Shown here: in pieces, positions 1 to 45,139 of the stretch
How positions within the stretch are numbered: position 1 is the stretch's first letter
Layout of the letters: each line of letters starts with the position of its first letter
DNA from: a virus
Taxonomy: Duplodnaviria; Heunggongvirae; Uroviricota; Caudoviricetes
IMG/VR virus record: IMGVR_UViG_2713897161_000005
Length of the DNA stretch: 45,139 nt
Reading direction: 5' to 3' (one strand)
The notes under the pieces: generated by a model
Databases searched by the model: none
What the model was told of the DNA's origin: nothing
The model's input: only the letters and a program-made list of their open reading frames with translations
Program-made: the position numbers and the translations under genes

Positions 1-933
1 ATGGACAACGACAAAATTGATCAACACAGCGACGAAATTGAAGTTGAGAGCGAAGAAAAAGAACGCGGCAAAAAAATAGAAATAGATGAAGACCGACTCC
101 CCTCCCGGGCGATGGCAATTCATGAACATATCCGCCAGGATGGTGAAAAAGAGCTGGAACGCGACGCAATGGCGCTACTGTGGTCAGCCATTGCGGCGGG
201 TCTGTCGATGGGCGCTTCACTACTGGCAAAAGGGATATTTCATGTCGAACTGGAAGGCGTGCCGGGCAGTTTCTTGCTGGAGAATCTCGGTTATACCTTT
301 GGCTTTATTATCGTCATTATGGCCCGCCAACAATTATTTACCGAAAACACCGTGACTGCGGTACTACCCGTCATGCAAAAACCGACAATGAGTAACGTCG
401 GCTTACTTATGCGGTTATGGGGCGTCGTGCTGCTGGGTAATATTCTCGGGACAGGTATTGCGGCGTGGGCATTTGAATATATGCCTATCTTTAATGAAGA
501 AACTCGCGATGCATTTGTAAAAATCGGCATGGATGTGATGAAGAACACCCCCAGTGAGATGTTTGCCAACGCGATCATTTCCGGCTGGCTGATCGCCACT
601 ATGGTATGGATGTTTCCTGCAGCGGGTGCGGCAAAGATTGTAGTGATTATATTAATGACCTGGCTTATCGCCCTCGGAGACACCACCCACATCGTTGTCG
701 GTTCTGTAGAAATCCTCTATCTGGTATTTAACGGCACGCTGCACTGGAGCGATTTCATCTGGCCCTTCGCCTTACCTACTCTGGCAGGAAACATCTGCGG
801 CGGCACCTTTATCTTCGCGTTAATGAGTCATGCACAGATCCGTAACGACATGAGCAACAAGCGCAAAGCAGAAGCACGACAAAAAGCAGAACGTGCGGAA
901 AACATTAAGAAAAATGATAAAAACCCGGCATAA
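1..933 (+). CDS. yfdC: Inner membrane protein YfdC (formate/nitrite transporter family)
   Basis: Complete 310-aa ORF (ATG at 1, TAA at 931-933); translation matches my recollection of E. coli YfdC; sits directly upstream of tRNA-Arg as in K-12. Confidence 0.85.
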   Translation: MDNDKIDQHSDEIEVESEEKERGKKIEIDEDRLPSRAMAIHEHIRQDGEKELERDAMALLWSAIAAGLSMGASLLAKGIFHVELEGVPGSFLLENLGYTFGFIIVIMARQQLFTENTVTAVLPVMQKPTMSNVGLLMRLWGVVLLGNILGTGIAAWAFEYMPIFNEETRDAFVKIGMDVMKNTPSEMFANAIISGWLIATMVWMFPAAGAAKIVVIILMTWLIALGDTTHIVVGSVEILYLVFNGTLHWSDFIWPFALPTLAGNICGGTFIFALMSHAQIRNDMSNKRKAEARQKAERAENIKKNDKNPA

Positions 934-1008
934 ATGGCGAGGGTTTAAGCAATCGAGCGGCAGTGTACTTACCCCGCTGAGCATTAGCGGGTATACTCAT
1001 GCCGCATT

Positions 1009-1083
1009 GTCCTCTTAGTTAAATGGATATAACGAGCCCCTCCTAAGGGCTAATTGCAGGTTCGATTCCTGCAGGGGACACCA
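1009..1083 (+). tRNA. argW: tRNA-Arg, anticodon CCU; prophage attachment-site tRNA
   Basis: 75-nt cloverleaf: acceptor GTCCTCT/AGGGGAC, anticodon loop CUCCUAA (anticodon CCU), T-arm GGTTCGATTCC, 3' ACCA. Integrase gene immediately downstream. Confidence 0.85.
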
Positions 1084-1199
1084 TTTATCAGTTCGCTCCC
1101 ATCCGTACCAGTCCGCAAAATCCCCTGAATATCAAGCCTTCCGTATATTCACAGTTCGCCATGGTTCGCGTTAGATCGTTGACAGCCGCACTCCATGAC

Positions 1200-1244
1200 G
1201 GGTAAAAAGTGGATAAAATAATTTTACCCACCGGATTTTTACCC
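1200..1244. repeat. Short inverted/direct repeats (GGGTAAAA / TTTTACCC) immediately upstream of the int start codon
   Basis: GGGTAAAAA at 1200-1208, TTTTACCC at 1222-1229 and TTTTTACCC at 1236-1244, seen directly. Candidate int promoter/operator or arm-type sites. Confidence 0.3.
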
Positions 1245-2402
1245 ATGCTCACCGTTAAGCAGATTGAAGCAGCAAAGCCGAAAGAAAAACCATACCGCCT
1301 TCTCGATGGTAATGGCCTGTACCTTTATGTCCCTGTGTCAGGGAAAAAGGTATGGCAGCTTCGCTACAAGATTGACGGTAAGGAGAAAATCCTTACTGTC
1401 GGAAAATATCCGCTTATGACTTTACAGGAGGCAAGGGATAAAGCATGGACCGCGAGGAAAGACATCTCGGTTGGCATCGATCCGGTAAAAGCGAAAAAGG
1501 CTTCGTCTAACAACAATTCCTTTAGTGCGATTTACAAGGAATGGTACGAGCACAAGAAGCAAGTCTGGTCAGTAGGCTATGCAACTGAACTTGCAAAAAT
1601 GTTTGATGACGACATTTTACCTATCATCGGCGGCCTTGAGATTCAGGATATTGAGCCGATGCAACTGCTGGAAGTAATCCGCAGATTTGAAGATCGCGGT
1701 GCAATGGAGCGAGCCAACAAAGCACGCAGAAGATGCGGCGAGGTTTTCCGTTACGCTATTGTCACTGGTAGGGCTAAATATAACCCGGCACCTGACCTTG
1801 CTGACGCCATGAAGGGATACCGCAAGAAGAACTTCCCGTTTCTTCCTGCAGACCAGATCCCGGCATTCAACAAAGCACTGGCAACATTTTCAGGAAGTAT
1901 CGTATCGCTCATTGCGACCAAAGTTTTACGCTACACAGCCCTAAGAACGAAAGAGCTTCGTTCCATGCTATGGAAGAACGTCGATTTTGAAAACAGGATT
2001 ATCACCATCGACGCCAGTGTGATGAAGGGACGCAAAATTCATGTGGTCCCGATGTCAGACCAGGTGGTTGAACTTCTCACTACGCTAAGCTCCATCACCA
2101 AACCAGTATCAGAGTTTGTTTTTGCCGGACGCAACGATAAGAAGAAGCCAATCTGCGAGAACGCGGTGCTACTTGTGATCAAACAAATCGGCTATGAGGG
2201 TCTGGAAAGCGGTCACGGATTCAGGCATGAATTCAGCACGATTATGAACGAGCACGAATGGCCTGCTGACGCTATTGAAGTGCAACTGGCACATGCCAAT
2301 GGCGGATCTGTGCGCGGGATTTACAACCATGCTCAGTATCTCGATAAGCGCAGAGAAATGATGCAGTGGTGGGCGGACTGGCTTGATGAAAAGGTGGAGT
2401 GA
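1245..2402 (+). CDS. intS: Tyrosine integrase (P4-like, CPS-53 IntS type)
   Basis: 385 aa from ATG 1245 (MLTVKQIEAAKPKEK...); the ORF track's upstream GTG at 1209 is probably not the true start. C-terminal tyrosine-recombinase-type region; adjacent to tRNA. Confidence 0.85.
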   Translation: MLTVKQIEAAKPKEKPYRLLDGNGLYLYVPVSGKKVWQLRYKIDGKEKILTVGKYPLMTLQEARDKAWTARKDISVGIDPVKAKKASSNNNSFSAIYKEWYEHKKQVWSVGYATELAKMFDDDILPIIGGLEIQDIEPMQLLEVIRRFEDRGAMERANKARRRCGEVFRYAIVTGRAKYNPAPDLADAMKGYRKKNFPFLPADQIPAFNKALATFSGSIVSLIATKVLRYTALRTKELRSMLWKNVDFENRIITIDASVMKGRKIHVVPMSDQVVELLTTLSSITKPVSEFVFAGRNDKKKPICENAVLLVIKQIGYEGLESGHGFRHEFSTIMNEHEWPADAIEVQLAHANGGSVRGIYNHAQYLDKRREMMQWWADWLDEKVE

Positions 2403-2498
2403 TCCACCTTAAACACTATCGAAGAGCACAAAACCTTGCAATCAAGTGCAAAGCCTTGTGTGTCTCAGTTTTGTCCTGTGTGCCAGATATTGAATGGC

Positions 2499-2858
2499 CT
2501 ACGCCTCCGGCAGTTCAGGCCAGATGACATCCGGCGCGGTGCTGGTATCTGTTGCCGTCACCGCTTTGATGTAGCCAATCCAGGCAATAAGGCTTGCCTT
2601 GTCTTCATCGCTGATAATGCCTAACCGAAGTTCCGTTTGCCACAGGCTGATTTTTGAATTTGCGGCGTTCAGCAGATTTGTTTTCTGTTGCTCGGCTGCG
2701 GACACGTTCGCCGCGTGCTGTTCATCGCTATCGGTAGCCCACTTTGCGCCATCCCATTTGTCATATGGCGTTGATGGTGCTGTGGTGGTTGTTCCTTCCG
2801 GGTATTCTCCCAACTGTGATACGGTCACAGGCTTGCCACTGTCCGTGCTGTAAACCGT
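2499..2858 (-). CDS. Tail fiber assembly protein, C-terminal fragment (5' end lost in N-run)
   Basis: Visible C-terminal ~120 aa (…LWQTELRLGIISDEDKASLIAWIGYIKAVTATDTSTAPDVIWPELPEA) is Tfa-like. The ORF runs into the N-run at 2859. Confidence 0.55.
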   Translation of the reverse strand, partial: TVYSTDSGKPVTVSQLGEYPEGTTTTAPSTPYDKWDGAKWATDSDEQHAANVSAAEQQKTNLLNAANSKISLWQTELRLGIISDEDKASLIAWIGYIKAVTATDTSTAPDVIWPELPEA

Positions 2859-3606
2859 NNNNNNNNNNNNNNNNNNNNNNNNNNNNNNNNNNNNNNNNNN
2901 NNNNNNNNNNNNNNNNNNNNNNNNNNNNNNNNNNNNNNNNNNNNNNNNNNNNNNNNNNNNNNNNNNNNNNNNNNNNNNNNNNNNNNNNNNNNNNNNNNNN
3001 NNNNNNNNNNNNNNNNNNNNNNNNNNNNNNNNNNNNNNNNNNNNNNNNNNNNNNNNNNNNNNNNNNNNNNNNNNNNNNNNNNNNNNNNNNNNNNNNNNNN
3101 NNNNNNNNNNNNNNNNNNNNNNNNNNNNNNNNNNNNNNNNNNNNNNNNNNNNNNNNNNNNNNNNNNNNNNNNNNNNNNNNNNNNNNNNNNNNNNNNNNNN
3201 NNNNNNNNNNNNNNNNNNNNNNNNNNNNNNNNNNNNNNNNNNNNNNNNNNNNNNNNNNNNNNNNNNNNNNNNNNNNNNNNNNNNNNNNNNNNNNNNNNNN
3301 NNNNNNNNNNNNNNNNNNNNNNNNNNNNNNNNNNNNNNNNNNNNNNNNNNNNNNNNNNNNNNNNNNNNNNNNNNNNNNNNNNNNNNNNNNNNNNNNNNNN
3401 NNNNNNNNNNNNNNNNNNNNNNNNNNNNNNNNNNNNNNNNNNNNNNNNNNNNNNNNNNNNNNNNNNNNNNNNNNNNNNNNNNNNNNNNNNNNNNNNNNNN
3501 NNNNNNNNNNNNNNNNNNNNNNNNNNNNNNNNNNNNNNNNNNNNNNNNNNNNNNNNNNNNNNNNNNNNNNNNNNNNNNNNNNNNNNNNNNNNNNNNNNNN
3601 NNNNNN
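2859..3606. other. N-run (748 nt, unresolved or masked sequence)
   Basis: Continuous n characters; ORFs crossing it are artefacts. Confidence 0.99.
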
Positions 3607-3660
3607 TCCAGCTTCCGTGGCAAATCCGTTTTCGTCTAAAGTGATTTCTTTCGTTTCCAT
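3607..3660 (-). CDS. 5' end of an ORF starting at the tail fiber stop codon (METKEITLDENGFATEAG...), truncated by the N-run
   Basis: ATG overlaps the tail fiber TAA (TAATG). Frame differs from the Tfa C-terminal fragment if the N length is literal, so it may be a separate gene. Confidence 0.3.
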
Positions 3661-4532
3661 TATGCCGCCCTTACAATGTAGTTAAATGCGATGTTGCGCG
3701 GTCGGTTTTCGTTCGCGGTTCTTGCAACTAACGAAGAATCGATACCTATTGTCTTATAATATATGTATGAAGATGATTCCGTTGCACTTGCGTAATATGT
3801 GATTCCCGCCTCTCCAGTAATTGTTATGGCACCACTGCCGGATGCTGATGCCCCCATAGAGTTATCTGTAACAGTACCACTTATTTTTTGCATCGCGTCA
3901 CTTTGCTGTGAAAGTAACGCCCGCCCTGAATCCACATTGCGCCCATCATCCCACCCACGAATGAATTCGCCGCGTAAATCAGGCAATTTATTTGTCGGAT
4001 AAACCTTTGCCAGTTCCGGGTATTCTTCAGCAGAAAAAGCCGCACCGTTGCATTTCAGCCAGCCAGTAGGCGGTGTGGCTGAAGGCCACGGAACAGGCAC
4101 ACCAACGGGTAATGCCGAACCTTCTCCCAAACCAAGGTATGAAAGAATATCTTTCCACCCGGTACCATTACTGTTTGGATCAGATAGATTTCCTTCTGTT
4201 GTGTTAATGAATATTCTTTCCCCATCGTTCGAGATGAGCATCGCCCCTGACGGATATCCAGAAATCTCCGAAGCAAATTCAGAATCAAAAGTATTCAGCG
4301 CCCCGGTGCTCGACCATCTACCCAGAGCAGAAAGTTCGTATAAAATTTGGTTCATATCCTGGCCTTTTGGTGGCAAACCGCCAGCAGATTTCAGGATCAT
4401 TGTTATTGGAGGAAACCCCTGTTCATACGATGCTGAGTTATCTCCTGCAGGGGTGGTTGGCAATATTGCCACTCTCTGTCCATTAACTCCAAATGGCTTA
4501 GGTTGTTTTTTAGGTGAGTCAGAACGATTCAT
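3660..4532 (-). CDS. Tail fiber protein (phage tail collar domain)
   Basis: 290 aa; contains the collar-type motif LPDLRGEFIRGWDDGR; last gene of the baseplate/fiber block. Confidence 0.7.
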   Translation of the reverse strand: MNRSDSPKKQPKPFGVNGQRVAILPTTPAGDNSASYEQGFPPITMILKSAGGLPPKGQDMNQILYELSALGRWSSTGALNTFDSEFASEISGYPSGAMLISNDGERIFINTTEGNLSDPNSNGTGWKDILSYLGLGEGSALPVGVPVPWPSATPPTGWLKCNGAAFSAEEYPELAKVYPTNKLPDLRGEFIRGWDDGRNVDSGRALLSQQSDAMQKISGTVTDNSMGASASGSGAITITGEAGITYYASATESSSYIYYKTIGIDSSLVARTANENRPRNIAFNYIVRAA

Positions 4533-4534
4533 GC

Positions 4535-5173
4535 TTAATTCCTATAAAATGTGCCGTCATTAAATGGATATGCATCTGTAGCAAAACCAAAGTATGGGCT
4601 TACAATTTGTTTGATATTTACCTGAACTCCACTTGGTACAGGAGTCACATCGTAATTTGTTAAAATCGATTCTTCGTAGGGAGCAAGTGAGAACTCAAAA
4701 TTTATACCAATGGTCATATCTCTGTAATTGGCACAATATGCTCTGCCTCGTTGATAAAAAAGTATTTTAAGGAATTTATTTATATCAGGAATGGTTGCCA
4801 CACTGATGTTAGTAAAAGCCTTGCAGAGTATTAATGTTCTGTAAGCATCATCCCCAAGCCTGACATTCGTTGTTTCCTGAATGCCGCCGTAAAACGGAGA
4901 ATTATTAAATGGTGCCGGGTAATCAGTACTCCCATCATCTGCTTCGCTAAATCCAAATGAATCGCTATCTATTGGCGCAACAATATATCTGCTTATGCCA
5001 ACAATTTTCCCCCACATATCAAGCCCGAATGTTTCGCAGGTAGTTAAATCCCATACCTTTTTAATGAATTCCTCAGTGAAATCATCAAGGCTCACTGCCT
5101 GGTTAAATGTGTCTATGATGGACAATAATTTTTTACTTGCTGAGTATTGGGTAAGTATTGTGTCTTCCCACAT
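4535..5173 (-). CDS. Baseplate/tail protein (Mu gp48-like, DUF2313-type)
   Basis: 212 aa ORF between the baseplate J-like gene and tail fiber, tightly packed; family assignment from memory. Confidence 0.5.
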   Translation of the reverse strand: MWEDTILTQYSASKKLLSIIDTFNQAVSLDDFTEEFIKKVWDLTTCETFGLDMWGKIVGISRYIVAPIDSDSFGFSEADDGSTDYPAPFNNSPFYGGIQETTNVRLGDDAYRTLILCKAFTNISVATIPDINKFLKILFYQRGRAYCANYRDMTIGINFEFSLAPYEESILTNYDVTPVPSGVQVNIKQIVSPYFGFATDAYPFNDGTFYRN

Positions 5174-5185
5174 GCCTCCCCCCCC

Positions 5186-6415
5186 TCACGATAAAGTTAC
5201 GGTAATATCTGATTCCTGAATTGTCGGAACCTGGTCGATACCCATTGTTATTGCTGGCCCATAGGCTGATCCATCAATGGAGACTTCAAGTGATAAAATC
5301 CCAACGGTGTCAGGTGATATTGAAATAATCGGAGCGTAATACTTACCGGCGTTAATGGTAGAGCCTATCCTTGCCTTCCCGATCCCATCATAACCACCAT
5401 TGAAAACTGATACGATCATGCTTTTCACTTGTGATGTGATATCACTAGGTGGATTAAGAGATCTATCCAGCTCAACGCTAAAATAAACCCTCGTCGGAGT
5501 TGCTTTTTGCCACTGCATTACATAGGAAGGGTATGGAGGCAGATAGTTAACATTGTCGTAAACCGTGTACGAGGTATCTCCGTTCAGATTTGCTCCAGGG
5601 TTGTACGTCTGGAAAATTGACTCCGCTACATCCTCATCAGTTCCACCATACACACAGATGTAAATAGAGTGCGCCACCACAGGGAAGTTAGTAGCTCCCT
5701 GATTTACTGTGGCTGCAGTTCTGTTTGACCATACATAGGCATCCAGCACACCATTCGTAGCCAGCAAGGCAGATAGTGTCGATGCGTCCTGATTGCGGCT
5801 ATTTCTCGCGACCGACTGCTTGCGACGTGTTTCAAATGCAATACGTGATTCAACATCAACGCCAACAACGCCTGGGCTCGCGTTTGTGATCGCATCCCAT
5901 CCAGATACTGCACGGTAAATCTGATTTAATGCACCTGCTGCACAGGGTATTGGTCCGGTTGTGTTATTTACAAACTGAACATCAATGCTTCCTGATGCTG
6001 GTATTGTTGCGATGTCGATAGACCGGTAAATATATCCATTGGTATCAATGGCTGTGCTTCCCGCGGGGATTGTCGTTCCGACCTGACCAATGCATGTTGC
6101 TGTAACAACTGTCCCCTGAGCAGCGATCCGTTCCATAAAGTAAATCCGGCCAATCCCGTCCTGGAATCTGCCACTTGAAAAGTCAGGGTTAATTTGATTA
6201 AACAAACAAAGAAGTTTGTCGTATTCCTGAGCAATAATTTCAGTGTCAGACTGTGCGATCTGCCCTTGCGGTGAACTCAGTGATTGACTTGCACCACCAC
6301 CAAGAGCCGTTGACATGTCTGTAAGTCTTCCCGCCAGCACATCCGCTATGTCGGGAACTGAAAGACCGTTTTCAGTGATGGTTACATCAGGAACAGCCGT
6401 ATTTAATATCGTCAT
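5186..6415 (-). CDS. Baseplate J-like protein (Mu gp47-like)
   Basis: 409 aa ORF in the conserved baseplate position; overlaps the upstream gene by 4 nt. Confidence 0.55.
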   Translation of the reverse strand: MTILNTAVPDVTITENGLSVPDIADVLAGRLTDMSTALGGGASQSLSSPQGQIAQSDTEIIAQEYDKLLCLFNQINPDFSSGRFQDGIGRIYFMERIAAQGTVVTATCIGQVGTTIPAGSTAIDTNGYIYRSIDIATIPASGSIDVQFVNNTTGPIPCAAGALNQIYRAVSGWDAITNASPGVVGVDVESRIAFETRRKQSVARNSRNQDASTLSALLATNGVLDAYVWSNRTAATVNQGATNFPVVAHSIYICVYGGTDEDVAESIFQTYNPGANLNGDTSYTVYDNVNYLPPYPSYVMQWQKATPTRVYFSVELDRSLNPPSDITSQVKSMIVSVFNGGYDGIGKARIGSTINAGKYYAPIISISPDTVGILSLEVSIDGSAYGPAITMGIDQVPTIQESDITVTLS

Positions 6416-6771
6416 AAGGTGGCCTGTGCAATATTACCATTGATATCTGTAACGCGGATTGTGCCGCGAGTTGTGCGTGTATTCTTGTCAAAGAAAACTG
6501 ATGCCAGAGCATCCTCAACGACGGGTAATTTGAGTGCTTCAGCCTGCATTTTCTGAGCAATAAAACCAGGAGATGGTCGCCTGCCAAGAACTTCTGCCTT
6601 CCATGGGATCCCAAGTGTATTGTCGTAATAACACTCTCCTGAAAACACCAGGCATGCACTGGCGACATCCTGAGCAACAGAATATGATTCTTCTGCGATC
6701 GCCAGATTGCCATTTCCGTCAAGCGTCAAGTCCCACGTAGAAGTGTCCAGTTGCATAGTTCTGTATGTCAT
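6412..6771 (-). CDS. Baseplate wedge protein (Mu gp46/W-like)
   Basis: 119 aa, translationally coupled within the baseplate block. Confidence 0.45.
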   Translation of the reverse strand: MTYRTMQLDTSTWDLTLDGNGNLAIAEESYSVAQDVASACLVFSGECYYDNTLGIPWKAEVLGRRPSPGFIAQKMQAEALKLPVVEDALASVFFDKNTRTTRGTIRVTDINGNIAQATL

Positions 6772-7460
6772 GTCGGTTTATCCGTTGCATTGGAATTTAT
6801 TGTTGACCCACCACTTTGTACTCCTGAAACAGAATGTTTGTGATTGTTATAGTTGTCCCTTAAATTTTTAACAGTAGATGACTGTGAACTTGCGTTATCC
6901 TGAATATCACCGCTAACTTTAAGTAAAGGAGTATTCATGTTGACTCCATCAGGAGCATCAATATTTAACGATGAACATTTAATATTTAGTGGGTTAGGCG
7001 TGGTTATGTTTATTGCACCATCAGCAAATTCAATGAATTGAGTAGGCGCAATGTTTAATACCCCACCAAGATAAATTGCATCAGATTTGCTGTGTCGTCT
7101 TTTGCTTCCAGGTACTGATTCTTTACGATTTTTTCTTACCAGTGATGTGTCTTTGTCACATATCGCAATCAGACCAATATCACCCGCCACAGGGTCCATA
7201 ATTACAGCGCTGTTTCCTCTCTGTAACCGCCATACAGGAATATCATATAAAACCGAGTTGGAAATCATTTTTCCTGTACGGTCTGTTCTGGTAAGCAAAG
7301 GAAGAGCATCAACAACTAAATCTGGTGCCTCACCCCTGACTTCCTGAACTTTTGCTAACTCAATGAAGAAATATCCAGACATCAGCATCTCAAAAATATA
7401 TTCCTGAGATTGAGACTCACTTACCTGAGCAGGCGTTGGAGTAAATAGTTGCTTATCCAT
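6768..7460 (-). CDS. Baseplate assembly/spike protein (gpV-like)
   Basis: Start placed at the internal ATG at 7460 (MDKQLFTP...), which overlaps the upstream gene's stop; the 7553 start in the ORF track overlaps too far. Confidence 0.45.
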   Translation of the reverse strand: MDKQLFTPTPAQVSESQSQEYIFEMLMSGYFFIELAKVQEVRGEAPDLVVDALPLLTRTDRTGKMISNSVLYDIPVWRLQRGNSAVIMDPVAGDIGLIAICDKDTSLVRKNRKESVPGSKRRHSKSDAIYLGGVLNIAPTQFIEFADGAINITTPNPLNIKCSSLNIDAPDGVNMNTPLLKVSGDIQDNASSQSSTVKNLRDNYNNHKHSVSGVQSGGSTINSNATDKPT

Positions 7461-8409
7461 TATTCTGTTGCGCCTCTGCTCTTTGTTCCGCTGTTCTGGC
7501 GGCAATACATATTGAGTGCCATGAACCATTTGGCATCCATGATGATAATTCATGCCGAACGGAGGTTAACTTATACCTTCCGCTTGCATGTGGTAGTTCT
7601 GTTTTGATATCCACATATCTTCCAATGCAAAGGAGAGATGAATATTGCGTCTGAAACATCAGTCCCCCATTTGAAAATACAGGATATCCAACAAGTCCGT
7701 ATTCTCTGGATATAAACGGAATTACATCGTCTCTGTTTTTTTCTGAAGGCCAGAACTCTACTTTTGTCGGTGGCGTAGCTGACATCGCCAGTCCATAATC
7801 TGAACAGACCCTATAAAGTTGCTCAAAAACACTTCCTTCAAAATGCGGACTTCCTGATGTTGTCATCCCTTTTACATTATTAAACACAGCTTCATAACCT
7901 GCACTTGCACAAATGGATGAGATGACATCTTCAACACTTTGCGCCCCCTGCGCTGTAAACGGGCTTGCTGGCATGTTCTGTAAATCAACATTAGAAGAGG
8001 CTGTTATCATCAGACTGCTTTCAGGAGCAGAATTCATGTTTGCTATTGATGAAAGCATCGTGCCGGAGAAAACAAGAGAATCATCAGCAAATACCTCAAC
8101 ATTTAACTTCTGACCTTCCCCAACAATACCATCAGCCTTCCCTGATATATCAGCAAGTCTTTCGATTCCTAACCCGTAAAGAGATATATCAGCCTGAGCA
8201 CCTCCGCGACCGGTAACAAAGTTCAGGGATACTGTTGACTTAACATTTCTGATGGAGATTTTATTGTTTCCATTTTTATCAAATGCTGATGATTCATTCG
8301 TGAAGTCAAACCGAAGACTGTGATTTTTATACAAGCTCGTTTTCCTCGATGTAATACAGCAAGTAACGGCTACCCAAGCCTTCCCATCGCGGGTCCGATT
8401 CTCCATCAT
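7453..8409 (-). CDS. Baseplate hub/tail protein (putative)
   Basis: Long ORF 7453-8442 (track start is TTG); ATG candidates at 8409/8406. Still overlaps the upstream ORF by ~80 nt, so the start is uncertain. Confidence 0.4.
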   Translation of the reverse strand: MMENRTRDGKAWVAVTCCITSRKTSLYKNHSLRFDFTNESSAFDKNGNNKISIRNVKSTVSLNFVTGRGGAQADISLYGLGIERLADISGKADGIVGEGQKLNVEVFADDSLVFSGTMLSSIANMNSAPESSLMITASSNVDLQNMPASPFTAQGAQSVEDVISSICASAGYEAVFNNVKGMTTSGSPHFEGSVFEQLYRVCSDYGLAMSATPPTKVEFWPSEKNRDDVIPFISREYGLVGYPVFSNGGLMFQTQYSSLLCIGRYVDIKTELPHASGRYKLTSVRHELSSWMPNGSWHSICIAARTAEQRAEAQQNNG

Positions 8410-8629
8410 TATCAATGAAAATAAGGTCTCCCTTAAATCCAAGGTAGGAATATCTTACCATCTTATTACCATGCAGACATGGAACGCCCTGCATAATTGG
8501 GACTTCATTAACAGTTAAATCCATGTACATAAAACTCTGTCGCTGAACAAGTTTTATATTACATTGCTGACCAGCCAGACTTACCGAAATGGACTGAGAT
8601 TTGCTGGGAAGAACAGATACTGTAATCAT
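8327..8629 (-). CDS. Phage tail protein (100 aa)
   Basis: ORF in the tail block, coupled to its neighbours. Confidence 0.4.
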   Translation of the reverse strand: MITVSVLPSKSQSISVSLAGQQCNIKLVQRQSFMYMDLTVNEVPIMQGVPCLHGNKMVRYSYLGFKGDLIFIDNDGESDPRWEGLGSRYLLYYIEENELV

Positions 8630-9441
8630 GTACTCGCCTTAACTATATTTTTTGCAATATCTGCCGCTTTTTTTGTTGCGCTGTTTGTGACTTCGAGTAT
8701 TGGTTTGGATACCGTATCAAGAGCACTCTGGAATTCAGTCTTGATTGTGTCGGAGATTTTTCCAGTGATTTCGCCAACAGATGACTTCAGTGATGACCAT
8801 GATTTACTTAGCTCATCGACAGTAGATTCCCTGGCTCCGCCATTGGTTATTTGCGGATCAACTCCTACATCTCCCTGTGACTTATTGTTATCCGTTGGCT
8901 TCTGTTCTGACTGAGATCCAGAGAGAATAACTTCCATTTGCTGAATGACCTCCTGAAAATCAAGATAAACCGTCAGAAGAGTAACCCCTTTTTGAGAGTT
9001 AACTTCGTAATAGTGGTCAACAAGGTCGAAACTCTCCAGAGTTTCCTTTGGCGTTTCAATATCGTATGTTTTTGCAGAGGACAGCATCGTTTTGATTGTG
9101 TTCAGCGTGCTGTTCTGGCTTGTGAATGTGAGATCGAAAATATTCGGGATGTTGCCGGAAAAACCAGTAAGACCATTTACGATGATTGCACATCTTACTC
9201 TGGCGGGTTCTTTAACTTTGTTGATGGACTGGTATTTCCCTTTCTCCACCGGAGCGTTTGTTATTTGCGCCCTTCCGCTTGGCTGTACGGATGCCATACC
9301 ACTGAACTCAAGAGCAACCTCGCCAGTTTCCCTGTCACGAATCACATACTGAGGATGCAGAACGCTGTCGATGATCGAAAGCGGAGAGCCACCACCGATA
9401 GCATTGAATATGTCTGCTGTGTTTAAATCGATTATGTTCAT
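8626..9441 (-). CDS. Phage tail protein (271 aa), first gene after the accessory island
   Basis: ATG at 9441 with GGAGAG upstream; function unassigned. Confidence 0.4.
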   Translation of the reverse strand: MNIIDLNTADIFNAIGGGSPLSIIDSVLHPQYVIRDRETGEVALEFSGMASVQPSGRAQITNAPVEKGKYQSINKVKEPARVRCAIIVNGLTGFSGNIPNIFDLTFTSQNSTLNTIKTMLSSAKTYDIETPKETLESFDLVDHYYEVNSQKGVTLLTVYLDFQEVIQQMEVILSGSQSEQKPTDNNKSQGDVGVDPQITNGGARESTVDELSKSWSSLKSSVGEITGKISDTIKTEFQSALDTVSKPILEVTNSATKKAADIAKNIVKAST

Positions 9442-9450
9442 CTACTCTCC

Positions 9451-9481
9451 ATTAAACAAAAACCCAGCCGAAGCTGGGTTT
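9451..9481 (-). terminator. Intrinsic terminator closing the accessory island
   Basis: Minus-strand RNA forms an 8-bp stem AACCCAGC/GCUGGGUU with UUCG loop, followed by UUUGUUUAAU; lies 11 nt downstream of the ORF ending at 9492. Confidence 0.55.
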
Positions 9482-9491
9482 AGTGAATTGG

Positions 9492-9710
9492 CTAGTTATC
9501 AAAAAGTCCGTACGTTTCTTCTTCAGGAGTAAGGGGAAGAATCTCAATTCTATCTATAGATACCTTTTCAATGTACCCATGAGGTCTACTTAAAATTAAA
9601 GCTCTCTCATGCCACAGAACTCCAAGAATGTGATACCTTCCAGCATCGCCTTTTACCCTGGCTCTTCCTTTGATTCTTGGCGGCATAATGCCATATTTTT
9701 TCTTTGCCAT
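9492..9710 (-). CDS. Hypothetical protein (72 aa, basic N-terminus)
   Basis: ORF MAKKKYGIMPPRIKGRARVKG...; last gene of the island operon before the terminator. Confidence 0.4.
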   Translation of the reverse strand: MAKKKYGIMPPRIKGRARVKGDAGRYHILGVLWHERALILSRPHGYIEKVSIDRIEILPLTPEEETYGLFDN

Positions 9711-10438
9711 TATGCAACATTACTCCCATGAACCAGGTGTTGTAGTGCTTTAACGCCTTCAGAATTGTAGCGGAATGCTTCCACCTGTTTGCTGGAATGC
9801 GCAGATTTATCCAGGAAGAACTTCCCGTACTGCTCAGTTTTGAGGTTGTTTGCGTTAGCAATGCGACCAATCTTGTTTGCCGTTACTCCAAGCTGCTCTG
9901 CGACCTCCCCTGCTGAGTAGTAATGCTCTTCTATTGCCGGAAGAGGTATTGCATTAAAACCAACGAGCGGGTTGATTATACTTGCTGCCGCTGTCTGCTT
10001 TGCCTCCGGCGCAAGATTTGGCATCAGATCGAACAGATTGGTAACAGCTTCAACCGTCATTTTCAATGTTCGCGCTTGACGATACTCAACAAGTCCACTC
10101 GACGATTTACCGCTTTTAATGTGCGCTTCTTGCATCCTTTCAAGTTGGTCTACAAGTGAGCGGCGAACAGCTTTAGATTCACGAGCAGCCACTCGAAGGG
10201 CTTGCTTAATTGACATAACAACTTTTTCAGAAGTTGTCTTGTTTGATTTTTGAACTACGAAAATTTCGTAGTGCTCACCTTCAAGTTCATCCTTAATGCG
10301 TGCAATAAAGTCGTTATTTCGAACTTCTTTTTCCCCGCACTGTCTACGAGCATGATTGACCATCTCTAACAGGTACTGGCTATCAATGGTTTTATCCGTG
10401 ACAACGGATCCGATGTTTGCTACATTCTTAAAAGTCAT
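9710..10438 (-). CDS. Antirepressor-like / phage regulatory protein (KilA-C-type C-terminal region, putative)
   Basis: Start at ATG 10438 (MTFKNVANIGS...) preceded by AAGGAA; C-terminal segment YSAGEVAEQLGVTANKIGRIANANNL resembles antirepressor DNA-binding regions (from memory). Confidence 0.45.
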   Translation of the reverse strand: MTFKNVANIGSVVTDKTIDSQYLLEMVNHARRQCGEKEVRNNDFIARIKDELEGEHYEIFVVQKSNKTTSEKVVMSIKQALRVAARESKAVRRSLVDQLERMQEAHIKSGKSSSGLVEYRQARTLKMTVEAVTNLFDLMPNLAPEAKQTAAASIINPLVGFNAIPLPAIEEHYYSAGEVAEQLGVTANKIGRIANANNLKTEQYGKFFLDKSAHSSKQVEAFRYNSEGVKALQHLVHGSNVA

Positions 10439-10475
10439 TAGGCATTCCTTATGTGGTAGTAAGGGTGTGACATAG

Positions 10476-10504
10476 GCCGCCAGCAGCACACTGGCGGTTT
10501 TTTT
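10476..10504 (+). terminator. GC-rich hairpin plus T7 tract, part of a three-segment alternative-pairing element
   Basis: GCCGCCAG(10476-83)/CTGGCGGT(10491-98) then TTTTTTT (10498-10504); a third copy ACCGCCAG at 10506-13 can pair alternatively. Lies between the two antirepressor-like genes. Confidence 0.4.
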
Positions 10505-10521
10505 CACCGCCAGATGCGTCA

Positions 10522-11445
10522 TTAATACAGATGAACAGAAGGCGGCAATTCTTTATTCTTAAGCCTTATCCATGCGGAAAGATTTGTTGGTCCGTCTGGC
10601 TCATTGATATCAACATCTCGTGTGTGGTTGATTAAAACGTCTCTCGCCGTTCCGATAACATACGAGAACTCATGACCGTAGTCGTAGCATCTGCCGGAAT
10701 AGTTCGATTGAATTTGTTTTAGCGCCGGATACAGTTCGCGGAATAATGCCTGTGAGCGGTTGGCATAATCCCATAGCCATACAAGGCTGTTTGCTTCTTT
10801 TGCAGAAAGCTCGTTGACTTTCCTCTCTTGTTTGCCGATGAACTCTCCTTCAAGCGGAACGCGAGCAGCAAGTGACAGTGCTTCGGTAAACTGCTCCTCA
10901 CTGATTTCTTTGTACGAACATCCAAAATGGGATTTCAGTGACGACCACATGGTGATCATCGCCTTAGCCTGTTTTTCTTTTGGCAGAGACTGACCGCGAC
11001 TCATGACGAGTTGTTTAATGGCTTCCTGCTGTTCAGTGGTAATTTTACCCGGCAACGCCTTTTTAGCTTTGCGTGGATTAACCACATGGCCTTTAGTCCA
11101 GTATTCGTAGAGCACATCGTCACACTCTTCCTGATACTGGATTACCTTGTCGCGGATTTCAGGGCGGACTTTGTTTGGTTGAATACTTGAAAGCCAAGCC
11201 GCAAATTTACGAAAGGCAAGACATGTCATTAACTGTTTACCGCCAGCAGAAGGTATTTCGATTTCCGAAATACCTTTGGCAAACCTTTGTTTTAACTTAA
11301 CAAATTGAGCAGCCCAAACCAGCCCCATGCCTTCAACAACAGGCCTCATAGGAACATAAGGCTCATTGTTAATTCCAACCAAAAACAGATTTGTTCCGTG
11401 GAATGGTACATTGATAGTAGATACCGCTGTTGCTATACTTTTCAT
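10522..11445 (-). CDS. Antirepressor (Ant-like), 307 aa
   Basis: Large ORF directly downstream of an Arc-like gene, as ant follows arc in P22 immI; N-terminal region looks antirepressor-like (from memory). Confidence 0.55.
   Translation of the reverse strand: MKSIATAVSTINVPFHGTNLFLVGINNEPYVPMRPVVEGMGLVWAAQFVKLKQRFAKGISEIEIPSAGGKQLMTCLAFRKFAAWLSSIQPNKVRPEIRDKVIQYQEECDDVLYEYWTKGHVVNPRKAKKALPGKITTEQQEAIKQLVMSRGQSLPKEKQAKAMITMWSSLKSHFGCSYKEISEEQFTEALSLAARVPLEGEFIGKQERKVNELSAKEANSLVWLWDYANRSQALFRELYPALKQIQSNYSGRCYDYGHEFSYVIGTARDVLINHTRDVDINEPDGPTNLSAWIRLKNKELPPSVHLY
11411..11439 (+). promoter_or_regulatory. Near-consensus sigma70 promoter antisense to ant (Psar-like)
   Basis: TTGATA (11411-16), 17-bp spacer, TATACT (11434-39); lies inside the first codons of ant on the opposite strand. 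Confidence 0.5.
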
Positions 11446-11518
11446 GTCAATATTTCCCGATCAGATTTGTTGATATAGAAGCCTCGCCAGTTCCCGCTGT
11501 CGGGGCTTCGTTATTTTT
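11446..11518 (+). ncRNA. Candidate sar-like antisense RNA (~70 nt) covering the ant RBS and arc-ant spacer
   Basis: Predicted start ~11446 from the promoter above; ends at a hairpin (11478-11509, GAAGCCUCG/CGGGGCUUC) followed by GUUAUUUUU. Same layout as P22 sar. Confidence 0.45.
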
Positions 11519-11678
11519 AGAGAGCATTCCGCATTTTCTCCCGGTACTTCAACCACCAAGCAAGTCCCTGAACCAACACTGAGTTTTCTGACATCCCCTC
11601 TTCCTTGGCGATGCGTTTCACCTCCTCCTTAAAACGGTACGGATACCGAAGAGTTGTCTTCACTTCATTCTTTTCCAT
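11517..11678 (-). CDS. arc: Arc-like ribbon-helix-helix repressor (53 aa)
   Basis: Uncalled small ORF with AAGGAG 7 nt upstream of ATG: MEKNEVKTTLRYPYRFKEEVKRIAKEEGMSENSVLVQGL...; matches the Arc pattern LRWPREV...ENGRSVNSEI. Confidence 0.55.
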   Translation of the reverse strand: MEKNEVKTTLRYPYRFKEEVKRIAKEEGMSENSVLVQGLAWWLKYREKMRNAL

Positions 11679-11700
11679 TGATCACTCCTTTTTACGTAAT

Positions 11701-11761
11701 GGCATTATGCCTTGAAAGCAATATGCCATCATTGAATATAAATAGCAATATGCCATCATTG
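11701..11761. promoter_or_regulatory. Divergent promoter/operator region between arc and mnt
   Basis: Two perfect 17-bp direct repeats GCAATATGCCATCATTG (11718-34, 11745-61); palindrome GGCATtATGCC (11701-11); TTGAAA(11712-17)...TATAAA candidate promoter toward mnt. Confidence 0.45.
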
Positions 11762-11780
11762 TTTTTTTTGAGGTGATGTT

Positions 11781-12101
11781 ATGGCTGAAAAACAGGTTAA
11801 AGATTACGAAAAGTTTGTTGTGCGTTTCCCTGACGGGATGAGGGACGCGATTGCGGAGAGAGCCAAACGAAACGGGCGCTCTATGAACTCAGAGATTGTG
11901 CAGATACTGGAAGATGCCTTGAATGCAGAAAATACTCTTGGGGAAATAGCAGACAAAATCAACAGCGTCTCGGTTCCGCTAAATGTTGATGCGCTAGTTC
12001 AACTTCAAGCCCAAGTGATCGCCATGCAAAAAGAAATACAGGAAAAATTCAGAGAGCAGAACGAAAAGTTGAGAGAACTGCTAAACAAAAAACCCACCTG
12101 A
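11781..12101 (+). CDS. mnt: Mnt-like ribbon-helix-helix repressor (106 aa)
   Basis: N-terminus FVVRFPDGMRDAIAERAKRNGRSMNSEIVQILEDAL matches the Mnt/Arc RHH pattern; GAGGTGA RBS; divergent from arc. Confidence 0.6.
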   Translation: MAEKQVKDYEKFVVRFPDGMRDAIAERAKRNGRSMNSEIVQILEDALNAENTLGEIADKINSVSVPLNVDALVQLQAQVIAMQKEIQEKFREQNEKLRELLNKKPT

Positions 12102-12112
12102 CGGTGGGTTTT
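12089..12112. terminator. Bidirectional intrinsic terminator between convergent mnt and the lipoprotein gene
   Basis: 10-bp stem AAAACCCACC/GGTGGGTTTT with 4-nt loop; T-rich on both strands; overlaps the mnt stop codon. Confidence 0.55.
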
Positions 12113-12135
12113 CATTACATATCAATTAATACCTA

Positions 12136-12798
12136 TTATCTTCTGATCGCTTTACGCCAATCCCCGGATAATCTAGATATATCCCAACACGACTGAACAA
12201 CTTCAGTAAAATACTCTCTATCCATTGGCGCGATTCCTGGCCAATCTTTCATTCGATTTACTAACGCATCTTTTGGTATGCCCTTCTTTTGATTCAAGGA
12301 GGTTTGTTCGCAAATCGCCCTTACCGCAGCATCATATTCAGCCTGAGCATAATGATTCACACTAAGAAGCACAGTGTATGCTGTTGAAAGTGAATTCATG
12401 GAAGATGAGAGTTCTTTCTTCCTCCGACACTCTTTATCAGCAAGGCATTTCTCTTCAGCTAGTTTTTTTTCCGCTCTCTTCTTGTTATTGAAGGCGTTAA
12501 TCCCAGAATCATAAGCGTTAGCCCATACATTGTAATAACACTCTCCATCCCAGCCGCATTGCGTGGTATCTGGAGCGACAAGAATCATCCCTGTTTTTTT
12601 TAGATAATCATTTTTAAGCCTATTAACAGTCCATGACTCTCCGCTTTTTGCTACATACTCTTTATCACCGAATTCGCTTTGCTGTTGCTGAGTGGTTGGT
12701 GGGGTTATCGAACACCCGTACAATAAAGAAGCAGAAAGAATCAAGAGAAAGTGTGATTTTATTTTTCTTACACATTCACCACGATTAATTAATGCCAT
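12136..12798 (-). CDS. Putative lipoprotein / secreted Cys-rich protein (220 aa), accessory gene
   Basis: Signal-peptide-like N-terminus with lipobox-like LLYGC; AGGAG RBS; AT-rich by eye; sits beside mnt where P22 carries sieA. Confidence 0.5.
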   Translation of the reverse strand: MALINRGECVRKIKSHFLLILSASLLYGCSITPPTTQQQQSEFGDKEYVAKSGESWTVNRLKNDYLKKTGMILVAPDTTQCGWDGECYYNVWANAYDSGINAFNNKKRAEKKLAEEKCLADKECRRKKELSSSMNSLSTAYTVLLSVNHYAQAEYDAAVRAICEQTSLNQKKGIPKDALVNRMKDWPGIAPMDREYFTEVVQSCWDISRLSGDWRKAIRR

Positions 12799-12996
12799 AC
12801 GGCGACTCCTGTCAATTTAGCATGATATACAACGGATTACCTTTGAGTTGTTCATCATATTAACGAACACAATAACTTCAGGTAAACACCTAATCCTCCC
12901 TCATCATCATGCATGAAGAAAAAACACGTATTTATCATACATGTAGCATTAATGACTGTTACCTCCAATTGGTTGGCAAAAATCATCACTGACAGG

Positions 12997-13245
12997 CTAT
13001 GATTTGAATAAGTGCTCATGCCGTGCTGATAGCTCTACTAGCAACTTCATCGCTTCTACCGCGTCTGCCGAGGTTGATTTAGGTGACGCAGCAATGGACC
13101 TGAGTGTGCTCTCTAAACTACACAGGGATAGAGAATATGCCAAATTTAGCTTTATCACGGCGGCTAAGTCTGTTTCATCATGGTTTACGAGTTTGTCTGC
13201 TTCTTCTGGGGTATACCCACTCGCAACCAATCGTGCGTGCATCAT
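12997..13245 (-). CDS. Hypothetical protein (82 aa)
   Basis: Minus-strand ORF preferred over the overlapping plus-strand ORF 13004-13255 because of composition and local gene polarity. Confidence 0.3.
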   Translation of the reverse strand: MMHARLVASGYTPEEADKLVNHDETDLAAVIKLNLAYSLSLCSLESTLRSIAASPKSTSADAVEAMKLLVELSARHEHLFKS

Positions 13246-13329
13246 CTCTTTGTAAGAGTGTTCAATTGCTTTTATGATAATAACCTATTGGTAATAATTC
13301 CAGGATTAAAAAACTCTTGATAGTAGTAA

Positions 13330-13569
13330 TTAATTTCCATCAAGAGCAGCAAGCAGCGAAGTGCGCAACTTTTCTTGAGTCATTTTCAACTCTCCGCTCT
13401 TTGCTTGCCTGCGAAGATCATCGACCACCATTTTGGTGAATTCTGTAGGGGTAATCTCACTCTCGATAGAGACCTCTCTCCCAAGAAGCAATGATATCCC
13501 ACCCAAAATCAGGCTAAAGGCATTACCAATATTTTTTAACGATGGAGTGTAAACGATGGAAAGTTTCAT
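13330..13569 (-). CDS. Hypothetical protein (79 aa) immediately downstream of the tape measure gene
   Basis: ORF with a hydrophobic central segment; weak RBS. Confidence 0.3.
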   Translation of the reverse strand: MKLSIVYTPSLKNIGNAFSLILGGISLLLGREVSIESEITPTEFTKMVVDDLRRQAKSGELKMTQEKLRTSLLAALDGN

Positions 13570-13624
13570 TTTTACCGTCCGACTTCAGTTAACGGATACA
13601 AGCACAGGAAACGTTACAAGGTGA

Positions 13625-15439
13625 CTAAGGCATTGCACTAGAAAATGCCGCGTTTGTTGACACCCGGCTAACTTGCTGATTGACACTTCTGGTAAGAGCA
13701 TCAACTGTTGTCGGGTTACTGTTAACAACAACCGTGCCAATAGTTGTACTGCTGCTACGACTGTTGTCAATTTTTGATGTTGTCTGGCTTGGTGTTGAAG
13801 CGATGCGTTGCTGCTGCTGATAGTAAGCCAGCGTCTCGTTTTCTTTTGCATTAAGAGCGGCGCGAATCTTTGGCACATATTCTCGCGTCTCTTTCGGTAA
13901 GGTGTTCCAGTATTTGGATGATGGTGAATCAAACCCGGTACTGGATATGTATTTTAACTTTTTGTCTACATTGCCCATCCCCCAGTTGTAAGCCATCAGC
14001 GCATGGTTAACATTGCCTTTATAGTGCTTTAGCAAATCCCTCATGAACCTTTCAGCAGCAGCGCGAGATTTTACCTCATCAAGACGCTCATCAATCCCAT
14101 CACCGACCTTTAACCCGTACGCTATGGCAGTATCCTTCATGAACTGATACGGACCAACAGCACCTTTCGGGCTGTAAAGTTTTTTACCACCACTCGATTC
14201 CACCTCACGAATGGCATCAAGAAGAGAATCCATGCTTACAGGCTTTACTCCGTCAGGGAGAGGGATATCTGGCTGAATGTTATTGCCATAAATCTCATCT
14301 CCCCTACGCCCAAAATCGGTGTCAAACCCCATGCTGCGCATGGTATCTCCAAGTTCACGCTTAGAGTAATCAAACGATCCTTTAGCTGCACCCTCAATGT
14401 TTTCCCTGTCATTGTAGAGGTACAAACCATATGCTATTAACCCAGCCAACCATGGAGGAAGGGCACCGCCTGTAAGTTTGCTTCCTACATATGCTGCTGC
14501 CAATAGCTTCAGAGCCTCTTCCGCGCCACCAACTGCCTTTGTGAATTGCTTCGTCATATTCCCGGCGTCATTGAAAAAGCCAATGATGTCGCCATGATGT
14601 TTCTCAATCCAGGAACCAAAAGCCTTCATCCCGTCAATAACGTCTGGAGCGAATGCCATGGCTAAATTTTGCTTTAATCGGGAAAACTCTGAATCAAGTT
14701 GACCAAGAGTGGCGGCAACCTTCTCCTGCTCTTTTACCTGCTGTGCGCTAATACGGGATTTCTTTGTTTCTGAATCGACAAGCTGCTTAAGTTCCCCTGA
14801 TTTTATTTTAGCGGCATCTGTCGGATCGAACCCTGCGGCCGCCATCACCTGCATCAGGTTTTCTTGAGAATGAGTCTTGCCATAGCGAGAAAACTCAGCA
14901 AGAGCCTTGTTTGGGTCACCGAGCTTATTGATATCTAATCCGGTACGAGCGCCAAGAACCAGCAAATTTTGGGCAGCGCCAGTAAGCCCCCCCATAACAG
15001 TTGGATCGGCAATATTTGCCAAAGCCATTCTGGCATTCCCAGAAGATGAAATGAACGAGTCACCGTTAAGACCAGCCTGGCGAAATCCCCGCTGAACACC
15101 AAACATCTTATTAACATCAGAACCGAAAAACTTGGCCTGTTGACTGGCTCTCACGATTTCGTTGGCAGTAGATGTAAAAAGTTGCTTGATTCCATACAAC
15201 CCGGCGCCAATTCCCAAAAATCCAGCGGCTGCGGTTGTCACGTTGCGGAAAGCTGAAACAGCGGTTTTACCGAACCTCTCCGTTTCCTGCCGCTGTTTTT
15301 CAAGTTCCTTTAGCCTTTCCTTCTCAGCCCTGGAAAGATCTTTGTTTAATTTACTAACTTCATCTTTTACTTTCCGTTTTCCATTCAGGAATTCATCGGC
15401 CTTAATTGTGACCTTGTAGGCCAACTCATTGATAATCAT
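13625..15439 (-). CDS. Tail tape measure protein with lytic transglycosylase-like region
   Basis: 604 aa, N-terminal coiled-coil-like region; C-proximal EVESSGGKK...GPYQFMKDTA...AYNWGMG resembles SLT catalytic motifs (ES...AYNxG). Confidence 0.7.
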   Translation of the reverse strand: MIINELAYKVTIKADEFLNGKRKVKDEVSKLNKDLSRAEKERLKELEKQRQETERFGKTAVSAFRNVTTAAAGFLGIGAGLYGIKQLFTSTANEIVRASQQAKFFGSDVNKMFGVQRGFRQAGLNGDSFISSSGNARMALANIADPTVMGGLTGAAQNLLVLGARTGLDINKLGDPNKALAEFSRYGKTHSQENLMQVMAAAGFDPTDAAKIKSGELKQLVDSETKKSRISAQQVKEQEKVAATLGQLDSEFSRLKQNLAMAFAPDVIDGMKAFGSWIEKHHGDIIGFFNDAGNMTKQFTKAVGGAEEALKLLAAAYVGSKLTGGALPPWLAGLIAYGLYLYNDRENIEGAAKGSFDYSKRELGDTMRSMGFDTDFGRRGDEIYGNNIQPDIPLPDGVKPVSMDSLLDAIREVESSGGKKLYSPKGAVGPYQFMKDTAIAYGLKVGDGIDERLDEVKSRAAAERFMRDLLKHYKGNVNHALMAYNWGMGNVDKKLKYISSTGFDSPSSKYWNTLPKETREYVPKIRAALNAKENETLAYYQQQQRIASTPSQTTSKIDNSRSSSTTIGTVVVNSNPTTVDALTRSVNQQVSRVSTNAAFSSAMP

Positions 15440-15654
15440 CGCTGCTCCTGATGTTTATTCCAGACCCGCTTGTTAAATGATTCCACCGAGATAATTTCCA
15501 GAAGGTTATACATATCACGAACAGATAACCGTTCCTGTAAATCGGTATAAGTGGCTTTTCCTGAACAGATAATGGCGTTCATTGATGGTGTGACGTTTAC
15601 GGGGTTAACGAGTTTTGCCGGAAGAGTCTCCTCCTCCATGAACGGGTACTTCAC
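15436..15654 (-). CDS. Tail assembly chaperone, frameshift-extension ORF (T-like part)
   Basis: 72-aa ORF in the -1 frame relative to the upstream 135-aa ORF; lacks a good independent ATG (track start is GTG at 15654). Confidence 0.45.
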   Translation of the reverse strand: MKYPFMEEETLPAKLVNPVNVTPSMNAIICSGKATYTDLQERLSVRDMYNLLEIISVESFNKRVWNKHQEQR

Positions 15655-16058
15655 TCTCCGGCGATCGTTAAAAAATCAAAATTGACTTTAAATACCTTAT
15701 CCATTACCTGACGAATGGTTGATACCTCTTCAAAGTCGACAGGCTTCACGGTTCGCACCTGTCTGCTGCCTTCGTGTGTAATCACAATTTGCACAGTTGA
15801 CATCAGGCGATCACGCAGTTTTCTGGCAACTTCCGGCGATGCGGCAGAAAGAACATTCAGACCAAGGGTGGCAAGGCCAGCACACCCCATGGCAATCACA
15901 TCAGCAGGAATACCAGAGAATCCCGATTCCCCCATGGAGCGGAATAAATCCTGTGCCAGTTCGTCGGCATCCCATGCCGACATCTCTGTGATAATGAACT
16001 CTTTCCCATTGTCGCGATTATCGTCTTCCACGATAAAGGGGATTTCTTTACGTGCCAT
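15651..16058 (-). CDS. Tail assembly chaperone (G-like, 135 aa)
   Basis: Position between the tail tube and tape measure genes, with the frameshift partner downstream. Confidence 0.5.
   Translation of the reverse strand: MARKEIPFIVEDDNRDNGKEFIITEMSAWDADELAQDLFRSMGESGFSGIPADVIAMGCAGLATLGLNVLSAASPEVARKLRDRLMSTVQIVITHEGSRQVRTVKPVDFEEVSTIRQVMDKVFKVNFDFLTIAGE
15669..15675 (-). promoter_or_regulatory. Candidate -1 ribosomal frameshift slippery heptamer U_UUU_UUA
   Basis: Minus-strand GAT TTT TTA gives X_XXY_YYZ = T_TTT_TTA in the zero frame, 5 codons before the 135-aa ORF stop; the -1 frame continues into the 72-aa ORF. Confidence 0.5.
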
Positions 16059-16492
16059 CAGATAGTGCTCCGTGTTACAGACTCAAAGTGAAATACTGCC
16101 GGGCGTGGTTGCAGTACGCGCCGACCCGGAGGGGTTGGAGTCCATGTATAAAGAACCCCGTTCACAAAATTCCACTTCGCGCCGAGAGCTGGAACTGTAA
16201 GCACCGCATTACACTGAAACGCTGAAATTGCAGTTCTCTCCGCTGCATACCAGTCATCAATCAGCGAGCCAGCATTGGATGTGGGCATCAGGTTGATGGT
16301 GAACTCTGTCGGGTTAAAGATAAAACCAGCATGGTATTTACCGTCCGCTGACATCATGTCTTCTTTGTTCTGTAACGCACCAGTTTCAAACATGTTATCA
16401 GCTGCGTAGTCGTCAACATCAAAACCGCCAGGGTAGTAAGCGGGTACAACGATTCGCAGCTTACTGTTTGCCGAGGTAATATCGATAGGCAT
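16058..16492 (-). CDS. Tail tube protein (putative)
   Basis: 144-aa ORF directly downstream of the sheath gene in the conserved sheath-tube order. Confidence 0.5.
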   Translation of the reverse strand: MPIDITSANSKLRIVVPAYYPGGFDVDDYAADNMFETGALQNKEDMMSADGKYHAGFIFNPTEFTINLMPTSNAGSLIDDWYAAERTAISAFQCNAVLTVPALGAKWNFVNGVLYTWTPTPPGRRVLQPRPAVFHFESVTRSTI

Positions 16493-16503
16493 GATTTATT
16501 CCC

Positions 16504-17994
16504 TTATAAAATCGCGGTTGAGGACATTGTGATGGACTGAATAAGTTGCCCATCGACATAATAGAAAATGACACCTTTCAGGTCGCGCTCAATGCGTGCA
16601 GAGCCTGACTGTGTCGGGATGTACAGGAACCAGCCCTGTGAATACAGCGTCGATGAGATATCTTTTCCAACTGTGTTATTCACAATTCTGGTTTGCGCAT
16701 TATCAAGTTTCACGCCACGCTGAATAGCCCCGAAATTGAGAGCCTGTTCAGCAACATCAATAACAGCAGCAGAAACTGCGCCGTATCCTGTCTCATTGAA
16801 CGGGTAAGACTGGTTATTGGTGAACAGGTTAGCAAAAGCACTAACCAGATTGGCATTAATCCATACCTGATTAATAAAACTGTCCAGCCATACAAACTTG
16901 CCAGTAATGGCACCATCAGATGCGTACTGCGCCATTGTTTTGTTCAGGCTGTATGAGCCGTAGAAGTTGTAACCGTTTGATTTCAGTGCCTGAGCGGTCG
17001 CCAGATCGCTTACGTTGGGTGCTAACCCTGAAAATCCACGGAACTTGAACGAGATACGCCCATTGGTGCGTGCAAAATCCACGGATGCAGCATATGCCAG
17101 TGCTGTAACGCTATACAGGTATGTTCCGTACACCGGAAAAATGTTCTCGTAGCCATTTGCCACAACCACTTTCTGCACAAAGCAATTTGCATTATTGGCT
17201 ACCGTTCCTGCTGAAGTGGTATCGTGAACAACATATCCAAACCGGTTTTTACTGCTGCTTGCCCATGCGCACAATTCTGTTTTCTGGTCATCGGTCAGTT
17301 CGACCAGCGAGTTAAACAGGATCCAGTTCTGGTTGACGTTGATGATGTTGTTCATCGTGTCTGTCAGCGTTACCGCATCATAACCCGGTGATACAATCGC
17401 TGCGGAATCCTGCGTAAGTAACAACCCGGTAGCCAGAGCGCCAGCAGAGGCATAAGACACTTCACTCTCTGCGCCAGTAGTGGCAGAGCGAATGATGAAT
17501 CGGTTAGCTATTGGCAACCATTCAACCACCACCTTGCTTGCACCAATTCCAACCTGCAACTTGGACGCAATGTCGCTAAAACTTGTGGCTGTGGACAAAT
17601 CAATTGATGTGCTGGTAGTCGACTCACCGTCAATGGAAAGGGTGATTGTTCCTGCTGGAATCGCTTTCAGTGTTGCCAGGGTAACACCTTTCAGGTTGCC
17701 GGACAGAAGATACCCAGCCACTGGTGAAGTAACAATACGATACATCAGCAGTTCACCAGGAATAACGGATGAGTTTTCGTATCCGTTAAAATACTGTTGT
17801 GCTGCGAGGAATTCTTTCGATTCACTCCCCATCAAAGCTGATACATCAGATGAGGAGTAATAAGATTGTACCGCGCCAACCGGGATAAGCTCGTTATCGG
17901 TCAACATCAGGCCGTTAGCATCAACCGCAGAACCGGCAGGCGTAACGACATTGGGCGTGATATTAAAATCTACAGATAAAGGGATTGTGCTCAT
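16504..17994 (-). CDS. Tail sheath protein (putative)
   Basis: 496-aa ORF; size and position typical of contractile tail sheath. Confidence 0.6.
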   Translation of the reverse strand: MSTIPLSVDFNITPNVVTPAGSAVDANGLMLTDNELIPVGAVQSYYSSSDVSALMGSESKEFLAAQQYFNGYENSSVIPGELLMYRIVTSPVAGYLLSGNLKGVTLATLKAIPAGTITLSIDGESTTSTSIDLSTATSFSDIASKLQVGIGASKVVVEWLPIANRFIIRSATTGAESEVSYASAGALATGLLLTQDSAAIVSPGYDAVTLTDTMNNIINVNQNWILFNSLVELTDDQKTELCAWASSSKNRFGYVVHDTTSAGTVANNANCFVQKVVVANGYENIFPVYGTYLYSVTALAYAASVDFARTNGRISFKFRGFSGLAPNVSDLATAQALKSNGYNFYGSYSLNKTMAQYASDGAITGKFVWLDSFINQVWINANLVSAFANLFTNNQSYPFNETGYGAVSAAVIDVAEQALNFGAIQRGVKLDNAQTRIVNNTVGKDISSTLYSQGWFLYIPTQSGSARIERDLKGVIFYYVDGQLIQSITMSSTAIL

Positions 17995-18018
17995 GACAAT
18001 ATTTATACCTTTGATAAA

Positions 18019-18027
18019 TGATATAAT
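18019..18027 (+). promoter_or_regulatory. Extended -10 promoter element (TGaTATAAT) for the HNH gene
   Basis: TGATATAAT at 18019-18027, about 24 nt upstream of ATG 18051, with AGGAGG RBS at 18040-45. Confidence 0.4.
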
Positions 18028-18050
18028 ACCTCAGCATCCAGGAGGTTATC

Positions 18051-18533
18051 ATGTGTAAATTCAATGATTTATTTGCGTATTGCAAACGAACCGGTGTTTT
18101 GACATACAAGAAAAAATGCGGAATAAAAATGCCAGGGCAAATTGCTGGGTCTGTCAACAAAAATAACTACATAAATCTTGGCATTGAAAAGAAAAGATAC
18201 TATGCCCACAGGATAATATGGGAAATGCATAATGGAACCATTCCTGATGGCTATCAGGTAGACCACATAAATGGCATAAGGTCTGATAATCGAATCGAGA
18301 ATCTCAGAATAGTGAAAAACAGCGAGAACTCGAAGAACCAGAAGCGAAAATCTACCAACAAATCTGGTATGACTGGCGTTTCATGGGATACGCAAACCCA
18401 GAGATGGAGAGCGCATATAACTGTTAATGGAAAGATGATATCTCTTGGAAGATATATACATAAGCTTGATGCATTAACAGCCAGAAAAAATGCCGAGATT
18501 AAATACAATTTTCACGAAAATCACGGGCGTTAA
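18051..18533 (+). CDS. HNH endonuclease with AP2-like DNA-binding region (homing-endonuclease type)
   Basis: HNH motif YYAHRIIWEMHNGTIPDGYQVDHINGIRSDNRIENLRIV; AP2-like GVSWDTQTQRWRAHITVNGKMISLGRY. Opposite strand to the flanking structural genes; AT-rich by eye. Confidence 0.75.
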   Translation: MCKFNDLFAYCKRTGVLTYKKKCGIKMPGQIAGSVNKNNYINLGIEKKRYYAHRIIWEMHNGTIPDGYQVDHINGIRSDNRIENLRIVKNSENSKNQKRKSTNKSGMTGVSWDTQTQRWRAHITVNGKMISLGRYIHKLDALTARKNAEIKYNFHENHGR

Positions 18534-19048
18534 TCGACGTTAACATCAACGATCTCTGTAGATACCTCTGCCTTATCAAAATAATCTTGCTGCATGCTCA
18601 CGGTTATGTGTGCCTGCATCGACAATGTCAGCACCCATCTTTCCTGCCACTGACTCTCGGCGTTGATCATCGGCGCCTGAATGGCAGGAGATGAGTAAAG
18701 CGGCGCAAGCCGTGCATCAATAGCCTTGATGATGTCGTAGCCATATCCACTGGTGAATGTTGTTTCCAGTGCAATAGCTCTATCCCCTGCCCCCTGACCA
18801 TAGATATCTACCTGAATATCAGCCTGGCGAACTTCCGTATATCCCATGGTGCTTGTGTCCGGAGAGCCGGTATCTTGCTTAAGCTCTCTCGTCGTGGATA
18901 GTCTGGTGAATCGCAAAGGGGTCAGGATACAGAACTGATCTTTGGGCATTGGTACACGGTTAGCCTGAGCCTGCAGGCATTTACCAGCGATAGGTTCTAT
19001 GTAGCCAGCAAGTACATCGATAATATTATCAACAGTGAAATCATTCAT
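18530..19048 (-). CDS. Phage neck/tail-completion protein (putative)
   Basis: Start set at ATG 19048 (MNDFTVDN...), which overlaps the upstream gene's stop; the track start at 19081 overlaps further. Confidence 0.4.
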   Translation of the reverse strand: MNDFTVDNIIDVLAGYIEPIAGKCLQAQANRVPMPKDQFCILTPLRFTRLSTTRELKQDTGSPDTSTMGYTEVRQADIQVDIYGQGAGDRAIALETTFTSGYGYDIIKAIDARLAPLYSSPAIQAPMINAESQWQERWVLTLSMQAHITVSMQQDYFDKAEVSTEIVDVNVD

Positions 19049-19422
19049 GGGCTTACCTGCAATACAGCAATCAGCCGGCACCAGTCAGGCCACAACTCTA
19101 TTGGCTCAACAACAAGCCATTGCTCCCCGTTAATCACGAAGATATCTCCGCCCTGCTCTAGTTCTCGCTGAACACTGAAGTAATTACCATTGACGTAAAT
19201 CACTTTTGCCAGCCCCTGAATATTCAGTCCATCGACGTGTTGCATGTCGCCGCGACTGATTGGCTGTAGTTGAATGGTAACGTGCTGGTCAGGGAGATAA
19301 GACGGAATCGGCTTGCGACCGGGGCCGATAGTTTCACCTGCATACTTTTTCAGGATTGCTGGGATGTTGGGGTTAATGCTTGTGATCGCGTTATTGGCTA
19401 TCTGTCGAAGATTCAATTTCAC
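19045..19422 (-). CDS. Phage structural protein (125 aa)
   Basis: ORF in the head-tail joining block. Confidence 0.4.
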   Translation of the reverse strand: MKLNLRQIANNAITSINPNIPAILKKYAGETIGPGRKPIPSYLPDQHVTIQLQPISRGDMQHVDGLNIQGLAKVIYVNGNYFSVQRELEQGGDIFVINGEQWLVVEPIELWPDWCRLIAVLQVSP

Positions 19423-19957
19423 CTACCTCATAATCAACAGCCCTTAACATGTCCCCGGTCCATATGAGAGGCTTGTTGTTGCTCATATCAACATCAACCT
19501 TTTTCACCGGACCGAAATAGCCCGGACCACCAAAAACATCTTCTCTGGCCTTCACTACATCCCACTTAGTCATTTCCGCCCTGTTATTAGGGAATCTACT
19601 TCTTAGAAGTACTGTTACCGGGCTTAATGGCGGCTCTTGAATAGTTCGAATGGATTCCTGAATGTCTGCTTTTATGATCTCGCCGATAAGATTCAGAACA
19701 GTATCCGCATCTCCGTCATGCGATTTCATGAGCTTTTCGACCTTTTCTGACCACTCTTCAGATTTAGAAGCTATAGCATTCCTGAAGAATGGCCTTGGCG
19801 GACTTCCACTTGCCGGGTTACCAAATTCGTTAGATGCTGCAACCATTGGCATAGAAGTACCATCCGGATAGGTGGCATCTTCAAGAAACCCGACCTTCAA
19901 TTGCTTTGAGAACAACTCACTACCAACTGAATCAAGGAACTCCATCACCTTATCCAT
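19391..19957 (-). CDS. Virion morphogenesis protein (putative)
   Basis: 188-aa ORF in the head-tail joining block. Confidence 0.4.
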   Translation of the reverse strand: MDKVMEFLDSVGSELFSKQLKVGFLEDATYPDGTSMPMVAASNEFGNPASGSPPRPFFRNAIASKSEEWSEKVEKLMKSHDGDADTVLNLIGEIIKADIQESIRTIQEPPLSPVTVLLRSRFPNNRAEMTKWDVVKAREDVFGGPGYFGPVKKVDVDMSNNKPLIWTGDMLRAVDYEVGEIESSTDSQ

Positions 19958-20388
19958 CAGTACCTCCGGTAATACCCATACGGGTAATTTGATGGAGAAT
20001 GCCCGCTTATATACTGGAAGGTGCGAAACGGCGCCGTAGCATTCCAGTAATCAGCCCCGTACTTTGTTTGCATGTACCATGCTGAATTTGCTGTTCCCCC
20101 TGGCATATCGGCATGAACGCTAACCGAACCCTCTGAAGCACTGTCGATTCTTCCAACCAATCCGGATGGAGACTGCCCATTTGCTCCTGAATACAAACAG
20201 GCGATATGGGCAACCAGCATATTCAGCAGCATTGAGCGTACAGCTAAATCCGACACACGACTTGAGTCTGTGTTATCGAGATAAATGGTTGCTTGCGTGA
20301 AATACTGCTGAAGAAGTACGTCGTCGACAGATGAGAATTCAGGATAGCGTAGCTTAAATGCGGAGGGGGCAAATATTACGACGCCCAT
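19957..20388 (-). CDS. Head-tail connector/adaptor protein (putative)
   Basis: 143-aa ORF downstream of the capsid genes. Confidence 0.4.
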
Positions 20389-20400
20389 TTGCTGCTCCCG

Positions 20401-20748
20401 CTATTTTTCGTCAGCCTTTTTTACGCCCGGAGCCGGATTTTCCGGGTCAAGGCCTTCAAGGCCAGTTTTTGATTCTTTCAGATCTTTACCCTGCGCATTC
20501 AGACTGCGAATATCTTTCTGAATGAAGATTGCATTGTTCTGAATATACGCGGCATCCTTATAGGTCTCGATGAACTTATCCATGAAGTCTTTCTCGACCA
20601 TGGTAACTCCGAAAGCCCCCTCAGGAATTGCACCATCAAGACCACGGAGGGCGGTTGTTGCCGCCCCGTTCAGGATTACTGTTTTGCCATCCAGAGTTAC
20701 CTGAAGGCCATTTGGCAATTTGCAGCCAACGCTTACCATTTCTGCCAT
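20401..20748 (-). CDS. Phage structural protein (115 aa)
   Basis: ORF immediately downstream of the major capsid gene. Confidence 0.4.
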   Translation of the reverse strand: MAEMVSVGCKLPNGLQVTLDGKTVILNGAATTALRGLDGAIPEGAFGVTMVEKDFMDKFIETYKDAAYIQNNAIFIQKDIRSLNAQGKDLKESKTGLEGLDPENPAPGVKKADEK

Positions 20749-20751
20749 GAA

Positions 20752-21792
20752 TTAAACTCCCAACATGCTTGCAAATGCCAGCGGCTGGCGAATGATTGCG
20801 CCCCAGGTGCCACCGGTTTTCTTTTGTTTGTACGCGGACAGGTCAACAACAACTGGATGCGCACGCATTTTTTCGGTAAATGCGCAGTAGCCGGTGTCCT
20901 GACCATCCAAATCGTCGGCGATCAGCTGAACCAGTTCGCCGGATTCGGTTTTGTACTCGACAGCAGTAACAACGCGCAGGTTCGGGAAGTTTTTCTTCAA
21001 CTGATCAGACACGTTGACGTTGTACATGTTGGTCTTGGTCAGATTTGCTTCTGACTCTGGAGACATCGCCAGCGTCATCTTGCTGTCTCGCTCAACGTAC
21101 CCCTTGGTCTGCTTCACTAACTGCATGTAAAGCGCCTGGATATCGTCATACACCGCCTGACCGTCTTTTGTTGCCCAGGTGGTTCCGCCGCTCGCACCAG
21201 TTGCACCCGGGGTGATTGATGCCGGAAGGTTAGGGTCATTCAGAATGCCGTAGTTCTTCAGGCCAGCAACGCCGAAGAAGTAGGACTTGTTCTGAAACTT
21301 ATTCAGGGTCAGCGCAGAAGCAGTATTCAGTTGTTGAGCCCATGCAATGCGGCCTTCACCGTAACGGTCAAGTTCCAGCTCACCCCACTGAGTAATGGTC
21401 TGGTACAGATAGGACTCACGAGCAACCCAGTTGACGTTAGCATTTACCTGCCCATTATTGTTGTAGTCACCATAACTGGAAACCTGACCCGTTGATTCCA
21501 CAACCGGGAATTGTGCGGTCATGGTGGTCCAGTCTCCCTTCTTCGTTTCCCCCAGAATTTCCACCGCTTTCATCGGAGTGACAAGGATGCGAATCAGTTC
21601 CGGGTCAACGTAATTAGTGAAGTACCATGGAATGCCAGAGTTGCTGGTTGTTACCAGTGAAGGCTGAGAGTCCATTGCATAGGAATAGCTATTAGCAACA
21701 GCATCCGTCAGATAGGCTTTGGCTTCCGGAAGGATTACACCGTAATCTCGCTCAGCCATAGCTTTATGTTGTAAAAATTCTGCGTTATTCAT
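20752..21792 (-). CDS. Major capsid protein (putative)
   Basis: 346-aa ORF in the canonical position after the protease/scaffold and a small head protein. Confidence 0.6.
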
Positions 21793-21795
21793 GTA

Positions 21796-22275
21796 TTAGC
21801 TCCAGGTGCCCATCTGAATCAATTCGCCAGCCTCGCCAGCACTGCCAACAACAAATTTTGTTTCAACGTAATCCGAGATTGACGCCCCGGCATCGCCAGC
21901 GGTAATGGTTCCATCTGACAGTTTGGCGAAAATCTTCTGCCCTACGGTTGCCGCACCGGCAGTTTTCACCCAGTAGTCGCCAGCAGTCATCAATGTCATC
22001 TGAACTCCAGGCTGAATAGTCATAGATGATTCACCAAGCCATGTGGTGACAGACGCCTGCCCTTCCCGATGAACGAAACCGGCAGGAGCACCGGTTCCAG
22101 TGTTATTGACAACACCATTGCTTACCCATGCAAAGCGACCAACAACAACCCCATTTGCACCGGCAACAAGAGCGCCCTCACCTGCAAGAAGACTTGCTTT
22201 AGGGTTAGCCGAAGCGAAATCCCCTTCAACTCCCGGCGCCTGTTGCTGATTAATTACACTTTGAAAGCCACTCAT
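21796..22275 (-). CDS. Head decoration/structural protein (putative)
   Basis: 159 aa, Gly/Ala/Val-rich; sits between the scaffold and capsid genes. Confidence 0.4.
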   Translation of the reverse strand: MSGFQSVINQQQAPGVEGDFASANPKASLLAGEGALVAGANGVVVGRFAWVSNGVVNNTGTGAPAGFVHREGQASVTTWLGESSMTIQPGVQMTLMTAGDYWVKTAGAATVGQKIFAKLSDGTITAGDAGASISDYVETKFVVGSAGEAGELIQMGTWS

Positions 22276-22278
22276 TTC

Positions 22279-23505
22279 TTAGCTCCGTTTCAGTTTAGTT
22301 GCGCCAGGAAATGCCTTGGCGAAAGAATTGGTTGCAGCAGAATCCATCCCCATACCATGAGATGGTTTGCGAACTACCGCTTTCTGGCTGATAGCAAATT
22401 CAACCATCGATTTAAGTGCTGAAGGATGAACGCCTTTATGTTCGGCACCGATTGAATCAAGAGCAAAGCGATAAATAGACTCTGCGGAATCCATAGCGAC
22501 CAGACTCACATCACCAACCAAAGCACGAACACATTCTCGAGCCTCATTGGCTTGACGGATACGCCCCATCACATTCTCTTCAGCTTTTCGAATCAATGCG
22601 GCATCCATAGCTGCTTTATTCTCATCATCGTCTTCATCCTCGGCAGTCTTTTTATCCTTGCCGTCATCATCTTCGTCTTCCGCTTCTTTGCGGTCACGAT
22701 CGCGATCCTTTCGCTCACGTTCTTCACGCTCTTTTAGTTCATCCTCTTCACGTTTCAGACGCTCTGCTTCTGACTCATTATCTCTCTCAGCCTGAGTGGC
22801 TTCGTCTTCAACAACCTTTTGCACTTTCTTTTCCACTTCTTCTGGCTTCTCATCACTTGCCAGCATCGGCGTGATAACTGCCATCAACTTTTTAGTAAGT
22901 TCTGACATTGATTTCATTCCTGTTGGTATTGAATCCCCGACAACAACGTCGGATCCGGCTCTTCCCTCTGTTACGAGAGCAACGTGGTTCCCGACGATAT
23001 CGCGCATTACACCATCGTATGGCTGGCCTTCATGCACGCCGGGGGTCATGTCAGCTACATATCTGTAGGCCGACGAAAGTTCTTTCTTCTCGTCTGTCTC
23101 GATTCCAGCGATAGAATCTGCGTCCCATACGACAAGCGAGTTCTTGAGATAAGTCCCGTCAAACTCAGCATCAGTACCAGTAGAACCAACCACAGCCATC
23201 TTCTGAGGGTCTGCAGCAGTAACCGGAATGTGTTCGTTAAGGAGCGGGATGTTGTTGAATGTAGATGCTGCTTTGGCTAACTCTTTCGGGTCACGAAGCA
23301 GGTAGTAAAACTTGTCAGGCTGTAAACCTAGCGATCTGTAATTAGGGATTTCACGCCCATAATAAGGGCAAACGTTAGCCTTACTGATTGGCGTCACTTC
23401 GATATGCAAACGCCCATCCTTATCAAAGGAGCGCACCGTTGCCTTGTCGAATGCCAATCCGTGATATCCCCATTGCCAGTCGCCTTTAACTTTGCGTAAT
23501 GGCAT
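22279..23505 (-). CDS. Prohead protease/scaffold fusion protein (putative)
   Basis: 408 aa; conserved N-terminal domain followed by a highly acidic, charged low-complexity segment typical of scaffolds. Confidence 0.5.
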
Positions 23506-23639
23506 GCTTTTACCTTTCGGCAGGCAATAAAAAAGCCGCAGTAGCGGCCATTATTTCCTCTTGGACATAGCTATTTTCAGTAGTGCAATCATTAAGCAAC
23601 CAAAAATCAACACTAATCCCAGAGACCATAAAACCTCAA

Positions 23640-24458
23640 TCATTTTCTATCTATCCCAGGGATAACAGGAGACCACGTACAACGGCAGTTGATAGCCTCT
23701 CCCGGCAGCACCCATTCACCATCAAGATACAGCCCTTTATCGAGGTCGAACTCTTTACCGTCAGCTTTCACATGGGATGGCCTTGGCTGCTTCCCGGCGT
23801 GTGAGTGACGCCAGATTCCTTTGGTGATGCCTAACTTCTTCTGCCGTTCAGACTGAATTACCGCTGTAGCTTTGTTGTTCTGATCGCGTGCGATCGTCTC
23901 AGCGCGTCTGCGTGTAATGCCATATCGCTTAACCAGTTCATCAGTGAGATAGCCAAGGTCACGACCACGGCTGACAGACTGCATGACTATCGTCTCAACC
24001 TGTGTGTGATAGTGTTCAGGTATGGATTTAATCAGGTTGACGTTCTCGTTAACGACAGCCTGCATCACGTTCTTAAGCTCGTCATTCATTGTGAACTTAA
24101 CGGTAAATCCGCCAGCCTTTAACGCTGAGTGTAACGAAACGTCGGTGTTGCGCAGTGTCTTATCAACGAAGCGATCAGCCAGTTTCTTAGCCAGTTCATT
24201 GAATTTATGCTCCCACTGCTTGCCTAGTCTGGACAATCTGCGCTTTAACTCATTCGCGGGACTGGAATCCATCGCCATGTTGTTTTTGTATGCGCCCTCA
24301 AGCCAGTATCGGTATGACTTATCCATCTCCCTAACCAGTTTGAGAAGCTCAGAGCGATACCACTCATGAACTCCGGCATTAGCTCTGACTGGACGAAGGG
24401 TTTTCCGGGTCTTCGAATCCTTCTTCGACGGACTCGTTTTCGTGCTCTTCTTCGTCAT
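23640..24458 (-). CDS. Head morphogenesis protein (Mu gpF-like)
   Basis: 272 aa; C-terminal region typical of the Mu F / SPP1 gp7 minor head family (from memory); downstream of portal. Confidence 0.6.
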
Positions 24459-25914
24459 ATTCAGATTCCATCATGTGGTATGGGCTGGCCTTATCCGACT
24501 GGCGCATGCTTCTTATTGCATCAAGGTCGAATACGCCAGCTTCAGCATAGTTCTTGTCAGCCTCAGACTGATGTTTCATGATCTCGGCTTTCTCTGCTTC
24601 TGTAAGCTCGTACAGCGGCAGGAATTCAAAATCAATGTCAGGGTCAATCTCGCCAAATTCATTCAACTGGATAACATCCAGCACTGTTTTCAGCGGCACC
24701 CTGAACAGATTCTCCTGCATGGCGTGTATTGAGTCATAGAAGACGCGGATTTCGCCATCAGATGAAGCGTTTAGCCCGTTAGGAGTGATGCCAAGGAGCT
24801 TAACCAGAGGAATGCTTGATACCGATGCCATTTGTTCCTGCGCTTGCGCCTGAAGAGCATCAACTCCGGACAGACTTGTCACAAACTGGAAGAATTCTTC
24901 TCCATCCTTATCAATAAGGAACATTCCGCGATTGTCGCGAACCTTATTGAATAGCTCGGCACGCATAAACAGGTTTGGGTCTGCAATTCCAGACAAGGCA
25001 TTCTGCATGTTCGTCTTCAGCCCATAGACCACAAACGAATGAACCAGATCGCTAACGCTGTCACGTGTTCTCAACCAGTTCTGCACGTATGGCTCTGCCA
25101 TCTGACTCAGCGACAAGCCGCCGAAGTTGTACGCCGCTTTGAGAATGTCTGGCACCTGGCGAGAAATCATTGTCAACATGCGACTGGCGTGAACCGTGCG
25201 CCCCATGACATACCATTCAGATGGATTGAAGAAGTCAGGGCTTAGAGGATTGTCAGCGTTATACACGCCCGGGTAAGTCCACATAGCCTCGATAACGCGG
25301 AAACCATTCAGGCTTCCTTTGGTAATCTTGCGCGGGCTGATATAGAGCTTCTTATCCAGTTCGTCGGGAACCAGCCAGGCTGAGTTACCGCTTGGCGTCT
25401 TCACGTCGATATAAATCTGCCCGCGCCCGAAGTAACCGTCATGTTCCGCTGCCTCGCGAAACTTCTCTCGCACTCTGAAACGCTTTAATGCTTCGTCAAG
25501 CTGGCGAAGTTTATCGGCCTTGTCGTCACCATCGTCTTTACCTACATGCTTCAGCTCAATCCATTTTCGCGTCATCTCTTCTGCTATCGTGCCAGTAATC
25601 TTGCGATACTCCGGCAACTGAGCAAGTTGAGACAGATATGGGTAGCCAGGAAATCCACCGTAGCCATATGCGGTGATGTTTGCTGAGTTAAGGTAACTGT
25701 ACGGCGTGGAGTCCATCGCCAGAGCTGACTCCCCAATATGTTCAGGAATAACGCCTGGCGGGGGTACGTATCTCTCAATTCTACGCAATGCCTCGCCTTC
25801 ATTTTTAATTCGCTCCTGTTCGCTAATAATCGCAAGAACATTCGCCAGAGACATTGGCTGTTTCGCCTCTTCTTTCTGAGGCTCAGATTTTTTCTTTCTC
25901 AAAAAATTAAACAC
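24379..25914 (-). CDS. Portal protein
   Basis: 511-aa ORF directly downstream of the large terminase; start codon overlaps the TerL stop. Confidence 0.65.
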
Positions 25915-27440
25915 TATGCGAGCCTCAAAAGGTCTTCAGATATACGTAACGGACCATTGCCATTTTTCATCTCATCGATGGCATCCATCATCGGATCAAG
26001 CTGGTCGTCGTGCGTATTGAAATCAGGATTAATAGCTTCCATCTCAACGAGGAAGTCGTTGATGAATGGTGCGCTGCTGGGCAACTTGATGTAACCGGAC
26101 TCGATATAACCCTGTACGTCCATCAGTCGCGTGTACTTATCCTTATCGCGCTGAATTGCTTTGATGGGGCATATCGCTTTTTTACGGATGTTCTGTATCA
26201 GGCCTGTGCCAGATGACTTGTCCTCTATCGCCATGTGGCGAAGCGGCCCATTCTTCAGAGTTTTGCACTTTTCCCAGAATGCAACAGCACGGCGTTGTAA
26301 TTCATCGGCCTCCCATTTACCGCGAATCATATCGATCAGATAGATGTACCCGTCAGTACCAAGCCCCCAGTGCTCGAATACTGAGAAGTCGTTGACCTCT
26401 TTTGTTTTCTGTGCGGTGTCTCCATAGACGGCACGCCATTGCATGGGAGGGAGTACCGAATATTCACCAAACCATTCAGACTTAATAAGCCCCCCGCCTT
26501 TGGCGGTTGGTCGTTGCTGATAAAGAGCATTCCATACAAGGGAACCGCGCTGTTTGCATTTCTCTACGAACTCTCTCGGCATGCGCTCAGGGAACAGAAT
26601 TTCACCGGGATTGCGCAGTCGATATACGTTACCGTTGAGTTCATGGATCTCCTCCTTTTCAGCCTCCATAGGGAAGCTAACTACGCGCCAGCGTTCCCCG
26701 CCTTCTTCTGCCAGTTTTAATAACTGGCCGGCGAGATCGTTTTGATGCCAGCGTGTCAGAATGATGACGATGCCGTTTATCTTCGGGTCAACACGCGTGA
26801 AGAATGTCGTGTCGTACCAGTCCATCACCGCTTCCTGGTAAGTTGGAGACGATGCGGTTTTGTAATCTTTCGCGGGGTCATCAATAACCCCAATGTTCAT
26901 ACCCTGCCCGGTGATACCACCGTTAACACCAGCGGAACGATATGAGCCGCCGTGTAGTTCGCCTTTGGCATCAACTGGTTCCCATAGCTCGGTTTTGTTG
27001 ATACCTCCCGCCAAACTGCGTCCTGAGGGTATTTTCACGTCAGGGAAAACATCAGCGTACTTATCAGATGTGATAATGCGTTTAACGTCACGGCTCATTC
27101 GGTCTGACAGGTCAGAAGAATATGAGCACGAGATAATGTTCCATGATGGATGCTGTCCTAACACATACGCTGGGAAGCGGCGAGAGCACAACTCACTCTT
27201 TCCTGAGCGCGGAGGGGCAAACACCATTAGCCTGGGCATGTTTCCGGCTTTAACTTCATCCAGAAAGTGATCTAGCTCAGCACAAAGCAGCTCGTTAAAC
27301 CAACCTGTTTCGTATTGCGGATTAGTGTACAAAGTGAAATCGAGAAGGTTTTTTCTTGCTGAGCGGATAGCCAGCTCTTTGTGCAACTCATAAATCTGAG
27401 CGTTTCGATTCAAGCTGATTGGAGCGCCTGCCATTACCAA
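25914..27440 (-). CDS. Terminase large subunit
   Basis: 508 aa; Walker A-like FAPPRSGKS near the N-terminus and a nuclease-type C-terminal half; overlaps the small subunit 3' end. Confidence 0.8.
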
Positions 27441-27978
27441 GCTCCTTCAGTTTCTCTTCAAGTAACTCTTCTGACATATCGGCATAACGAACAGGCCCAC
27501 CATCAGCGCCAGTTATTTCTGTAGATGTTTGCTCTTTAAATGCCTGAACAGAAACATGCTTGCCAAGAAGTTCGAGGTTTTTGACCTTATCAGGCCATTT
27601 GATTTTCTTCAGGAGAGCAGCACTATCTGCTGATGCCATCTCGACGACATCCATTCCTGATAGCGTTGTACGCCACACCTTAGGCCAGTCTTTAATCGGC
27701 TTCAGTTCGCCATTGGCAAGCAGGATATCCAGCACGTCCATCTGGTCTATTTCAGTCAGCCGTCGCAATACATAGGCAGCGTCTATACCTACCTCTTCAT
27801 TGCGTTCAGCCTTTAGCTCAGCAATGCGATCTGCTATGTCAGGTTTTGACAGGTTCTCGCTACCAGTGGCGCGAGCAGTTTTTTCGCTGTAACCCGCCCT
27901 GATAGCTGCCTGAGTGGCGTTTAAATCTTTCAGGTACTCACGGGCAAACAGCTCTTGTTTGTCTGTGAGCTTTGCCAT
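27388..27978 (-). CDS. Terminase small subunit
   Basis: 196 aa; N-terminus LTDKQELFAREYLKDLNATQAAIRAGYS is the classic TerS HTH signature. Confidence 0.75.
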   Translation of the reverse strand: MAKLTDKQELFAREYLKDLNATQAAIRAGYSEKTARATGSENLSKPDIADRIAELKAERNEEVGIDAAYVLRRLTEIDQMDVLDILLANGELKPIKDWPKVWRTTLSGMDVVEMASADSAALLKKIKWPDKVKNLELLGKHVSVQAFKEQTSTEITGADGGPVRYADMSEELLEEKLKELGNGRRSNQLESKRSDL

Positions 27979-28081
27979 TGTTGGCTCCGTTTATCCGTTA
28001 AAAGGGATATCAGTTAAGTTATCCCGTGTAGGGTATAAGCCATTATCAAAGCCACTCTGTAGGGAATGGCTTTTGTAATAA

Positions 28082-28462
28082 CTACTGTTCGCTTAACTTC
28101 TGCTTCAGCAAGTAACCTTCGAGCATCCAGATTTTGTTTACAGCATTTTGCCGGGCAATCTTCCGACCAATTTCTGCATCAAAATTTTCAGGGCTTGCAC
28201 AGGCACTCTCTCCGGTGACGGTGAAGCCATTCTTCAGCACCAGTACGCAGAAAGTGAGCAACTTCAATGGTGATAAATCACGATCGCCTTCTTCTGGTTT
28301 TTCTCTGCCACAATATTCGTTGCTGGAAATGGCACCATTTCGTCCATCATAAGCAGTAAAGTAATGCTCGCTTTTAATCACGTCTTCGATGTGCTGCGGG
28401 CTGATTCGCGGTGCCGTTTTGCCTTTCTCAACGATTTCTTTTTCGATTTGCTGGTCGTTCAT
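28082..28462 (-). CDS. Hypothetical phage protein (126 aa) upstream of terminase
   Basis: ORF with start MNDQQIEKEIVEKGK...; function unassigned. Confidence 0.4.
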   Translation of the reverse strand: MNDQQIEKEIVEKGKTAPRISPQHIEDVIKSEHYFTAYDGRNGAISSNEYCGREKPEEGDRDLSPLKLLTFCVLVLKNGFTVTGESACASPENFDAEIGRKIARQNAVNKIWMLEGYLLKQKLSEQ

Positions 28463-28678
28463 AATTATGACCCTGTGGAGTGGTTGCTTGATTAGGATGT
28501 CTTTCCATCAGTCCGCCACCACAAAGAATCTTTTTTTGCCATAAGGCAGGAGGTTCATCTTTCAGTGGCTGCCAGTGTTATTTCCCCACTTACTGGCTTG
28601 GGTTGTTTCGCTGTACTGCCGTAACTGGTTGCCCAGAATAAATTCCGGTTTCATTATCAAGCCCACCCGTAGATAGGC

Positions 28679-29560
28679 NNNNNNNNNNNNNNNNNNNNNN
28701 NNNNNNNNNNNNNNNNNNNNNNNNNNNNNNNNNNNNNNNNNNNNNNNNNNNNNNNNNNNNNNNNNNNNNNNNNNNNNNNNNNNNNNNNNNNNNNNNNNNN
28801 NNNNNNNNNNNNNNNNNNNNNNNNNNNNNNNNNNNNNNNNNNNNNNNNNNNNNNNNNNNNNNNNNNNNNNNNNNNNNNNNNNNNNNNNNNNNNNNNNNNN
28901 NNNNNNNNNNNNNNNNNNNNNNNNNNNNNNNNNNNNNNNNNNNNNNNNNNNNNNNNNNNNNNNNNNNNNNNNNNNNNNNNNNNNNNNNNNNNNNNNNNNN
29001 NNNNNNNNNNNNNNNNNNNNNNNNNNNNNNNNNNNNNNNNNNNNNNNNNNNNNNNNNNNNNNNNNNNNNNNNNNNNNNNNNNNNNNNNNNNNNNNNNNNN
29101 NNNNNNNNNNNNNNNNNNNNNNNNNNNNNNNNNNNNNNNNNNNNNNNNNNNNNNNNNNNNNNNNNNNNNNNNNNNNNNNNNNNNNNNNNNNNNNNNNNNN
29201 NNNNNNNNNNNNNNNNNNNNNNNNNNNNNNNNNNNNNNNNNNNNNNNNNNNNNNNNNNNNNNNNNNNNNNNNNNNNNNNNNNNNNNNNNNNNNNNNNNNN
29301 NNNNNNNNNNNNNNNNNNNNNNNNNNNNNNNNNNNNNNNNNNNNNNNNNNNNNNNNNNNNNNNNNNNNNNNNNNNNNNNNNNNNNNNNNNNNNNNNNNNN
29401 NNNNNNNNNNNNNNNNNNNNNNNNNNNNNNNNNNNNNNNNNNNNNNNNNNNNNNNNNNNNNNNNNNNNNNNNNNNNNNNNNNNNNNNNNNNNNNNNNNNN
29501 NNNNNNNNNNNNNNNNNNNNNNNNNNNNNNNNNNNNNNNNNNNNNNNNNNNNNNNNNNNN
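28679..29560. other. N-run (882 nt, unresolved or masked) between the lysis cassette and packaging genes
   Basis: Continuous n characters; ORFs crossing it are artefacts. Confidence 0.99.
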
Positions 29561-29629
29561 CACTCCAGAAGTGATCACCACCCTGTCTACAGAGCCAGAT
29601 GTGAAGGATGATGAGTAAAATTATCGCTA

Positions 29630-30067
29630 TCATCGAAGGCATTGCGTCCTGATGTATTCCTGCAAGTAGTTAACCTGCGCGGTTATCCTGTCGATTCCAC
29701 TTCGGAGACGGTAATAATTGAGTTCAGCATCTGCTGTAAGTCTTGGGCTTTCTCCATCGCCCATGCTGCTGGCTCCGGTCGTTGGCTTTGCACAGGTGGC
29801 GGCGACTTGCAGGCGCTTACGACCAGCAGAAACATCAGCACGGAGGCTTTCGATAGTCGCGTTAGCATCAGCAAGCTCCTTTGTGTATCTGGCGTCGAGT
29901 TCTGCTACATCACGTTGACGCTTCTGCATATCAGCGATGATGGATGTGGCTTTATCGCGCTGGTCTTTGTAGGCGATGGCGTTATCACGGTAATGATTAA
30001 CAGCCCATGACAGGCAGACGATGATGCAGATAACCAGAGCGGAGATAATCGCGGTGACTCTGCTCAT
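29630..30067 (-). CDS. Rz: Spanin inner-membrane subunit Rz
   Basis: From ATG 30067 (overlaps the endolysin stop, ATGA): [31 protein letters not shown]... matches lambda Rz N-terminus from memory. Confidence 0.75.
29683..29874 (-). CDS. Rz1: Spanin outer-membrane lipoprotein Rz1 (embedded in Rz, +1 frame)
   Basis: 63-aa ORF wholly inside Rz; lipobox LVVSAC followed by a Pro-rich segment. Confidence 0.6.
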
Positions 30068-30567
30068 TGCTGCCCCCACAAACAGACTTCACGCTCAATA
30101 TCACGACGGGTCATCAGCCCTTTCCATTGCTTACCGCCAGCGTATGTCCAGCGACGTAGCTGGTCACATGCGCCTTTGATATCACCCTGGTTTATTTTGC
30201 GAAGAAGCGTCGATGTTCTGAAATTGCCAGCCCCCACGTTGTAGACGAACGAGTAAAGAGCGCCGCGCGTTGTTTCCGGTATATCGACTTTGATGTACGG
30301 GTTAATTTGTCTGGCGACCGTGGCAAGGTCTTTATTCAGGAGAGCTTTGCATTCTGCTTCGGTATACGTTTTACCGAGCATGATGTCTTTTCCTGTATGC
30401 CCGTAACATACAGTCCATACACCAACTATGTCTTTGTAAGGATTATGTCTCACACCTTCCAGACCATCGTTACCACTTGGGCCAGTGATTAACACAGATG
30501 CTATAGCAATAGCCCCGCCACTTATCGCCGCTATTACGCTATTTCGTAGTGCCGGTGACATTGCCAT
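30064..30567 (-). CDS. SAR endolysin (T4 lysozyme-like muramidase with N-terminal signal-anchor-release domain)
   Basis: Gly/Ala-rich weakly hydrophobic N-terminus ([19 protein letters not shown]), then E-x8-D-x5-T catalytic spacing ([17 protein letters not shown]). Confidence 0.75.
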
Positions 30568-30742
30568 TCAATCTGTCCTCGCGCTCTTTGCGCTTGTAGT
30601 ACCAGTTGATGCCAAATGTGCCGACAGTACAAAGAATACCAATGATGACAGCCCAGTCATTCAGGGAGAGAATGCCACCCATCGCAGTCAGTCCTCCGAA
30701 GCTGTAACTGAACCATTCTCTGATTTTGTCCATACGGTACAT
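30539..30742 (-). CDS. Holin (pinholin-like, dual-start motif)
   Basis: 67 aa with hydrophobic helices; N-terminus M-Y-R-M gives two in-frame starts (30742, 30733) separated by a basic residue; overlaps the endolysin 5' end. Confidence 0.6.
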
Positions 30743-31035
30743 GCTCTACCCCTTCATTGAGGGGATTTGCTCTATTTAATTAGGAATAAGGTCGATTACT
30801 GATAGAACAAATCCAGGCTACTGTGTTTAGTAATCAGATTTGTTCGTGACCGATATGCACGGGCAAAACGGCAGGAGGTTGTTAGCGCAACCTCTTGCCA
30901 CCCGCTTTCACGAAGCCAGCCATTGCGCTGGTTTTCTTTTATGCAAAGCACACCGCACCGTAGCCACAGCGGATAAGGTGATTATTTTTGTCTGTCTGGT
31001 ATTTGGTTTGATGTGCTTTCAGAAAGGTCGTGATT

Positions 31036-31071
31036 AAAACGCAAAAAGCCCCGAGCTATTAACTCAGGGCT
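31036..31071 (-). terminator. Intrinsic terminator ~55 nt downstream of the late promoter (tR'-like)
   Basis: Minus-strand RNA AGCCCUGAG-UUAAUAG-CUCGGGGCU (9 bp incl. one G-U) followed by UUUUUGCGUUUU. Confidence 0.55.
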
Positions 31072-31106
31072 TTATTTAACGAGTGCATTTATCCATCGTT
31101 GTGTCA

Positions 31107-31135
31107 AATTTACCCAACTTTATTCAAAAAGTCAA
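31107..31135 (-). promoter_or_regulatory. Late promoter PR' with Q-utilisation region
   Basis: Minus strand TTGACT (31130-35), 17-bp spacer, TAAATT (31107-12); the stretch beginning TTGACT...TAAATTTGAC..AACGATGG resembles lambda PR'/qut from memory. Confidence 0.6.
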
Positions 31136-31177
31136 TATAATGCCGTAAAGATGTTGCCATCCGTGGCAATCATGACG

Positions 31178-31801
31178 CTAACGTGTGACCGCATTCAAAA
31201 TGTTGTCTGCGATTGACTCTTCTTTGTGGCATTGCACCACCAGAGCGTCATACAGTGGCTTAACAGTGCGTGACCAGGTGGGTTGGGTAAGGTTTGGGAT
31301 TAGCATCGTTACAGCGCGATAAGCAGCGCTTGCTGGCATTCTTGAATAGCCGGCGCCTTTGCATCTTCCGCACTCTTTCTCAACAACTCTCCCCCACAGC
31401 TCTGTTTTTGCTATATCAACCGCACGACCTGTACCGTGGCAATCTCTGCATCTTGCGCCCGGCGTCGCGGCACTACGGCAATAATCCGCATAAGCGAATG
31501 TTGCGAGCACTTGCAGTACCTTTGCCTTAGTATTTCCTTCGAGCTTTGCCACACCACGGTATTTCCCCGATACCTTGTGTGCAAATTGCATCAGATAGTT
31601 GATAGCCTTTTGTTTGTCGTTCTGGCTGAGTTCGTGCTTACCACAGAATGCAGCCATGCCGAATCCGGCTTGTGATTGCGCCATCCCCATAGCAGCCATC
31701 ACATCAGTACCGGAAAGAGAGTCAGAAGCCGTAGCCCGTGGTGAGTCGCTCATCATCGGGCTTTTTGGCGAATGAAATTTAGCTACGCTTTCGAGTCTCA
31801 T
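31178..31801 (-). CDS. Q: Late gene antiterminator Q (lambda-type)
   Basis: 207-aa translation (MRLESVAKFHSPKSPMMSDSPRATASD...CGRCKGAGYSR...) is essentially lambda Q by my recollection. Confidence 0.85.
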   Translation of the reverse strand: MRLESVAKFHSPKSPMMSDSPRATASDSLSGTDVMAAMGMAQSQAGFGMAAFCGKHELSQNDKQKAINYLMQFAHKVSGKYRGVAKLEGNTKAKVLQVLATFAYADYCRSAATPGARCRDCHGTGRAVDIAKTELWGRVVEKECGRCKGAGYSRMPASAAYRAVTMLIPNLTQPTWSRTVKPLYDALVVQCHKEESIADNILNAVTR

Positions 31802-31986
31802 CGTCTTCCCCTCTTGCCCTGTTTGACCATCAGGACGCCGTTAACTATTACGTGACGCTCGCCTTTGCTGTCTCGGTTGTACTTGAGCACTGTTCCTCTT
31901 GCGCAGGAAAGCATCCTTGCCACTTCGGTCTGATTGCCTCGTGTATGGATAAGAAGCTCTGGTATCGTTTGAATTGTGGCGTTCAT
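31798..31986 (-). CDS. ninH: NinH-like small DNA-binding protein
   Basis: 62 aa; ...GNQTEVARMLSCARGTVLKY... resembles lambda NinH; directly upstream of Q. Confidence 0.55.
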   Translation of the reverse strand: MNATIQTIPELLIHTRGNQTEVARMLSCARGTVLKYNRDSKGERHVIVNGVLMVKQGKRGRR

Positions 31987-32345
31987 GCGTTCTCCAGTTC
32001 GGTGATTTTTATTCCAAGCCTTCCGCCTGGTACTTTCACACCACGAATTACGCGAATGTCATCGAATTGCTCGTCGTCTTCCGCAAATCCAGCGTGGATA
32101 AGGGAGTCGAGTAAACCTTTCAGGATGTTGTCGAGGTCGCGGCGGCGGGAGTCTGGAACGTCTGCGATGACTTTGATACGGAGTCGTGATTTGGTGAAAA
32201 TGTCTAACTTGAGTTGGCGGATGATTTTCTGAACGTCTTTTCTGTATTTCTGGCCTTTATCGCTAATGTAATATTGGCTTCCTCGTCTTCGCCAGTAGGT
32301 GTTCAGCGACGGCGGGTATGGAAGCACAAACTGATATTCGTTCAT
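31983..32345 (-). CDS. rusA: Holliday junction resolvase RusA
   Basis: 120 aa; MNEYQFVLPYPPSLNTYW...RRRDLDN...GGRLGIKITE matches the RusA pattern. Confidence 0.75.
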   Translation of the reverse strand: MNEYQFVLPYPPSLNTYWRRRGSQYYISDKGQKYRKDVQKIIRQLKLDIFTKSRLRIKVIADVPDSRRRDLDNILKGLLDSLIHAGFAEDDEQFDDIRVIRGVKVPGGRLGIKITELENA

Positions 32346-32632
32346 GACTTAATCTTCCCCTCCTTCAGCAGTATCGCCTGCGTCCTGATTACGCCTTCGA
32401 GGTGGCAAAGTCTGGCGTCTTTGTTGTCGAGGTTATGGGTGCGTCTGTCGATTTCATCGTGACACGCGCTACAAGCCCATGCGCCGATCAGGTCGTCAGG
32501 CTTCATTCCCGTTCCGCAAATTCCAGCCATCCGGTAATGTGCCAGAACTGTAGTTTCAGGATTGCCATTGCATACACCGTAAATACGTACCTGGCATTCT
32601 CTGCCGCGTGCTTCTTTGCGTAGGTTAGCCAT
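32342..32632 (-). CDS. DUF1364 family protein (YbcO-like, Cys-rich putative nuclease)
   Basis: 96 aa; RGRECQVRIYGVCNGNPETTVLAH...CSACHDEIDRR closely matches my recollection of DLP12 YbcO. Confidence 0.65.
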   Translation of the reverse strand: MANLRKEARGRECQVRIYGVCNGNPETTVLAHYRMAGICGTGMKPDDLIGAWACSACHDEIDRRTHNLDNKDARLCHLEGVIRTQAILLKEGKIKS

Positions 32633-32901
32633 TATGGTTCACTCCAGTAATTCTCAATTGCAGCAGCCATTCTCTGCATCCACTCAGCCAGCTTTAACGC
32701 GGCTTCTCTTTCAGAACCACATTTAGGGAAATCCTTCATTTCCATGCTGGCCTTATATGTTCTGAATGCCAGGTCTCCGGTAATAACCAACTCCTGATCA
32801 AGCACCGAGCGTTTATTCCGGTGTTGAACGTAATAGACAGATTCAGTCCGCATTTCTTCTCTGTCTTTTTTGAAGGAAATAAGCTCAGAGAAATCACTCA
32901 T
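32632..32901 (-). CDS. Hypothetical nin-region protein (89 aa)
   Basis: ORF coupled between NinF and the DUF1364 gene. Confidence 0.4.
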   Translation of the reverse strand: MSDFSELISFKKDREEMRTESVYYVQHRNKRSVLDQELVITGDLAFRTYKASMEMKDFPKCGSEREAALKLAEWMQRMAAAIENYWSEP

Positions 32902-33070
32902 CGTCTTCTTCCTCGTACATTGAGCTATTCGGATCGCTCATCAGTTCTGCGCAGCAATCGGAGCACACGTGAACTTCCAGCACATGCAGTTTCTGACCGC
33001 AGTTAGCGCACGTTAAAGCCCGCTCGACGCTTTCTTTCTGGTATTGAAGGGATTGGGATGGGCTAAGCAT
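32894..33070 (-). CDS. ninF: NinF (58 aa, Cys-rich)
   Basis: Uncalled ORF: [58 protein letters not shown]; matches lambda NinF from memory; ATG overlaps the upstream stop. Confidence 0.6.
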   Translation of the reverse strand: MLSPSQSLQYQKESVERALTCANCGQKLHVLEVHVCSDCCAELMSDPNSSMYEEEDDE

Positions 33071-33435
33071 TATTGGATTCTCTGCATCATGAGAAAGACA
33101 ATCATGGCGGCGCGAAGGGGATTTTTATGTATAGCTCGCTTAGATTTACAGTAGGCCACACCACGTGCACCCCACTCGTCTTCATCGAGATTGATAATGC
33201 TAATCCTGTATTTTTCAATAATCGGCCATGAGTCTGCTGGGTTTGCGCATGGGTTAAAGGATCCGCGCTCAACTTCTACTTCAACTGCGTCTCCGTTTAC
33301 AATGTCTCCCTCAAATGAGACAAACACCATATCGCCATTCTCACCTTCTTTGTAATCCGGTGATCCGTTATGAATGGCTTCGAATACCGCCACGTTAATT
33401 TCAAAATCACTTAACTGTGAATAATCCATTGTCAT
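33070..33435 (-). CDS. Hypothetical nin-region protein (~120 aa)
   Basis: Start at ATG 33435 (MTMDYSQ...) or 33429, overlapping the NinE stop; the track's longer version is rejected. Confidence 0.4.
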
Positions 33436-33608
33436 TTCCTCGCACGATGTCTTAGCCACCGGATATCCCACAGGTGAGCCGTGTAGTTGAAGGTTTTTAC
33501 GTCAGATTCTTTTGGGATTGGCTTGCGTTTATTTCTGGAGCGTTTCGTTGGAAGGTATTTGCAGTTTTCGCAGATTATGTCGGTGATACTTCGTCGCTGT
33601 CGCCTCAT
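33432..33608 (-). CDS. ninE: NinE (58 aa)
   Basis: [58 protein letters not shown]; start overlaps the methylase stop (ATGA); matches lambda NinE from memory. Confidence 0.6.
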
Positions 33609-34080
33609 GCCGCCCTCCTGACGCCCTGCCCGATCGCCATCAATGCCGCTTTGGATACGGTAGTAAACATCCGTCGAGGACTGATGAACGGTCGCCAAAT
33701 CAGCAGCATGGAGCCTTTGCTGTTCCCCTTCTTCTCCAGCCCTGTCGATGGTTCGATAAAATTAATCCGTCCATCAGTGATGATGCGAACTTCGTCAACA
33801 CTCTCCAGAGCCTTGCTGAACCATCCGACTGACATATCCTCTGGCACAAGCATAACTACCGTCTGTCGCTGTTGTATGCACTGCTCAGCGGCTTTTTCCA
33901 CCCACGGCCTGATATTGCTGTACGGTGGGTTATTCCAGATTGCACCGTGACTTACCCACTCAGAATTGAGCGCGTCGTCGGCCTCAGTTAGCCAGTGAGC
34001 GCACAGAGCATTTTTGTCGCTCGCAGCTGAATCCAGCCAGAATCCAAACTCAATATCCAGTGCATCAAAAAGCCAAAGCG
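33605..34080 (-). CDS. DNA N6-adenine methyltransferase (phage Dam-type), C-terminal fragment
   Basis: Visible C-terminal 158 aa contains the N6-MTase motif NPPY (…[14 protein letters not shown]…); 5' part lost in the N-run. Confidence 0.6.
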
Positions 34081-34720
34081 NNNNNNNNNNNNNNNNNNNN
34101 NNNNNNNNNNNNNNNNNNNNNNNNNNNNNNNNNNNNNNNNNNNNNNNNNNNNNNNNNNNNNNNNNNNNNNNNNNNNNNNNNNNNNNNNNNNNNNNNNNNN
34201 NNNNNNNNNNNNNNNNNNNNNNNNNNNNNNNNNNNNNNNNNNNNNNNNNNNNNNNNNNNNNNNNNNNNNNNNNNNNNNNNNNNNNNNNNNNNNNNNNNNN
34301 NNNNNNNNNNNNNNNNNNNNNNNNNNNNNNNNNNNNNNNNNNNNNNNNNNNNNNNNNNNNNNNNNNNNNNNNNNNNNNNNNNNNNNNNNNNNNNNNNNNN
34401 NNNNNNNNNNNNNNNNNNNNNNNNNNNNNNNNNNNNNNNNNNNNNNNNNNNNNNNNNNNNNNNNNNNNNNNNNNNNNNNNNNNNNNNNNNNNNNNNNNNN
34501 NNNNNNNNNNNNNNNNNNNNNNNNNNNNNNNNNNNNNNNNNNNNNNNNNNNNNNNNNNNNNNNNNNNNNNNNNNNNNNNNNNNNNNNNNNNNNNNNNNNN
34601 NNNNNNNNNNNNNNNNNNNNNNNNNNNNNNNNNNNNNNNNNNNNNNNNNNNNNNNNNNNNNNNNNNNNNNNNNNNNNNNNNNNNNNNNNNNNNNNNNNNN
34701 NNNNNNNNNNNNNNNNNNNN
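34081..34720. other. N-run (640 nt, unresolved or masked) inside the nin region
   Basis: Continuous n characters. Confidence 0.99.
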
Positions 34721-35157
34721 ATCCCTTTTCGTTGTGACCATTCATACTCTCTCCGGGAGTCATCGCTCCACCGCACGTTGCGCTCTGAGCCGAACCAGAA
34801 CATGATTTCGATAAGCTCAGTCATGCTGGCCTTTCGCATTTTGCTGGTACGCACGCCAAGCATGACAACGCCACCGTCGATACCAGGCACACTTCGTTGC
34901 TCTAGTTTTTTGGTCTTAAGCCACAGGGCAGTGAACAGGTCTTTCCAGTCTTCCGGTTCCAGCCGTTGACCATGCCATAGCACCTGACGCGAAACATCGT
35001 TCAGCATCGGCCACATACGGTCATTCTGCGCTTTGCTGCGTTTGGGTTCTCTAACGTGGACTTCGTGAGGTGACTTGTCGTCGATGGGAAGTGAGAGTAT
35101 TGCGTCTATGGCGTTGTTTCTGATTTCTTCGTTGCGAAGCATGTATATTTGCTTCAT
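34721..35157 (-). CDS. ninB: NinB recombination protein (3' end runs into the N-run)
   Basis: 145 visible aa (MKQIYMLRNEEIRNNAIDAI...DVSRQVLWHGQRLEPEDWK...) match the lambda NinB pattern. Confidence 0.7.
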
Positions 35158-35159
35158 CG

Positions 35160-35444
35160 TTACTCCTTCACTTTGATTCCAGCGGCGCGGATGGATTCAT
35201 CGATATCGTCACGGTCGTACACAGCAATAGCATCACTGACAAACCATACAGGCAACTCAATTTCAATAGCTGCTCGCGATGCCTGCCACGTTTGCCAGTG
35301 GCCTTGAACATCGTCCATCACGTATTGACCACCAATATCACCACTGCCAATTTCATGGTGATTTTCAGGATAACGGATAAGTTCTGATGATTCGCCTCCA
35401 CGTCGCAACCAACTTTCTTCAAACTGCTTTCTTGATTCGTCCAT
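35160..35444 (-). CDS. Hypothetical protein (94 aa)
   Basis: ORF coupled upstream of ninB. Confidence 0.4.
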   Translation of the reverse strand: MDESRKQFEESWLRRGGESSELIRYPENHHEIGSGDIGGQYVMDDVQGHWQTWQASRAAIEIELPVWFVSDAIAVYDRDDIDESIRAAGIKVKE

Positions 35445-35461
35445 CGATACTTACCCTCAGT

Positions 35462-35668
35462 TCAACTCACAAAACGCCACGCCATTTTTGCTACAGCGAC
35501 AGGCATAACACCGATAATCACCCACAGGAAAATGCTACCGAAAAGCACACCCACCAGGTCTTTACCTTCGCCTACCAACCGGACAAAACAGCCAGCAACC
35601 ACAATGAACGTCGCCACCATCCACAGAGCACCGAGAAGCCTCAATGCAGAGAAAATCAACTCAACCAC
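35462..35668 (-). CDS. Small membrane protein (68 aa, two predicted TM helices)
   Basis: Hydrophobic ORF; GTG start with GGGGAGAG upstream. Confidence 0.4.
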   Translation of the reverse strand: MVELIFSALRLLGALWMVATFIVVAGCFVRLVGEGKDLVGVLFGSIFLWVIIGVMPVAVAKMAWRFVS

Positions 35669-35683
35669 GATTTACTCTCCCCC

Positions 35684-35715
35684 AAATAAAAAGGCCTGCG
35701 ATTACCAGCAGGCCT
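35684..35715 (-). terminator. Candidate intrinsic terminator downstream of the primase-helicase gene
   Basis: Perfect 8-bp stem AGGCCUGC/GCAGGCCU with 8-nt loop, followed by UUUUAUUU on the minus strand; overlaps a possible 27-aa ORF. Confidence 0.4.
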
Positions 35716-35744
35716 GTTATTAGCTCAGTGATGTAGATGGTCAT

Positions 35745-37625
35745 TTAATACTCCGTCACGTTTTCCTGTCGCCACGCCTCGTCATATTCCGATTTCGGCA
35801 TATTGGCGATGTAGCTATATGGAGATCCTGATTCAAGTTGCAGGAACTGGTGCGATTGCTCGTCAAGGAACAACGGGACACCACCTTCCCAACCTTCGCC
35901 GTTACGTTGTTTTTCGAGCATTAAAACAGATGCCGGAGATGCCAGTAGCTGTTCGTCCTTCTCTGACATCTTTTCACCACTCTGAACTCTCTGTAACGCT
36001 CTCTCGCGAGCCTTGTTACGCCAGATGATGAAAAGGTTGTCTGTCAGGTCTGTTATCGCTCCAGAGCCTTTTACGTCCATTTTCCCGGTTGGTTTTTCTT
36101 CGCTGTCTCCTTTTCGCGAGTGAGTAACGAGAATGACGTGGGAGTTTGTTTTGTTTTTGAAGTCACAAATCGAGTCAACAAATGCTTTCTGCCCGTTATA
36201 GTCATCGTCGCCTATGCCACATTTCATCAGGCTGTCGATGATGAATAACTGGATCCCGTATCGGCGGCGAGCGTAGTCGAATATTTCGATCAGCCTGTCG
36301 GCTTTCGCCGTTCCGGTCAGGCCAAACACCCAAAGTCTTTCGTCATAAAATTTAAATGCAGAGTCAATTTCCAGCACTGGCGGCATCTTGCAGCACGTCG
36401 CCTGACGGGTAAGGCGCTTAAGGAGAATACCAGGCTTCAGCTCAAGTGACGCGATGCACGTCTTCACACCCTGACGCATTGCCTCAAGTGCCATATGCCC
36501 GACAACCTCCGTTTTTCCGTGACCGTTCACACCATTGACCAGCGTCAACTCTGCCTCACGGAACTGGAATTTATCTGCCAGAGATTCCCACGGTGGATTA
36601 AACAGATACTGCTGCTTGCCGTAGAAAGCGTTGATAGTGTCCTGGTAAAACTCTCGCGCGCTGTAGAGTTCTTCAGGATCGAAGTAGGATGCCGTGCCGA
36701 TGTACTGCCAGATTTCATCCTCGGTAACACCGTTCATCAGGCATTCGTTGATGTCCTTGTACGGCAGAGTAACAAGACGGCAACGATGTTCACCGAGTCG
36801 GCTTGCGATTTCCCTTGCGGCTTCACGACCAACATCATCAACGTCCATCGAGATGAATATTTCCTCAAACCTGTCGAGGTTGTGATACTCAAACTCAATC
36901 CACTGTTGCTTAGCGCCTTTCCCGCCACCAAACGGCACGGATAACGCCGAGATGCCGTATTGCGCATAGCTCATACAATCAATTTCGCCTTCGCAAAGTA
37001 CAACCGCCCTCACGCCAGCGTCCAGAGCCTGCCATCCGAACAGACAAGGTTCGCAATCACCTTCTGCCATAATGACTTTCTTCCCGTCCGGGCGCTCAGT
37101 GCTGATTCGCTTGACCTGCAACAACTCACCATCGCGTTTGTACGGAATCACCAGAGCATCCAGTTCTCGCTCTCCATTCCACACCTTGCCGCTGACAACC
37201 TCGTAGCGCTTTACGATTTCTGGAGATATGCCACGCGATTGCAGGTACTCAAGATGGGATTCTGTTCTGGTAACGTAGCGGGCGATTTTCTTGCGGTCAG
37301 GTCTGGAGAATTTCTTCTCACGTCTGGCATCGAAATGGTGATCGTCATCCTTGATACCGAGAAATGCTTTCGCTTCCTGCATAGCCTGATGCAGGTTAAT
37401 CCCACGACATGCCATCCACAAATCAAGCATGTCACCGCCGTCTCCCTCAGCGAAATCAGCCCATTTTTTCTTGCCGCTAAGGTTGACCTTAAGGCTGTTT
37501 CCCTTGTCACCGTTGACGTTACCGGCAACCCACTCATGCCCCTCTTTTTTGCCGTTTGGCAACAGGTGCGGAGCCACCCTGTCAACCTGCGACCAAAGCA
37601 GGTCGCTGAGTTCACTTGGCGTCAT
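35745..37625 (-). CDS. Replicative primase-helicase (Toprim-like N-terminal half, DnaB-like ATPase C-terminal half)
   Basis: 626 aa; Walker A GVNGHGKT in the C-terminal half; occupies the lambda P position downstream of O. Confidence 0.65.
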   Translation of the reverse strand: MTPSELSDLLWSQVDRVAPHLLPNGKKEGHEWVAGNVNGDKGNSLKVNLSGKKKWADFAEGDGGDMLDLWMACRGINLHQAMQEAKAFLGIKDDDHHFDARREKKFSRPDRKKIARYVTRTESHLEYLQSRGISPEIVKRYEVVSGKVWNGERELDALVIPYKRDGELLQVKRISTERPDGKKVIMAEGDCEPCLFGWQALDAGVRAVVLCEGEIDCMSYAQYGISALSVPFGGGKGAKQQWIEFEYHNLDRFEEIFISMDVDDVGREAAREIASRLGEHRCRLVTLPYKDINECLMNGVTEDEIWQYIGTASYFDPEELYSAREFYQDTINAFYGKQQYLFNPPWESLADKFQFREAELTLVNGVNGHGKTEVVGHMALEAMRQGVKTCIASLELKPGILLKRLTRQATCCKMPPVLEIDSAFKFYDERLWVFGLTGTAKADRLIEIFDYARRRYGIQLFIIDSLMKCGIGDDDYNGQKAFVDSICDFKNKTNSHVILVTHSRKGDSEEKPTGKMDVKGSGAITDLTDNLFIIWRNKARERALQRVQSGEKMSEKDEQLLASPASVLMLEKQRNGEGWEGGVPLFLDEQSHQFLQLESGSPYSYIANMPKSEYDEAWRQENVTEY

Positions 37626-37729
37626 GATTCCCTCAGATTGAGATTTTTAAACCAGAAATCGACAAACGAAATACTTAACCAGCCGTGGTTATAACCAGCG
37701 ACCAGTAGCGATTTGATTTTTGATTTCAT
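37622..37729 (-). CDS. Small ORF (35 aa) translationally coupled between O and the helicase
   Basis: Uncalled: MKSKIKSLLVAGYNHGWLSISFVDFWFKNLNLRES; AGGTGA RBS; stop overlaps helicase ATG (ATGA); starts 3 nt after the O stop. Confidence 0.3.
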   Translation of the reverse strand: MKSKIKSLLVAGYNHGWLSISFVDFWFKNLNLRES

Positions 37730-37732
37730 GGT

Positions 37733-38593
37733 TCACCTGTCGAAAAACACGTAGCCAGTTTTCGATACGGTGATTGCGGATGATGGTTTGGATTGTGGTT
37801 GAATAGTTTCTGGCTTCTCGTCGTTCCAGCGTTGACCGTTCAGGTAGCTCGATGGTAACAACCTGTCGAATCCGAACTGCTTACCATTCCTGCATGCGAT
37901 GTCTTCTGCCAGCATCGTGGCAAATTCGCTTGCCGTACCCCTGGTAGTTTTACGCCATTCCCTGAACTGTGTTCTGAATGCCGAAGCCGCGTTTTTCTTC
38001 CCGGCTTTCCGCATGCCTGCACACCAGAATATTTCCTCGAATGCCTTGTCGGTTTCTTCGTGACGGTCAGATGATTTTTCACACTCCGTCCGAACACTTT
38101 CGGACATAGTGTTTTTATTATTTCTTTTTTCTTTTGTAATAGTTTCTTTTGTGTGTCCCTGTTTTGGTGACAGCGCTGTCACCGTTTTGGTGACACTTTT
38201 TGTCACCAATGCAGTGACATTATCACCAGAGTAGTGACACCCTTCGATTTGCCATTCCTCGATGTTCTTGTTAGGCCCGATTTGCTGGCCTTCGCGAAGG
38301 ATAACCTTCATCGCGATAAGCTCATTCTTGGCCTTGTTTACCTTCTGTCTTGGCAGCCTGGTAATTTGAGCTAACTGACTATCAGAGATGCGGTCCATCT
38401 TTTTACCGTAGCCGTATGTTTTACGGCATATGGCGTGGGCAACCTTGCTCTGATTTTTCGTTAAATCTGCGCCGATAAGCTCTTCATACAGGGCATTTGC
38501 AAGACGGGTATAACCATCTTCAACTTCTGCCACACGACGCTCCACAGGCCGTTGTGAAGGCCTTAAATGTGTTACGGTTGCAAGATTACTCAT
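37733..38593 (-). CDS. O: Replication initiator O
   Basis: 286 aa; N-terminal ...[49 protein letters not shown]... matches lambda O; iterons inside the gene. Confidence 0.75.
38111..38242. repeat. Replication origin: iteron array with adjacent A/T-rich stretch, inside O
   Basis: Dyad repeats GGTGACAGCGCTGTCACC (38166-83), GGTGACActttttGTCACC (38189-207), AGTGACAttaTCACC (38213-27), AGTGACACC (38233-42); A/T-rich 38111-38151. Confidence 0.6.
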
Positions 38594-38732
38594 GACCTTT
38601 CTCCTTCTGCATCAGCTTCACTTTTTCCAACTCAGCCCGGAATCGACCAGGCTGCTTGAAGCTGGACAAGAAGCGATCACGTAGTATGTGTTTGTGAATT
38701 TTGTCCTGGTAAGGACTGAGTTGTTTTGTCAT
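38586..38732 (-). CDS. Small ORF (48 aa) between cII and O
   Basis: Uncalled: [48 protein letters not shown]; AGGAG RBS 5 nt upstream; 3' end overlaps the O start. Confidence 0.35.
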
Positions 38733-38766
38733 AATGACTCCTGTGGATTGATCCAGTCTTTCTACA

Positions 38767-39045
38767 TCAGGCCTCGAAGAATTCGCCGTTCTTCGGGGCT
38801 TTTTCTTTTGTCAGCATTCTGGCTACTTTCTTAGCCAGTTCCGCCAACTCCTCGTCTTCAACACCCCACTCAAGAACAGCCAGAAGCATTCCCATTTTGG
38901 GGATGAAGCTGTCTTTCCATCGCGAAATTTGCGATTCATTAATCCCTAACGCGTCGGCAACCTTTCGCTGACCACGTACAGCAATTCGATTCAGGATGTT
39001 GCTTGTAATTGCATTCGCTTTCTTGCGAGTACTTGTAAGTTCCAT
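38767..39045 (-). CDS. cII: Transcriptional activator CII
   Basis: 92 aa from ATG 39045: ...[34 protein letters not shown]... matches lambda CII; the track's longer start would include nutR. Confidence 0.75.
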
Positions 39046-39078
39046 ATGTAAGTATTTCCTTAACAAATAAGAAGTTAT

Positions 39079-39096
39079 GCGCATCAACTTATGCGC
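39079..39096 (-). terminator. Hairpin between nutR and cII (tR1 position)
   Basis: 6-bp stem GCGCAU/AUGCGC with 6-nt loop, followed by moderately U-rich sequence; position analogous to lambda tR1. Confidence 0.3.
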
Positions 39097-39103
39097 GTTG
39101 TAT

Positions 39104-39146
39104 TCCCGCATTTCGGCGGGAATGAGGACCATGACTGTTAAAGAGC
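39104..39146 (-). promoter_or_regulatory. nutR (boxA GCTCTTTAACA + boxB hairpin)
   Basis: Minus strand: boxA at 39136-39146, 7 nt after the cro stop; boxB UCCCGC-CGAAAU-GCGGGA at 39104-39121. Both elements identical to those in the PL leader. Confidence 0.65.
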
Positions 39147-39153
39147 AATTTGC

Positions 39154-39339
39154 TTATGCCGCTTTGCGGTAAGCGCTTTCTTGATACTTCAGGGCGCCAG
39201 CTGTAACGACTTCCAGTCGATAGGCGTCTTTCTCTGGGATGACTTCCTTCCACTGAGAGACTGCTGCGTCGCTAATGCCTAACGCTTTAGCTACAGCACG
39301 CTGGGTTCCGAAGTGGTCGATAACATCTTTCTTGTACAT
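39154..39339 (-). CDS. cro: Cro-like repressor (HTH)
   Basis: 61 aa; HTH-like GTQRAVAKALGISDAAVSQW; divergent from cI. Confidence 0.7.
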   Translation of the reverse strand: MYKKDVIDHFGTQRAVAKALGISDAAVSQWKEVIPEKDAYRLEVVTAGALKYQESAYRKAA

Positions 39340-39363
39340 AGACTCGCTCCGAAATTAAAGAAC

Positions 39364-39419
39364 ACTTAAATTATCCACTAAAGGAATCTTAAGTCAAGTT
39401 TATTTAAGATGTCTTAACT
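39364..39419. promoter_or_regulatory. OR/PR/PRM region between cro and cI
   Basis: TTAA-centred operator-like motifs (ACTTAAAT 39364-71, TCTTAAGT 39387-94, ATTTAAGA 39402-09, TCTTAACT 39412-19); PR candidate on minus strand TTGACT (39392-97), 16 bp, GATAAT (39370-75). Confidence 0.5.
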
Positions 39420-40070
39420 ATGAAAACTCAATTGATGGGAGAGCGCATTCGCGCTCGGAGAAAAGAACTCAAGATCAGACAGGCCGCACTTGGAAAGATG
39501 GTCGGCGTGTCTAATGTTGCCATATCTCAGTGGGAACGCTCTGAGACAGAGCCAAATGGAGAGAATCTTCTCGCCCTGGCTAATGCGTTGAAGTGTTCCC
39601 CTGACTATCTGATGAAAGGAGAGGAAAGTCTTTCAAACATTGCCTATCACAGTAGGCATGATCCAAGAGGGTCATACCCTCTGATTAGCTGGGTGAGCGC
39701 AGGATGCTGGATGGAAGCTGTAGAACCATATCATAAGCGTGCAATAGATAACTGGTACGATACAACCGTAGACTGTTCAGAAGATTCGTTTTGGTTGGAC
39801 GTGAAGGGAGACTCAATGACGGCTCCGGCCGGTCTCAGTATCCCTGAAGGAATGATAATACTCGTAGATCCTGAAGTAGAGCCGCGTAACGGGAAACTGG
39901 TAGTTGCAAAGCTCGAAGGAGAAAACGAGGCAACTTTCAAGAAGTTAGTTATTGATGCAGGCAGGAAGTTTCTAAAACCACTTAACCCACAATATCCGAT
40001 GATCGAGATCAACGGAAACTGCAAAATCATCGGCGTAGTTGTCGATGCAAAACTAGCAAACCTTCCATAA
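39420..40070 (+). CDS. cI: CI-type prophage repressor (HTH + S24 LexA-like peptidase domain)
   Basis: 216 aa; N-terminal HTH (IRQAALGKMVGVSNVAISQWER); C-terminal ...GDSMTAP... serine-peptidase-like region; divergent from cro. Confidence 0.8.
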   Translation: MKTQLMGERIRARRKELKIRQAALGKMVGVSNVAISQWERSETEPNGENLLALANALKCSPDYLMKGEESLSNIAYHSRHDPRGSYPLISWVSAGCWMEAVEPYHKRAIDNWYDTTVDCSEDSFWLDVKGDSMTAPAGLSIPEGMIILVDPEVEPRNGKLVVAKLEGENEATFKKLVIDAGRKFLKPLNPQYPMIEINGNCKIIGVVVDAKLANLP

Positions 40071-40093
40071 GGGGGCATTCGCCCCTTTTTTTT
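40071..40093 (+). terminator. Intrinsic terminator immediately after cI
   Basis: GGGGGC-AUUC-GCCCC hairpin followed by T8. Confidence 0.6.
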
Positions 40094-40117
40094 ATTTCCC
40101 TTAAAAATCAAAGCCAA

Positions 40118-40194
40118 ACTTAAGTTACGAAAGAAAATTTAAGTTTTCTTCAAAAATACTCTTGACCATTAATTAAAGAGATCTTAAATTTAAG
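40118..40194 (+). promoter_or_regulatory. OL/PL region
   Basis: Operator-like palindromes ACTTAAGT (40118-25), ATTTAAGT (40137-44), CTTAAATTTAAG (40183-94); PL candidate TTGACC (40162-67), 17 bp, TAAATT (40185-90). Confidence 0.5.
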
Positions 40195-40236
40195 CCATCA
40201 GCAGGACGCTGGTAGCCAAACGGAACAGATTGGCAG

Positions 40237-40277
40237 GCTCTTTAACATTGATGGGATTGTCCCGCCGAAATGCGGGA
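40237..40277 (+). promoter_or_regulatory. nutL (boxA GCTCTTTAACA + boxB hairpin)
   Basis: boxA at 40237-40247, 12-nt spacer, boxB UCCCGCCGAAAUGCGGGA at 40260-40277; identical to the nutR copies. Confidence 0.65.
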
Positions 40278-40635
40278 ACTGAGTTTAACCAAACAGGAGG
40301 TGCCGTAATGGTGCACTAACGCGGTTAGACCGCAGCCGAAAGGCAATGCAGCAGTAATGATGCTGCCCCGAGTCGCGTAATGGCGAGCAGGTTTAGCAGA
40401 CCGATGTGAGGGTAAATAAGGGAACATGCTCCGGAAAGGCAGCGCGAATGCCAGACGCGCACCGGTTATCAGCGGCTAATAAGCGACAGAGGCTCAAGGG
40501 CATGAGCGCGCTCACTGCGAGAGTGTGAGTCAAAGAGTAGTTGGCTTTGGGGTAACGTGAAGTGCAGCTGCACGACGGCAACCGGAAGATAAGCACCCGG
40601 CGCGTCACCGCCAAAGTCAATCATCGGAGGTCAAC

Positions 40636-40935
40636 ATGACAGTAGTCATTACATATCTGGCTGACGATAACGCCAGAAATCGCCGCAGAGCACGCAGACA
40701 GGCTCAACGTGAACAGGCAATGCAAGAGCAGCGACTGGCGCGAAAAATTGCGCTAAAGCTCTCTGGTTGCGTCAGAGCAGATAAAGCAGCATCACTCGGA
40801 AGCCTTCGCTGCAAGAAGGCAGAAGAAGTCGAGCGTAAACAGAACCGTATTTACTACCGCAAGCCACGCAGTGAAATGGGTGTGACTTGTGTTGGTCGCC
40901 AGAAAATGAAATTAGGCAGCAAACCACTTATTTGA
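40636..40935 (+). CDS. N: Antiterminator N
   Basis: 99 aa; arginine-rich motif NARNRRRARRQAQ near the N-terminus; C-terminus ...YYRKPRSEMGVTCVGRQKMKLGSKPLI parallels lambda N; GGAGG RBS. Confidence 0.75.
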   Translation: MTVVITYLADDNARNRRRARRQAQREQAMQEQRLARKIALKLSGCVRADKAASLGSLRCKKAEEVERKQNRIYYRKPRSEMGVTCVGRQKMKLGSKPLI

Positions 40936-40943
40936 GGTGAGAT

Positions 40944-41414
40944 ATGACAAAATCATGGAGCGTACCTTTTCCTGAATCAGAAACTGAACATGATGGAATG
41001 CCTGTTTTCTGGAGATTCCAGGCGACAGTTGAAGAAGATGGGATAAAAATATTCGCACTTCAATATATAGCTTTTCATCAGACAGAGCATTATGCATGGT
41101 TGGTTCCTGCGCATTGGATTATTGATTATAAACCAGCACCAAATCAGTGGTTACGGGAATGGAAACAAAGGAGAAATAGATATGCAATTAAGAAAGTAGC
41201 AAAAAATGCAGAAAGATCTTTTGCATTCCCAACAAAGAAACTTGCCATTGAGAGTTTATTGCGCCGGAAGAAATACCATTTAATGAGAATCAAACAAGAT
41301 TTGGCTGTTGTATCAACTCTTGTCGATGGGATGAAGAATATTGATACATCAACACCAGATATTGAATATAACTTTGGACACAACCAAGAAACAGAAAATT
41401 GGGTATTCTACTAG
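40944..41414 (+). CDS. Hypothetical accessory protein (156 aa), AT-rich, immediately after N
   Basis: GAGGTGAG RBS; followed directly by an intrinsic terminator; no recognisable motif. Confidence 0.45.
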   Translation: MTKSWSVPFPESETEHDGMPVFWRFQATVEEDGIKIFALQYIAFHQTEHYAWLVPAHWIIDYKPAPNQWLREWKQRRNRYAIKKVAKNAERSFAFPTKKLAIESLLRRKKYHLMRIKQDLAVVSTLVDGMKNIDTSTPDIEYNFGHNQETENWVFY

Positions 41415-41438
41415 GCCGCATAGTCGGCCTTTATTTTT
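41413..41438 (+). terminator. Intrinsic terminator (tL1 position) after the 156-aa ORF
   Basis: AGGCCG-CAUAGU-CGGCCU hairpin followed by UUAUUUUU. Confidence 0.55.
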
Positions 41439-41460
41439 GGCATAAACAACAGAGGTGAAT

Positions 41461-41595
41461 ATGAACGCAGTTGAATTTACAAAATGGATGGCAGAGCAAG
41501 ATATCACAGGAGCCGACGAAAAGGCTGTGTACTACATGGCTCTGCTATGGATTCACAAAGCAAAAGAGGCTGCAAATGCTCTTGGAGGTGAGTGA
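41461..41595 (+). CDS. Small hypothetical protein (44 aa)
   Basis: Uncalled ORF with AGAGGTGA RBS; stop overlaps the next start (TGATG). Confidence 0.35.
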   Translation: MNAVEFTKWMAEQDITGADEKAVYYMALLWIHKAKEAANALGGE

Positions 41596-41804
41596 TGTGC
41601 GAGTTTTATGAAGCAGATATCAAACGCCCAGAAATGGCAAGTGATGCGACATTACGTGATTACTTCGCTGCTAAGGCTATGGCAGCAATAGTGCGCAGAT
41701 GGGACGGACATTCCTTTGGCGGTGGACAGAATTCACCACAGTACAAAGAATTAGCAGATGATGCCTACTTTATTGCTGATGCCATGCTCAAAGCTCGCGA
41801 ATAA
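41595..41804 (+). CDS. Hypothetical protein (69 aa)
   Basis: ATG at 41595 (track lists a GTG at 41592); coupled to the upstream small ORF. Confidence 0.4.
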   Translation: MCEFYEADIKRPEMASDATLRDYFAAKAMAAIVRRWDGHSFGGGQNSPQYKELADDAYFIADAMLKARE

Positions 41805-41938
41805 GCACTGTGTATTCATTCCAACGAGTGAATACACGGAGCAATGTCGCTCGTAACTAAACAGGAGTCGACTTGTTCTGATTATTGGAAATCTTCTTTG
41901 CCCTCCAGTGTGAGGGCAATTTTTTTGATGGAGGATAT

Positions 41939-42907
41939 ATGAGTGAAGTAACAGATTTAGTTGTTATTGAAAAAGCAAATGCAATGACTGTATTTCAGTC
42001 TGCCGACCAGATTGAAGAAATTCTCCAAAAGGTTGAACGTGAAGTTATGTCCTTTGTGCCTGATATCACAACGGCAAAGGGCAGAAAGGAGATTGCTTCT
42101 CTGGCGTATAAAGTTGCGCAGACGAAAACATATCTCGATGGTCTTGGCAAAGACCTTGTTGCTGAACTGAAGGAAATTCCAAAGCTAATTGATGCCAACC
42201 GCAAGACAGTGCGCGATCGCCTTGATGAACTGAAAGCCAAGGCTCGCCAGCCTCTTACTGATTATGAGGAGGAACAGGCGCGGATTAAAGCCGAAGAAGA
42301 AGCTAAGGCAGCAGCTGAAGCTCTCGCAAAGCAAATTGAGTCTGATCATGAAATAGCTATTTTGATGGATCGCGAATTTGACCGCCAAAGAGAAGAGGCA
42401 AGACTCAAAGCGGAGCAGGAAAAGCGAGAGCATGAAGAACGCTTAAAAAGAGAAGCTGAAGAGAAAGCCAGAGCAGAAGCCGAAGCAAAGGCAAAAGCCG
42501 AAATTGAATCAGCAGCAAGGCGAGAAGCAGAAGCTAAGGCCGCAGCGGAACGTGCAGAGCGTGAACGCATTGAAGCCGAGCAACGAGCACAGCGCGAAGC
42601 AAAAGAGGCAGCAGAACGAGCTGAAAGAGAAAAGCAGGCGGCAATTGAAGCAGAACGCCGAAAAGCACAGGAGGAGGCTGAACGAATCCGGCGCGAGGCT
42701 GAAGCAAAAGAGCAAGCCAGAATAGCAGAAGAAAAAAGAATCAAGGAAGAAGAAGAGCGTAGAGCAAAGGATAAAGCTCACCGGAAAGAAGTAAATAACA
42801 AAATACTTGCTGACCTTATCAAGGTTGGCGCATCAGAAGATGTTGCTAAAAATATCATAACAGCCATCGTAAAAGGCGAAGTATTCGCAACAAAAATAAC
42901 CTACTAA
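41939..42907 (+). CDS. Coiled-coil protein with charged E/A/K/R-rich repeat core (322 aa)
   Basis: Start at ATG 41939 with GGAGGA upstream (track start is TTG at 41885); central ~150 aa of AEAEAKAKAE/ERAEREK-type repeats. Confidence 0.5.
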   Translation: MSEVTDLVVIEKANAMTVFQSADQIEEILQKVEREVMSFVPDITTAKGRKEIASLAYKVAQTKTYLDGLGKDLVAELKEIPKLIDANRKTVRDRLDELKAKARQPLTDYEEEQARIKAEEEAKAAAEALAKQIESDHEIAILMDREFDRQREEARLKAEQEKREHEERLKREAEEKARAEAEAKAKAEIESAARREAEAKAAAERAERERIEAEQRAQREAKEAAERAEREKQAAIEAERRKAQEEAERIRREAEAKEQARIAEEKRIKEEEERRAKDKAHRKEVNNKILADLIKVGASEDVAKNIITAIVKGEVFATKITY

Positions 42908-42931
42908 TAAAACCAACATAAGGAACCACCC

Positions 42932-43063
42932 ATGATTTACGCAATCGCGGGAGGCGCTCGCATGGGTGCCTTCCAATTAAATGAATCTTTACTTGAACGA
43001 ATCACCCGTAAATTACGTGACGGATGGAAAAGAGTTGAGGTCTTATTATGCGCAATGAAATAG
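42932..43063 (+). CDS. cIII: CIII-like protease inhibitor (43 aa)
   Basis: Uncalled ORF: MIYAIAGGARMGAFQLNESLLERITRKLRDGWKR...; core ESLLERITRKLRDGWKR matches lambda CIII from memory; AAGGAA RBS. Confidence 0.6.
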   Translation: MIYAIAGGARMGAFQLNESLLERITRKLRDGWKRVEVLLCAMK

Positions 43064-43200
43064 CCATCAATCACCAGATGCTTCGTGCTGCACAGAACAA
43101 AGCAGTAATAGCCAGATTTATTGGTGATTCCAAAATGTGGCTTGAAGCAAATAAAGCGATGAAATCAGCTATCAACCTTCCGTGGTATCGCAGGAAATGA
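43048..43200 (+). CDS. Kil-like small protein (50 aa)
   Basis: Uncalled ORF overlapping the cIII 3' end; ...IARFIGDSKMWLEANKAM... resembles lambda Kil (...ATFIGDEKMFREA...) from memory. Confidence 0.4.
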   Translation: MRNEIAINHQMLRAAQNKAVIARFIGDSKMWLEANKAMKSAINLPWYRRK

Positions 43201-43355
43201 GTTTTACAGATAACTGGTCAGACGAAGAATTCATTCGTCAGATGAAAGATTTAATCGGTAACGAAGGAGATATTCATGTCACTTGCAACCACAGTGAAGG
43301 AGAGCAAGTTACAGAGGCGCATGTACACGCAGAAAGCTCTCTGGTTTCGCCATAA
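43197..43355 (+). CDS. Small hypothetical protein (52 aa)
   Basis: Uncalled ORF whose start overlaps the upstream stop (ATGA). Confidence 0.3.
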   Translation: MSFTDNWSDEEFIRQMKDLIGNEGDIHVTCNHSEGEQVTEAHVHAESSLVSP

Positions 43356-43454
43356 TGGTGACCGCGAAGGAATGCGGGTATGCCTTAATTTGTCCCGAGT
43401 CGAAGTATTAAATCAGCGTTATTTCCTTGGGCCGTGTCCATTCTGAGGTGAATT

Positions 43455-44162
43455 ATGGATTTGAACAAATTCGATGAGCCATTCAGCCCTGAAGATATCG
43501 AATGGCGAATACAGCAAAGCGGTAAAACACGCGATGGCAAAGTGTGGGCTATGGTGCTGGCTTATGTCACGAACCGGGCAATCATGAAACGCCTGGACGA
43601 TGTTTGCGGCAAAGCAGGATGGCGCAATGAATACCGCGATATTCCCAACAACGGCGGAGTTGAATGCGGCATATCAATCAAGATTGATTCCGAATGGGTA
43701 ACCAAATGGGATGCCGCTGAAAACACGCAGGTAGAAGCAGTAAAAGGTGGTCGTTCCGGTGCAATGAAGCGTGCTGCCGTTCAATGGGGAATAGGTCGGT
43801 ATCTGTATAACCTTGAGGAAGGTTTCGCACAAACATCTCTCGACAAAAAGCAGGGATGGCACAGGGCAAAACTCAAGGATGGAACAGGATTTTACTGGCT
43901 CCCTCCATCGCTGCCAGGCTGGGCAATCCCAGCATCAGATAACAAACCATCACCAGAAAATACCAACCAGAAATCTCCATCGGTTGACTGCGAACAAATC
44001 CTGAAAGACTTCAGCGATTATGCAGCGACAGAAACTGACAAGAAAAAACTCATCGAGCGTTATCAGCATGACTGGCAATTAATGGCTGGAAACGAGGAGG
44101 CGCAGGCTAAATGCGTTCAGGTAATGAACATCAGAGTTAACGAGCTAAAACAGGCGGCATAA
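43455..44162 (+). CDS. Single-strand annealing protein (Rad52/Sak-like, putative)
   Basis: 235 aa immediately upstream of ssb, occupying the bet/erf position; N-terminal region pattern resembles Rad52-type phage recombinases (from memory). Confidence 0.5.
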   Translation: MDLNKFDEPFSPEDIEWRIQQSGKTRDGKVWAMVLAYVTNRAIMKRLDDVCGKAGWRNEYRDIPNNGGVECGISIKIDSEWVTKWDAAENTQVEAVKGGRSGAMKRAAVQWGIGRYLYNLEEGFAQTSLDKKQGWHRAKLKDGTGFYWLPPSLPGWAIPASDNKPSPENTNQKSPSVDCEQILKDFSDYAATETDKKKLIERYQHDWQLMAGNEEAQAKCVQVMNIRVNELKQAA

Positions 44163-44678
44163 ATGGCAAGCAGAGGCGTAAATAAGGTGATCATTATTGG
44201 TCGCCTTGGGCATGATCCAGAAATCAGATATTCACCATCAGGAACGGCATTTGCAAACCTTACAGTTGCTACGTCAGAACAATGGCGTGATAAGCAAACT
44301 GGAGAGCAAAAGGAGCAGACGGAGTGGCACCGCGTGGTAATGAGCGGGAAACTGGCAGAAATTGCCAGCGAATATCTGCGAAAAGGCTCTGAGGTTTATC
44401 TTGAAGGAAAATTGCGGACAAGAAAATGGCAGGATCAAAGCGGACAGGATCGGTTCACTACCGAAGTCATCGTGGGCGTTGGTGGAACCATGCAAATGCT
44501 TGGTGGCAAGCAAGGAGGCAATGAACAGTCTTCACCTCAGCGAAATAATGGTCAGCAACAAAGACAGCAACCTCAGCAGCAGGGAAATCACAGCGAACCA
44601 CCTATGGATTTTGACGACGATATCCCCTTTGCACCAGTAACTCTCCCCTTCCCTCGTCACGCTATTCACGCAATTTAA
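44163..44678 (+). CDS. ssb: Single-stranded DNA-binding protein
   Basis: 171 aa; OB-fold N-terminus, Gly/Gln-rich linker, acidic C-terminal tail ...DDDIPF. Confidence 0.85.
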
Positions 44679-44691
44679 TCAGGAGAAAATC

Positions 44692-44988
44692 ATGCCAGCG
44701 CCTCAGTATGGTGCAGATGACCCGCGCCGCTGTTCCGGCAATTCCGTATCGGAGGTGCTGGATAAATTCAGAAAAAACTACGATCGGATAATGTCGCTAC
44801 CGCAGGAAACGAAAGAGGAAAAGGAATTTCGCCATTGTATATGGCTTGCAGAGAAAGAAGAACGCGAGCGAATTTACCAGACATCAATCCGACCATTCCG
44901 CAAAGCCACATATACCCACTTCCCTGAATATATCGACCCGCGCCTGCGTAATTACCGCTCACGCTATGGCGCTATCAGTAATGACTGA
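44692..44988 (+). CDS. Hypothetical protein (98 aa)
   Basis: ORF downstream of ssb. Confidence 0.4.
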
Positions 44989-44999
44989 GGAATTTACCA

Positions 45000-45139
45000 T
45001 GAGAGGACTTGCATACAATCCCGGCATTCTTCCGGCAGAAATGATTATTCGCCAACGCGTAAAGCCAATGCCATCGAGAGATGAATTGCTTAAGAGAAAT
45101 TCTTTTCCATCAGTGAATCAAAACAAATATCTGAATGCG
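45000..45139 (+). CDS. Hypothetical protein, 5' fragment (continues past window end)
   Basis: ATG at 45000, open to the end of the window. Confidence 0.3.

Follow-up and report, generated by a model that had tools for sequence, protein, structure and literature searches.

An E. coli prophage carries, in the middle of its tail genes, an accessory block that, as judged from its sequence, is very probably an 'ant moron' in a permissive slot of the late operon, with a homologue of the P22 immunity-I switch at its core. In the window, by which we mean the whole 45,139-nucleotide stretch of DNA analyzed, this 4.18-kb block separates the tape-measure/transglycosylase gene (13625-15439, - strand) from the Dit-like gene (8626-9441, - strand). 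Within the block lie two divergent ribbon-helix-helix (RHH) genes, one Mnt-like and one Arc-like, with three operator-like repeats, a full-length Ant and a sar-like antisense RNA; its other genes are one that is KilA-like, one of 72 aa, a rare lipoprotein moron and two small ORFs. An initial annotation had proposed a P22 immI-like module at this position, between the tape-measure gene and the next tail gene, and the homology of Ant, Mnt and Arc and the P22 gene order bear it out. All of the ORFs it named were recovered at the same coordinates by an ORF check of the window; every ORF of the block is intact, and independent samples hold identical copies.

The antirepressor gene (10522-11445, - strand) encodes a 307-aa member of the P22 Ant family. 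Both Pfam domains, P22_AR_N (E = 1.1e-39) and P22_AR_C (5.1e-29), are matched above their cut-offs, PHROG 245 is matched at 4.5e-94, and identity to P22 Ant is 56% over the full length, with the final ~100 residues nearly identical. The arc-ant spacer aligns with P22 sar, the antisense promoter and hairpin being conserved. A sar-like RNA is predicted here on the + strand (11411-11522) from its promoter, an Rfam match, the alignment with P22 sar and its fold; it had been missed by the initial annotation. Its strong predicted promoter, TTGATA-17-TATACT at 11411-11439 (10 of 12 positions plus the TG), lies within the first ant codons, and the predicted transcript runs from ~11447 to 11513-11522 and includes a predicted terminator hairpin (11478-11519, + strand). 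Its sequence is antisense to the ant start codon and ribosome-binding site; as in a P22-type immI, it would start within ant, end in the arc-ant spacer and cover the ribosome-binding site. The region folds with a minimum free energy of -26.4 kcal/mol (z = -4.3), and 7 of the 13 pairs in the terminator stem display compensatory changes among 14 distinct homologues. Rfam sar (RF00262) is matched over its full length (1-68 of 68) at 32.2 bits (E = 0.001), under the gathering score of 43; the predicted RNA is a divergent homologue and not a curated-threshold member of RF00262.

Both of the RHH repressors that had been proposed are present, arranged divergently around repeated operator-like sequences as described. 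The 106-aa Mnt-like repressor (11781-12101, + strand) has an N-terminal RHH followed by a predicted long C-terminal helix, and its gene is transcribed opposite to the tail operon and divergently from arc-ant. It matches Pfam Arc/RHH at 1.6e-19, and within its RHH, residues 6-48 share 47% identity with P22 Mnt. Its C-terminal half has no sequence relation to P22 Mnt; a single-sequence AF2 model of low confidence (pLDDT 64) places a long helix at residues 69-102. The protein is 97% identical to Mnt of the Stx siphophage phi330. The 53-aa Arc-like repressor (11517-11678, - strand) is encoded by the first gene of the ant operon, so that, as expected of an immI region, a small RHH repressor gene immediately precedes ant in the same orientation. 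It matches PHROG 582 at 1.6e-10 and equals P22 Arc in length, with 38% identity over 29 aa (BLASTP, E = 3e-5), though its match to Pfam Arc (E = 0.0038, 17.5 bits) falls under the cut-off of 20.4.

Between the two repressor genes lies a divergent promoter/operator-like region (11679-11780). Within it, AGCAATATGCCATCATTG occurs twice as an exact 18-nt direct repeat (11717-11734 and 11744-11761), and an inverted copy or palindrome of the same element, GGCATTATGCC, lies at 11699-11713. The operator-like motif has 6 matches against 0.73 expected, a count reached in none of 100 shuffles, and its sequence variants follow the Mnt and Arc types across loci. Candidate promoters in this region are Pant on the - strand (-35 TTGCTA, 17-nt spacer, TGn-CATATT) and Pmnt on the + strand (TTGAAT, 16-nt spacer, TGc-CATCAT); both were read by eye, are placed only approximately and are weak, with 8 of 12 consensus positions, under the threshold of the promoter scanner. 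The 18-nt repeats and their inverted copy overlie the sole plausible -35/-10 elements of the region. The P22 operators Omnt (AGGTCCACGGTGGACCT) and Oarc (ATGATAGAAGCACTCTACTAT) had no match at three or fewer mismatches.

The presumed target of Ant is the primary immunity region immC (39154-40070), which comprises Cro (39154-39339, - strand), the OR operators (39340-39419) and a C2-type repressor (39420-40070, + strand) of the HTH and S24 peptidase families. With 92% identity to P22 C2 in the repressor and 94% to P22 OR in the operator region, the prophage contains Ant's classical target, which strengthens the earlier suggestion that the circuit adds a second layer of lysogeny control. The operators of the block are unlike those of P22, and the prophage would therefore combine P22 immC specificity with a different immI specificity. 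Ant alleles in sister prophages range from 44 to 100% identity, so target specificity cannot be assumed from P22. A Q-like late antiterminator, which late transcription would need in order to pass the terminators of the block, is also encoded (31178-31801, - strand; PHROG 127, 8.9e-83).

We propose that the cassette would work as follows. In the lysogen, Mnt made from its own promoter would bind the repeated operators and keep the arc-ant promoter shut. This promoter would fire upon loss of Mnt, or upon infection by a phage lacking the cognate Mnt; Arc, produced first, would shut it again, and the sar antisense RNA would pair with the ant ribosome-binding site and limit Ant translation. Ant would bind and inactivate the C2-type repressor of this prophage, and probably those of other lambdoid prophages too, leading to lytic growth or cross-induction. 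The slot is bounded on one side by the tape-measure gene and on the other by a conserved terminator inside the operon, ahead of the Dit-like gene. Q-antiterminated late transcription would have to cross the cassette, terminators included, before reaching the baseplate genes, much as P22 late transcription crosses immI on its way to gene 9.

It is possible, if rather unlikely, that Ant works chiefly in trans, against other lambdoid phages (resident or incoming), and less against its own repressor. There is precedent for such action: P22 Ant inactivates heterologous lambdoid repressors, and Lemire and colleagues reportedly found in 2011 that trans-acting antirepressors coordinate Gifsy prophages. 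Stx prophages, often co-resident in E. coli, have nearly identical genes for Mnt and Ant, and related sequence is found in ~1480 of 5426 complete E. coli genomes. Action in trans is, however, compatible with the proposed model and does not exclude it, and action in cis is the simplest expectation because a cognate P22-type C2 repressor sits in the same prophage.

We consider it improbable that the cassette is a relic, intact in sequence, unwired from the lysis-lysogeny decision and kept since the slot tolerates cargo. The ant gene is broken in some sister prophages (in the related locus L001 it is a RefSeq pseudogene split in two), Ant alleles are freely swapped, and degraded ant genes are known in P22-like phages (PMC2629481). 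In the P22-like E. coli phage Kapi1, moreover, mnt expression is undetectable in lysogens (PMC12922286), and for that reason P22 rules may not transfer unchanged. Against such decay, no component in the window is truncated, not even the 53-aa Arc, the 18-nt repeats are exact, the sar stem is kept by its compensatory changes, and several independent samples carry the identical cassette. Very little speaks for a third possibility, that the RHH pair belongs to a toxin-antitoxin or ParG-type partition module and does not repress ant. PHROG and RefSeq labels ('partition protein ATPase') and a FitA-like RHH match point that way, but P22 mnt itself bears the same labels. The arc-sar-ant synteny is exact, and no toxin or ParA ATPase gene is found among the ORFs of 9451-13569. 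The assignment is effectively refuted. PADLOC returned nothing for the scanned cargo proteins without a family assignment, a set that did not include the two RHH proteins.

The preferred reading, a P22-type switch carried as cargo in the late operon, is best seen against the same junction in related loci. Both flanking genes are anchors and not cargo. Upstream, the tape-measure-like 'lytic tail protein' (PHROG 2013, 1e-190) has a C-terminal SLT transglycosylase domain (Pfam SLT, 3.5e-20) and is 96-100% identical in ~17 close relatives, in all of which homology restarts at 13636. Downstream, the Dit-like baseplate/tail protein (PHROG 1830, 4e-74; Pfam Dit_like, 1.2e-4) precedes tightly packed baseplate genes with 4-nt overlaps, and homology with all relatives restarts at 9479-9480. 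Across 53 related loci, the length of the junction ranges from 285 bp to 4.95 kb (4950 bp). Alignment with related prophages reveals the block as an indel: the junction is empty (285-295 bp) in 14 of the 53, while 27 carry homologues of Ant, Mnt, Arc or Ant2 in mosaic combinations and some have unrelated secreted-protein genes. All 17 close relatives, whose tape-measure proteins are at least 96% identical, carry some version of the block. The block is itself mosaic, with breakpoints that recur across relatives. Its Arc is 94% identical to that of Edwardsiella phage GF-2 (tblastn; 51 of 53 residues match in direct comparison), though the GF-2 tape-measure protein is merely 32% identical, and Mnt (97%) and Ant (94%) closely resemble those of a lambdoid Stx siphophage. 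As expected of an accessory late-operon moron, the block is variable between syntenic virion flanks, contains no protein matching a virion family in Pfam or PHROG, and has its own terminators and promoter-like sites. The claim that an accessory block interrupts the structural operon is thus upheld as a mosaic insertion at the tape-measure/Dit junction. That the block is conserved tail-assembly equipment of the lineage and not an insertion, as its presence in every close relative and the mnt-arc-ant genes at the same junction in the distant cultured phages GF-2 and Edno5 might suggest, is next to impossible and is refuted by the empty-site loci, other relatives carrying unrelated secreted-protein genes there, the cassette parts resembling those of unrelated phages far more than the flanking tail genes do, and no protein matching a virion family.

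Two features that the initial annotation had ascribed to the island require revision. It is not distinctly AT-rich, with 42.7% GC against 43.3% in the neighboring baseplate genes and 46.6% in the window; the lipoprotein segment (40.4%) is the sole part that is lower. Of its supposed own terminators, those at ~12089-12113 and in sar (11478-11519) stand. The strong intrinsic terminator at 9460-9481 (- strand; hairpin and U-run, -14.6 kcal/mol), 19 bp upstream of the Dit-like gene, is instead a feature of the phage backbone and delimits the cargo slot on its distal side: in ~23 of 27 relatives inspected, GF-2/Edno5 and every empty-site locus inspected among them, a GC hairpin and T-run precedes the Dit start by 10-20 bp.

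Downstream of ant are two further genes, which may be co-transcribed DNA-binding-type passengers. The first encodes the 242-aa 'Ant2' (9710-10438, - strand), which matches PHROG 1726 'anti-repressor' at 2e-99 and no Pfam family. The protein ends in a winged helix of the MerR/Xis type and may begin with a KilA-N/APSES-like domain. The start at 10438 chosen in the initial annotation suits the family better than that of the longest ORF (10522). Of the two antirepressor-like genes proposed, ant is borne out; Ant2, by its sequence a KilA-like DNA-binding protein, is at most a putative antirepressor. The 72-aa gene (9492-9710, - strand; PHROG 4977, 1.1e-51) is the last of the ant operon, and its start codon overlaps the Ant2 stop codon. 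Codons 5-9 hold the operator-like palindrome once more, in an exact copy (ATGGCATTATGCC, 9682-9694).

On the other side of mnt, a bidirectional intrinsic terminator (12089-12113) with U-runs on both strands separates mnt from the lipoprotein gene; it folds at -15.1 kcal/mol on the + strand (z = -4.8) and -17.1 on the - strand (z = -4.5). It is also a recurrent mosaic breakpoint, with breaks at 12084-12116 in many relatives. The 220-aa lipoprotein (12136-12798, - strand; PHROG 26209, 6.5e-30) has the lipobox L-L-Y-G-C, its own AGGAG ribosome-binding site, a terminator and a candidate promoter at 12962-12934. Just four matching protein clusters were found among 5.8 billion proteins, and the gene is seen in this prophage lineage alone and at this site alone. 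We regard it as a separate moron and speculate that its product may act at the cell surface. The lipoprotein and small ORFs had been listed together; the former is present, and one of the latter, the 82-aa ORF (12997-13245, - strand), is a doubtful gene that has no family match in Pfam, PHROG or NCBIfam and is uncalled by gene callers in identical contigs (L064, L066). A different 100-aa gene occupies its slot in relatives. The 79-aa ORF (13330-13569, - strand) has a hydrophobic N-terminal segment and likewise no match in Pfam, PHROG or NCBIfam. It is 94-99% conserved in some related loci (L001, L017, L020, L063, L065 and L067) and absent in others (L014-16, L019 and L023), and empty-site relatives have in its place an unrelated 70-76-aa ORF with two TM segments. 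It is either a moron gene or the positional counterpart of the small membrane ORF that relatives carry after the tape-measure gene.

One close model for the module is P22 immI (mnt, Omnt/Oarc, arc, sar, ant), which has the same gene set, order and orientation and is likewise embedded in a Q/gp23-antiterminated late operon, with a tail gene just downstream and a C2 repressor as its partner. It differs in its operators, which are unrelated and comprise one Oarc and one Omnt where three GGCAT-type motif copies occur here, in lacking the two additional genes after ant (Ant2 and the 72-aa gene), and in its virion, P22 being a podovirus and the virion module here of contractile-tail type. In P22, sieA occupies the position of the lipoprotein gene. 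The 'ant moron' of P22-like phages has been described (Villafane et al. 2008, PMC2629481) as a hypervariable non-morphogenetic late-operon block in which ant/arc/mnt are frequent but not universal and are accompanied by exclusion or unknown genes. Both that block and ours display genetic flux far above that of their flanks; the podovirus block lies between ejection-protein gene 16 and the tailspike gene, whereas ours occupies the tape-measure/Dit-like junction in a tail cluster of myovirus type. Edwardsiella myophages GF-2 and Edno5 (genus Gofduovirus) also carry immI in a virion-gene operon (Katharios et al. 2019, PMC6372524), at the same junction and with the same succession of lytic tail protein, small ORF, mnt divergent to arc-ant, conserved terminator and Dit-like gene. 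Their structural proteins are merely ~30% identical to those of the window, they have neither the lipoprotein moron nor Ant2 nor the 72-aa gene, and the Ant proteins they encode belong to other types. Lambdoid Stx-converting siphophages (such as phi330, 2851, YYZ-2008 and 1717) have mnt-arc-ant cassettes among their tail genes as well, with ~92% nucleotide identity to the window over ant and mnt, but differ in the Arc allele, the downstream operator element and a tail module of lambda-like siphovirus type. An immI within a virion-gene operon is not unusual, being already present in P22, P22-like phages, Stx siphophages and GF-2/Edno5. The block, real and well formed, is known both in its kind of module and in its kind of location, and is to a myovirus what the 'ant moron' is to P22-like phages.

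The prophage carried in the window is of lambdoid type, with a lambda/P22-like early region that encodes an N-like antiterminator, a CI/C2-type repressor (HTH and S24 domains), Cro, CII, an O-like initiator, a primase-helicase, RusA and a Q-like antiterminator. Its virion genes all lie on the minus strand and are of contractile-tail type (E217-like sheath and tube, a tape-measure-like protein with an SLT domain, a Dit-like protein, a Pam3 gp18-like plug and baseplate J). They mostly abut or overlap, and their single long break, 4183 bp from the stop of the tape-measure gene (13625) to the start of the Dit-like gene (9441), is the block at 9451-13569 in which the initial annotation had seen a second immunity module resembling immI, the mnt/arc/sar/ant switch of P22. 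Our analysis confirmed that observation. Reading along the minus strand, the block opens with a 79-aa ORF (13569-13330), a doubtful 82-aa ORF (13245-12997) and a lipoprotein gene of 220 aa (12798-12136) that has its own AGGAG ribosome-binding site and promoter-like site. Beyond a bidirectional terminator (~12113-12089) lies a Mnt-like RHH gene of 106 aa on the plus strand (11781-12101), opposite to late transcription and separated by a 102-bp control region (11679-11780) from an Arc-like RHH gene of 53 aa on the minus strand (11678-11517). A 71-bp spacer then leads to ant (11445-10522), followed by a 242-aa gene, ant2 (10438-9710), and a 72-aa gene (9710-9492), the last of the ant operon, all on the minus strand.

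Gene order and orientation in the block are those of the annotated P22 immI, and the two predicted RHH products and Ant were borne out by homology to P22 proteins. Ant contains both P22 antirepressor domains and is 56% identical to P22 Ant from end to end. The Mnt-like protein matches the Pfam Arc/RHH family (1.6e-19), its RHH part being 47% identical to P22 Mnt, and the Arc-like protein matches PHROG 582 (1.6e-10) and, by BLASTP, P22 Arc (3e-5), with a Pfam score under the cut-off. The single-sequence AF2 model of Mnt was too low in confidence to bear on its oligomerisation. For Ant, Ant2 and the lipoprotein, a sequence search of solved structures gave no usable match, NCBIfam returned no match for seven of the island's eight proteins, and PADLOC found no defence-system match among the cargo proteins that had no family assignment.

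The space between the divergent mnt and arc genes is occupied by two identical 18-nt direct repeats (AGCAATATGCCATCATTG, at 11717 and at 11744) and by an inverted copy, at 11699-11713, that contains a perfect GGCATTATGCC palindrome. The operator-like motif is strongly over-represented (6 matches observed versus 0.73 expected), and all plausible promoter elements fall inside a repeat. The candidate promoter of arc-ant, Pant, is on the minus strand (TTGCTA, 17-nt spacer, TGn-CATATT) and that of mnt, Pmnt, on the plus strand (TTGAAT, 16-nt spacer, TGc-CATCAT); both are weak and score under the promoter-scanner threshold, so we infer rather than read off their assignment. P22 operators were searched for and not found, and the immI specificity is thus unlike that of P22. 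Aligning the promoter region to P22 with MAFFT was uninformative, alignment being restricted to the sar/ant part. When loci were compared in which Arc or Mnt alleles had been exchanged, the promoter-proximal 18-nt repeats tracked the type of Mnt beta-strand and the start-site palindrome tracked the type of Arc, which suggests an operator layout that is the reverse of P22's; with only four to five allele types compared, this assignment is suggestive. A further exact copy of the palindrome, ATGGCATTATGCC, lies at 9682-9694, within codons 5-9 of the 72-aa gene and 2 kb from the control region. About 0.01 exact matches per window are expected by our estimate, and the remote palindrome in the last gene of the operon could serve in looping or as a second control point.

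Overlooked by the initial annotation was a sar-like antisense RNA. A near-consensus plus-strand promoter with a TG element (TTGATA-17-TATACT) lies within the first ant codons; the predicted transcript would start at ~11447, span the start codon and ribosome-binding site of ant, and stop at a hairpin and U-run at ~11513-11522. The Rfam sar model matched over its entire length with 32.2 bits (E 0.001), short of the gathering score of 43, and the region can be aligned with P22 sar. It folds at -26.4 kcal/mol (z -4.3), and 7 of the 13 pairs in the terminator stem are kept by two-sided changes among 14 distinct homologues from related loci.

The reading of the block as an indel held when we fetched 53 loci carrying both anchor genes and measured the junction in each. 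Junction lengths ranged from 285 to 4950 bp. Fourteen loci had "empty" junctions of 285-295 bp, with just a 70-76-aa ORF with two TM segments and a terminator; this ORF follows the tape-measure gene in, for example, the empty-site loci L029-L031, L034-L037, L039, L052 and L055. Homologues of Ant, Mnt, Arc or Ant2 were present at the junction in 27 of the 53. In L007, L027, L040 and L045-L047 the slot is taken up by unrelated genes, on the opposite strand, for signal-peptide proteins or lipoproteins of 146-287 aa. Some immI-type cassette is present in each of the 17 close relatives (those whose tape-measure protein is 96% identical or more), in differing combinations, and breakpoints recur at 9480, 9748, 10531, ~10830-10855, 11079, 11430-11457, 12084-12116, 13034-13338, 13564-13583 and 13636. 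The segment 12117-13563, with the 79-aa ORF, the 82-aa ORF and the lipoprotein gene, is missing from L014-L016, L019 and L023. In a sister prophage, L065 (6698-8714), a 288-aa HTH_3 and Peptidase_S24 repressor takes the place of Mnt and Arc and is transcribed divergently from a 57-aa gene and an ant gene. This suggests control of Ant by a repressor cleavable upon DNA damage.

Arc shares 94% identity with its counterpart in Edwardsiella phage GF-2, yet the tape-measure proteins of the two share only 32%. Mnt (97% identity) and Ant (94%) match their counterparts in a lambdoid Stx siphophage, where the cassette likewise sits among tail genes. The parts of the cassette thus have unrelated histories. 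Among cultured phages, a near-identity search with the tail genes returned no relative, and the immI part alone was matched, in Stx and P22-like phages; tblastn then reached GF-2 and Edno5 at 29-32% identity. The block had also been described as AT-rich. Its GC content of 42.7% is indistinguishable from the 43.3% of the adjacent baseplate genes, the lipoprotein segment alone standing out (40.4%), and GC content was rejected as a sign of foreign origin.

Nor do all of the terminators credited to the block belong to it. The strong minus-strand terminator at 9481-9460, 19 bp before the Dit-like gene, has an equivalent hairpin and T-run 10-20 bp before that gene in about 23 of 27 relatives inspected (L007-L072), with or without cargo, and it is kept in all inspected empty-site loci and in GF-2 and Edno5. 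Since it is shared with empty-site relatives, the backbone operon already has a terminator here, and cargo accumulates just upstream. Such a built-in stop in the middle of a tail operon may set an expression ratio or provide a cargo slot.

The lipoprotein (12136-12798) is a near-orphan, represented by four protein clusters among 5.8 billion proteins, all at least 50% identical; it was found at no other site and in this prophage lineage only. It occupies the place that sieA has in P22, and a role in surface exclusion is a guess.

Of 5426 complete E. coli genomes, about 20 carry this lineage. A tRNA-Arg(CCT) gene (1009-1083) lies directly beside a P4-type tyrosine integrase (1209-2402), and this border (1009-2402) is likely the attachment site. 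In E. coli IGC_RcoliRes_1.1 the sister prophage adjoins bioA-ybhB instead, and the integration module has thus been swapped. An HNH_3 homing-endonuclease gene (18051-18533, plus strand, GC 37.5%) is inserted on the opposite strand between the sheath and tail-terminator genes; it was found in L064 and L069, is missing from L063, L065, L067, L068 and L070, and was flagged by PADLOC, outside the island. Masked runs of N occur in the tail-fibre region (2859-3606), at the lysis/terminase border (28679-29560) and in the early region (34081-34720); ORFs listed across them are artefacts.

The P22 system was worked out by Susskind, Botstein, Youderian, Sauer and McClure. By its example, Mnt would hold Pant off in the lysogen; upon de-repression, Arc would shut Pant again and sar would limit ant translation. 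Ant would bind and inactivate not only the C2-type repressor but probably also further lambdoid repressors, and Q-modified polymerase would pass through the cassette so that the baseplate genes are expressed. Direct support in the window comes from the parts and their homology, the Q-like antiterminator, and immC, the primary immunity region (39154-40070), which shares 92% identity with P22 in its C2-type repressor and 94% in its OR1-3/cro leader. The proposal of a second layer of lysogeny control is thereby supported: by analogy, immI and immC most likely form a bipartite immunity of P22 style in which immC has the P22 specificity and immI another one. This near-P22 immC coexists with a virion module of an entirely different, contractile-tail kind. 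The trans-acting antirepressors reportedly described by Lemire et al. in 2011 make cross-talk between this and other prophages plausible by analogy. A broader reading, which we consider rather doubtful as a whole, would make the junction a dedicated cargo slot of a lambdoid myovirus lineage that trades complete immunity cassettes with podoviruses and siphoviruses, with operator wiring reversed relative to P22, the remote palindrome acting in looping or second control, and the S24-repressor sister loci tying Ant to DNA damage. If the last part is true, Ant would be coupled directly to DNA damage in those loci. The P22 immI mechanism has been summarised (PMC2629481).

The locus adds no new principle. 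P22 immI is a textbook system, the hypervariable "ant moron" in the late operon of P22-like phages was defined by Villafane et al. 2008 (PMC2629481), and Ant, Mnt and Arc were noted in the myophage Edno5 by Katharios et al. 2019 (PMC6372524). In the records of both Edno5 and GF-2 the cassette lies at exactly the same junction as in the window. With these already known, the locus belongs to a known kind, and its carrier is an uncultured E. coli prophage lineage. In the P22-like Escherichia phage JEP4 (L074), the immI slot (4005-6665) is filled by a C2-like repressor and, diverging from it, a 57-aa gene, Rha, and homologues of Ant2 and the 72-aa protein; next to the tailspike gene there is a separate mnt gene. 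Parts of the cassette in the window circulate among temperate enterobacterial phages of podo-, sipho- and myovirus type, Stx phages included. What the window presents is the two-part immunity of P22 carried whole by an uncultured E. coli lineage with a contractile-tail virion module, and a prophage combining P22-type C2 with a heterologous immI could induce, or be induced by, lambdoid prophages in the same cell.

Follow-up and report, generated by a model that had tools for sequence, protein, structure and literature searches.

A candidate sar-like antisense RNA ending at an intrinsic terminator between two antirepressor-type genes of a prophage

In P22-like phages, an "ant moron" of the immI type is known to be embedded in the late operon (PMC2629481). 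The sar RNA of P22, an antisense RNA of 68/69 nt, pairs with the ant mRNA and blocks the initiation of antirepressor translation (PMC12197685; PMC2629481), and its sequence starts with the complement of the ant start codon (PMC13397905). For phages P1 and P7, the small RNA c4 has been described, which blocks the synthesis of ant by pairing around the ribosome binding site (PMC12197685). Here we compare with these systems a prophage locus in which the cistron following ant, itself an antirepressor-type gene, is probably guarded by a small cis-antisense RNA of its own.

The three-segment element and its operon

The window (the whole stretch of 45,139 nucleotides of IMGVR_UViG_2713897161_000005 that was analysed, with positions counted from its first letter) is a prophage adjoining a tRNA-Arg(CCT) gene, with its late genes on the minus strand. 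The prophage end lies within 1-2402, where tRNA-Arg(CCT) at 1009-1083 is followed by a plus-strand ORF of 397 aa (1209-2402) that is probably the integrase, and from ~2.5 to 32 kb the phage genes are essentially all on the minus strand. Since the late genes run on that strand, we read the region around ant as an immI-type "ant moron" in the late operon. The features of the region are as follows.

9460-9481, minus strand: intrinsic terminator (AAACCCAGCTTCGGCTGGGTTT followed by a T-run; terminator scan) at the end of the arc-ant-gene 2-orf72 operon
9492-9710, minus strand: ORF of 72 aa (orf72), PHROG 4977
9710-10438, minus strand: gene 2, the putative target, 242 aa; PHROG 1726 "anti-repressor", no Pfam domain
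10398-10403, plus strand: GTGACA, -35 hexamer of the predicted antisense promoter (promoter scan), within codons 12-14 of gene 2
10418-10426, plus strand: extended -10 element TGCTACATT of the same promoter, with TG at 10418-19 and the hexamer at 10421-26, within codons 5-7 of gene 2
10433-10504, plus strand: predicted cis-antisense RNA of ~72 nt, its 5' end taken from the promoter and its 3' end from the T-run
10434-10471, plus strand: 5' stem-loop domain of the predicted RNA (per-sequence folds)
10474-10504, plus strand: intrinsic terminator made of segments 1 and 2, stem 10474-83 / 10491-500, loop CAGCACA, T-run 10498-10504
10505-10521, no strand assigned: junction-specific linker with segment 3 (CCGCCAG at 10507-13; 8-bp arm at 10506-13), outside the conserved element
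10522-11445, minus strand: ant, P22-type antirepressor gene and upstream cistron of the same operon (Pfam P22_AR_N, 1.1e-39; P22_AR_C, 5.1e-29)
11411-11439, plus strand: sar promoter TTGATA-17-TATACT with TG (promoter scan)
11447-11513, plus strand: sar RNA of the canonical type between arc and ant (32.2 bits with Rfam RF00262, E 3.6e-4, under the gathering score of 43)
11517-11678, minus strand: Arc-like gene
11781-12101: Mnt-like gene, divergent

The element lies in the 83-nt spacer between the stop codon of ant (10522-24) and the second antirepressor-family gene (9710-10438, minus strand). On the plus strand it consists of G10476, CCGCCAG (10477-10483, with GG directly 5' of it), the loop CAGCACA, CTGGCGG (10491-10497), seven T's (10498-10504), the dinucleotide CA, and CCGCCAG once more (10507-10513). 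A sequence-only reading had described it as three serial segments, of which the middle one can pair with either flank, and the repeat search bore this out: it returned the direct repeat (10477-83 and 10507-13) as well as the two inverted pairs, the second of these being a perfect complement of 8 bp (CTGGCGGT at 10491-98 and ACCGCCAG at 10506-13). RNA folding of both strands, proposed as a check in that reading, returned two alternative hairpins near-equal in energy on each, at -14.3 vs -13.7 kcal/mol on the minus strand and -11.7 vs -12.9 kcal/mol on the plus strand, and on the minus strand the spacer folds better than its shuffles (z -3.1). Each of the inverted arrangements is present a single time in the 45-kb window and was produced by 0 of 100 dinucleotide shuffles. 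The heptamer CCGCCAG alone is present in 14 copies against 4.25 expected; because the remaining copies are scattered singly, the element is not REP-like. The possibility raised earlier, that REP-like copies exist elsewhere in the genome, was rejected together with that of a dispersed repeat, as the window holds one palindromic copy and the covariance model described below has no second credible match in it. Two other readings of CACCGCCAG / CTGGCGG were likewise dropped: that of a lambda-operator-like site, for which the half-site orientation is wrong and the spacing variable, and that of a Chi-like site, for which the sequence differs from GCTGGTGG and the spacing is again variable.

Both flanking genes are of the antirepressor type, as had been read from the sequence: ant carries the P22_AR_N and P22_AR_C domains, and gene 2 belongs to PHROG 1726, its relatives being annotated "KilA" in some phages. 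Gene 2 starts with the ATG at 10438, behind the Shine-Dalgarno (SD) sequence AAGGAA at 10445-50, and RefSeq annotates the same start in relatives. An ATG overlapping the ant stop codon (TAATG, window 10520-10524) opens an in-frame N-terminal extension of gene 2 by 28 codons (ORF 9710-10522), which we rejected as coding sequence: it is not conserved in frame because the length of the T-run drifts, T7, T8 and T9 shifting the frame, and the RefSeq start gives a protein of 242 aa. With T8 and T9, the SD or the gene 2 TAATG would be where the short ORF ends. Upstream ORFs reading through the hairpin in other contexts were also ruled out, the upstream stop codon always lying before the A-rich run that the T-run represents in mRNA sense. 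The hairpin of the operon's final terminator at 9460-9481 is also found directly 3' of ant in CUS-3, phi330 and Stx2a_WGPS8, and by this comparison gene 2 and the 72-aa ORF appear to have been inserted between ant and its usual terminator in this prophage.

A conserved terminator and a predicted antisense RNA

We collected ~150 phage and prophage loci encoding relatives of gene 2 at 66-100% amino-acid identity, and BLAST searches were run against phages and 5,426 complete E. coli genomes. Throughout the operon-internal cases among these ~150 loci, the first hairpin and its T-run are always found upstream of the gene 2 homologue. Here another antirepressor-family ORF (Bro-N + P22_AR_C or P22_AR_N + P22_AR_C) precedes, with its stop codon 65-94 nt before the gene 2 start, and the spacer holds, in mRNA sense, an A-rich run, the GC-rich hairpin, ~35 nt and the SD, while the sequence upstream of the A-run belongs to at least eight unrelated types. 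Homology of the gene 2 module detected by BLAST runs from within the gene to 10504, the last T, in ~80 E. coli genomes at 95% identity or more and in phages JEP4, phiKp_30 and KP12; the ant module matches from ~10521 onward. Judged by where these matches end, the predicted RNA gene and its target travel together as a mosaic cassette bounded by the terminator's last T. The cassette is widespread, being found in phages and prophages of Escherichia, Klebsiella and Proteus. At many loci (L155, L184, L188, L189, L198), a small hairpin straddles the upstream antirepressor stop codon, directly upstream of the A-run, in forms such as TTGCA-atga-TGCAA, TTTGCA-gtga-TGCAAA and, apparently compensated, TTTGCG-gaga-CGCAAA (L198); at type-B junctions the same site reads TGCGCC-ggac-GGCGCA.

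Segments 1 and 2 together with the T-run are, by their sequence, a canonical intrinsic terminator for plus-strand transcription, with a GC-rich stem-loop followed by a U-tract on the transcribed strand. The stem has a 7-bp GC-rich core (CCGCCAG/CTGGCGG), which a G.U/A-U extension brings to 10 pairs, and it is followed by T7 behind a loop of 7 nt. The automated terminator scan missed this site, the G-T extension of the stem taking up three of the T's, and detected the homologous terminator in the Proteus penneri locus L229. The homopolymer at 10498-10504 is polymorphic (T7, T8, T9) among otherwise near-identical prophages; other junction types have an interrupted T-run (TTTTCTTTTT).

An alignment of 52 distinct homologous sequences (A1), in which the helix comprises 10 pairs, upholds the earlier view of the first hairpin and T7 as a plus-strand terminator, in that an element of the intrinsic-terminator type is conserved. 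Standard pairs occupy 98.1% of the stem cells, and double compensatory changes are seen at 3 pairs in 20 cells (GC to AU; CG to GC, AU, UA or GU; CG to UA), although ~40 of the 52 sequences have an unchanged core CCGCCAG/CTGGCGG, which leaves few independent covariation events. Stem variants include CCGGTAG/CTACCGG, CCGATAG/CTATCGG, CCAGCAG/CTGCTGG, CCGTCAG/CTGACGG and CCAATAG/CTATTGG. The observed covariation score was reached by none of 500 shuffles, and sliding the 3' partner by 1-3 columns lowered the pairing to 22-57% and the covariation to at most 0.139, as against 0.253.

Most of this covariation fits a hairpin in the sense mRNA equally well, and the two strands are told apart only by the asymmetry of G.U and A.C pairs and by the T-run. 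In five sequences of the alignment, pair 55-69 is G.U on the antisense strand, which corresponds to an A.C mismatch in the mRNA. Such G.U-carrying patterns arose in at least two separate forms (CCGGCAG/CTGTCGG and CCAGCAG/CTGTTGG), with a further case in Proteus faecis (L228); the opposite asymmetry, G.U in the mRNA with A.C on the antisense strand, was not seen among the same sequences. On the antisense strand, the stem always has a T-rich run (TTTTTTT, TTTTCTTTTT, TTTTCTATTT or TTTTCTGTTTTT) on its 3' side, whichever of at least eight unrelated upstream sequences stands before it; on the sense strand, no U-tract comes after the stem in the homologous contexts.

Upstream of the terminator on the plus strand, within the first 14 codons of gene 2, the promoter scan predicts a promoter GTGACA-17-TACATT with TG before the -10 hexamer. 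TACATT agrees with the consensus at only 4 of 6 positions, and the region is not enriched in promoter-like matches as such (3 found vs 5.4 expected). Among 45 distinct 5' coding sequences, GTGACA at the 17-nt spacing is kept in 43 and TGn-TA[A/C]A[T/G/C]T in all 45. Codons 5, 6, 7, 12 and 13 show zero synonymous differences across 116 distinct genes. Amino acids vary at codon 6 (V/L) and codon 7 (A/S/T/P), yet in these two codons nucleotide positions 2 and 3 are invariant; codon 14 is free to vary at its third position, which lies one base beyond the -35 hexamer. Because the bases stay fixed while the amino acids of codons 6 and 7 change, the comparison points to selection on the nucleotides of the opposite-strand motif and not on the protein. 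Constraints on translation initiation are also expected to lower synonymous variation in the first codons of a gene, and the fraction of synonymous differences is 0.15 in codons 1-10 vs 0.28-0.59 per 10-codon bin from codon 21 on.

With a start ~7 nt past the -10 hexamer, the 5' end of the predicted RNA is placed at ~10433. The RNA so delimited folds into two hairpins (-25.1 kcal/mol), of which the first, the 5' domain, holds CAU at 10436-38, the complement of the gene 2 start codon, and UUCCUU at 10445-50, the complement of the SD AAGGAA. Its outer stem pairs GUCA, complementary to the start-codon region, with UGAC in the leader. The structure of this domain was taken from per-sequence folds, its interiors being unalignable for a consensus; all subfamilies (64-78 nt) have the same two-hairpin fold with the SD complement inside the 5' stem-loop domain, and in nearly all of 52 variants the outer-stem pairs G2-C, U3-A and C4-G are kept. 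In a Proteus-type clade (L220, L221, L225) they are replaced by C2-G and U3.G (CUCA/UGGG), a compensated change that pairs better on the antisense strand. The covariance model R1, built from the 52 distinct homologues of A1, matches exactly 10433-10504 on the plus strand at 73.8 bits, and no second credible match was found elsewhere in the window.

Two groups of loci serve as natural controls. In the Proteus penneri locus L229 (615-713), and likewise in L230, an unrelated Bro-N N-terminus replaces the 5' end of the coding sequence; L229 keeps the antisense terminator together with a promoter-like TTGACT-18-TACTAT in the first 12 codons and is matched by R1 at 49.6 bits. Homologues that are not operon-internal and have their own upstream sense-strand terminator and promoter are without the antisense RNA. 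Among these, the IMG/VR loci L132-L135 and L216-L219 have a different gene 2 N-terminus and a sense-strand terminator-like hairpin (ATCCTCGC..GCGGAGAT followed by TTTCTTTTAT) ~60-110 nt upstream; by sequence they appear to be transcribed as units of their own.

The hairpin and T-run at 10474-10504, which end 17 nt before the ant stop codon, are thus likely in our view to be the Rho-independent terminator of a sar-like cis-antisense RNA of ~72 nt that guards gene 2. The anatomy of the locus, the conservation and covariation of the stem, the strand asymmetry and the nucleotide constraint on the promoter are matters of observation; transcription of the RNA is what we infer from them, and repression of gene 2 translation is suggested by analogy with sar. 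None of the Rfam families matches the predicted RNA above noise, and no description of it was found in the literature; we would best file it as an undescribed RNA within a known class, that of cis-antisense RNAs guarding an antirepressor cistron.

The third segment and alternative readings

Segment 3 lies in the 16-nt linker 10505-10520 and is confined to loci where ant is directly upstream, namely 6 of the 5,426 E. coli genomes and 7 IMG/VR contigs. It is absent from more than 90% of the homologous cassettes, and all copies spanning the joint are near-identical, with T7, T8 or T9; because they are near-identical descendants of one junction, the presence of the segment is uninformative on selection. 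BLAST gave no match for 10505-10520 outside the ant junction among phages and E. coli genomes, and an exact-match scan of IMG/VR for another source of the 16-mer gave the same junction and unrelated chance matches. Downstream of ant in CUS-3, phi330, WGPS8 and Oslo, other sequences stand in place of the linker. In mRNA sense, segment 3 is similar to the arm of the hairpin together with a stretch of its loop (GCATCTGGCGG vs GCTGCTGGCGG), so that it possibly came about by partial duplication at the joint. Most probably it is a lineage-specific linker, made where the cassette joined ant and without a regulatory role, and we take the three-segment look of the locus to have come about incidentally, where two modules were joined; a minor effect of the segment on mRNA folding may exist. 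Conservation in relatives, on which the sequence-only reading had made its proposal depend, was accordingly found for the first hairpin and its T-run and not for the third segment.

That reading had seen two mutually exclusive hairpins on the coding minus strand, resembling an attenuator or RNA processing site; as a model, the three segments would act in the mRNA as an attenuator, a riboswitch-like switch or a processing site for the downstream gene. The pairing itself stands: both minus-strand hairpins are possible and near iso-energetic, the spacer folds better than its shuffles, a perfect 8-bp complement so near a hairpin is improbable by chance, and the sole natural variant of segment 3, CTGGTGG (L065, L079, L215), keeps G.U pairing in mRNA sense and not on the plus strand, although it reflects one event and carries little weight. 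The regulatory role is not supported. In attenuators, the antiterminator partner is transcribed before the terminator and the U-tract lies on the regulated strand. Here, segment 3 cannot pre-empt the plus-strand terminator hairpin because it is transcribed only after the T-run, that is, after the 3' arm for which it would have to compete; neither minus-strand hairpin has a U-tract or includes the SD or the start codon; and the segments are not all conserved among homologous leaders, the third being missing in every other upstream context. Folding predicts the SD to be unpaired with a probability of 0.49 when segment 3 is present and 0.51 when it is absent, and the distance from segment 2 to segment 3 changes with the length of the T-run (A7-A9 in mRNA sense). 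A related idea, that segment 1, once freed in the type-A mRNA, sequesters the SD, was hinted at by the minimum free energy fold and abandoned, the ensemble accessibilities being equal with or without segment 3. As segment 3 occurs only in the ant junction, lies beyond the T-run and leaves the accessibility of the ribosome binding site unchanged, we regard an attenuator or switch as highly improbable.

Two explanations retain the conserved hairpin and do without a dedicated antisense RNA. The hairpin could be a stabiliser or processing element of the sense mRNA, with cleavage in the A-tract and a 5' hairpin protecting the gene 2 message. An RNase E site with a protective 5' stem-loop would be expected to show, as here, an A-rich tract and a stable hairpin behind it, the hairpin is always intercistronic at 65-94 nt before the start codon, and most compensatory changes pair on both strands; this reading nevertheless has to accept A.C pairs in the sense strand where the antisense strand has G.U, in 5 of 52 sequences and L228 and never in reverse, and it leaves unexplained both the conservation of an opposite-strand promoter motif and the re-creation of a promoter on non-homologous coding sequence. 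We consider it unlikely as the sole explanation, and an element of this kind could coexist with the antisense RNA. The other explanation keeps the plus-strand terminator, which is itself well supported, as an insulator against longer antisense transcripts, for instance from a convergent mnt-type gene: JEP4, 55989 and A10 have a plus-strand mnt/Arc-family gene ~1 kb to the promoter-proximal side, pointing at the terminator. The window and KCJ3K291, however, keep the terminator without a plus-strand gene there (from ~2.5 kb up to the terminator, that side is all minus-strand late genes), and an insulator predicts neither the invariant TGnTAnAnT/GTGACA 70-105 nt upstream nor a conserved 5' stem-loop on the complement of the start codon and SD. 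It appears to us very unlikely.

Proposed role and comparison with known systems

In the mechanism that we propose, the RNA would be transcribed from the extended -10 promoter in the first 14 codons of gene 2 and would consist of the 5' domain, with the start-codon and SD complements, and the 3' terminator hairpin. It would pair with the polycistronic arc-ant-gene 2 mRNA (Pant transcripts) across the gene 2 initiation region, and read-through transcripts of the late operon would be paired as well; this pairing would block ribosome binding and perhaps trigger cleavage of the duplex. Each antirepressor cistron of the operon would thereby have an antisense guard to itself.

Provided that this RNA is made, the second antirepressor gene would have a sar-type post-transcriptional control of its own, which would bear on how induction and the lysis-lysogeny balance are set in many prophages of E. 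coli, Klebsiella and Proteus. A regulatory class with very few known cases (sar, c4) would gain a new RNA family, and the locus would exemplify a coding-embedded promoter that visibly constrains codon choice. The locus also suggests that the boundary of a phage mosaic module can coincide exactly with the terminator of a small RNA, and, for annotation, that a strong terminator on the "wrong" strand within an operon may be a flag for a cis-antisense RNA. To a specialist, such an RNA would be plausible rather than surprising, and the finer interest would lie in the promoter embedded in the coding sequence, its rebuilding after a swap and the module boundary at the terminator. A wider proposition, which we hold to be evenly balanced between right and wrong, is that immI-type antirepressor cistrons would each have a private, non-homologous antisense guard RNA; that the portable cassette would comprise the small-RNA promoter (first 14 codons), the RBS and the small-RNA terminator, would constrain the N-terminal codons, would be rebuilt on an N-terminal swap, would have its boundary at the last terminator T and would represent a widespread undescribed family in Escherichia, Klebsiella and Proteus; that two antirepressors would in this way be independently controlled in one operon; and that segment 3 would re-fold the mRNA and tune the pairing in the ant-adjacent lineage.

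With attenuators of the trp/pyrBI kind, the locus shares three serial segments of which the middle one pairs with either neighbour; it differs in that the extra partner comes after the plus-strand T-run and that the minus strand has no U-tract. The likeness to c4 of P1 and P7, as a small RNA against antirepressor synthesis with pairing at the ribosome binding site, is looser than that to sar. c4 is cut out of the very transcript on which its target lies and works at sites upstream of ant; it is not known to be transcribed convergently, as a cis-antisense RNA, from a promoter of its own within the target gene.

The closest comparison is with sar, which the prophage also carries. The sar site at 11447-11513 folds into two hairpins (fold z-score -6.0), and the homologous site in E. 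coli A10 (L006) scores 42.2 bits. In a cmscan of 10300-11800, RF00262 gave no match at 10433-10504 even at E up to 10, only 11447-11513 being listed, and R1 in turn gave no match on the sar site. The new RNA, which is a predicted one, thus differs from sar in having no detectable sequence or covariance-model homology to it in either direction, and in its target, a PHROG 1726 protein with no Pfam domain as against P22 Ant. The analogy is therefore architectural only, and within that limit it extends to each part of the arrangement: both would be small cis-antisense RNAs (68/69 nt for sar, ~72 nt for the predicted RNA), with a promoter that lies at the very start of the antirepressor coding region and points backwards; the 5' end of each lies a few nucleotides within the gene, whose start codon and SD the RNA covers; both have two hairpins and end at an intrinsic terminator in an intercistronic spacer of the same operon; and both lie in an ant moron within the late operon.

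What the first reader, a model, noticed from the sequence alone, without database searches (positions are those of the whole stretch)
11411..11518. Candidate sar-like antisense small RNA opposite the ant translation start
A near-consensus promoter (TTGATA-17-TATACT) lies inside the first codons of the antirepressor gene on the opposite strand. About 70 nt downstream is a hairpin plus U-tract ending at the arc stop codon. This reproduces the layout of the P22 sar antisense RNA that represses ant translation.
Basis: partly seen in the sequence, partly recalled or inferred. Interest (0 to 1): 0.65.

Follow-up and report, generated by a model that had tools for sequence, protein, structure and literature searches.

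The report
Sar-like antisense RNA controlling antirepressor
This is a diverged copy of the classic phage P22 'sar' gene, a ~73-nt antisense RNA made opposite the ribosome-binding site of a prophage antirepressor gene so that antirepressor cannot be translated; the mechanism is already understood, and the only new points are its host (a contractile-tailed prophage) and that the public RNA-family model misses it.

Summary
TTGATA-17-TATACT, with an extended -10 TG, lies at 11411-11439 (+) inside codons 3-12 of ant. It is the only site with >=10/12 matches plus TG in the whole window. The predicted start, G11446, abuts the ant start codon. The following 73 nt fold into two hairpins (z = -5.2). The second hairpin is a terminator whose U-tract overlaps the arc stop codon.

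The layout matches the annotated P22 sar base for base: the same -10-to-start spacing and the same 2-nt overlap with arc. Rfam's sar model aligns full-length but scores below its threshold (32.2 vs 43 bits). A model built without window-type sequences finds this one site in 45 kb (69.8 bits, E 2e-12).

At least 15 sequence types from Salmonella, Escherichia, Klebsiella, Edwardsiella, Pectobacterium, Erwinia, Hafnia, Pluralibacter and Xenorhabdus keep both hairpins through compensatory changes. In the 12 types where both strands were folded, the structure is always stronger on the sar strand. Most types keep the TGnTAnnnT promoter, across unrelated coding contexts.

It is a new, diverged member of the sar family. 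It sits in a GF-2-like myovirus prophage, inside the tail-gene operon. Expression and repression are inferred, not shown.

The parts
11411..11416 (+). Psar -35 hexamer TTGATA (5/6 to consensus), the complement of ant codons 10-12
   Evidence: In relatives with the same Ant type it is TTGATA or TTGATT. It is weaker in P22 (GTGTTA) and in Ant type B (GTGAAA).
11431..11439 (+). Psar extended -10: TGC + TATACT, the complement of ant codons 3-5
   Evidence: The block TTGCTAnnnT, then 6 nt, then the +1 purine (G, or A in the Stx-phage type) is kept in four different N-terminal coding contexts. In other genera the block was part of the search pattern that retrieved them, so its presence there is not independent. 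The residue encoded opposite the hexamer varies (Ile/Leu/Val) while -12T, -11A and -7T stay fixed.
11446..11518 (+). Predicted sar-like antisense RNA, about 71-73 nt. The +1 G lies 7 nt after the -10 and directly abuts the complement of the ant start codon.
   Evidence: The start is inferred from the P22 annotation, which has the same spacing. It has not been mapped experimentally.
11446..11474 (+). Stem-loop I: 7-bp stem GUCAAUA/UGUUGAU. Its loop carries UUUCCC (11453-11458), which is complementary to the ant Shine-Dalgarno sequence GGGAAA.
   Evidence: Stem positions 1, 4, 5 and 7 show AU/GC/UA alternatives across 15 sequence types.
11478..11509 (+). Stem-loop II: terminator hairpin GAAGCCUCG-C-CAGU/UCCC/GCUG-U-CGGGGCUUC, with 9 + 4 bp and one C.U mismatch
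   Evidence: Across 21 sequences 96.9% of cells are paired, and 6 pairs show changes on both sides.
11510..11518 (+). Terminator tail GUUAUUUUU. Its last two U overlap the arc stop codon.
10522..11445 (-). ant, the antirepressor gene (307 aa) and the target of the antisense RNA. Start codon at 11445-11443.
   Evidence: 56% identity to P22 Ant, E 4e-119; P22_AR_N 1e-39, P22_AR_C 5e-29.
11517..11678 (-). arc-like gene (53 aa, probable ribbon-helix-helix repressor), the first gene of the arc-ant operon
   Evidence: 38% identity over 29 aa to P22 Arc; Pfam Arc 17.5 bits, below the 20.4 cutoff. Same size and position as P22 arc. Assignment inferred.
11781..12101 (+). mnt-like divergent repressor gene (106 aa, Arc domain)
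   Evidence: 47% identity to the P22 Mnt N-terminus; Pfam Arc 1.6e-19.
11699..11761 (.). Control region between arc and mnt. It holds two 18-nt direct repeats AGCAATATGCCATCATTG (11717-11734, 11744-11761) and the palindrome ATGGCATTATGCC. These are probable operators, and Pant/Pmnt should lie here.
   Evidence: No promoter reached the scan threshold here. Their role is inferred.

Best explanation
The element is a diverged homologue of the phage P22 sar gene.

Proposed mechanism:
1. An extended -10 sigma-70 promoter is embedded, on the opposite strand, in the first codons of ant.
2. It starts transcription at G11446, right next to the ant start codon.
3. Transcription stops about 73 nt later at an intrinsic terminator that overlaps the arc stop codon.
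4. The RNA has two hairpins. Loop I exposes UUUCCC, the complement of the ant Shine-Dalgarno sequence.
5. The RNA is perfectly complementary to the arc-ant intercistronic leader. Pairing with any ant mRNA occludes the ribosome-binding site and blocks Ant synthesis.

Why the cassette needs it: the cassette lies co-directionally inside the tail-gene (late) operon. Read-through transcripts that Arc and Mnt cannot repress at Pant would otherwise yield antirepressor. The antisense RNA is the brake that travels with the cassette.

Shown here: the sequence features, homology to P22 sar, conserved structure with covariation, the strand bias of that structure, and promoter conservation. Inferred from P22 genetics and biochemistry: that the RNA is made, that it pairs with ant mRNA, and that it represses translation.
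For: - Anatomy is identical to the P22 record. The promoter sits in the first ant codons, the +1 lies 7 nt after the -10 and abuts the ATG, and the 3' end overlaps the arc stop by 2 nt.
- The fold has two hairpins with z = -5.2, the same architecture as P22 sar, whose z is -5.3.
- The Rfam sar model matches full-length on the right strand, E 1.2e-4 in the 501-nt search.
- Covariance model R1, built from 13 relatives without the window type, gives one hit in 45 kb at 11446-11519 (+), 69.8 bits, E 1.8e-12. The reverse strand of the hairpin scores only 15 bits.
- Terminator stem: 96.9% of cells are paired, against <=49% when partners are slid, and 6 pairs change on both sides.
- Stem I keeps 5-8 bp starting at +1 in 15 sequence types, with AU/GC/UA alternatives.
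- In all 12 types tested, the sar strand folds 3.6-15 kcal/mol better than its complement, with 2-6 G.U pairs against 0-2.
- The -10 block is kept in four unrelated coding contexts, including a Rha-type gene.
- It is the best promoter match in the window.
- Ant, Arc-like and Mnt-like genes flank it.
- The cassette is co-oriented with surrounding long operons in three settings: this myovirus, the tail cluster of Stx phage 2851 and the nin region of E. coli RM10410.
- The P22 mechanism is as summarised in PMC12197685, PMC7968456 and PMC12111858.
Against: - There are no expression data for this locus.
- The Rfam score (32.2) is below the curated threshold (43), and the gathering-threshold scan of the window did not report it.
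- The terminator stem has an internal C.U mismatch.
- The Arc homologue is only weakly supported (17.5 bits, below the 20.4 cutoff).
- The promoter lies in coding sequence, so part of its conservation reflects conservation of the Ant N-terminus.
- The compared sequences are related, so shuffle-based covariation statistics overstate independence.
- In the genome-scan sequences the -10, CAT, AAGCC and GGCTT positions were fixed by the search pattern. They cannot count as conservation there.
Confidence: 0.85

Rival explanations
1. There is no functional RNA. The promoter-like hexamers are a by-product of the codons of the Ant N-terminus, and the hairpin is only an intergenic structure or recombination 'boundary sequence' between arc and ant.
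For: Promoter-like sites at >=9/12 are common, with 3.7 expected per 1.9 kb. The region is a mosaic junction: many different arc alleles join the same hairpin, and phage CUS-3 annotates a 'boundary sequence' here.
Against: The site is the only >=10/12 + TG match in 90 kb. The key -10 positions persist while the encoded residue changes (Ile/Leu/Val) and in unrelated N-termini, including a Rha-type gene. Compensatory changes occur in both stems. G.U pairs favour the plus strand, and a U-tract exists only on that strand. The homologous P22 element is an experimentally characterised RNA (PMC12197685).
Confidence: 0.05
2. The conserved structure acts on the minus strand, within the arc-ant mRNA. 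It could be a processing, stability or attenuation hairpin, or a structure that masks or exposes the ant ribosome-binding site. The antisense transcript would then be secondary.
For: The complement also folds (-16.7 kcal/mol here, -12.7 to -25.9 in relatives). The Stx-phage type hairpin is a near-perfect palindrome and also scores on the opposite strand (38.8 bits).
Against: In all 12 types tested the plus strand is the more stable, and its G.U pairs would become A.C mismatches on the mRNA strand. No U-tract follows the hairpin on the minus strand. The conserved promoter has no role in this model. The two roles are not mutually exclusive.
Confidence: 0.07
3. The plus-strand transcript encodes a small protein, for example the 50-aa ORF at 11430-11582, rather than acting as RNA.
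For: Mechanical ORFs overlap the region on the + strand.
Against: The listed ORF starts upstream of the predicted +1 and runs past the terminator. Downstream of 11446 there is no ATG, and the TTG codons run straight into TAG. Variation among relatives follows base-pairing, not a codon pattern.
Confidence: 0.01

Closest known systems
sar RNA of Salmonella phage P22 (Rfam RF00262; Liao et al. 1987, Wu et al. 1987, Schaefer & McClure 1997, as cited in PMC2629481 and PMC12197685)
   Same: It is cis-antisense to the arc-ant intercistronic region and the ant ribosome-binding site. The promoter lies in the first ant codons with an identical TTGCTATACT -10 block. The +1 abuts the ant ATG. There are two hairpins, the second being a GAAGCC...GGGGCUUC terminator that overlaps the arc stop. 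It sits in an mnt / arc-ant immI cassette embedded co-directionally in a late operon.
   Different: It is only 64% identical to P22 sar. Stem I and the inner terminator stem have different sequences. The -35 is better (TTGATA vs GTGTTA) and the U-tract longer (UUAUUUUU vs CAACUUU). The Rfam score is below threshold. The arc allele is very different (38% over 29 aa). The host phage is a GF-2/Edno5-like myovirus, not a P22-like podovirus.
sar-like elements of Edwardsiella phage GF-2, Stx-converting phages (2851, YYZ-2008, 1717) and E. coli prophages (RM10410, KCJ3K291). None is annotated as an RNA in the records seen.
   Same: They share the same cassette and the same two-hairpin RNA. RM10410 and KCJ3K291 carry the window type at 98-99% identity. 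GF-2 has the same virion type and the same placement in the tail cluster.
   Different: GF-2 and the Stx phages carry other stem I and stem II sequence types. In GenBank their ant CDS is drawn through the sar region.
c4 RNA of phages P1/P7 and CA RNA of N15, which are antisense-type RNAs that block antirepressor synthesis (PMC12197685, PMC10732415)
   Same: The logic is the same: a small structured RNA pairs around the ribosome-binding site and prevents antirepressor translation. In P1/P7 the sequence of the RNA sets the immunity specificity.
   Different: From my own knowledge, c4 and CA are processed from the same-strand leader and pair through short loop sequences in trans. The present element is a separate convergent transcript, fully complementary to its target. 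No other Rfam family reached its gathering score in the window apart from the tRNA.
Plasmid copy-control countertranscripts (e.g. ctRNA_pGA1, RF00236)
   Same: These are short antisense RNAs with a 5' hairpin followed by a GC-rich terminator hairpin. There is a weak Rfam match of 23.4 bits.
   Different: The match is far below gathering (45 bits). It rests on the generic terminator shape. The genes and context are different.

Membership tests
sar antisense RNA (P22 immI; Rfam RF00262) | Encoded on the strand opposite arc-ant, covering the intercistronic region and the ant ribosome-binding site, with the 5' end next to the ant start codon | tested here: met
   The predicted +1, G11446, abuts the start codon complement CAT at 11443-11445. 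The RNA spans 11446-11518, between ant and the arc stop. The coordinates have the same relationship as P22 sar 15021-15090 to ant 15091 and the arc end at 15022.
sar antisense RNA (P22 immI; Rfam RF00262) | Own promoter (Psar) inside the first codons of ant, convergent with Pant | tested here: met
   TTGATA-17-TATACT with TG. The -10 block is identical to P22 Psar. It is the only such site in the window. Promoter activity was not tested.
sar antisense RNA (P22 immI; Rfam RF00262) | RNA of about 68-73 nt with two stem-loops, the 3' one a Rho-independent terminator | tested here: met
   The fold gives -26.4 kcal/mol and z = -5.16, the same architecture as P22. Covariation supports it.
sar antisense RNA (P22 immI; Rfam RF00262) | Score at or above the Rfam gathering threshold (43 bits) | tested here: not met
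   The score is 32.2 bits, E 1.2e-4, with full-length alignment 1-68/68, and the gathering scan did not report it. Only relatives with the P22-type terminator stem pass (68-86 bits). Six other types score 28-39 bits. This reflects a narrow seed rather than non-homology: the leave-one-out model R1 gives 69.8 bits, E 1.8e-12.
sar antisense RNA (P22 immI; Rfam RF00262) | Flanked by homologues of ant, arc and mnt | tested here: met
   Ant is 56% identical and has both P22_AR domains. The Mnt-like gene matches the Arc domain at 1.6e-19. The Arc-like gene is weak (E 3e-5 pairwise; Pfam below cutoff).
sar antisense RNA (P22 immI; Rfam RF00262) | The transcript is made and represses ant translation by pairing with the mRNA | not testable with these tools
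   This needs Northern, 5'-RACE or reporter assays. Complementarity is complete by construction.
c4/CA-type processed anti-antirepressor RNAs (P1, P7, N15) | RNA encoded on the same strand upstream of ant and processed from the leader, acting through short loop complementarities | tested here: not met
   Here the promoter and terminator are on the strand opposite ant. No other Rfam family reached gathering in the window.

The most novel reading that the evidence does not exclude
The many sar sequence types may be specificity classes, in the way that c4 RNA sets P1/P7 heteroimmunity. At least 7 stem-I and at least 6 terminator-stem variants recombine freely next to Ant proteins that are 85-95% identical to the window's. 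A resident prophage's sar would silence, in trans, the ant of an incoming or co-resident cassette only if the two share the same type. Diversification and modular exchange of the two hairpins would then let cassettes escape each other. The window carries a rare combination: a stem I shared with Kapi1, Klebsiella and Erwinia elements, and its own terminator stem. Consistent with this idea, the co-resident cassettes in two Xenorhabdus contigs carry mutually divergent sar sequences (61-67% identity, longest shared run 7-10 nt).
Probability: 0.2. Interest if true: 0.5.

Novelty: new member of a known kind. Interest (0 to 1): 0.25.

Why it matters
For annotation, this is a functional non-coding gene that automatic pipelines miss. 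Rfam's threshold excludes it. In several public phage records the ant CDS is drawn straight through the homologous element.

For biology, it shows that the complete P22 immI circuit, including its antisense RNA, moves as one unit. It occurs in podovirus, siphovirus and myovirus prophages and even in the nin region, across at least nine genera of Enterobacterales. It is always co-oriented with a long operon. That pattern fits the idea that the RNA is what makes it safe to insert an antirepressor gene into a strongly transcribed region.

None of this changes what is known about how sar works.

Tried and rejected
- The Rfam gathering-threshold scan of the window returned only a tRNA. The sar match appeared only with the E-value threshold on the local region.
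- I first took the prophage to be P22-like, because int, ant and tailspike-region hits pointed that way. PHROGs and a tail-sheath search showed instead a GF-2/Edno5-like myovirus.
- The MAFFT alignments (A2, A3) and the model-guided alignment A4 did not put stem I of the L021, L067, GF-2 and PhiR5_1 types in a common register. Formal pair counting was therefore done only for stem II. Stem I was tabulated from the individual minimum-energy folds, which is a weaker test.
- A4 also picked up six opposite-strand hits of the palindromic Stx-type hairpin and was not used for counting.
- The degenerate genome-wide pattern was too loose for 596 Gb. Only seven of the 80 returned loci proved to be sar-like when screened with model R1. 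The rest are chance matches.
- The scan found no sigma-70-like Pant or Pmnt in 11679-11780. By eye only weak candidates exist, such as TTGAAA-19-TATAAA for mnt, so those promoters remain unassigned.
- The original sar papers (Genes Dev 1987; RNA 1997) are not held in the library. Mechanistic statements rest on later open-access papers that cite them.
- A plus-strand small ORF was considered and rejected, because there is no usable start codon after +1.

Full report
OBSERVATION

The region was read directly and ORFs were listed.
- ant is the 307-aa ORF at 10522-11445 on the minus strand.
- A 53-aa arc-sized ORF lies at 11517-11678 (-).
- A 106-aa ORF lies divergently at 11781-12101 (+).

On the plus strand the promoter scan reports exactly one site in 10400-12300: TTGATA (11411-11416), a 17-nt spacer, then TATACT (11434-11439). 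This is 10 of 12 matches, with a TG before the -10. That scan expects 3.7 sites at its loose threshold, so a hit on its own proves little. My own scan of the whole window on both strands found only two sites with >=10/12 matches, and this is the only one that also has the extended -10 TG.

The 73 nt from G11446 to T11518 fold into two hairpins at -26.4 kcal/mol. The z-score is -5.16, and none of 200 dinucleotide shuffles folds as well. The second hairpin (11478-11509) is followed by GUUAUUUUU. The last two T of that tail are the complement of the AA in the arc TAA stop codon (11519-11517).

WHAT IT IS

The flanking genes are homologues of the P22 immunity I genes.
- Ant is 56% identical to P22 Ant over its full length (E 4e-119). 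It has the P22_AR_N and P22_AR_C domains.
- The divergent gene has an Arc/Mnt ribbon-helix-helix domain (1.6e-19) and is 47% identical to the Mnt N-terminus.
- The 53-aa ORF is only weakly Arc-like. It does have the size and position of arc.

The annotated P22 record places sar at 15021-15090, its promoter at 15097-15125 inside ant (which starts at 15091), and the end of arc at 15022. The window has the same geometry to the base: the -10 ends 6 nt before the +1 G, the +1 abuts the ant start codon, and the 3' end overlaps the arc stop by 2 nt.

In the pairwise alignment the block TTGCTATACTnTTCATGT is identical, and so are the outer arms of the terminator stem, GAAGCC...GGGGCTTC. Stem I and the inner terminator stem differ. 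P22 sar folds into the same two-hairpin shape.

MEMBERSHIP

Rfam's sar model (RF00262) aligns end to end (1-68 of 68) to 11447-11513 on the plus strand. It scores 32.2 bits, below the gathering score of 43 (E 1.2e-4 for the 501-nt search). At gathering threshold the window yields only a tRNA.

This shortfall is a property of the model. Relatives with the P22-type terminator stem score 68-86 bits. Six other types score 28-39 bits: Stx phage 2851, GF-2, Klebsiella phage ST101-KPC2phi6.1, PhiR5_1, and the L067/L081 and L021 types.

I therefore built a covariance model from 13 relatives, deliberately leaving out the window type. Searched against all 45 kb on both strands, it gives one significant hit: 11446-11519 (+), 69.8 bits, E 1.8e-12, full length. 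The reverse strand of the hairpin scores 15 bits.

COMPARATIVE EVIDENCE THAT THE RNA IS UNDER SELECTION

Loci were collected through the Ant protein, not through the RNA. These 80 viral contigs encode Ant proteins 85-95% identical to the window's. Their upstream regions nevertheless fall into many different sequence types. Annotated phages and E. coli genomes added more types. A genome-wide pattern scan, screened with the model, added elements from Pectobacterium, Erwinia, Pluralibacter, Hafnia and Xenorhabdus.

All 15 distinct types fold into the same architecture. Stem I has 5-8 bp and begins at +1. Its loop carries the anti-Shine-Dalgarno pyrimidines. A GAAGCC...GGCUUC terminator hairpin follows.
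- Terminator stem: the formal count on 21 sequences gives 96.9% of cells paired, against at most 49% when the partners are slid by 1-3 columns. Six pairs change on both sides, and no shuffle reaches the observed covariation score.
- Stem I: positions 4 and 5 show AU, GC, UA and GU alternatives.
- Strand bias: in all 12 types where both strands were folded, the sar strand is 3.6-15 kcal/mol more stable than its complement. It contains 2-6 G.U pairs against 0-2. The structure is therefore selected on the antisense strand, not on the ant mRNA.
- Promoter: TTGCTAnnnT, then 6 nt, then the +1 purine (G, or A in the Stx-phage type) is kept in four different coding contexts. These are the window's Ant type, a second Ant N-terminus in Kapi1 and KCJ3K291, P22, and a Rha-type gene in PhiR5_1. 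The residue opposite the hexamer varies (Ile, Leu, Val) while -12T, -11A and -7T do not.

Caveats:
- The sequences are related, so shuffle statistics are generous.
- For the genome-scan sequences the pattern itself fixed the -10, CAT, AAGCC and GGCTT positions.
- Stem I could not be put in one register by MAFFT or by the model, so its pair table comes from individual folds.

MECHANISM

By homology with P22, Psar produces a short RNA fully complementary to the ant leader. Pairing covers the ribosome-binding site and prevents Ant translation. [quoted passage not shown] Here the ant Shine-Dalgarno GGGAAA is the complement of 11453-11458, in loop I.

The context fits the 'brake on read-through' role. 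The cassette lies co-directionally inside the tail-gene operon of this prophage, between a lytic tail protein gene and baseplate genes. A 98%-identical cassette lies in the nin region of a lambdoid prophage. A sister type lies between tail genes of Stx phage 2851. In each case transcription from outside cannot be stopped by Arc or Mnt at Pant.

Shown here: the sequence anatomy, homology, conserved structure and promoter conservation. Inferred: transcription, pairing and repression.

RIVALS

- A chance promoter plus a mere junction hairpin is contradicted by the covariation, the strand bias, the one-sided U-tract and the promoter's persistence in unrelated coding contexts.
- A role of the hairpins within the arc-ant mRNA cannot be excluded as an additional function, but it explains neither the promoter nor the G.U bias.
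- A small plus-strand protein is excluded by the lack of a start codon after +1.

COMPARISON AND NOVELTY

The element works like P22 sar and is a diverged member of that family. sar has been noted in other P22-like phages (PMC2629481, PMC12111858, PMC13397905).

What is new is modest.
- This sequence type is only 64% identical to P22 sar and falls below the Rfam threshold.
- Its host is not a P22-like podovirus. It is a contractile-tailed prophage whose sheath is 73-75% identical to Edwardsiella phages Edno5 and GF-2, which carry the same cassette.
- The family is broader and more variable than the curated model suggests.

The most novel reading still open is that the sequence types act as specificity classes, as c4 RNA does for P1/P7. 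Co-resident cassettes in two Xenorhabdus contigs do carry divergent sar sequences. This is only suggestive.

VERDICT

The element is a new member of a known kind and of low-to-moderate interest. Its main value is for annotation and for describing the mobility of the immI cassette.

Noticed in passing
window 2499-30500 (- strand), e.g. 16504-17994, 7453-8442, 5186-6415, 13625-15439: The prophage carrying the immI cassette is a myovirus, not a P22-like podovirus. PHROGs finds a tail sheath, baseplate hub, baseplate wedge and a lytic tail protein with a transglycosylase domain. The sheath is 73-75% identical to Edwardsiella phages Edno5 and GF-2. Megablast found almost no close phage relatives for 12-25 kb.
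   Followed up: partly
window 11699-11761: The arc/mnt divergent control region holds two perfect 18-nt direct repeats, AGCAATATGCCATCATTG, 27 nt apart (11717-11734 and 11744-11761). It also holds the palindrome ATGGCATTATGCC. These are probably operators for the Arc-like and Mnt-like repressors. No consensus-grade Pant or Pmnt was found.
   Followed up: partly
window 9710-10522 (-): A second anti-repressor gene (phrog_1726, E 2e-99) lies directly downstream of ant. The longest ORF starts at the ant stop codon, but the family match begins at residue 29. Pfam finds nothing. It may be co-regulated with ant.
   Followed up: no
window 12136-12798 (-): A 220-aa ORF has a lipoprotein-type signal (..LLYGC..) and matches only an unknown-function PHROG (phrog_26209). 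It sits where P22 has sieA, between the mnt-like gene and the tail genes.
   Followed up: no
window 1009-1080 and 1209-2402: A tRNA gene (63.4 bits, anticodon loop CUCCUAA) lies next to an integrase ORF. The segment is 96% identical to the attL/tRNA-Arg/integrase end of phage VT2phi_272. This is probably the prophage attachment site.
   Followed up: no
L083 (E. coli RM10410) 2127-3759; L084 (phage 2851) 643-1810; L082 (GF-2) 726-1752: The same cassette occurs in quite different genomic settings: the nin region of a lambdoid prophage (98% identical), between tail genes of Stx-converting phages, and the tail cluster of GF-2. In the 2851 and GF-2 records the ant CDS is annotated about 80 nt too long. 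It runs through the sar-like element and overlaps arc.
   Followed up: partly
L134 (Xenorhabdus beddingii) 2295-2369, 2921-3000, 3985-4060; L121 (X. bakwenae) 5594-5666, 6658-6737: Several sar-like elements lie in tandem. In L134 there are two complete arc / antirepressor / mnt cassettes plus a 49-aa ant remnant, each with its own sar-like element. The elements are mutually divergent (61-67% identity). Two of them have the TTGCTA promoter block about 30 nt further upstream.
   Followed up: partly
L042, L059, L079, L088 versus L021, L067, L081, L082, L084, L085, L086, L087: Rfam RF00262 reaches its gathering score only for elements with the P22-type terminator stem (68-86 bits). Six other sequence types score 28-39 bits, and the L068 type is not reported at all. 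The curated family is much narrower than the real one.
   Followed up: yes

Follow-up and report, generated by a model that had tools for sequence, protein, structure and literature searches.

A moron-type lipoprotein gene in the tail operon of a lambdoid-regulated temperate myovirus, with a possible role in phage exclusion

Here we describe a lipoprotein gene lodged among the late genes of a temperate prophage. The open reading frame at positions 12136-12798, on the minus strand of the window (the whole 45,139-nucleotide stretch of DNA that was analysed), is a genuine gene, and at least 24 Escherichia coli or metagenome contigs carry an identical protein. Judging from its sequence and its surroundings, it can be classed as a dispensable accessory gene of the moron type in a cargo slot, and its product as a member of a rare, small, new and uncharacterised family; the kind itself, morons that encode prophage envelope proteins, is known. 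The gene is neither a relative of SieA, the superinfection-exclusion protein of phage P22, nor a categorically new system. Since it encodes a lipoprotein, is an accessory gene standing beside an immI-type cassette, and occupies a slot with defence-type cargo, a role in exclusion or in host interaction would be the most reasonable reading. The fuller account that we favour, that of a moron whose product excludes phages by masking a receptor from the periplasmic face, is tentative, and taken as a whole we give it a probability of roughly 0.35.

An earlier note on this DNA, made from the letters only, had proposed a 220-residue protein with a signal peptide and the lipobox LLYGC, several cysteine pairs and a ribosome-binding site of its own, all of which hold (Table 1). 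The N-terminus (MALINRGECVRKIKSHFLLILSASLLYG, followed by C29-S) obeys the PROSITE PS51257 lipobox rule, with a Tyr at -2 that lies outside the strict [ASTVI] set, and on this match the protein is a predicted lipoprotein. Charged residues (R6, R11, K12 and K14) mark the n-region, after which come FLLILSASLL and then L-Y-G-C29. The signal peptide is the only hydrophobic stretch, there being no further transmembrane helices, and within the window this is the sole credible lipobox-bearing reading frame that is not a spanin, the Rz1 spanin being the other.

Six cysteines lie in the mature part (C81/C87, C118/C124 and C163/C204), and from their spacing disulfides would probably form between 81 and 87, 118 and 124, and 163 and 204. 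Across a family alignment of 38 sequences the lipobox Cys29 (38 of 38), C163 and R160 are invariant, while C81, C87, C118, C124 and C204, together with Y141, D156, G188, R194 and W205, are kept in at least 90% of the members. The lipobox pattern was found in 44 of the 54 sequences retrieved, the remainder being fragments or doubtful matches. None of the retrieved sequences has Asp at +2, and by the +2 rule the lipoprotein, with its Ser, is predicted to be sorted to the outer membrane.

Table 1. Features of the lipoprotein locus and other genes in the window.
Feature	Position	Strand	Evidence or remark
Lipoprotein CDS, 220 aa, mature N-terminus Cys29	12136..12798	-	ORF list; ATG start; family alignment
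Signal peptide, residues 1-28; lipobox L-Y-G-C; Cys codon 12712-12714; Ser at +2	12715..12798	-	PROSITE-type lipobox match
Shine-Dalgarno AGGAG, 7 nt 5' of ATG	12806..12810	-	direct sequence reading
Upstream non-coding block, about 236 nt, travels with the gene, GC about 0.37	12799..13034	-	homology boundaries, composition
Weak sigma-70-like site, GTAACA-17-TATGAT	12962-12934	-	promoter scan, 9/12 matches
Hairpin terminator AAAACCCACC-tgac-GGTGGGTTTT (hairpin 12088-12113)	12083..12113	strong on -	RNA fold, U6GU3 tail
106-aa Mnt-like RHH repressor, its gene facing the lipoprotein gene	11781..12101	+	Pfam Arc 1.6e-19; 47% identity to P22 Mnt in the RHH region
Arc-like repressor, 53 aa	11517..11678	-	PHROG 582, 1.6e-10
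Ant antirepressor, 307 aa	10522..11445	-	P22_AR_N and P22_AR_C domains in identical loci
Second antirepressor-like gene, directly after ant	9710-10522	-	PHROG 1726, 2.4e-99
604-aa tape-measure (or lytic tail) protein with an SLT lytic transglycosylase domain at its C-terminus; gene 5' of the lipoprotein gene in the late operon	13625..15439	-	Pfam SLT 3.5e-20, PHROG 2013
Rz, with Rz1 embedded	29630-30079; Rz1 29683-29868		17 kb from the lipoprotein gene

The family to which this protein belongs is sparse and hardly annotated. PHROG 26209 (function unknown; 6.5e-30) was the only family matched; Pfam, NCBIfam, PADLOC and the PDB offered no credible relative, and a Pfam search with all 38 family members returned nothing consistent, neither the Bor family nor any other. 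Weak hits to Pfam Intimin_C (E = 0.014, below its cut-off) and to PADLOC JetC (E = 0.0098, 12 bits) were put down to chance resemblance between coiled coils, and one to TrwH among the PDB sequences (E = 0.72) was confined to the signal peptide. A word-indexed search of 5.8 billion proteins yielded four clusters, namely the identical protein from E. coli, labelled "hypothetical protein", and three relatives that share 50-57% identity, and an exhaustive profile search of 1.84 billion representatives yielded 47 proteins (clusters) at E <= 1e-3. Among 50,697 phage records only three Yersinia enterocolitica myophages have a homologue, and a scan of genome contigs for relatives found none. The named members come from Escherichia, Citrobacter, Pectobacterium, Dickeya, Aeromonas and Zymobacter, and are annotated as hypothetical or as "lipoprotein".

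Remote homology and structure prediction, by which the earlier note had proposed to examine the protein, gave a confident helical model but no homologue of known function or fold. The AlphaFold2 model (mean pLDDT 82, about 90 across the mature part) is all-helical, with long helices at residues 85-120, 122-147 and 149-171. Foldseek found no significant neighbour of it in the PDB (best E = 1.4), a profile search of the PDB sequences with the family found no relative, and the sole match in a BFVD structure search was another family member, annotated "Lipoprotein". As modelled, then, the family would have no recognisable fold.

The carrier is best considered before the function of its cargo. The window holds a whole temperate prophage, with integrase, CI-type repressor, primase/helicase, Q antiterminator, endolysin and an Rz gene in which Rz1 is embedded. 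Its structural module comprises a sheath (PF11863), a tube (PF22764), the 604-aa SLT tape measure, Pam3_gp18, a sheath initiator, Baseplate_J, Wedge1 and collar-type fibres. The comparison with P22 made in the earlier note does not extend to the phage as a whole, which is not P22-like: this tail module is that of an E217/Pam3-like myovirus, and the phage is, by its predicted gene content, a lambdoid-regulated temperate myovirus with an E217/Pam3-type tail. The late operon runs from the tape measure through a 79-aa and an 82-aa ORF to the lipoprotein gene, followed by the convergent mnt and then by arc, ant, the second antirepressor and the baseplate genes. The neighbour that had been called mnt is a true Mnt homologue.

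The cassette formed by mnt, arc and ant encodes two antirepressor-type proteins, Ant and the product of the gene that follows it. Between arc and ant, on the plus strand at 11447-11513, lies a sar-like antisense RNA (Rfam RF00262; E = 6.6e-4, with 32.2 bits where the gathering score is 43), which suggests P22-style antisense control of ant in this myovirus. A direct repeat, caatatgccatcattg, occurs twice, about 28 nt apart, in the mnt-arc intergenic region (11700-11765), and the two copies are plausible candidate operator sites for the Mnt/Arc pair.

On the other side of the lipoprotein gene, the 79-aa ORF (13330-13569, minus strand), directly after the tape measure, has one hydrophobic segment, AFSLILGGISLLLG, and no family match. 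It is kept in all loci with an identical lipoprotein, and it could encode a small membrane protein with an accessory role of its own. The 82-aa ORF (12997-13245, minus strand) comes next, before the lipoprotein gene, and the breakpoints of homology with sister prophages cut across it; it is uncalled in the public contigs, and part of its DNA matches a DUF2513 gene region of another E. coli strain. We take it for a probable mosaic remnant, not a gene.

What is left of the likeness to P22 concerns position. The order there is 16(+), sieA(-) with its own promoter, a terminator, orf59a(-), mnt(-), arc(+), ant(+) and 9(+). The claim that the lipoprotein gene takes the place of sieA stands insofar as both occupy an analogous slot, from the last DNA-delivery gene to mnt; it fails insofar as orf59a and a terminator separate sieA from mnt in P22 and the strand is opposite: sieA is read in the same direction as mnt, whereas the lipoprotein gene faces mnt and is read along with the late tail genes. 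The two are also alike as accessory genes, each with its own terminator and presumably expressed by the prophage, in the slot before immI (mnt-arc-ant). Nevertheless, SieA is a polytopic inner-membrane protein, which the lipoprotein, modelled as soluble helices, is not, and P22 is a podovirus whereas the phage described here is a myovirus. Homology between the two proteins was rejected (BLASTP against P22 SieA, E = 1.5; no PHROG or Pfam exclusion family matched).

Regarding expression, the AT-rich upstream region claimed earlier was confirmed, the 200 bp 5' of the gene having a GC content of 0.37 against 0.45-0.49 in the tail genes. Transcription in the lysogen would probably start from the upstream block of about 236 nt. 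A promoter scan of this block gave one 9/12 site, the number of sites being within chance expectation, and -10-like motifs (TACAAT or TAATAT) are conserved 5' of the Yersinia, Citrobacter and Pectobacterium lipoprotein genes. Rfam and RNA folding of the 5' leader revealed no riboswitch-like element. In turn, late transcription by Q-antiterminated read-through of the tail operon can be taken as certain: as the phage encodes a Q antiterminator, late transcripts would cross both the lipoprotein gene and its terminator.

This terminator is a hairpin 25 nt 3' of the lipoprotein stop codon (11 pairs, -17 to -19.2 kcal/mol, z = -4.2). Its plus strand encodes the last residues of Mnt (KKPT) and the TGA. 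The earlier note had described a bidirectional terminator shared with mnt; the hairpin is indeed shared and is strong on the minus strand, where the tail reads U6GU3, but on the plus strand the tail consists of only four T. The underlying motif, CCCAC-N3-8-GTGGG (12093-12108), occurs once in the window and, with rare exceptions, once per related locus. It was found at the equivalent junctions of L001, L010, L014, L017-L019, L021 and L026, as our loci are numbered, and wherever its position was checked it marks the point at which the cargo slot gives way to the next module; it is likewise present in two sister prophages that have no lipoprotein gene. A terminator follows the lipoprotein gene in eight of the nine lineages checked, mostly of the form CCCAC(C)-loop-(G)GTGGG, with an arrangement as in the window in L001, L010, L014-L018 and L026; in L027 a terminator after the gene was looked for and none was found. 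Besides terminating transcription, the hairpin may serve as a recombination junction. Mnt-type genes (of the window, of L014 and of Pectobacterium, L018) end in NKKPT with the stop codon in the hairpin loop, the Pectobacterium Mnt being 46% identical to that of the window, and L010 retains a remnant of this end, KKPT plus stop, where mnt is lacking.

The accessory character of the gene emerges from its sister prophages. Sixteen complete E. coli genomes have the tape-measure gene at 96-99% identity; a search of 5,426 genomes, those 16 included, found the lipoprotein gene in none. In the three of the 16 in which the contents of the slot were inspected, the stretch that separates the tape measure from the repressor/antirepressor cassette encodes a P63C-domain protein (TW10590, L019), is empty (STEC299, L020), or encodes a Panacea-domain toxin-antitoxin pair and a hypothetical gene (A41, L021). 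Within these same three loci the cassette itself alternates between Mnt/Arc-type and HTH/LexA-type repressors.

Sister prophages that do carry the identical lipoprotein delimit the unit. Homology with L002 and L008 starts 236-298 nt 5' of the ATG, and homology with L005 and L008 stops just beyond the hairpin. As homology breaks on both sides of the gene, it would belong to a discrete mobile unit, at about 12084-13034, made up of the upstream block, the ORF and the terminator, in the classic layout of a moron. Presence/absence polymorphism with sharp boundaries and a terminator of its own were both found. The lambda morons bor and lom offer a close parallel as discrete late-operon units with their own terminators, polymorphic, lower in GC and encoding envelope proteins; however, Bor and Lom have no homology to the lipoprotein, and its promoter is here only putative.

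A comparable exchange is seen outside E. coli. In the Yersinia phages vB_YenM_06.16-1 and 21.09 the flanks are 97% identical and the fibre gene is the same, with another exported protein, of 210 aa, in the slot (L028:1050-1682). This protein has a Sec signal peptide (MKKTIGIISLAAIGLYASNVYS, followed by ASFDC...), and that of 06.16-1 has no Pfam or PDB match. A suspected identity as an LprI/DUF1311 lysozyme inhibitor received no support from hmmscan or from the PDB sequence search. The allelic replacement of one exported protein by another suggests that the slot would serve for envelope-acting accessory proteins.

More widely, the family is nearly confined to tail operons, although its position in them varies. 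The gene follows the tape measure and precedes the first baseplate gene in the metagenome loci L010-L013 and in an IMG/VR contig (L015), in the latter at a gap of 1 nt from the tape measure. It also follows the tape measure in two more metagenome loci, where the next feature is a convergent mnt-type 3' end (L014, our own reading, at the end of the contig) or a convergent HTH and Gp49 (HigB-like) pair (L016). Elsewhere it comes after Pam3_gp18, with an NYN cargo gene and then baseplate genes (Zymobacter, L025), after the Apex gene and before a convergent S24 repressor and Ant (metagenome, L026), or within the baseplate genes, succeeded by two ORFs and by convergent Bro-N/P22_AR_C and Arc genes (Dickeya, L023). 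A second myovirus lineage has it between the last baseplate gene and the tail fibre, followed by the fibre in Yersinia phages (L001), by convergent Bro-N in Citrobacter (L017) and by convergent Mnt, Arc and Ant in Pectobacterium (L018). Two settings lie outside the tail genes: the early region of a metagenome phage with DNA polymerase A (L027), where the gene is divergent from an AntA antirepressor gene and small ORFs come next, and the chromosome of Aeromonas jandaei (L024, 6655-7314, P0021), where its neighbours are genes for transporters and metabolism, phage genes being absent within 7 kb. The latter hints at a cellular origin or at a domesticated copy.

Compared with the window, the lipoprotein is 51% identical in L014, 47% in L015 and 31% in L016; the corresponding values for the tape measure are 61, 34 and 31%, and those for the tube 95, 83 and 86%. 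Divergence of the lipoprotein thus scales with that of the flanking tail genes, which argues for an old resident of tail operons and not a recent one-off acquisition. Furthermore, a gene of this family often precedes a convergent repressor/antirepressor cassette. Some relatives have the lipoprotein and lack the mnt-arc-ant cassette, and vice versa, so that the two are separable. Their recurrent adjacency nonetheless suggests a rule by which genes expressed in the lysogen would be clustered within silent late operons and insulated there by a shared terminator.

As to function, lipoprotein genes within the structural clusters of temperate coliphages, Lpp021 and Lpp010 of mEpimmI, exclude phages in a receptor-specific manner (PMC11893012). 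These two, along with Llp of T5 and Cor of phi80, N15 and HK022, resemble the present case as phage lipoproteins encoded within a tail or structural cluster, and their proven role is receptor-specific exclusion. In sequence the window protein (matching PHROG 26209 only) is unrelated to them. Its mature part, moreover, is a body of about 190 aa, all-helical and with six Cys. Llp and Cor are small, the mature lipoprotein being about three times their size. To our knowledge, all the characterised phage outer-membrane lipoproteins encoded in structural clusters (Llp, Cor, Lpp021 and Lpp010) act by envelope exclusion. A further parallel is Ltp of the Streptococcus thermophilus phage TP-J34, likewise a helical lipoprotein of a temperate phage and named a superinfection exclusion protein in PDB 4eqq; it differs in its Gram-positive host and cytoplasmic-membrane anchor, and the Foldseek comparison was not significant (E = 2.2, TM 0.14-0.28).

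In the account that we favour, the lipoprotein would take the Sec route out of the cytoplasm, with lipidation at Cys29 by Lgt, LspA and Lnt, and the Ser at +2 would commit it to the Lol system and to the inner leaflet of the outer membrane. From there a flexible tether of about 15 residues (SITPPTTQQQQ...) would hold the 190-residue helical domain, with its three probable disulfides (81-87, 118-124 and 163-204), in the periplasm. The convergent mnt gene, which is expressed in the lysogen, shares the terminator, and this would insulate the silent tail genes. Phage entry would be blocked at the envelope, as superinfection exclusion, and progeny might possibly be shielded from cell debris as well; the likeliest route would be binding of an outer-membrane receptor, or of another outer-membrane component, from the periplasmic side, on the model of Llp, Cor and the mEp Lpp proteins, which work by blocking receptors and are unrelated in sequence. 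Envelope exclusion is favoured by the lipoprotein features, by the precedent of Llp, Cor and the mEp Lpp proteins, by the defence-type cargo of the slot and by adjacency to the fibre in one lineage, that of Yersinia, Citrobacter and Pectobacterium, in which the gene is directly upstream of the tail-fibre gene. Against it, the mature protein is much larger than Llp or Cor, promoter-like sites are no commoner than chance would give, the gene is far from the fibre genes in the E217-like lineage, and the ordinary chromosomal context of the Aeromonas jandaei member makes a cellular envelope role possible. Nor did the searches reveal a homologue among Llp, Cor, SieA and the PADLOC defence models.

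The position after the tape measure invites a different mechanism, in which the periplasmic domain would intercept the tape-measure/SLT protein or the tail tip of an incoming phage and DNA delivery would be stopped after adsorption. There are precedents in SieA, which acts on gp16/gp20, in Ltp, whose target is the incoming tape measure, and in T4 Sp, which acts on the gp5 lysozyme. Direct succession to the tape measure in the E217-like lineage, down to the 1-nt gap of L015, agrees with such a blocker of the conduit, as does the way in which the lipoprotein diverges along with the tape measure in L014, L015 and L016; the sieA gene of P22 also adjoins the genes of its targets. We nevertheless consider it rather unlikely, because the gene is also found after Apex, after Pam3_gp18, before the fibre or beside AntA in the early region, and because two of six tape measures (those of the window and five relatives, by hmmscan) have no SLT domain. 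The same domain could be read the other way round, the lipoprotein being a periplasmic immunity protein or an inhibitor of a cell-wall hydrolase or toxin, be it the phage's own SLT domain, a T6SS effector or a bacteriocin. An SLT-bearing tape measure adjoins the gene in four lineages, and many immunity proteins are helical, disulfide-bonded and periplasmic, as this lipoprotein is predicted to be. A strict pairing with SLT is, however, weakened by the tape measures of L016 and L018, which lack the domain, and by sister prophages that have the same SLT tape measure without the lipoprotein gene; with no homology to known inhibitors either, we regard this reading as distinctly improbable.

A gain for the host itself, in the form of serum resistance, adhesion or envelope robustness, would make the protein a factor of lysogenic conversion like lambda Bor or the plasmid protein TraT. 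The architecture of an outer-membrane lipoprotein moron, the occurrence in gut and animal E. coli prophages and the chromosomal homologue in Aeromonas all speak for it. Yet Pfam links the protein neither to Bor nor to any other family, the alternative cargo of the slot is defence-like (the Panacea toxin-antitoxin pair, for instance), and the near confinement to tail operons fits such a role poorly, so that we think it unlikely. Least of all would we expect a part in tail assembly or lysis, as a virion protein or an o-spanin, which seems highly improbable. It is true that in every tail-cluster context seen the gene lies inside the tail operon and is read in its direction, but the invariant lipobox Cys marks an exported protein, near-identical prophages lack the gene and its position shifts among lineages. 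The phage has its own Rz/Rz1 elsewhere in the window, which counts against a spanin role, and identity as an o-spanin was rejected for a protein of 220 aa encoded 17 kb from that pair.

In the boldest reading, the family would be a new class of Gram-negative exclusion lipoprotein with a disulfide-stapled helical fold of a kind not seen before, acting in the periplasm on the tape-measure/SLT conduit of contractile tails as a counterpart of Ltp, Sp and SieA, and moving with the convergent repressor/antirepressor cassette as a composite lysogeny island insulated by one shared hairpin. We hold this to be doubtful.

Phage envelope proteins that block other phages bear on phage therapy, on prophage ecology and on the prediction of host range, and few such exclusion families are mechanistically understood. 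The family described here has no characterised relative and no recognisable fold, and it is compact enough for cloning. In enterobacterial temperate myoviruses of a widespread group, the gene also marks a cargo hot spot within the tail operon, a slot in which it alternates with a toxin-antitoxin pair and other cargo. If the lipoprotein does exclude phages, escape mutants would reveal which step of infection by contractile-tailed phages is blocked.

What the first reader, a model, noticed from the sequence alone, without database searches (positions are those of the whole stretch)
15436..16058. Programmed -1 frameshift site joining the two tail assembly chaperone ORFs
A canonical slippery heptamer U_UUU_UUA (minus strand, 15669-15675) lies five codons before the stop of the 135-aa ORF. 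The -1 frame then runs straight into the 72-aa ORF, which has no good start of its own. This matches the conserved G/GT frameshift upstream of tape measure genes in dsDNA phages.
Basis: partly seen in the sequence, partly recalled or inferred. Interest (0 to 1): 0.5.

Follow-up and report, generated by a model that had tools for sequence, protein, structure and literature searches.

The report
Tail chaperone −1 frameshift site, confirmed
This is the usual programmed −1 ribosomal frameshift that lets a tailed phage (here an E. coli prophage with a contractile tail) make a short and a long tail assembly chaperone from one start codon; it is real and conserved but ordinary, and databases have not annotated it in this phage lineage.

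Summary
On the minus strand a 135-aa ORF (16058..15651) contains T_TTT_TTA (15675..15669) in the X_XXY_YYZ register, five sense codons before its stop. The −1 frame opens exactly at the heptamer and runs to 15436, overlapping the start of the tape-measure gene (ATGA). The predicted fusion protein is 207 aa.

The gene order is sheath, tube, G/GT, tape measure. The 135-aa protein matches a PHROG tail-assembly-chaperone family (E 5e-52).

One heptamer alone is weak evidence (about 2.6% by chance). Conservation is decisive. In 82 distinct homologous genes (54–100% protein identity), the site reads NNT TTT TTA in 80. Elsewhere in the same genes TTT is 41% of Phe codons and TTA 6.7% of Leu codons. 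The −1 peptide is conserved from the first residue after the site. In 22 of 61 distinct versions it has no start codon in its first 30 codons.

Distant relatives keep the arrangement with other slippery sites (G_GGT_TTT, A_AAA_A). A hairpin 6 nt downstream has only weak, clade-limited support.

Verdict: a new, unannotated member of the known lambda G/GT and P2 E/E+E' class. Low interest.

The parts
15651..16058 (-). G: the zero-frame tail assembly chaperone ORF, 135 aa, ATG 16058 to TGA 15653-15651. Its start overlaps the tube gene's stop (TGATG).
15669..15675 (-). Slippery heptamer T_TTT_TTA (U_UUU_UUA in the mRNA). The P-site codon is UUU (Phe129) and the A-site codon is UUA (Leu130).
   Evidence: for frame and register. 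The site reads NNT TTT TTA in 80 of 82 distinct homologous genes and in the codon contexts listed.
15651..15678 (-). Frameshift zone: the 25-nt overlap 15675-15651, bounded by the -1 frame stop TGA (15678-15676) and the zero-frame stop TGA (15653-15651).
   Evidence: the -1 frame opens at 15675. No other XXXYYYZ motif lies in this zone (row WIN).
15436..15669 (-). T segment: 77 codons in the -1 frame (NDRRRVKYPF...HQEQR) plus the stop TGA 15438-15436. It is read after the ribosome slips back one base and re-reads A15669. The stop overlaps the tape-measure gene's start (ATGA).
   Evidence: PHROG 3976, E 1.7e-15. PHROGs 18181 and 4774 (170-177 aa profiles) align across the junction of the fusion. 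The peptide is conserved in 61 distinct versions.
15617..15662 (-). Candidate stimulatory hairpin: GCCGGAGAG (15662-15654), a 27-nt loop, then CTCTTCCGGC (15626-15617), starting 6 nt after the heptamer. Tentative.
   Evidence: Minimum free energy about -19 kcal/mol but no better than shuffles, z -0.5. 95% of cells paired in 29 enterobacterial sequences, with one compensatory pair A-U to G-C in 6 of them. Absent in the Edwardsiella, Vibrio and Yersinia clades.
16058..16492 (-). Tail tube gene, 144 aa, immediately upstream.
   Evidence: Pfam E217_Gp32, E 5.5e-17.
16504..17994 (-). Tail sheath gene, 496 aa.
   Evidence: Pfam DUF3383, E 5.8e-107. PHROG 205 'tail sheath'.
13625..15439 (-). Tape-measure-like 'lytic tail protein', 604 aa, with an SLT transglycosylase domain at residues 402-498. 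Immediately downstream.
   Evidence: PHROG 2013, E 1e-190, plus tape-measure PHROGs 9570 and 2276. Pfam SLT.

Best explanation
This is the programmed -1 ribosomal frameshift site of the prophage's tail assembly chaperone gene.

Most ribosomes read the 135-aa ORF to its stop and make the short chaperone, G. A minority pause with tRNA-Phe on UUU and tRNA-Leu on UUA. Both tRNAs slip one base back onto UUU_UUU. Translation then continues in the -1 frame (AAC GAU CGC...) for 77 more codons, giving the 207-aa GT protein.

By analogy with lambda G/GT and P2 E/E+E', the shared G part would coat the tape-measure protein and the T part would recruit the tube protein. The fixed low slip frequency would set the G:GT ratio needed for tail assembly.

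Shown here: the anatomy, the gene context, nucleotide-level conservation of the site, conservation of the -1 peptide, and the lack of a conserved start. Inferred: that the shift happens, its efficiency (expected to be a few percent), the protein interactions, and any role of the downstream hairpin.
For: - Anatomy and register.
- Gene order sheath, tube, G/T, tape measure.
- G is a tail-assembly-chaperone family protein: PHROG 1932, E 5e-52. Its model has weak fold similarity to the HK97 chaperone and to YqbN.
- Site conservation in 82 distinct homologous gene sequences. The Phe codon is TTT in 82 of 82, against 41% elsewhere in the same genes. The Leu codon is TTA in 81 of 82, against 6.7% elsewhere. 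The preceding codon ends in T in 81 of 82, whether it encodes D, G, N or S. The Phe codon two positions upstream splits 47 TTC to 35 TTT.
- tblastn with the fusion finds Edwardsiella phages GF-2 and Edno5 and Vibrio phage IKEMa6-1 as two pieces in two frames, with the same heptamer.
- The -1 peptide is conserved from the first residue after the site (xxRRRVK[YF]P...). In 22 of 61 distinct versions there is no ATG, GTG or TTG in its first 30 codons. The window's GTG is GTA in 48 of 61, and its ATG codon encodes L or I in 38 of 61.
- A 210-aa metagenomic homologue (P0029) is a single-frame G-T fusion joined at exactly this point.
- Distant relatives keep the arrangement with other slippery sites: Burkholderia phage PE067 has G_GGT_TTT one codon upstream, and a Citrobacter clade has CTA AAA ATA.
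- P2 uses TTTTTTG in the same gene position (PMC3091744). The lambda G/GT mechanism, and the low shiftiness of U_UUU_UUA in E. coli, are described in PMC5009743.
Against: - There is no protein-level evidence; everything rests on sequence.
- U_UUU_UUA is much less shift-prone in E. coli than A_AAA_AAG (PMC5009743). That fits a low G:GT ratio but means the shift could be very rare.
- The downstream hairpin is no more stable than shuffled controls and is absent in several clades.
- A subclade has A_TTT_TTA, in which P-site re-pairing is imperfect.
- The window's own sequence offers a GTGA stop-start overlap and an ATG that gene callers use.
- The Pfam chaperone match is below its threshold.
Confidence: 0.9

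Rival explanations
1. The T ORF is translated independently. It would start either at ATG 15639, as PGAP annotates, or by termination-reinitiation at the GTGA overlap (GTG 15654 / TGA 15653-15651). The result would be a free 67-72-aa protein and no fusion.
For: The window has both GTG 15654 and ATG 15639. RefSeq annotates a 67-aa hypothetical protein at this position in E. coli TW10590, and a 48-aa one in GF-2 and Edno5.
Against: - Neither start is conserved. The valine codon is GTA in 48 of 61 distinct relatives, and the Met position is L or I in 38 of 61.
- 22 of 61 have no start codon at all in the first 30 codons, yet the peptide is conserved from the residue after the heptamer.
- GGAG lies 16 nt upstream of the ATG, which is poor spacing.
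- This model does not explain why TTT and TTA are invariant against the local codon usage.
- The in-frame fusion homologue P0029, and PHROG profiles that span the junction, also argue against it.
Confidence: 0.04
2. The two frames are joined by transcriptional slippage. RNA polymerase would add one U in the T6 run, so that a fraction of the mRNAs encode GT in a single frame.
For: A one-base insertion in the T run gives the same -1 frame product, with Phe instead of Leu at the junction. One metagenomic relative (L005) has a 9-T run, a length at which polymerase slippage is known to occur (general knowledge, PMC5009743).
Against: - From established knowledge, six T's are shorter than the runs (about 8-9 or more) that give appreciable slippage by E. 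coli RNA polymerase.
- The seventh base is constrained (A in 81 of 82, G in 1 of 82), as tRNA re-pairing requires.
- Relatives use sites with no long homopolymer, G_GGT_TTT and CTA AAA ATA. These fit ribosomal slippage only.
Confidence: 0.04
3. The heptamer and the open -1 frame are coincidental, or the T region is a decaying remnant, and only G is functional.
For: For this sequence alone the chance of an in-frame XXXYYYZ motif in the overlap is about 2.6%. TTTTTTA is not enriched in the window.
Against: The heptamer is conserved in 80 of 82 distinct genes against codon bias. The 77-80-codon -1 ORF is intact and conserved as protein from E. coli to Vibrio and Burkholderia phages.
Confidence: 0.02

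Closest known systems
Bacteriophage P2 E / E+E' -1 frameshift (Christie et al. 2002; as described in PMC3091744)
   Same: Contractile-tail phage of enterobacteria. The gene order is sheath, tube, two overlapping chaperone ORFs, tape measure. The -1 shift occurs at a run of six T's plus a purine (P2 TTTTTTG; here TTTTTTA, and TTTTTTG in relative L073). The second ORF has no start of its own. No obligatory downstream structure is known.
   Different: No detectable sequence homology to P2 gpE: Pfam gives only a sub-threshold Phage_TAC_15 match. The proteins are larger (135/207 aa against 91/142 aa). The tail module is of the E217/PB1 type (DUF3383 sheath, E217_Gp32 tube). A clade-specific hairpin candidate lies 6 nt downstream.
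Bacteriophage lambda G / GT frameshift and the conserved tail-chaperone frameshift of dsDNA phages (Levin et al. 1993; Xu, Hendrix & Duda 2004; summarised in PMC5009743)
   Same: Two chaperone products share an N-terminus and arise by a low-level -1 shift near the end of the first ORF, just upstream of the tape-measure gene. The arrangement is conserved despite sequence divergence.
   Different: Lambda has a non-contractile tail and a different slippery sequence (G_GGA_AAG, from my own knowledge). The interactions shown for lambda (G with the tape measure gpH, T with the tail protein gpV) are only assumed here.
HIV-1 gag-pol slippery site U_UUU_UUA
   Same: Identical heptamer. The same tRNA logic applies (Phe on UUU, Leu on UUA). 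The junction residue may be a mix of Leu and Phe, as reported for HIV (PMC5009743).
   Different: Eukaryotic ribosomes, a well-defined downstream stem-loop stimulator, and unrelated genes. The resemblance concerns the mechanism only.

Membership tests
Tail assembly chaperone G/GT programmed -1 frameshift (Xu, Hendrix & Duda 2004 class) | Two overlapping ORFs lie between the major tail/tube gene and the tape-measure gene. | tested here: met
   Sheath 17994-16504, tube 16492-16058, G 16058-15651, T 15669-15436, tape-measure/SLT protein 15439-13625.
Tail assembly chaperone G/GT programmed -1 frameshift (Xu, Hendrix & Duda 2004 class) | The second ORF is in the -1 frame relative to the first and lacks a conserved initiation site. 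| tested here: met
   for the frame; 22 of 61 distinct relatives have no ATG, GTG or TTG in the first 30 codons, and the window's GTG and ATG are not conserved.
Tail assembly chaperone G/GT programmed -1 frameshift (Xu, Hendrix & Duda 2004 class) | A slippery sequence lies in the correct register inside the overlap. | tested here: met
   T_TTT_TTA at 15675-15669 is the only XXXYYYZ motif in the 25-nt overlap.
Tail assembly chaperone G/GT programmed -1 frameshift (Xu, Hendrix & Duda 2004 class) | The arrangement and the site are conserved among relatives beyond what coding needs. | tested here: met
   80 of 82 distinct genes read NNT TTT TTA, although TTT is 41% of Phe codons and TTA 6.7% of Leu codons elsewhere in the same genes. 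Distant phages keep the two-ORF arrangement with other slippery sites.
Tail assembly chaperone G/GT programmed -1 frameshift (Xu, Hendrix & Duda 2004 class) | The first ORF encodes a protein of a tail-assembly-chaperone family or fold. | tested here: inconclusive
Tail assembly chaperone G/GT programmed -1 frameshift (Xu, Hendrix & Duda 2004 class) | Two proteins, G and GT, are made from one start in a fixed ratio, and both are needed for tail assembly but absent from virions. | not testable with these tools
   This needs a western blot, mass spectrometry or genetics.
P2 GpE / E+E' protein family | Sequence homology to P2 gpE. | tested here: not met
   The Pfam scan of G and GT returned only Phage_TAC_15 and no P2 GpE family. 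The resemblance lies in gene position and in the T6-purine site (PMC3091744), not in protein family.
-1 frameshift cassettes with cis stimulators (dnaX / IS type) | A stable downstream hairpin or pseudoknot lies 5-9 nt after the heptamer and is supported by covariation. | tested here: inconclusive
   A hairpin starts 6 nt downstream at -18.8 kcal/mol, but its z-score is -0.5 against shuffles. In 29 enterobacterial sequences 95% of cells pair, 5 of 9 pairs never vary, and one pair shows a compensatory change in 6 sequences. No equivalent exists in the Edwardsiella, Vibrio or Yersinia clades.
-1 frameshift cassettes with cis stimulators (dnaX / IS type) | An upstream Shine-Dalgarno-like stimulator lies about 10-14 nt before the site. 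| tested here: not met
   Read directly from the sequence. The nearest AGG (in GAT AAG GTA) lies 19 nt upstream and is explained by the conserved D-K/Q-V coding.

The most novel reading that the evidence does not exclude
The lineage may be a natural series of interchangeable recoding solutions at one homologous position:

- T_TTT_TTA in most members.
- A_TTT_TTA, with imperfect P-site re-pairing, in an Enterobacter/Citrobacter subclade.
- CTA_AAA_ATA, a possible single-tRNA-Lys slip ahead of the rare AUA codon, in Citrobacter freundii prophages.
- G_GGT_TTT in Burkholderia phages.
- A 9-T run that puts G and T in one frame in a metagenomic phage. There the short G product could arise only by polymerase slippage or a shift out of frame, which inverts the usual logic.

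In addition, the enterobacterial clade may have acquired a genuine stimulatory hairpin, which is reported to be rare for phage tail-chaperone frameshifts.
Probability: 0.12. Interest if true: 0.4.

Novelty: new member of a known kind. Interest (0 to 1): 0.2.

Why it matters
The main value is for annotation. In this prophage lineage (E. coli and other Enterobacteriaceae) and in Gofduovirus phages GF-2 and Edno5, the database records examined list G and a truncated T as two separate hypothetical proteins. The likely real product is a 207-aa fusion, and a joined CDS should be annotated.

The family also offers a clean comparative data set. A strictly conserved U_UUU_UUA site has a few natural variants, which could be used to measure how slippery-site identity sets the chaperone ratio in contractile-tail phages. 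It does not change the understanding of frameshifting or of tail assembly.

Tried and rejected
- Megablast of the region against the phage collection found nothing. tblastn with the fusion protein was needed.
- My first chance calculation was corrupted by three masked N runs in the window. I redid it without them.
- Folding the downstream RNA gave a hairpin in the window that is no better than shuffled sequence. There is no common structure in the GF-2, Edno5 or Vibrio phage sequences. I therefore did not accept the hairpin as a required stimulator.
- I found no convincing upstream Shine-Dalgarno-like stimulator.
- The profile search of the PDB by sequence gave no relative.
- The single-sequence AlphaFold model of the in-frame GT homologue P0029 was unusable, pLDDT 42. 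The fold of the T domain therefore remains unknown.
- Alignment A3, meant to give depth for the T part, misplaced the T peptide and was dropped.
- The other heptamers flagged in the window are not frameshift candidates. A_AAC_CCT at 24397-24403, near the portal stop, has a -1 'extension' that is simply the overlapping next gene, the head morphogenesis gene starting at 24458. The AAAAAAG and AAAAAAT motifs at 37463-37550 lie in a spurious ORF nested in a longer gene.
Full report
**1. Observation**

Reading the minus strand and translating it confirms every detail of the finding.

- The 135-aa ORF starts at ATG 16058, which overlaps the stop of the upstream gene (TGATG). It ends at TGA 15653-15651.
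- Its last codons are AAT TTT GAT TTT TTA ACG ATC GCC GGA GAG TGA. TTTTTTA at 15675-15669 is therefore in the X_XXY_YYZ register, with UUU in the P site and UUA in the A site, five sense codons before the stop.
- In the -1 frame a TGA (15678-15676) lies immediately before the heptamer. The frame is then open to TGA 15438-15436, which overlaps the ATG of the next gene (ATGA).
- A frame change can therefore join the two ORFs only within 25 nt, and TTTTTTA is the only XXXYYYZ motif there.
- The predicted fusion is 130 + 77 = 207 aa, with the junction ...VNFDFL|NDRRRVKYPF...

**2. Is it more than chance?**

Taken alone, only modestly. TTTTTTA occurs 12 times in the window against 11.2 expected. 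In-frame XXXYYYZ motifs occupy 0.37% of codon positions in long ORFs, so a 7-position zone has one about 2.6% of the time (one search was spoiled by masked N runs).

The comparative evidence is what counts.

**3. What the genes are**

The operon on the minus strand runs as follows:

- large terminase, portal, head morphogenesis protein, protease and major head protein;
- sheath (17994-16504; DUF3383, the E217 gp31 type);
- tube (16492-16058; E217_Gp32);
- the two ORFs in question;
- a 604-aa 'lytic tail protein' with tape-measure-like N-terminal part and an SLT transglycosylase domain (15439-13625).

The 72-aa ORF matches PHROG 3976 (unknown function). PHROGs 18181 and 4774, with profiles of 170-177 aa, align across the junction of the fusion.

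**4. Where it comes from**

The region is 98% identical to prophages in 20 of 5,426 complete E. coli genomes. Its nearest isolated relatives are the Gofduovirus phages Edwardsiella GF-2 and Edno5 (65% identity to the fusion protein) and Vibrio phage IKEMa6-1 (60%). In each of these, tblastn finds the fusion as two pieces in two frames.

None of the annotated records examined marks a frameshift (the Vibrio phage record has no annotation at all). They list a chaperone or hypothetical protein plus a short hypothetical ORF that starts at an internal ATG.

**5. Conservation**

I collected 96 homologous loci from genomes and viral contigs and analysed them in register.

Among 82 distinct gene sequences (54-100% protein identity):

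- The Phe codon at the site is TTT in 82 of 82. Elsewhere in these genes TTT is 41% of Phe codons.
- The Leu codon is TTA in 81 of 82 and TTG in one. Elsewhere TTA is 6.7% of Leu codons.
- The preceding codon ends in T in 81 of 82, whether it encodes Asp, Gly, Asn or Ser (GAT, GGT, AAT, AGT, TCT).
- By contrast, the Phe codon two positions upstream splits 47 TTC to 35 TTT, and the neighbouring Asn codon varies between AAT and AAC.

This is selection on the nucleotides of the heptamer, not on the protein. These sequences are related to one another, so the counts are not independent events. The variation at flanking synonymous sites nevertheless shows that there has been ample time for change.

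**6. The -1 peptide**

The -1 peptide is conserved along its whole length, beginning with the residues directly after the heptamer (xxRRRVK[YF]P[FY]...).

- Of 61 distinct versions, 22 have no ATG, GTG or TTG in the first 30 codons.
- The window's GTG is GTA in 48 of 61.
- The window's Met codon encodes Leu or Ile in 38 of 61.

Independent initiation, or stop-start coupling at the window's GTGA, therefore cannot be the general way this peptide is made.

The zero-frame tail after the site is short (usually five codons) and varies in sequence and length.

A 210-aa metagenomic homologue (P0029, locus L005) carries G and T in a single frame, joined at exactly this point through a run of nine T's.

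**7. Variants and distant relatives**

- Burkholderia phage PE067 keeps the same two-ORF layout and a homologous T domain. It uses G_GGT_TTT one codon upstream.
- Klebsiella phage ST15-VIM1phi2.1 keeps the layout with no canonical heptamer (GCT TTT GTA).
- An Enterobacter/Citrobacter subclade has GAA TTT TTA, that is A_TTT_TTA.
- Citrobacter freundii prophages have replaced the T run by CTA AAA ATA. There, tRNA-Lys could slip on A_AAA ahead of the rare AUA codon; this is my inference.

Persistence of the arrangement while the slippery sequence changes is the hallmark described for the G/GT class (Xu et al. 2004, as summarised in PMC5009743 and PMC3091744).

**8. Stimulators**

A hairpin starts 6 nt after the heptamer: GCCGGAGAG, a 27-nt loop, then CUCUUCCGGC, at about -19 kcal/mol. 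That spacing is typical of stimulatory structures, but the hairpin is no more stable than shuffled sequence (z -0.5).

In 29 distinct enterobacterial sequences:

- 95% of cells pair;
- five of nine pairs never vary;
- one pair changes A-U to G-C on both sides in six sequences;
- the bulged third-codon position varies freely.

The Edwardsiella, Vibrio and Yersinia clades have nothing equivalent. I rate the hairpin as possible and clade-specific, not established.

No Shine-Dalgarno-like element lies at the expected upstream distance.

P2 and its relatives also lack a downstream structure (PMC3091744).

**9. Mechanism**

The best explanation is tandem -1 slippage of tRNA-Phe and tRNA-Leu on U_UUU_UUA. 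It would give a minority 207-aa GT product beside the 135-aa G product.

U_UUU_UUA is much less shift-prone in E. coli than A_AAA_AAG (PMC5009743). This fits the low GT fraction needed in lambda (G:GT of about 30:1), while P2's efficiency is reported as two- to three-fold higher than lambda's (PMC5009743). As at the HIV site, the junction residue may be a mixture of Leu and Phe.

The roles of the two parts, G on the tape measure and T recruiting the tube protein, are taken by analogy from lambda (PMC5009743) and are untested here.

Transcriptional slippage on six T's cannot be excluded from sequence. It is disfavoured by the short run, by the constrained seventh base, and by relatives whose sites have no homopolymer.

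**10. Comparison and novelty**

The system works like P2 E/E+E':

- a contractile tail;
- the same gene position;
- an almost identical site (TTTTTTG in P2).

It belongs to the lambda G/GT class. It is not a sequence-family member of P2 gpE.

It is a new, unannotated member of a well-known kind. Interest is low and lies mainly in correcting annotation. There is a small bonus in the natural series of site variants and the possible clade-specific hairpin.

Noticed in passing
window 2859-3606, 28679-29560, 34081-34720: Three runs of N (masked sequence) lie inside the window. They create artificial long ORFs and spoiled my first motif statistics.
   Followed up: partly
L005 about 4385-4400 (ENA metagenome scaffold; protein P0029): This homologue has AGT TTT TTT TTC, a run of nine T's, which places G and T in one 210-aa frame. 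With eight T's it would be a normal G plus a -1 T with a T_TTT_TTT site. It is either a homopolymer assembly error or a real in-frame/transcriptional-slippage variant.
   Followed up: partly
L103-L105 1880-1911 (Citrobacter freundii prophages; protein P0088): The T run is replaced by TTC CTA AAA ATA, while the -1 T domain stays intact (KNRRRVKYPF...). This may be a single-tRNA-Lys slip ahead of the rare AUA codon. These loci also carry an HNH endonuclease gene inserted between the T ORF and the tape-measure gene. L101 has one between the sheath and tube genes.
   Followed up: partly
L033, L099-L102 (Enterobacter/Citrobacter prophages; proteins P0015, P0022): This subclade has GAA TTT TTA (A_TTT_TTA), so the first base of the heptamer is lost. 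The -1 frame still opens exactly there and the T domain is intact.
   Followed up: partly
window 9710-12798 (minus strand): Anti-repressor (Ant) genes and a gene of unknown function sit inside the tail gene cluster, between the genes next to the tape-measure gene and the baseplate genes. Edno5 and GF-2 have Arc-like repressor and Ant genes at the same place. This looks like an immI-like regulatory insert.
   Followed up: no
window 24379-24458 (minus strand): The portal gene (25914-24379) and the head morphogenesis gene (24458-23640) overlap by 80 nt in different frames. An A_AAC_CCT motif lies five codons before the portal stop. PHROG 30637 (1119 aa) matches both the portal and the protease, which hints at fused versions elsewhere. 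I judged this an ordinary gene overlap.
   Followed up: partly
window 13625-15439 (minus strand): The tape-measure-like protein is short (604 aa) and carries an SLT lytic transglycosylase domain at residues 402-498. The relatives show the same arrangement.
   Followed up: no
window 15671-15689 (minus strand): A weak A/U-rich hairpin (AAAGUCA / UGAUUUU) is predicted to pair the first U's of the heptamer with upstream sequence (fifth fold). It is probably meaningless.
   Followed up: no

Follow-up and report, generated by a model that had tools for sequence, protein, structure and literature searches.

The locus studied here raises the question of why a temperate E. coli prophage carries a single HNH gene on the opposite strand amid its tail genes, and whether this gene is a mobile homing endonuclease, as a first-pass annotation had proposed from the letters alone, or something that the phage uses for itself. 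The window, i.e., the whole 45,139-nt stretch of viral DNA that we analysed, consists of such a prophage: it contains a formate/nitrite-transporter gene (1-933), an integrase gene (1209-2402), genes for a CI-like repressor, replication O, a primase-helicase, NinB and a Q antiterminator, the genes of a Rad52-family recombinase and an SSB (43455-44678), and, in its middle, a long block of late genes on the minus strand. The HNH gene (18051..18533, plus strand, ATG start, 160 aa) lies inside this block. Its downstream flank is the tail sheath gene of the DUF3383 / E217_gp31 family (16504..17994, minus strand, start codon at 17992-17994), gp31 of Pseudomonas phage E217 being the tail sheath (PMC10329688), and an E217-gp32-type tube protein gene follows at 16058-16492 (minus strand). 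Its upstream flank, and probable target gene, encodes the 172-aa tail (neck) terminator (18530..19048, minus strand), which matches Pfam PF23961 (Phage_tail_terminator_9) at 8e-22 and is also labelled 'phage neck terminator protein' by NCBIfam; the stop codons of the HNH and terminator genes, which converge, overlap at 18530-18533. The first-pass annotation had placed the gene between neck and sheath genes in the opposite orientation and called it the only plus-strand gene in ~19 kb, and both statements hold. Between 12136 and 31801, the remaining plus-strand ORFs of 100 aa or more all nest within longer minus-strand ORFs and can be regarded as their shadows, so the HNH gene is the sole plus-strand gene in ~19.7 kb; the nearest other one, an Arc-like gene (11781-12101, plus strand), lies outside the minus-strand block. 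No second HNH gene was found within the window.

The expression signals that had been claimed for the gene, namely an extended -10 element, an AGGAGG ribosome-binding site and an AT-rich context, were likewise recovered. The sheath start codon and the HNH ATG are separated by a 56-nt spacer (17995..18050, plus strand) that came with the insertion and is absent from empty alleles, and this spacer holds both the promoter and the ribosome-binding site of the HNH gene. The promoter element TGATATAAT (18019-18027, plus strand), read from the sequence, is a perfect extended -10 match and is invariant in the four aligned loci from E. coli, Edwardsiella, Salmonella and Aeromonas; the Shine-Dalgarno sequence AGGAGG (18040-18045, plus strand) stands 5 nt ahead of the ATG, and its GGAGG core is invariant in the orthologous loci of Edwardsiella, Salmonella and Aeromonas. 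A generic promoter and terminator scan left the TGATATAAT site unflagged and showed no enrichment; it passed over TGATATAAT because it demands a -35 hexamer, and it detected no intrinsic terminator 3' of the HNH gene. Since TGATATAAT and GGAGG are both kept in the orthologous loci, the promoter has firmer support than a consensus match would provide. The GC content is 0.37-0.40 over 17900-18500, compared with 0.45-0.51 in the flanks. Compared with the orthologous loci, the spacer of the window is 79-88% identical and the HNH coding sequence 65-80%; the other strand of the spacer carries a conserved AAAGG 13 nt upstream of the sheath ATG. In empty alleles the sheath has its Shine-Dalgarno sequence, AGGTGGA, in the 3' end of the terminator gene; the AAAGG is a possible replacement for it, with a long spacing of 13 nt.

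As to the protein, the first-pass annotation had described an HNH nuclease with an AP2-like DNA-binding region, and both parts are found. Residues 50-94 (nt 18198-18332) match Pfam HNH_3 (PF13392) at 3.9e-24 with 84.5 bits over a cutoff of 24.8, and PHROG 99 'HNH endonuclease' matches the protein at 4e-63. The Pfam AP2 match of residues 107-135 (3.5e-5, 24.5 bits) is below its cutoff of 33.3, and the PF00847 match is present in two 68%-identical orthologues (P0006 and P0007). Absence of the HNH catalytic residues had been named as the finding that would speak against a nuclease; all four are present, namely D71 (18261-18263), H72 (18264-18266), N84 (18300-18302) and N93 (18327-18329), all on the plus strand. 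They align to D74/H75/N87/N96 of I-HmuI, which we take to be the catalytic Asp/His and Asn residues of its H-N-N motif, and they are invariant, together with N80, R86 and N96, in an alignment of 65 homologues; the predicted I-HmuI-like H-N-N active site is intact. I-HmuI (1U3E) is also the only PDB relative of the protein by sequence, with a marginal match (E = 0.1, 24% identity). An AlphaFold2 model built on the 65-homologue alignment (pLDDT 89.9) has I-HmuI 1U3E as its top Foldseek match in the PDB (E = 4.7e-4, 96 columns, rmsd 3.5 Å), and as modelled the nuclease part has the beta-beta-alpha-metal fold of an HNH_3 nuclease. The AP2-like domain (~residues 107-151, nt 18369-18503, plus strand) consists in the model of strands 110-113, 118-125 and 128-135 and a helix 138-151; this C-terminal part superposes on plant AP2/ERF domains (AtERF1, TEM1 and WRI1, i.e., WRINKLED1) at 1.3-1.8 Å over 50 residues, with AtERF1 giving 1.3 Å over 50 aa, so that the predicted fold is that of AP2/ERF. 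I-HmuI, an HNH nicking endonuclease of Bacillus phage SPO1 and thus the best PDB match of our protein in both sequence and fold, shares with it the D-H...N...N catalytic constellation and the N-terminal beta-sheet DNA-contact region. However, I-HmuI is intron-encoded in a DNA polymerase gene and ends in a C-terminal helix-turn-helix, where the window protein has AP2.

Comparison with relatives that lack the insertion, which had been suggested as a check, defined the insertion point exactly and revealed an exchanged flank as well. A megablast search with 16000-20500 as the query against 5,426 complete E. coli genomes showed that 20 chromosomes have the module, with 97.5-99% identity, and that all 20 lack the HNH segment; a sensitive blastn search with the HNH segment alone returned no match in the same 5,426 genomes. 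In the annotated E. coli relatives SC406 and Z1323CEC0001 the terminator stop codon overlaps the sheath start codon as ATGA, an overlap that is typical of empty alleles. Where these two have 105 bp, the window has 647 bp (17995-18641), which makes the insertion 542 bp net. Conservation of the gene in all related tail modules, the other finding that had been held to speak against mobility, is not what we observed. In a wider survey of loci seeded with the terminator protein in a GTDB set and IMG/VR, the terminator|sheath junction is empty in nine of the ten loci from other genera among the GTDB species representatives, and in 76 of the 77 IMG/VR loci, L108 being an empty one; the two exceptions (L020 from Pluralibacter and L048 from IMG/VR) have this slot filled by another HNH_3 gene, of ~40% identity. 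The exact HNH protein is present on 17 contigs, always antisense between sheath and terminator. Searched by megablast, the phage collection yielded only one distant Vibrio phage match to the region and no cultured relative, and no close donor of the homing endonuclease gene (HEG) was seen among cultured phages, where the best tblastn identity is ~50%.

The exchanged flank is the 3' end of the terminator gene (18530..18641, minus strand, 112 bp), comprising its last 37 codons and the stop, which is foreign with respect to the E. coli empty alleles: its identity to them is 62%, against 99.8% for the remaining 407 nt of the gene. Counted as mismatches, the contrast is 1/407 nt in the terminator body versus 41/109 aligned nt plus an indel in the tract (Fisher p = 6.5e-30), and the boundary at 18641/18642 is sharp. 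The tract is closer to occupied alleles of other genera, with 84% identity to that of Salmonella (L017) and 81% to that of Edwardsiella (L014), whose gene bodies are 80% and 68% identical to that of the window. Since the terminator body is E. coli-like and the tract resembles HEG-bearing alleles of other genera, the window allele is, judged from these alignments, a recombinant made up of an E. coli-type backbone, the HNH cassette and a foreign terminator 3' end. In intronless homing, cleavage sites may lie at a distance from the HEG and the flanks are co-converted (PMC2988022), and by analogy the recombinant allele is the product that such co-conversion would be expected to leave. In the terminator protein, the tract alters nine of the 35 C-terminal residues; in E217, the terminator-like gp29 recruits sheath subunits by its C-terminal extension (PMC10329688). 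The value of pS in the tract is 1.0, calculated from ~33 codons only. The low GC3 of the tract, which might have pointed to a low-GC donor, was inconsistent across loci. On the other side of the insertion, the first 120 nt of the sheath gene (17875..17994, minus strand) form a second exchange tract, which is 97-98% identical to the HEG-bearing Salmonella prophages; beyond sheath nt 120 their sheath identity to the window is 79-80%.

The same boundaries recur when HEG-bearing loci are compared with one another. Two Salmonella loci, L016 and L017, have modules that are ~80% identical overall, yet over sheath nt 1-120 together with the HNH gene they differ at only 2 of 647 nt (99.7% identity, p = 4e-31), and the left boundary of this identity island coincides with the 17875 end of the left-hand tract of the window. 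Between L017 and L030, the terminator bodies are 95% and the HNH genes 78% identical, and divergence climbs at terminator nt ~405, the same breakpoint as in the window; between L017 and L018, identity turns to divergence at terminator nt 337-363. We then read the relationships of the HNH gene and of its flanks (sheath and terminator bodies) from pairwise identity matrices. By HNH sequence the window is nearest to Edwardsiella (80% nt), whereas by the flanking genes Edwardsiella ranks last among the enterobacterial relatives (67-68%) and Salmonella first (79-83%), a conflict between apparent HEG and flank histories that, together with the empty relatives and the co-converted tract, supports the reading as a mobile homing endonuclease. 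Among the HEG-bearing E. coli backbones there are 73 differing sites in 6.5 kb and none across 17804-18964, which is weak evidence because these flanks are nearly invariant among empty alleles too. Outside the E. coli group, the analysis found no donor that combines a near-identical HEG with another type of backbone. An HEG gained by homing and one lost through recombination with an empty allele would leave identical traces, so such comparisons do not prove in which direction the exchange went.

Site fidelity and selection were assessed on seven orthologue clusters (64-100% aa), which all lie at the terminator|sheath junction in the opposite orientation; apart from the identical proteins, they include Edwardsiella tarda (83% aa), Salmonella enterica (76% aa), three clusters from sequencing-run assemblies (68% aa) and Aeromonas hydrophila (64% aa). 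The dN/dS of the HNH orthologues is 0.07-0.10, compared with 0.05-0.09 for the sheath gene, as expected of a gene that evolves under purifying selection.

The HNH protein displays the features by which a free-standing HNH-AP2 HEG can be recognised at the sequence level, and we consider it likely that the gene is such an element, lodged in a temperate E. coli prophage where the terminator and sheath genes of its E217-like contractile-tail module meet. According to this model, a sigma-70 extended -10 promoter belonging to the gene itself would drive synthesis of the nuclease; since this promoter opposes a late operon that is silent in the lysogen, expression in the lysogen is possible. The enzyme would nick or cut the final ~110 bp of the terminator gene in HEG-less relatives. 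Enzymes of the I-HmuI type nick one strand, and a double-strand break is therefore an assumption of the model. The break would be resected and then repaired by homologous recombination on the HEG-bearing copy, through host RecA or through the Rad52-family recombinase and SSB of the prophage itself, so that the HEG and the sequence between the cut site and the HEG would be copied into the recipient. Substitutions in the co-converted tract would shield carriers from self-cleavage. The insertion would also break the translational coupling of terminator and sheath through their ATGA overlap, and the 56-nt spacer may give the sheath gene a new ribosome-binding site.

A candidate for the site at which carriers are shielded emerges from a comparison of nine occupied alleles (~7 distinct), two with another HNH gene and 87 empty ones, in which we called a position HEG-linked when its occupied state occurs in no more than 5% of empty alleles. 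Such positions are confined to terminator nt 444-456 (18593-18605) and nt 496-497 (18552-18553). The core of the differences in this comparison, 18593..18605 on the minus strand, lies within ATA ACC GTG AGC ATG in the window and ATC ACC GTG TCG TTC in the E. coli empty alleles; occupied and empty alleles differ more generally as Ile ATA versus ATC/ATT, Ser AGC versus TCN, and ATG/TTG versus TTC. The corresponding 13-bp change on an empty allele would be from ATCACCGTGTCGTTC to ATAACCGTGAGCATG. The Ser switch from TCN to AGC needs several changes and leaves the protein unaltered, and because of this multi-step silent switch we propose 18593-18605, 63-75 bp from the insertion point, as our best guess for the core of a recognition or immunity site. 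Alternatively, the target may be the ATGA junction itself, which the insertion destroys, and the HEG-linked substitutions could be hitch-hiking markers instead of immunity changes. Two other sets of markers were dropped: the ERY versus ERW difference (Tyr to Trp at terminator residue 138) is not a perfect HEG marker, as several empty alleles have ERW, and a few distant empty alleles share the GAT/TTT/GAT/AAG synonymous states as well.

The arrangement has parallels in known systems. HNH-AP2 homing endonucleases are known from phages, cyanobacteria and ciliates and are credited as the source of plant AP2/ERF domains (ref. 45 in PMC10448857), and HEGs are found at recombination boundaries (PMC10448857). 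The window gene shares with this family, including IPA-HNH of Vibrio phage ICP1, an N-terminal HNH and a C-terminal AP2-fold domain, a free-standing position beside essential structural genes and a location at the boundaries of recombination tracts. However, the ICP1 IPA-HNH domains are too divergent for Pfam HNH_3, whereas the window protein is a canonical HNH_3 member; moreover, unlike its ICP1 counterpart, the window gene resides in a temperate enterobacterial prophage, antisense and with its own promoter, and its closest homologues in cultured phages are ~50% identical. The Mob (HNH) and Seg (GIY-YIG) endonucleases of T4, such as MobE, SegG and SegF, are alike in being intergenic HEGs between conserved genes, with a presumed target in a neighbouring gene, co-conversion of flanks and possible replacement of one HEG by another in a single slot (PMC2790892, PMC2988022). 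On the other hand, Mob proteins have zinc-finger-type C-terminal regions in place of AP2, most Mob/Seg cassettes are promoterless and co-oriented with their neighbours while the window gene is antisense with a promoter of its own, the known cases come from a virulent T-even phage and not from a prophage, and the co-conversion tract of the window is, unlike theirs, short (112 bp) and close to the HEG.

Beyond plain homing, the gene, expressed from the resident prophage through its own conserved promoter, might act on incoming HEG-less relatives as an exclusion weapon and gene drive at once, the island that it drives carrying an alternative C-terminal tail of the terminator and the first 40 codons of the sheath as functional cargo. 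We regard this as unlikely; if true, the HEG would shuffle the two halves of the terminator-sheath structural interface among phages of different genera.

A less generous reading is that the HEG was once mobile and is now a passenger, or has been domesticated as a non-cleaving protein or an AP2-based DNA-binding regulator, its patchiness being due to recombination and loss. The orthologues at one junction reach down to 64% identity, which could mean long vertical residence, the L016/L017 exchange involves two occupied alleles and so could be plain recombination, and occupancy is low. However, all catalytic residues are invariant, and a dN/dS of 0.07-0.10 across the full length of the protein, nuclease domain included, points to a maintained activity. 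The incongruent relationships of HEG and flanks, the recurrence of breakpoints at one place and the E. coli allele, in which a foreign tract is joined to an E. coli gene body, also count against a passenger, which we judge improbable.

Slightly different is the proposal that the protein is a competition or defence nuclease of the prophage, expressed in the lysogen and mainly cutting superinfecting HEG-less relatives, and that homing is a side effect of this. The extended -10 promoter, autonomous, conserved and directed against a late operon that is silent in the lysogen, would suit this role, and marker exclusion driven by homing endonucleases has been documented in T-even phages (PMC2988022). 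The weak matches to PADLOC 'HEase' models (1e-7) could be cited as well; however, these are generic homing-endonuclease models matched without partner genes. The range of such a weapon would be narrow because its target is a late structural gene of close relatives only, and the data fit plain homing equally. We consider a dedicated defence function quite improbable, although an exclusion nuclease expressed in the lysogen is compatible with the data, being really an extension of the homing model.

That the protein is needed in the phage's own cycle, for instance as a terminase-associated factor for cos cleavage and packaging like HK97 gp74, is extremely doubtful, since, although an HNH nuclease encoded among late genes is common to both and one relative (L007) does have an HNH_3 gene, a different one, beside its small terminase gene, the gp74-like genes are conserved, co-oriented, adjoin terminase and portal genes and are required for packaging, while the window gene lies ~9 kb away from the terminase genes, the small one at 27388-27978 and the rest upstream of it, has the opposite orientation and a promoter of its own, encodes HNH_3 plus AP2 instead of the small terminase-partner type, and is dispensable in relatives, being absent from 98-99% identical prophages and nearly all others.

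As a homing endonuclease, the HNH gene is by itself an ordinary selfish element, and its value is that of a clear-cut natural case from a temperate enterobacterial phage. Defined here are the empty and occupied sites, the exact insertion point, the 112-bp co-conversion tract and a ~13-bp candidate immunity or target core, and these alleles lead to a testable target prediction for an HNH-AP2 enzyme. The locus also illustrates how HEGs set recombination boundaries inside tail-gene modules across genera. For annotators of this prophage family, the practical consequence is that the HNH gene should be kept out of the structural operon. As a separate observation, the neck-tail module of related prophages has three distinct slots in which HNH genes are found, namely collar|terminator, terminator|sheath and sheath|tube.

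Two further junctions of the neck-tail module carry HNH genes in related prophages. One lies between the collar-like and tail terminator genes, and is occupied, by an HNH gene co-oriented with the late genes, at 3504-4004 in E. coli KCJ3K291 (L002) and at 2022-2495 in two other related loci (L033 and L053). Its equivalent in the window is the junction at about 19048/19050, the next one upstream of that holding the window's own HNH-AP2 putative homing endonuclease gene (HEG), from which the gene at the collar-like|terminator junction differs, the two being about 50% identical. The other, between the sheath and tube genes, holds an HNH_3 gene in the related loci L020 (5558-6031), L032 (947-1441) and L048 (5058-5501), as well as in L070, L083 and L109 (about 4520-5000). 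Since this is a third slot, and it is filled in several relatives, the module has, judging from sequence, at least three independent insertion points for putative HEGs.

The terminator|sheath slot itself contains an unrelated HNH_3 gene in L020, a Pluralibacter MAG (3551-4003), and in L048, an IMG/VR record (3051-3503). These genes are 40% identical to that of the window, and the spacer is non-homologous. Despite this, both loci share the markers of the HEG-linked terminator tract, which suggests that one HEG was replaced by another inside an already occupied island. L002 has its own cluster of mismatches to the window at window positions 19051-19089, adjoining its HNH gene at the collar-like|terminator junction, suggesting a second co-conversion tract there. 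The prophage itself encodes a Rad52-family annealing protein and an SSB (window 43455-44678), which could act in break repair during homing. Its integration site adjoins a gene for a formate/nitrite transporter, and the integrase is encoded at window 1209-2402 (region 1-2402).

When the window is compared with the empty allele of E. coli SC406 by the Nei-Gojobori method, the HEG-linked tract (18530-18641) has a synonymous-difference proportion of 1.0, a value that exceeds the saturation expectation of 0.75 but comes from only about 33 codons; this excess could reflect chance or selection for recoding. On the sheath side, the first 120 nt of the gene (window 17875-17994) are 97-98% identical to those of the Salmonella HEG+ prophages, with 79-80% identity over the rest of their sheath genes, and a hypervariable stretch (nt 121-180) follows directly. 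The E. coli empty alleles match the window at all of these 120 nt. The segment may have been exchanged as a left-hand tract, or its 5' coding sequence may be under constraint.

The 188-aa gene at window 19391-19957 is a hot spot of mosaicism (window 19421-19940 versus L003), being replaced in Z1323CEC0001-type prophages by a strongly diverged allele 117 bp shorter, with neighbours about 99% identical. In the HEG+ relative L007 (8894-12384), the capsid/decoration block is absent, the head-tail genes are followed directly by portal fragments, and an additional HNH_3/zf-His_Me_endon gene, which has no counterpart in the window, adjoins the small terminase gene. A record titled Chryseobacterium sp. 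18061 (L022) has an enterobacterial-type tail module (terminator 80% and sheath 82% identical to the window's in amino acids), which probably reflects contamination or mislabelling of the assembly.
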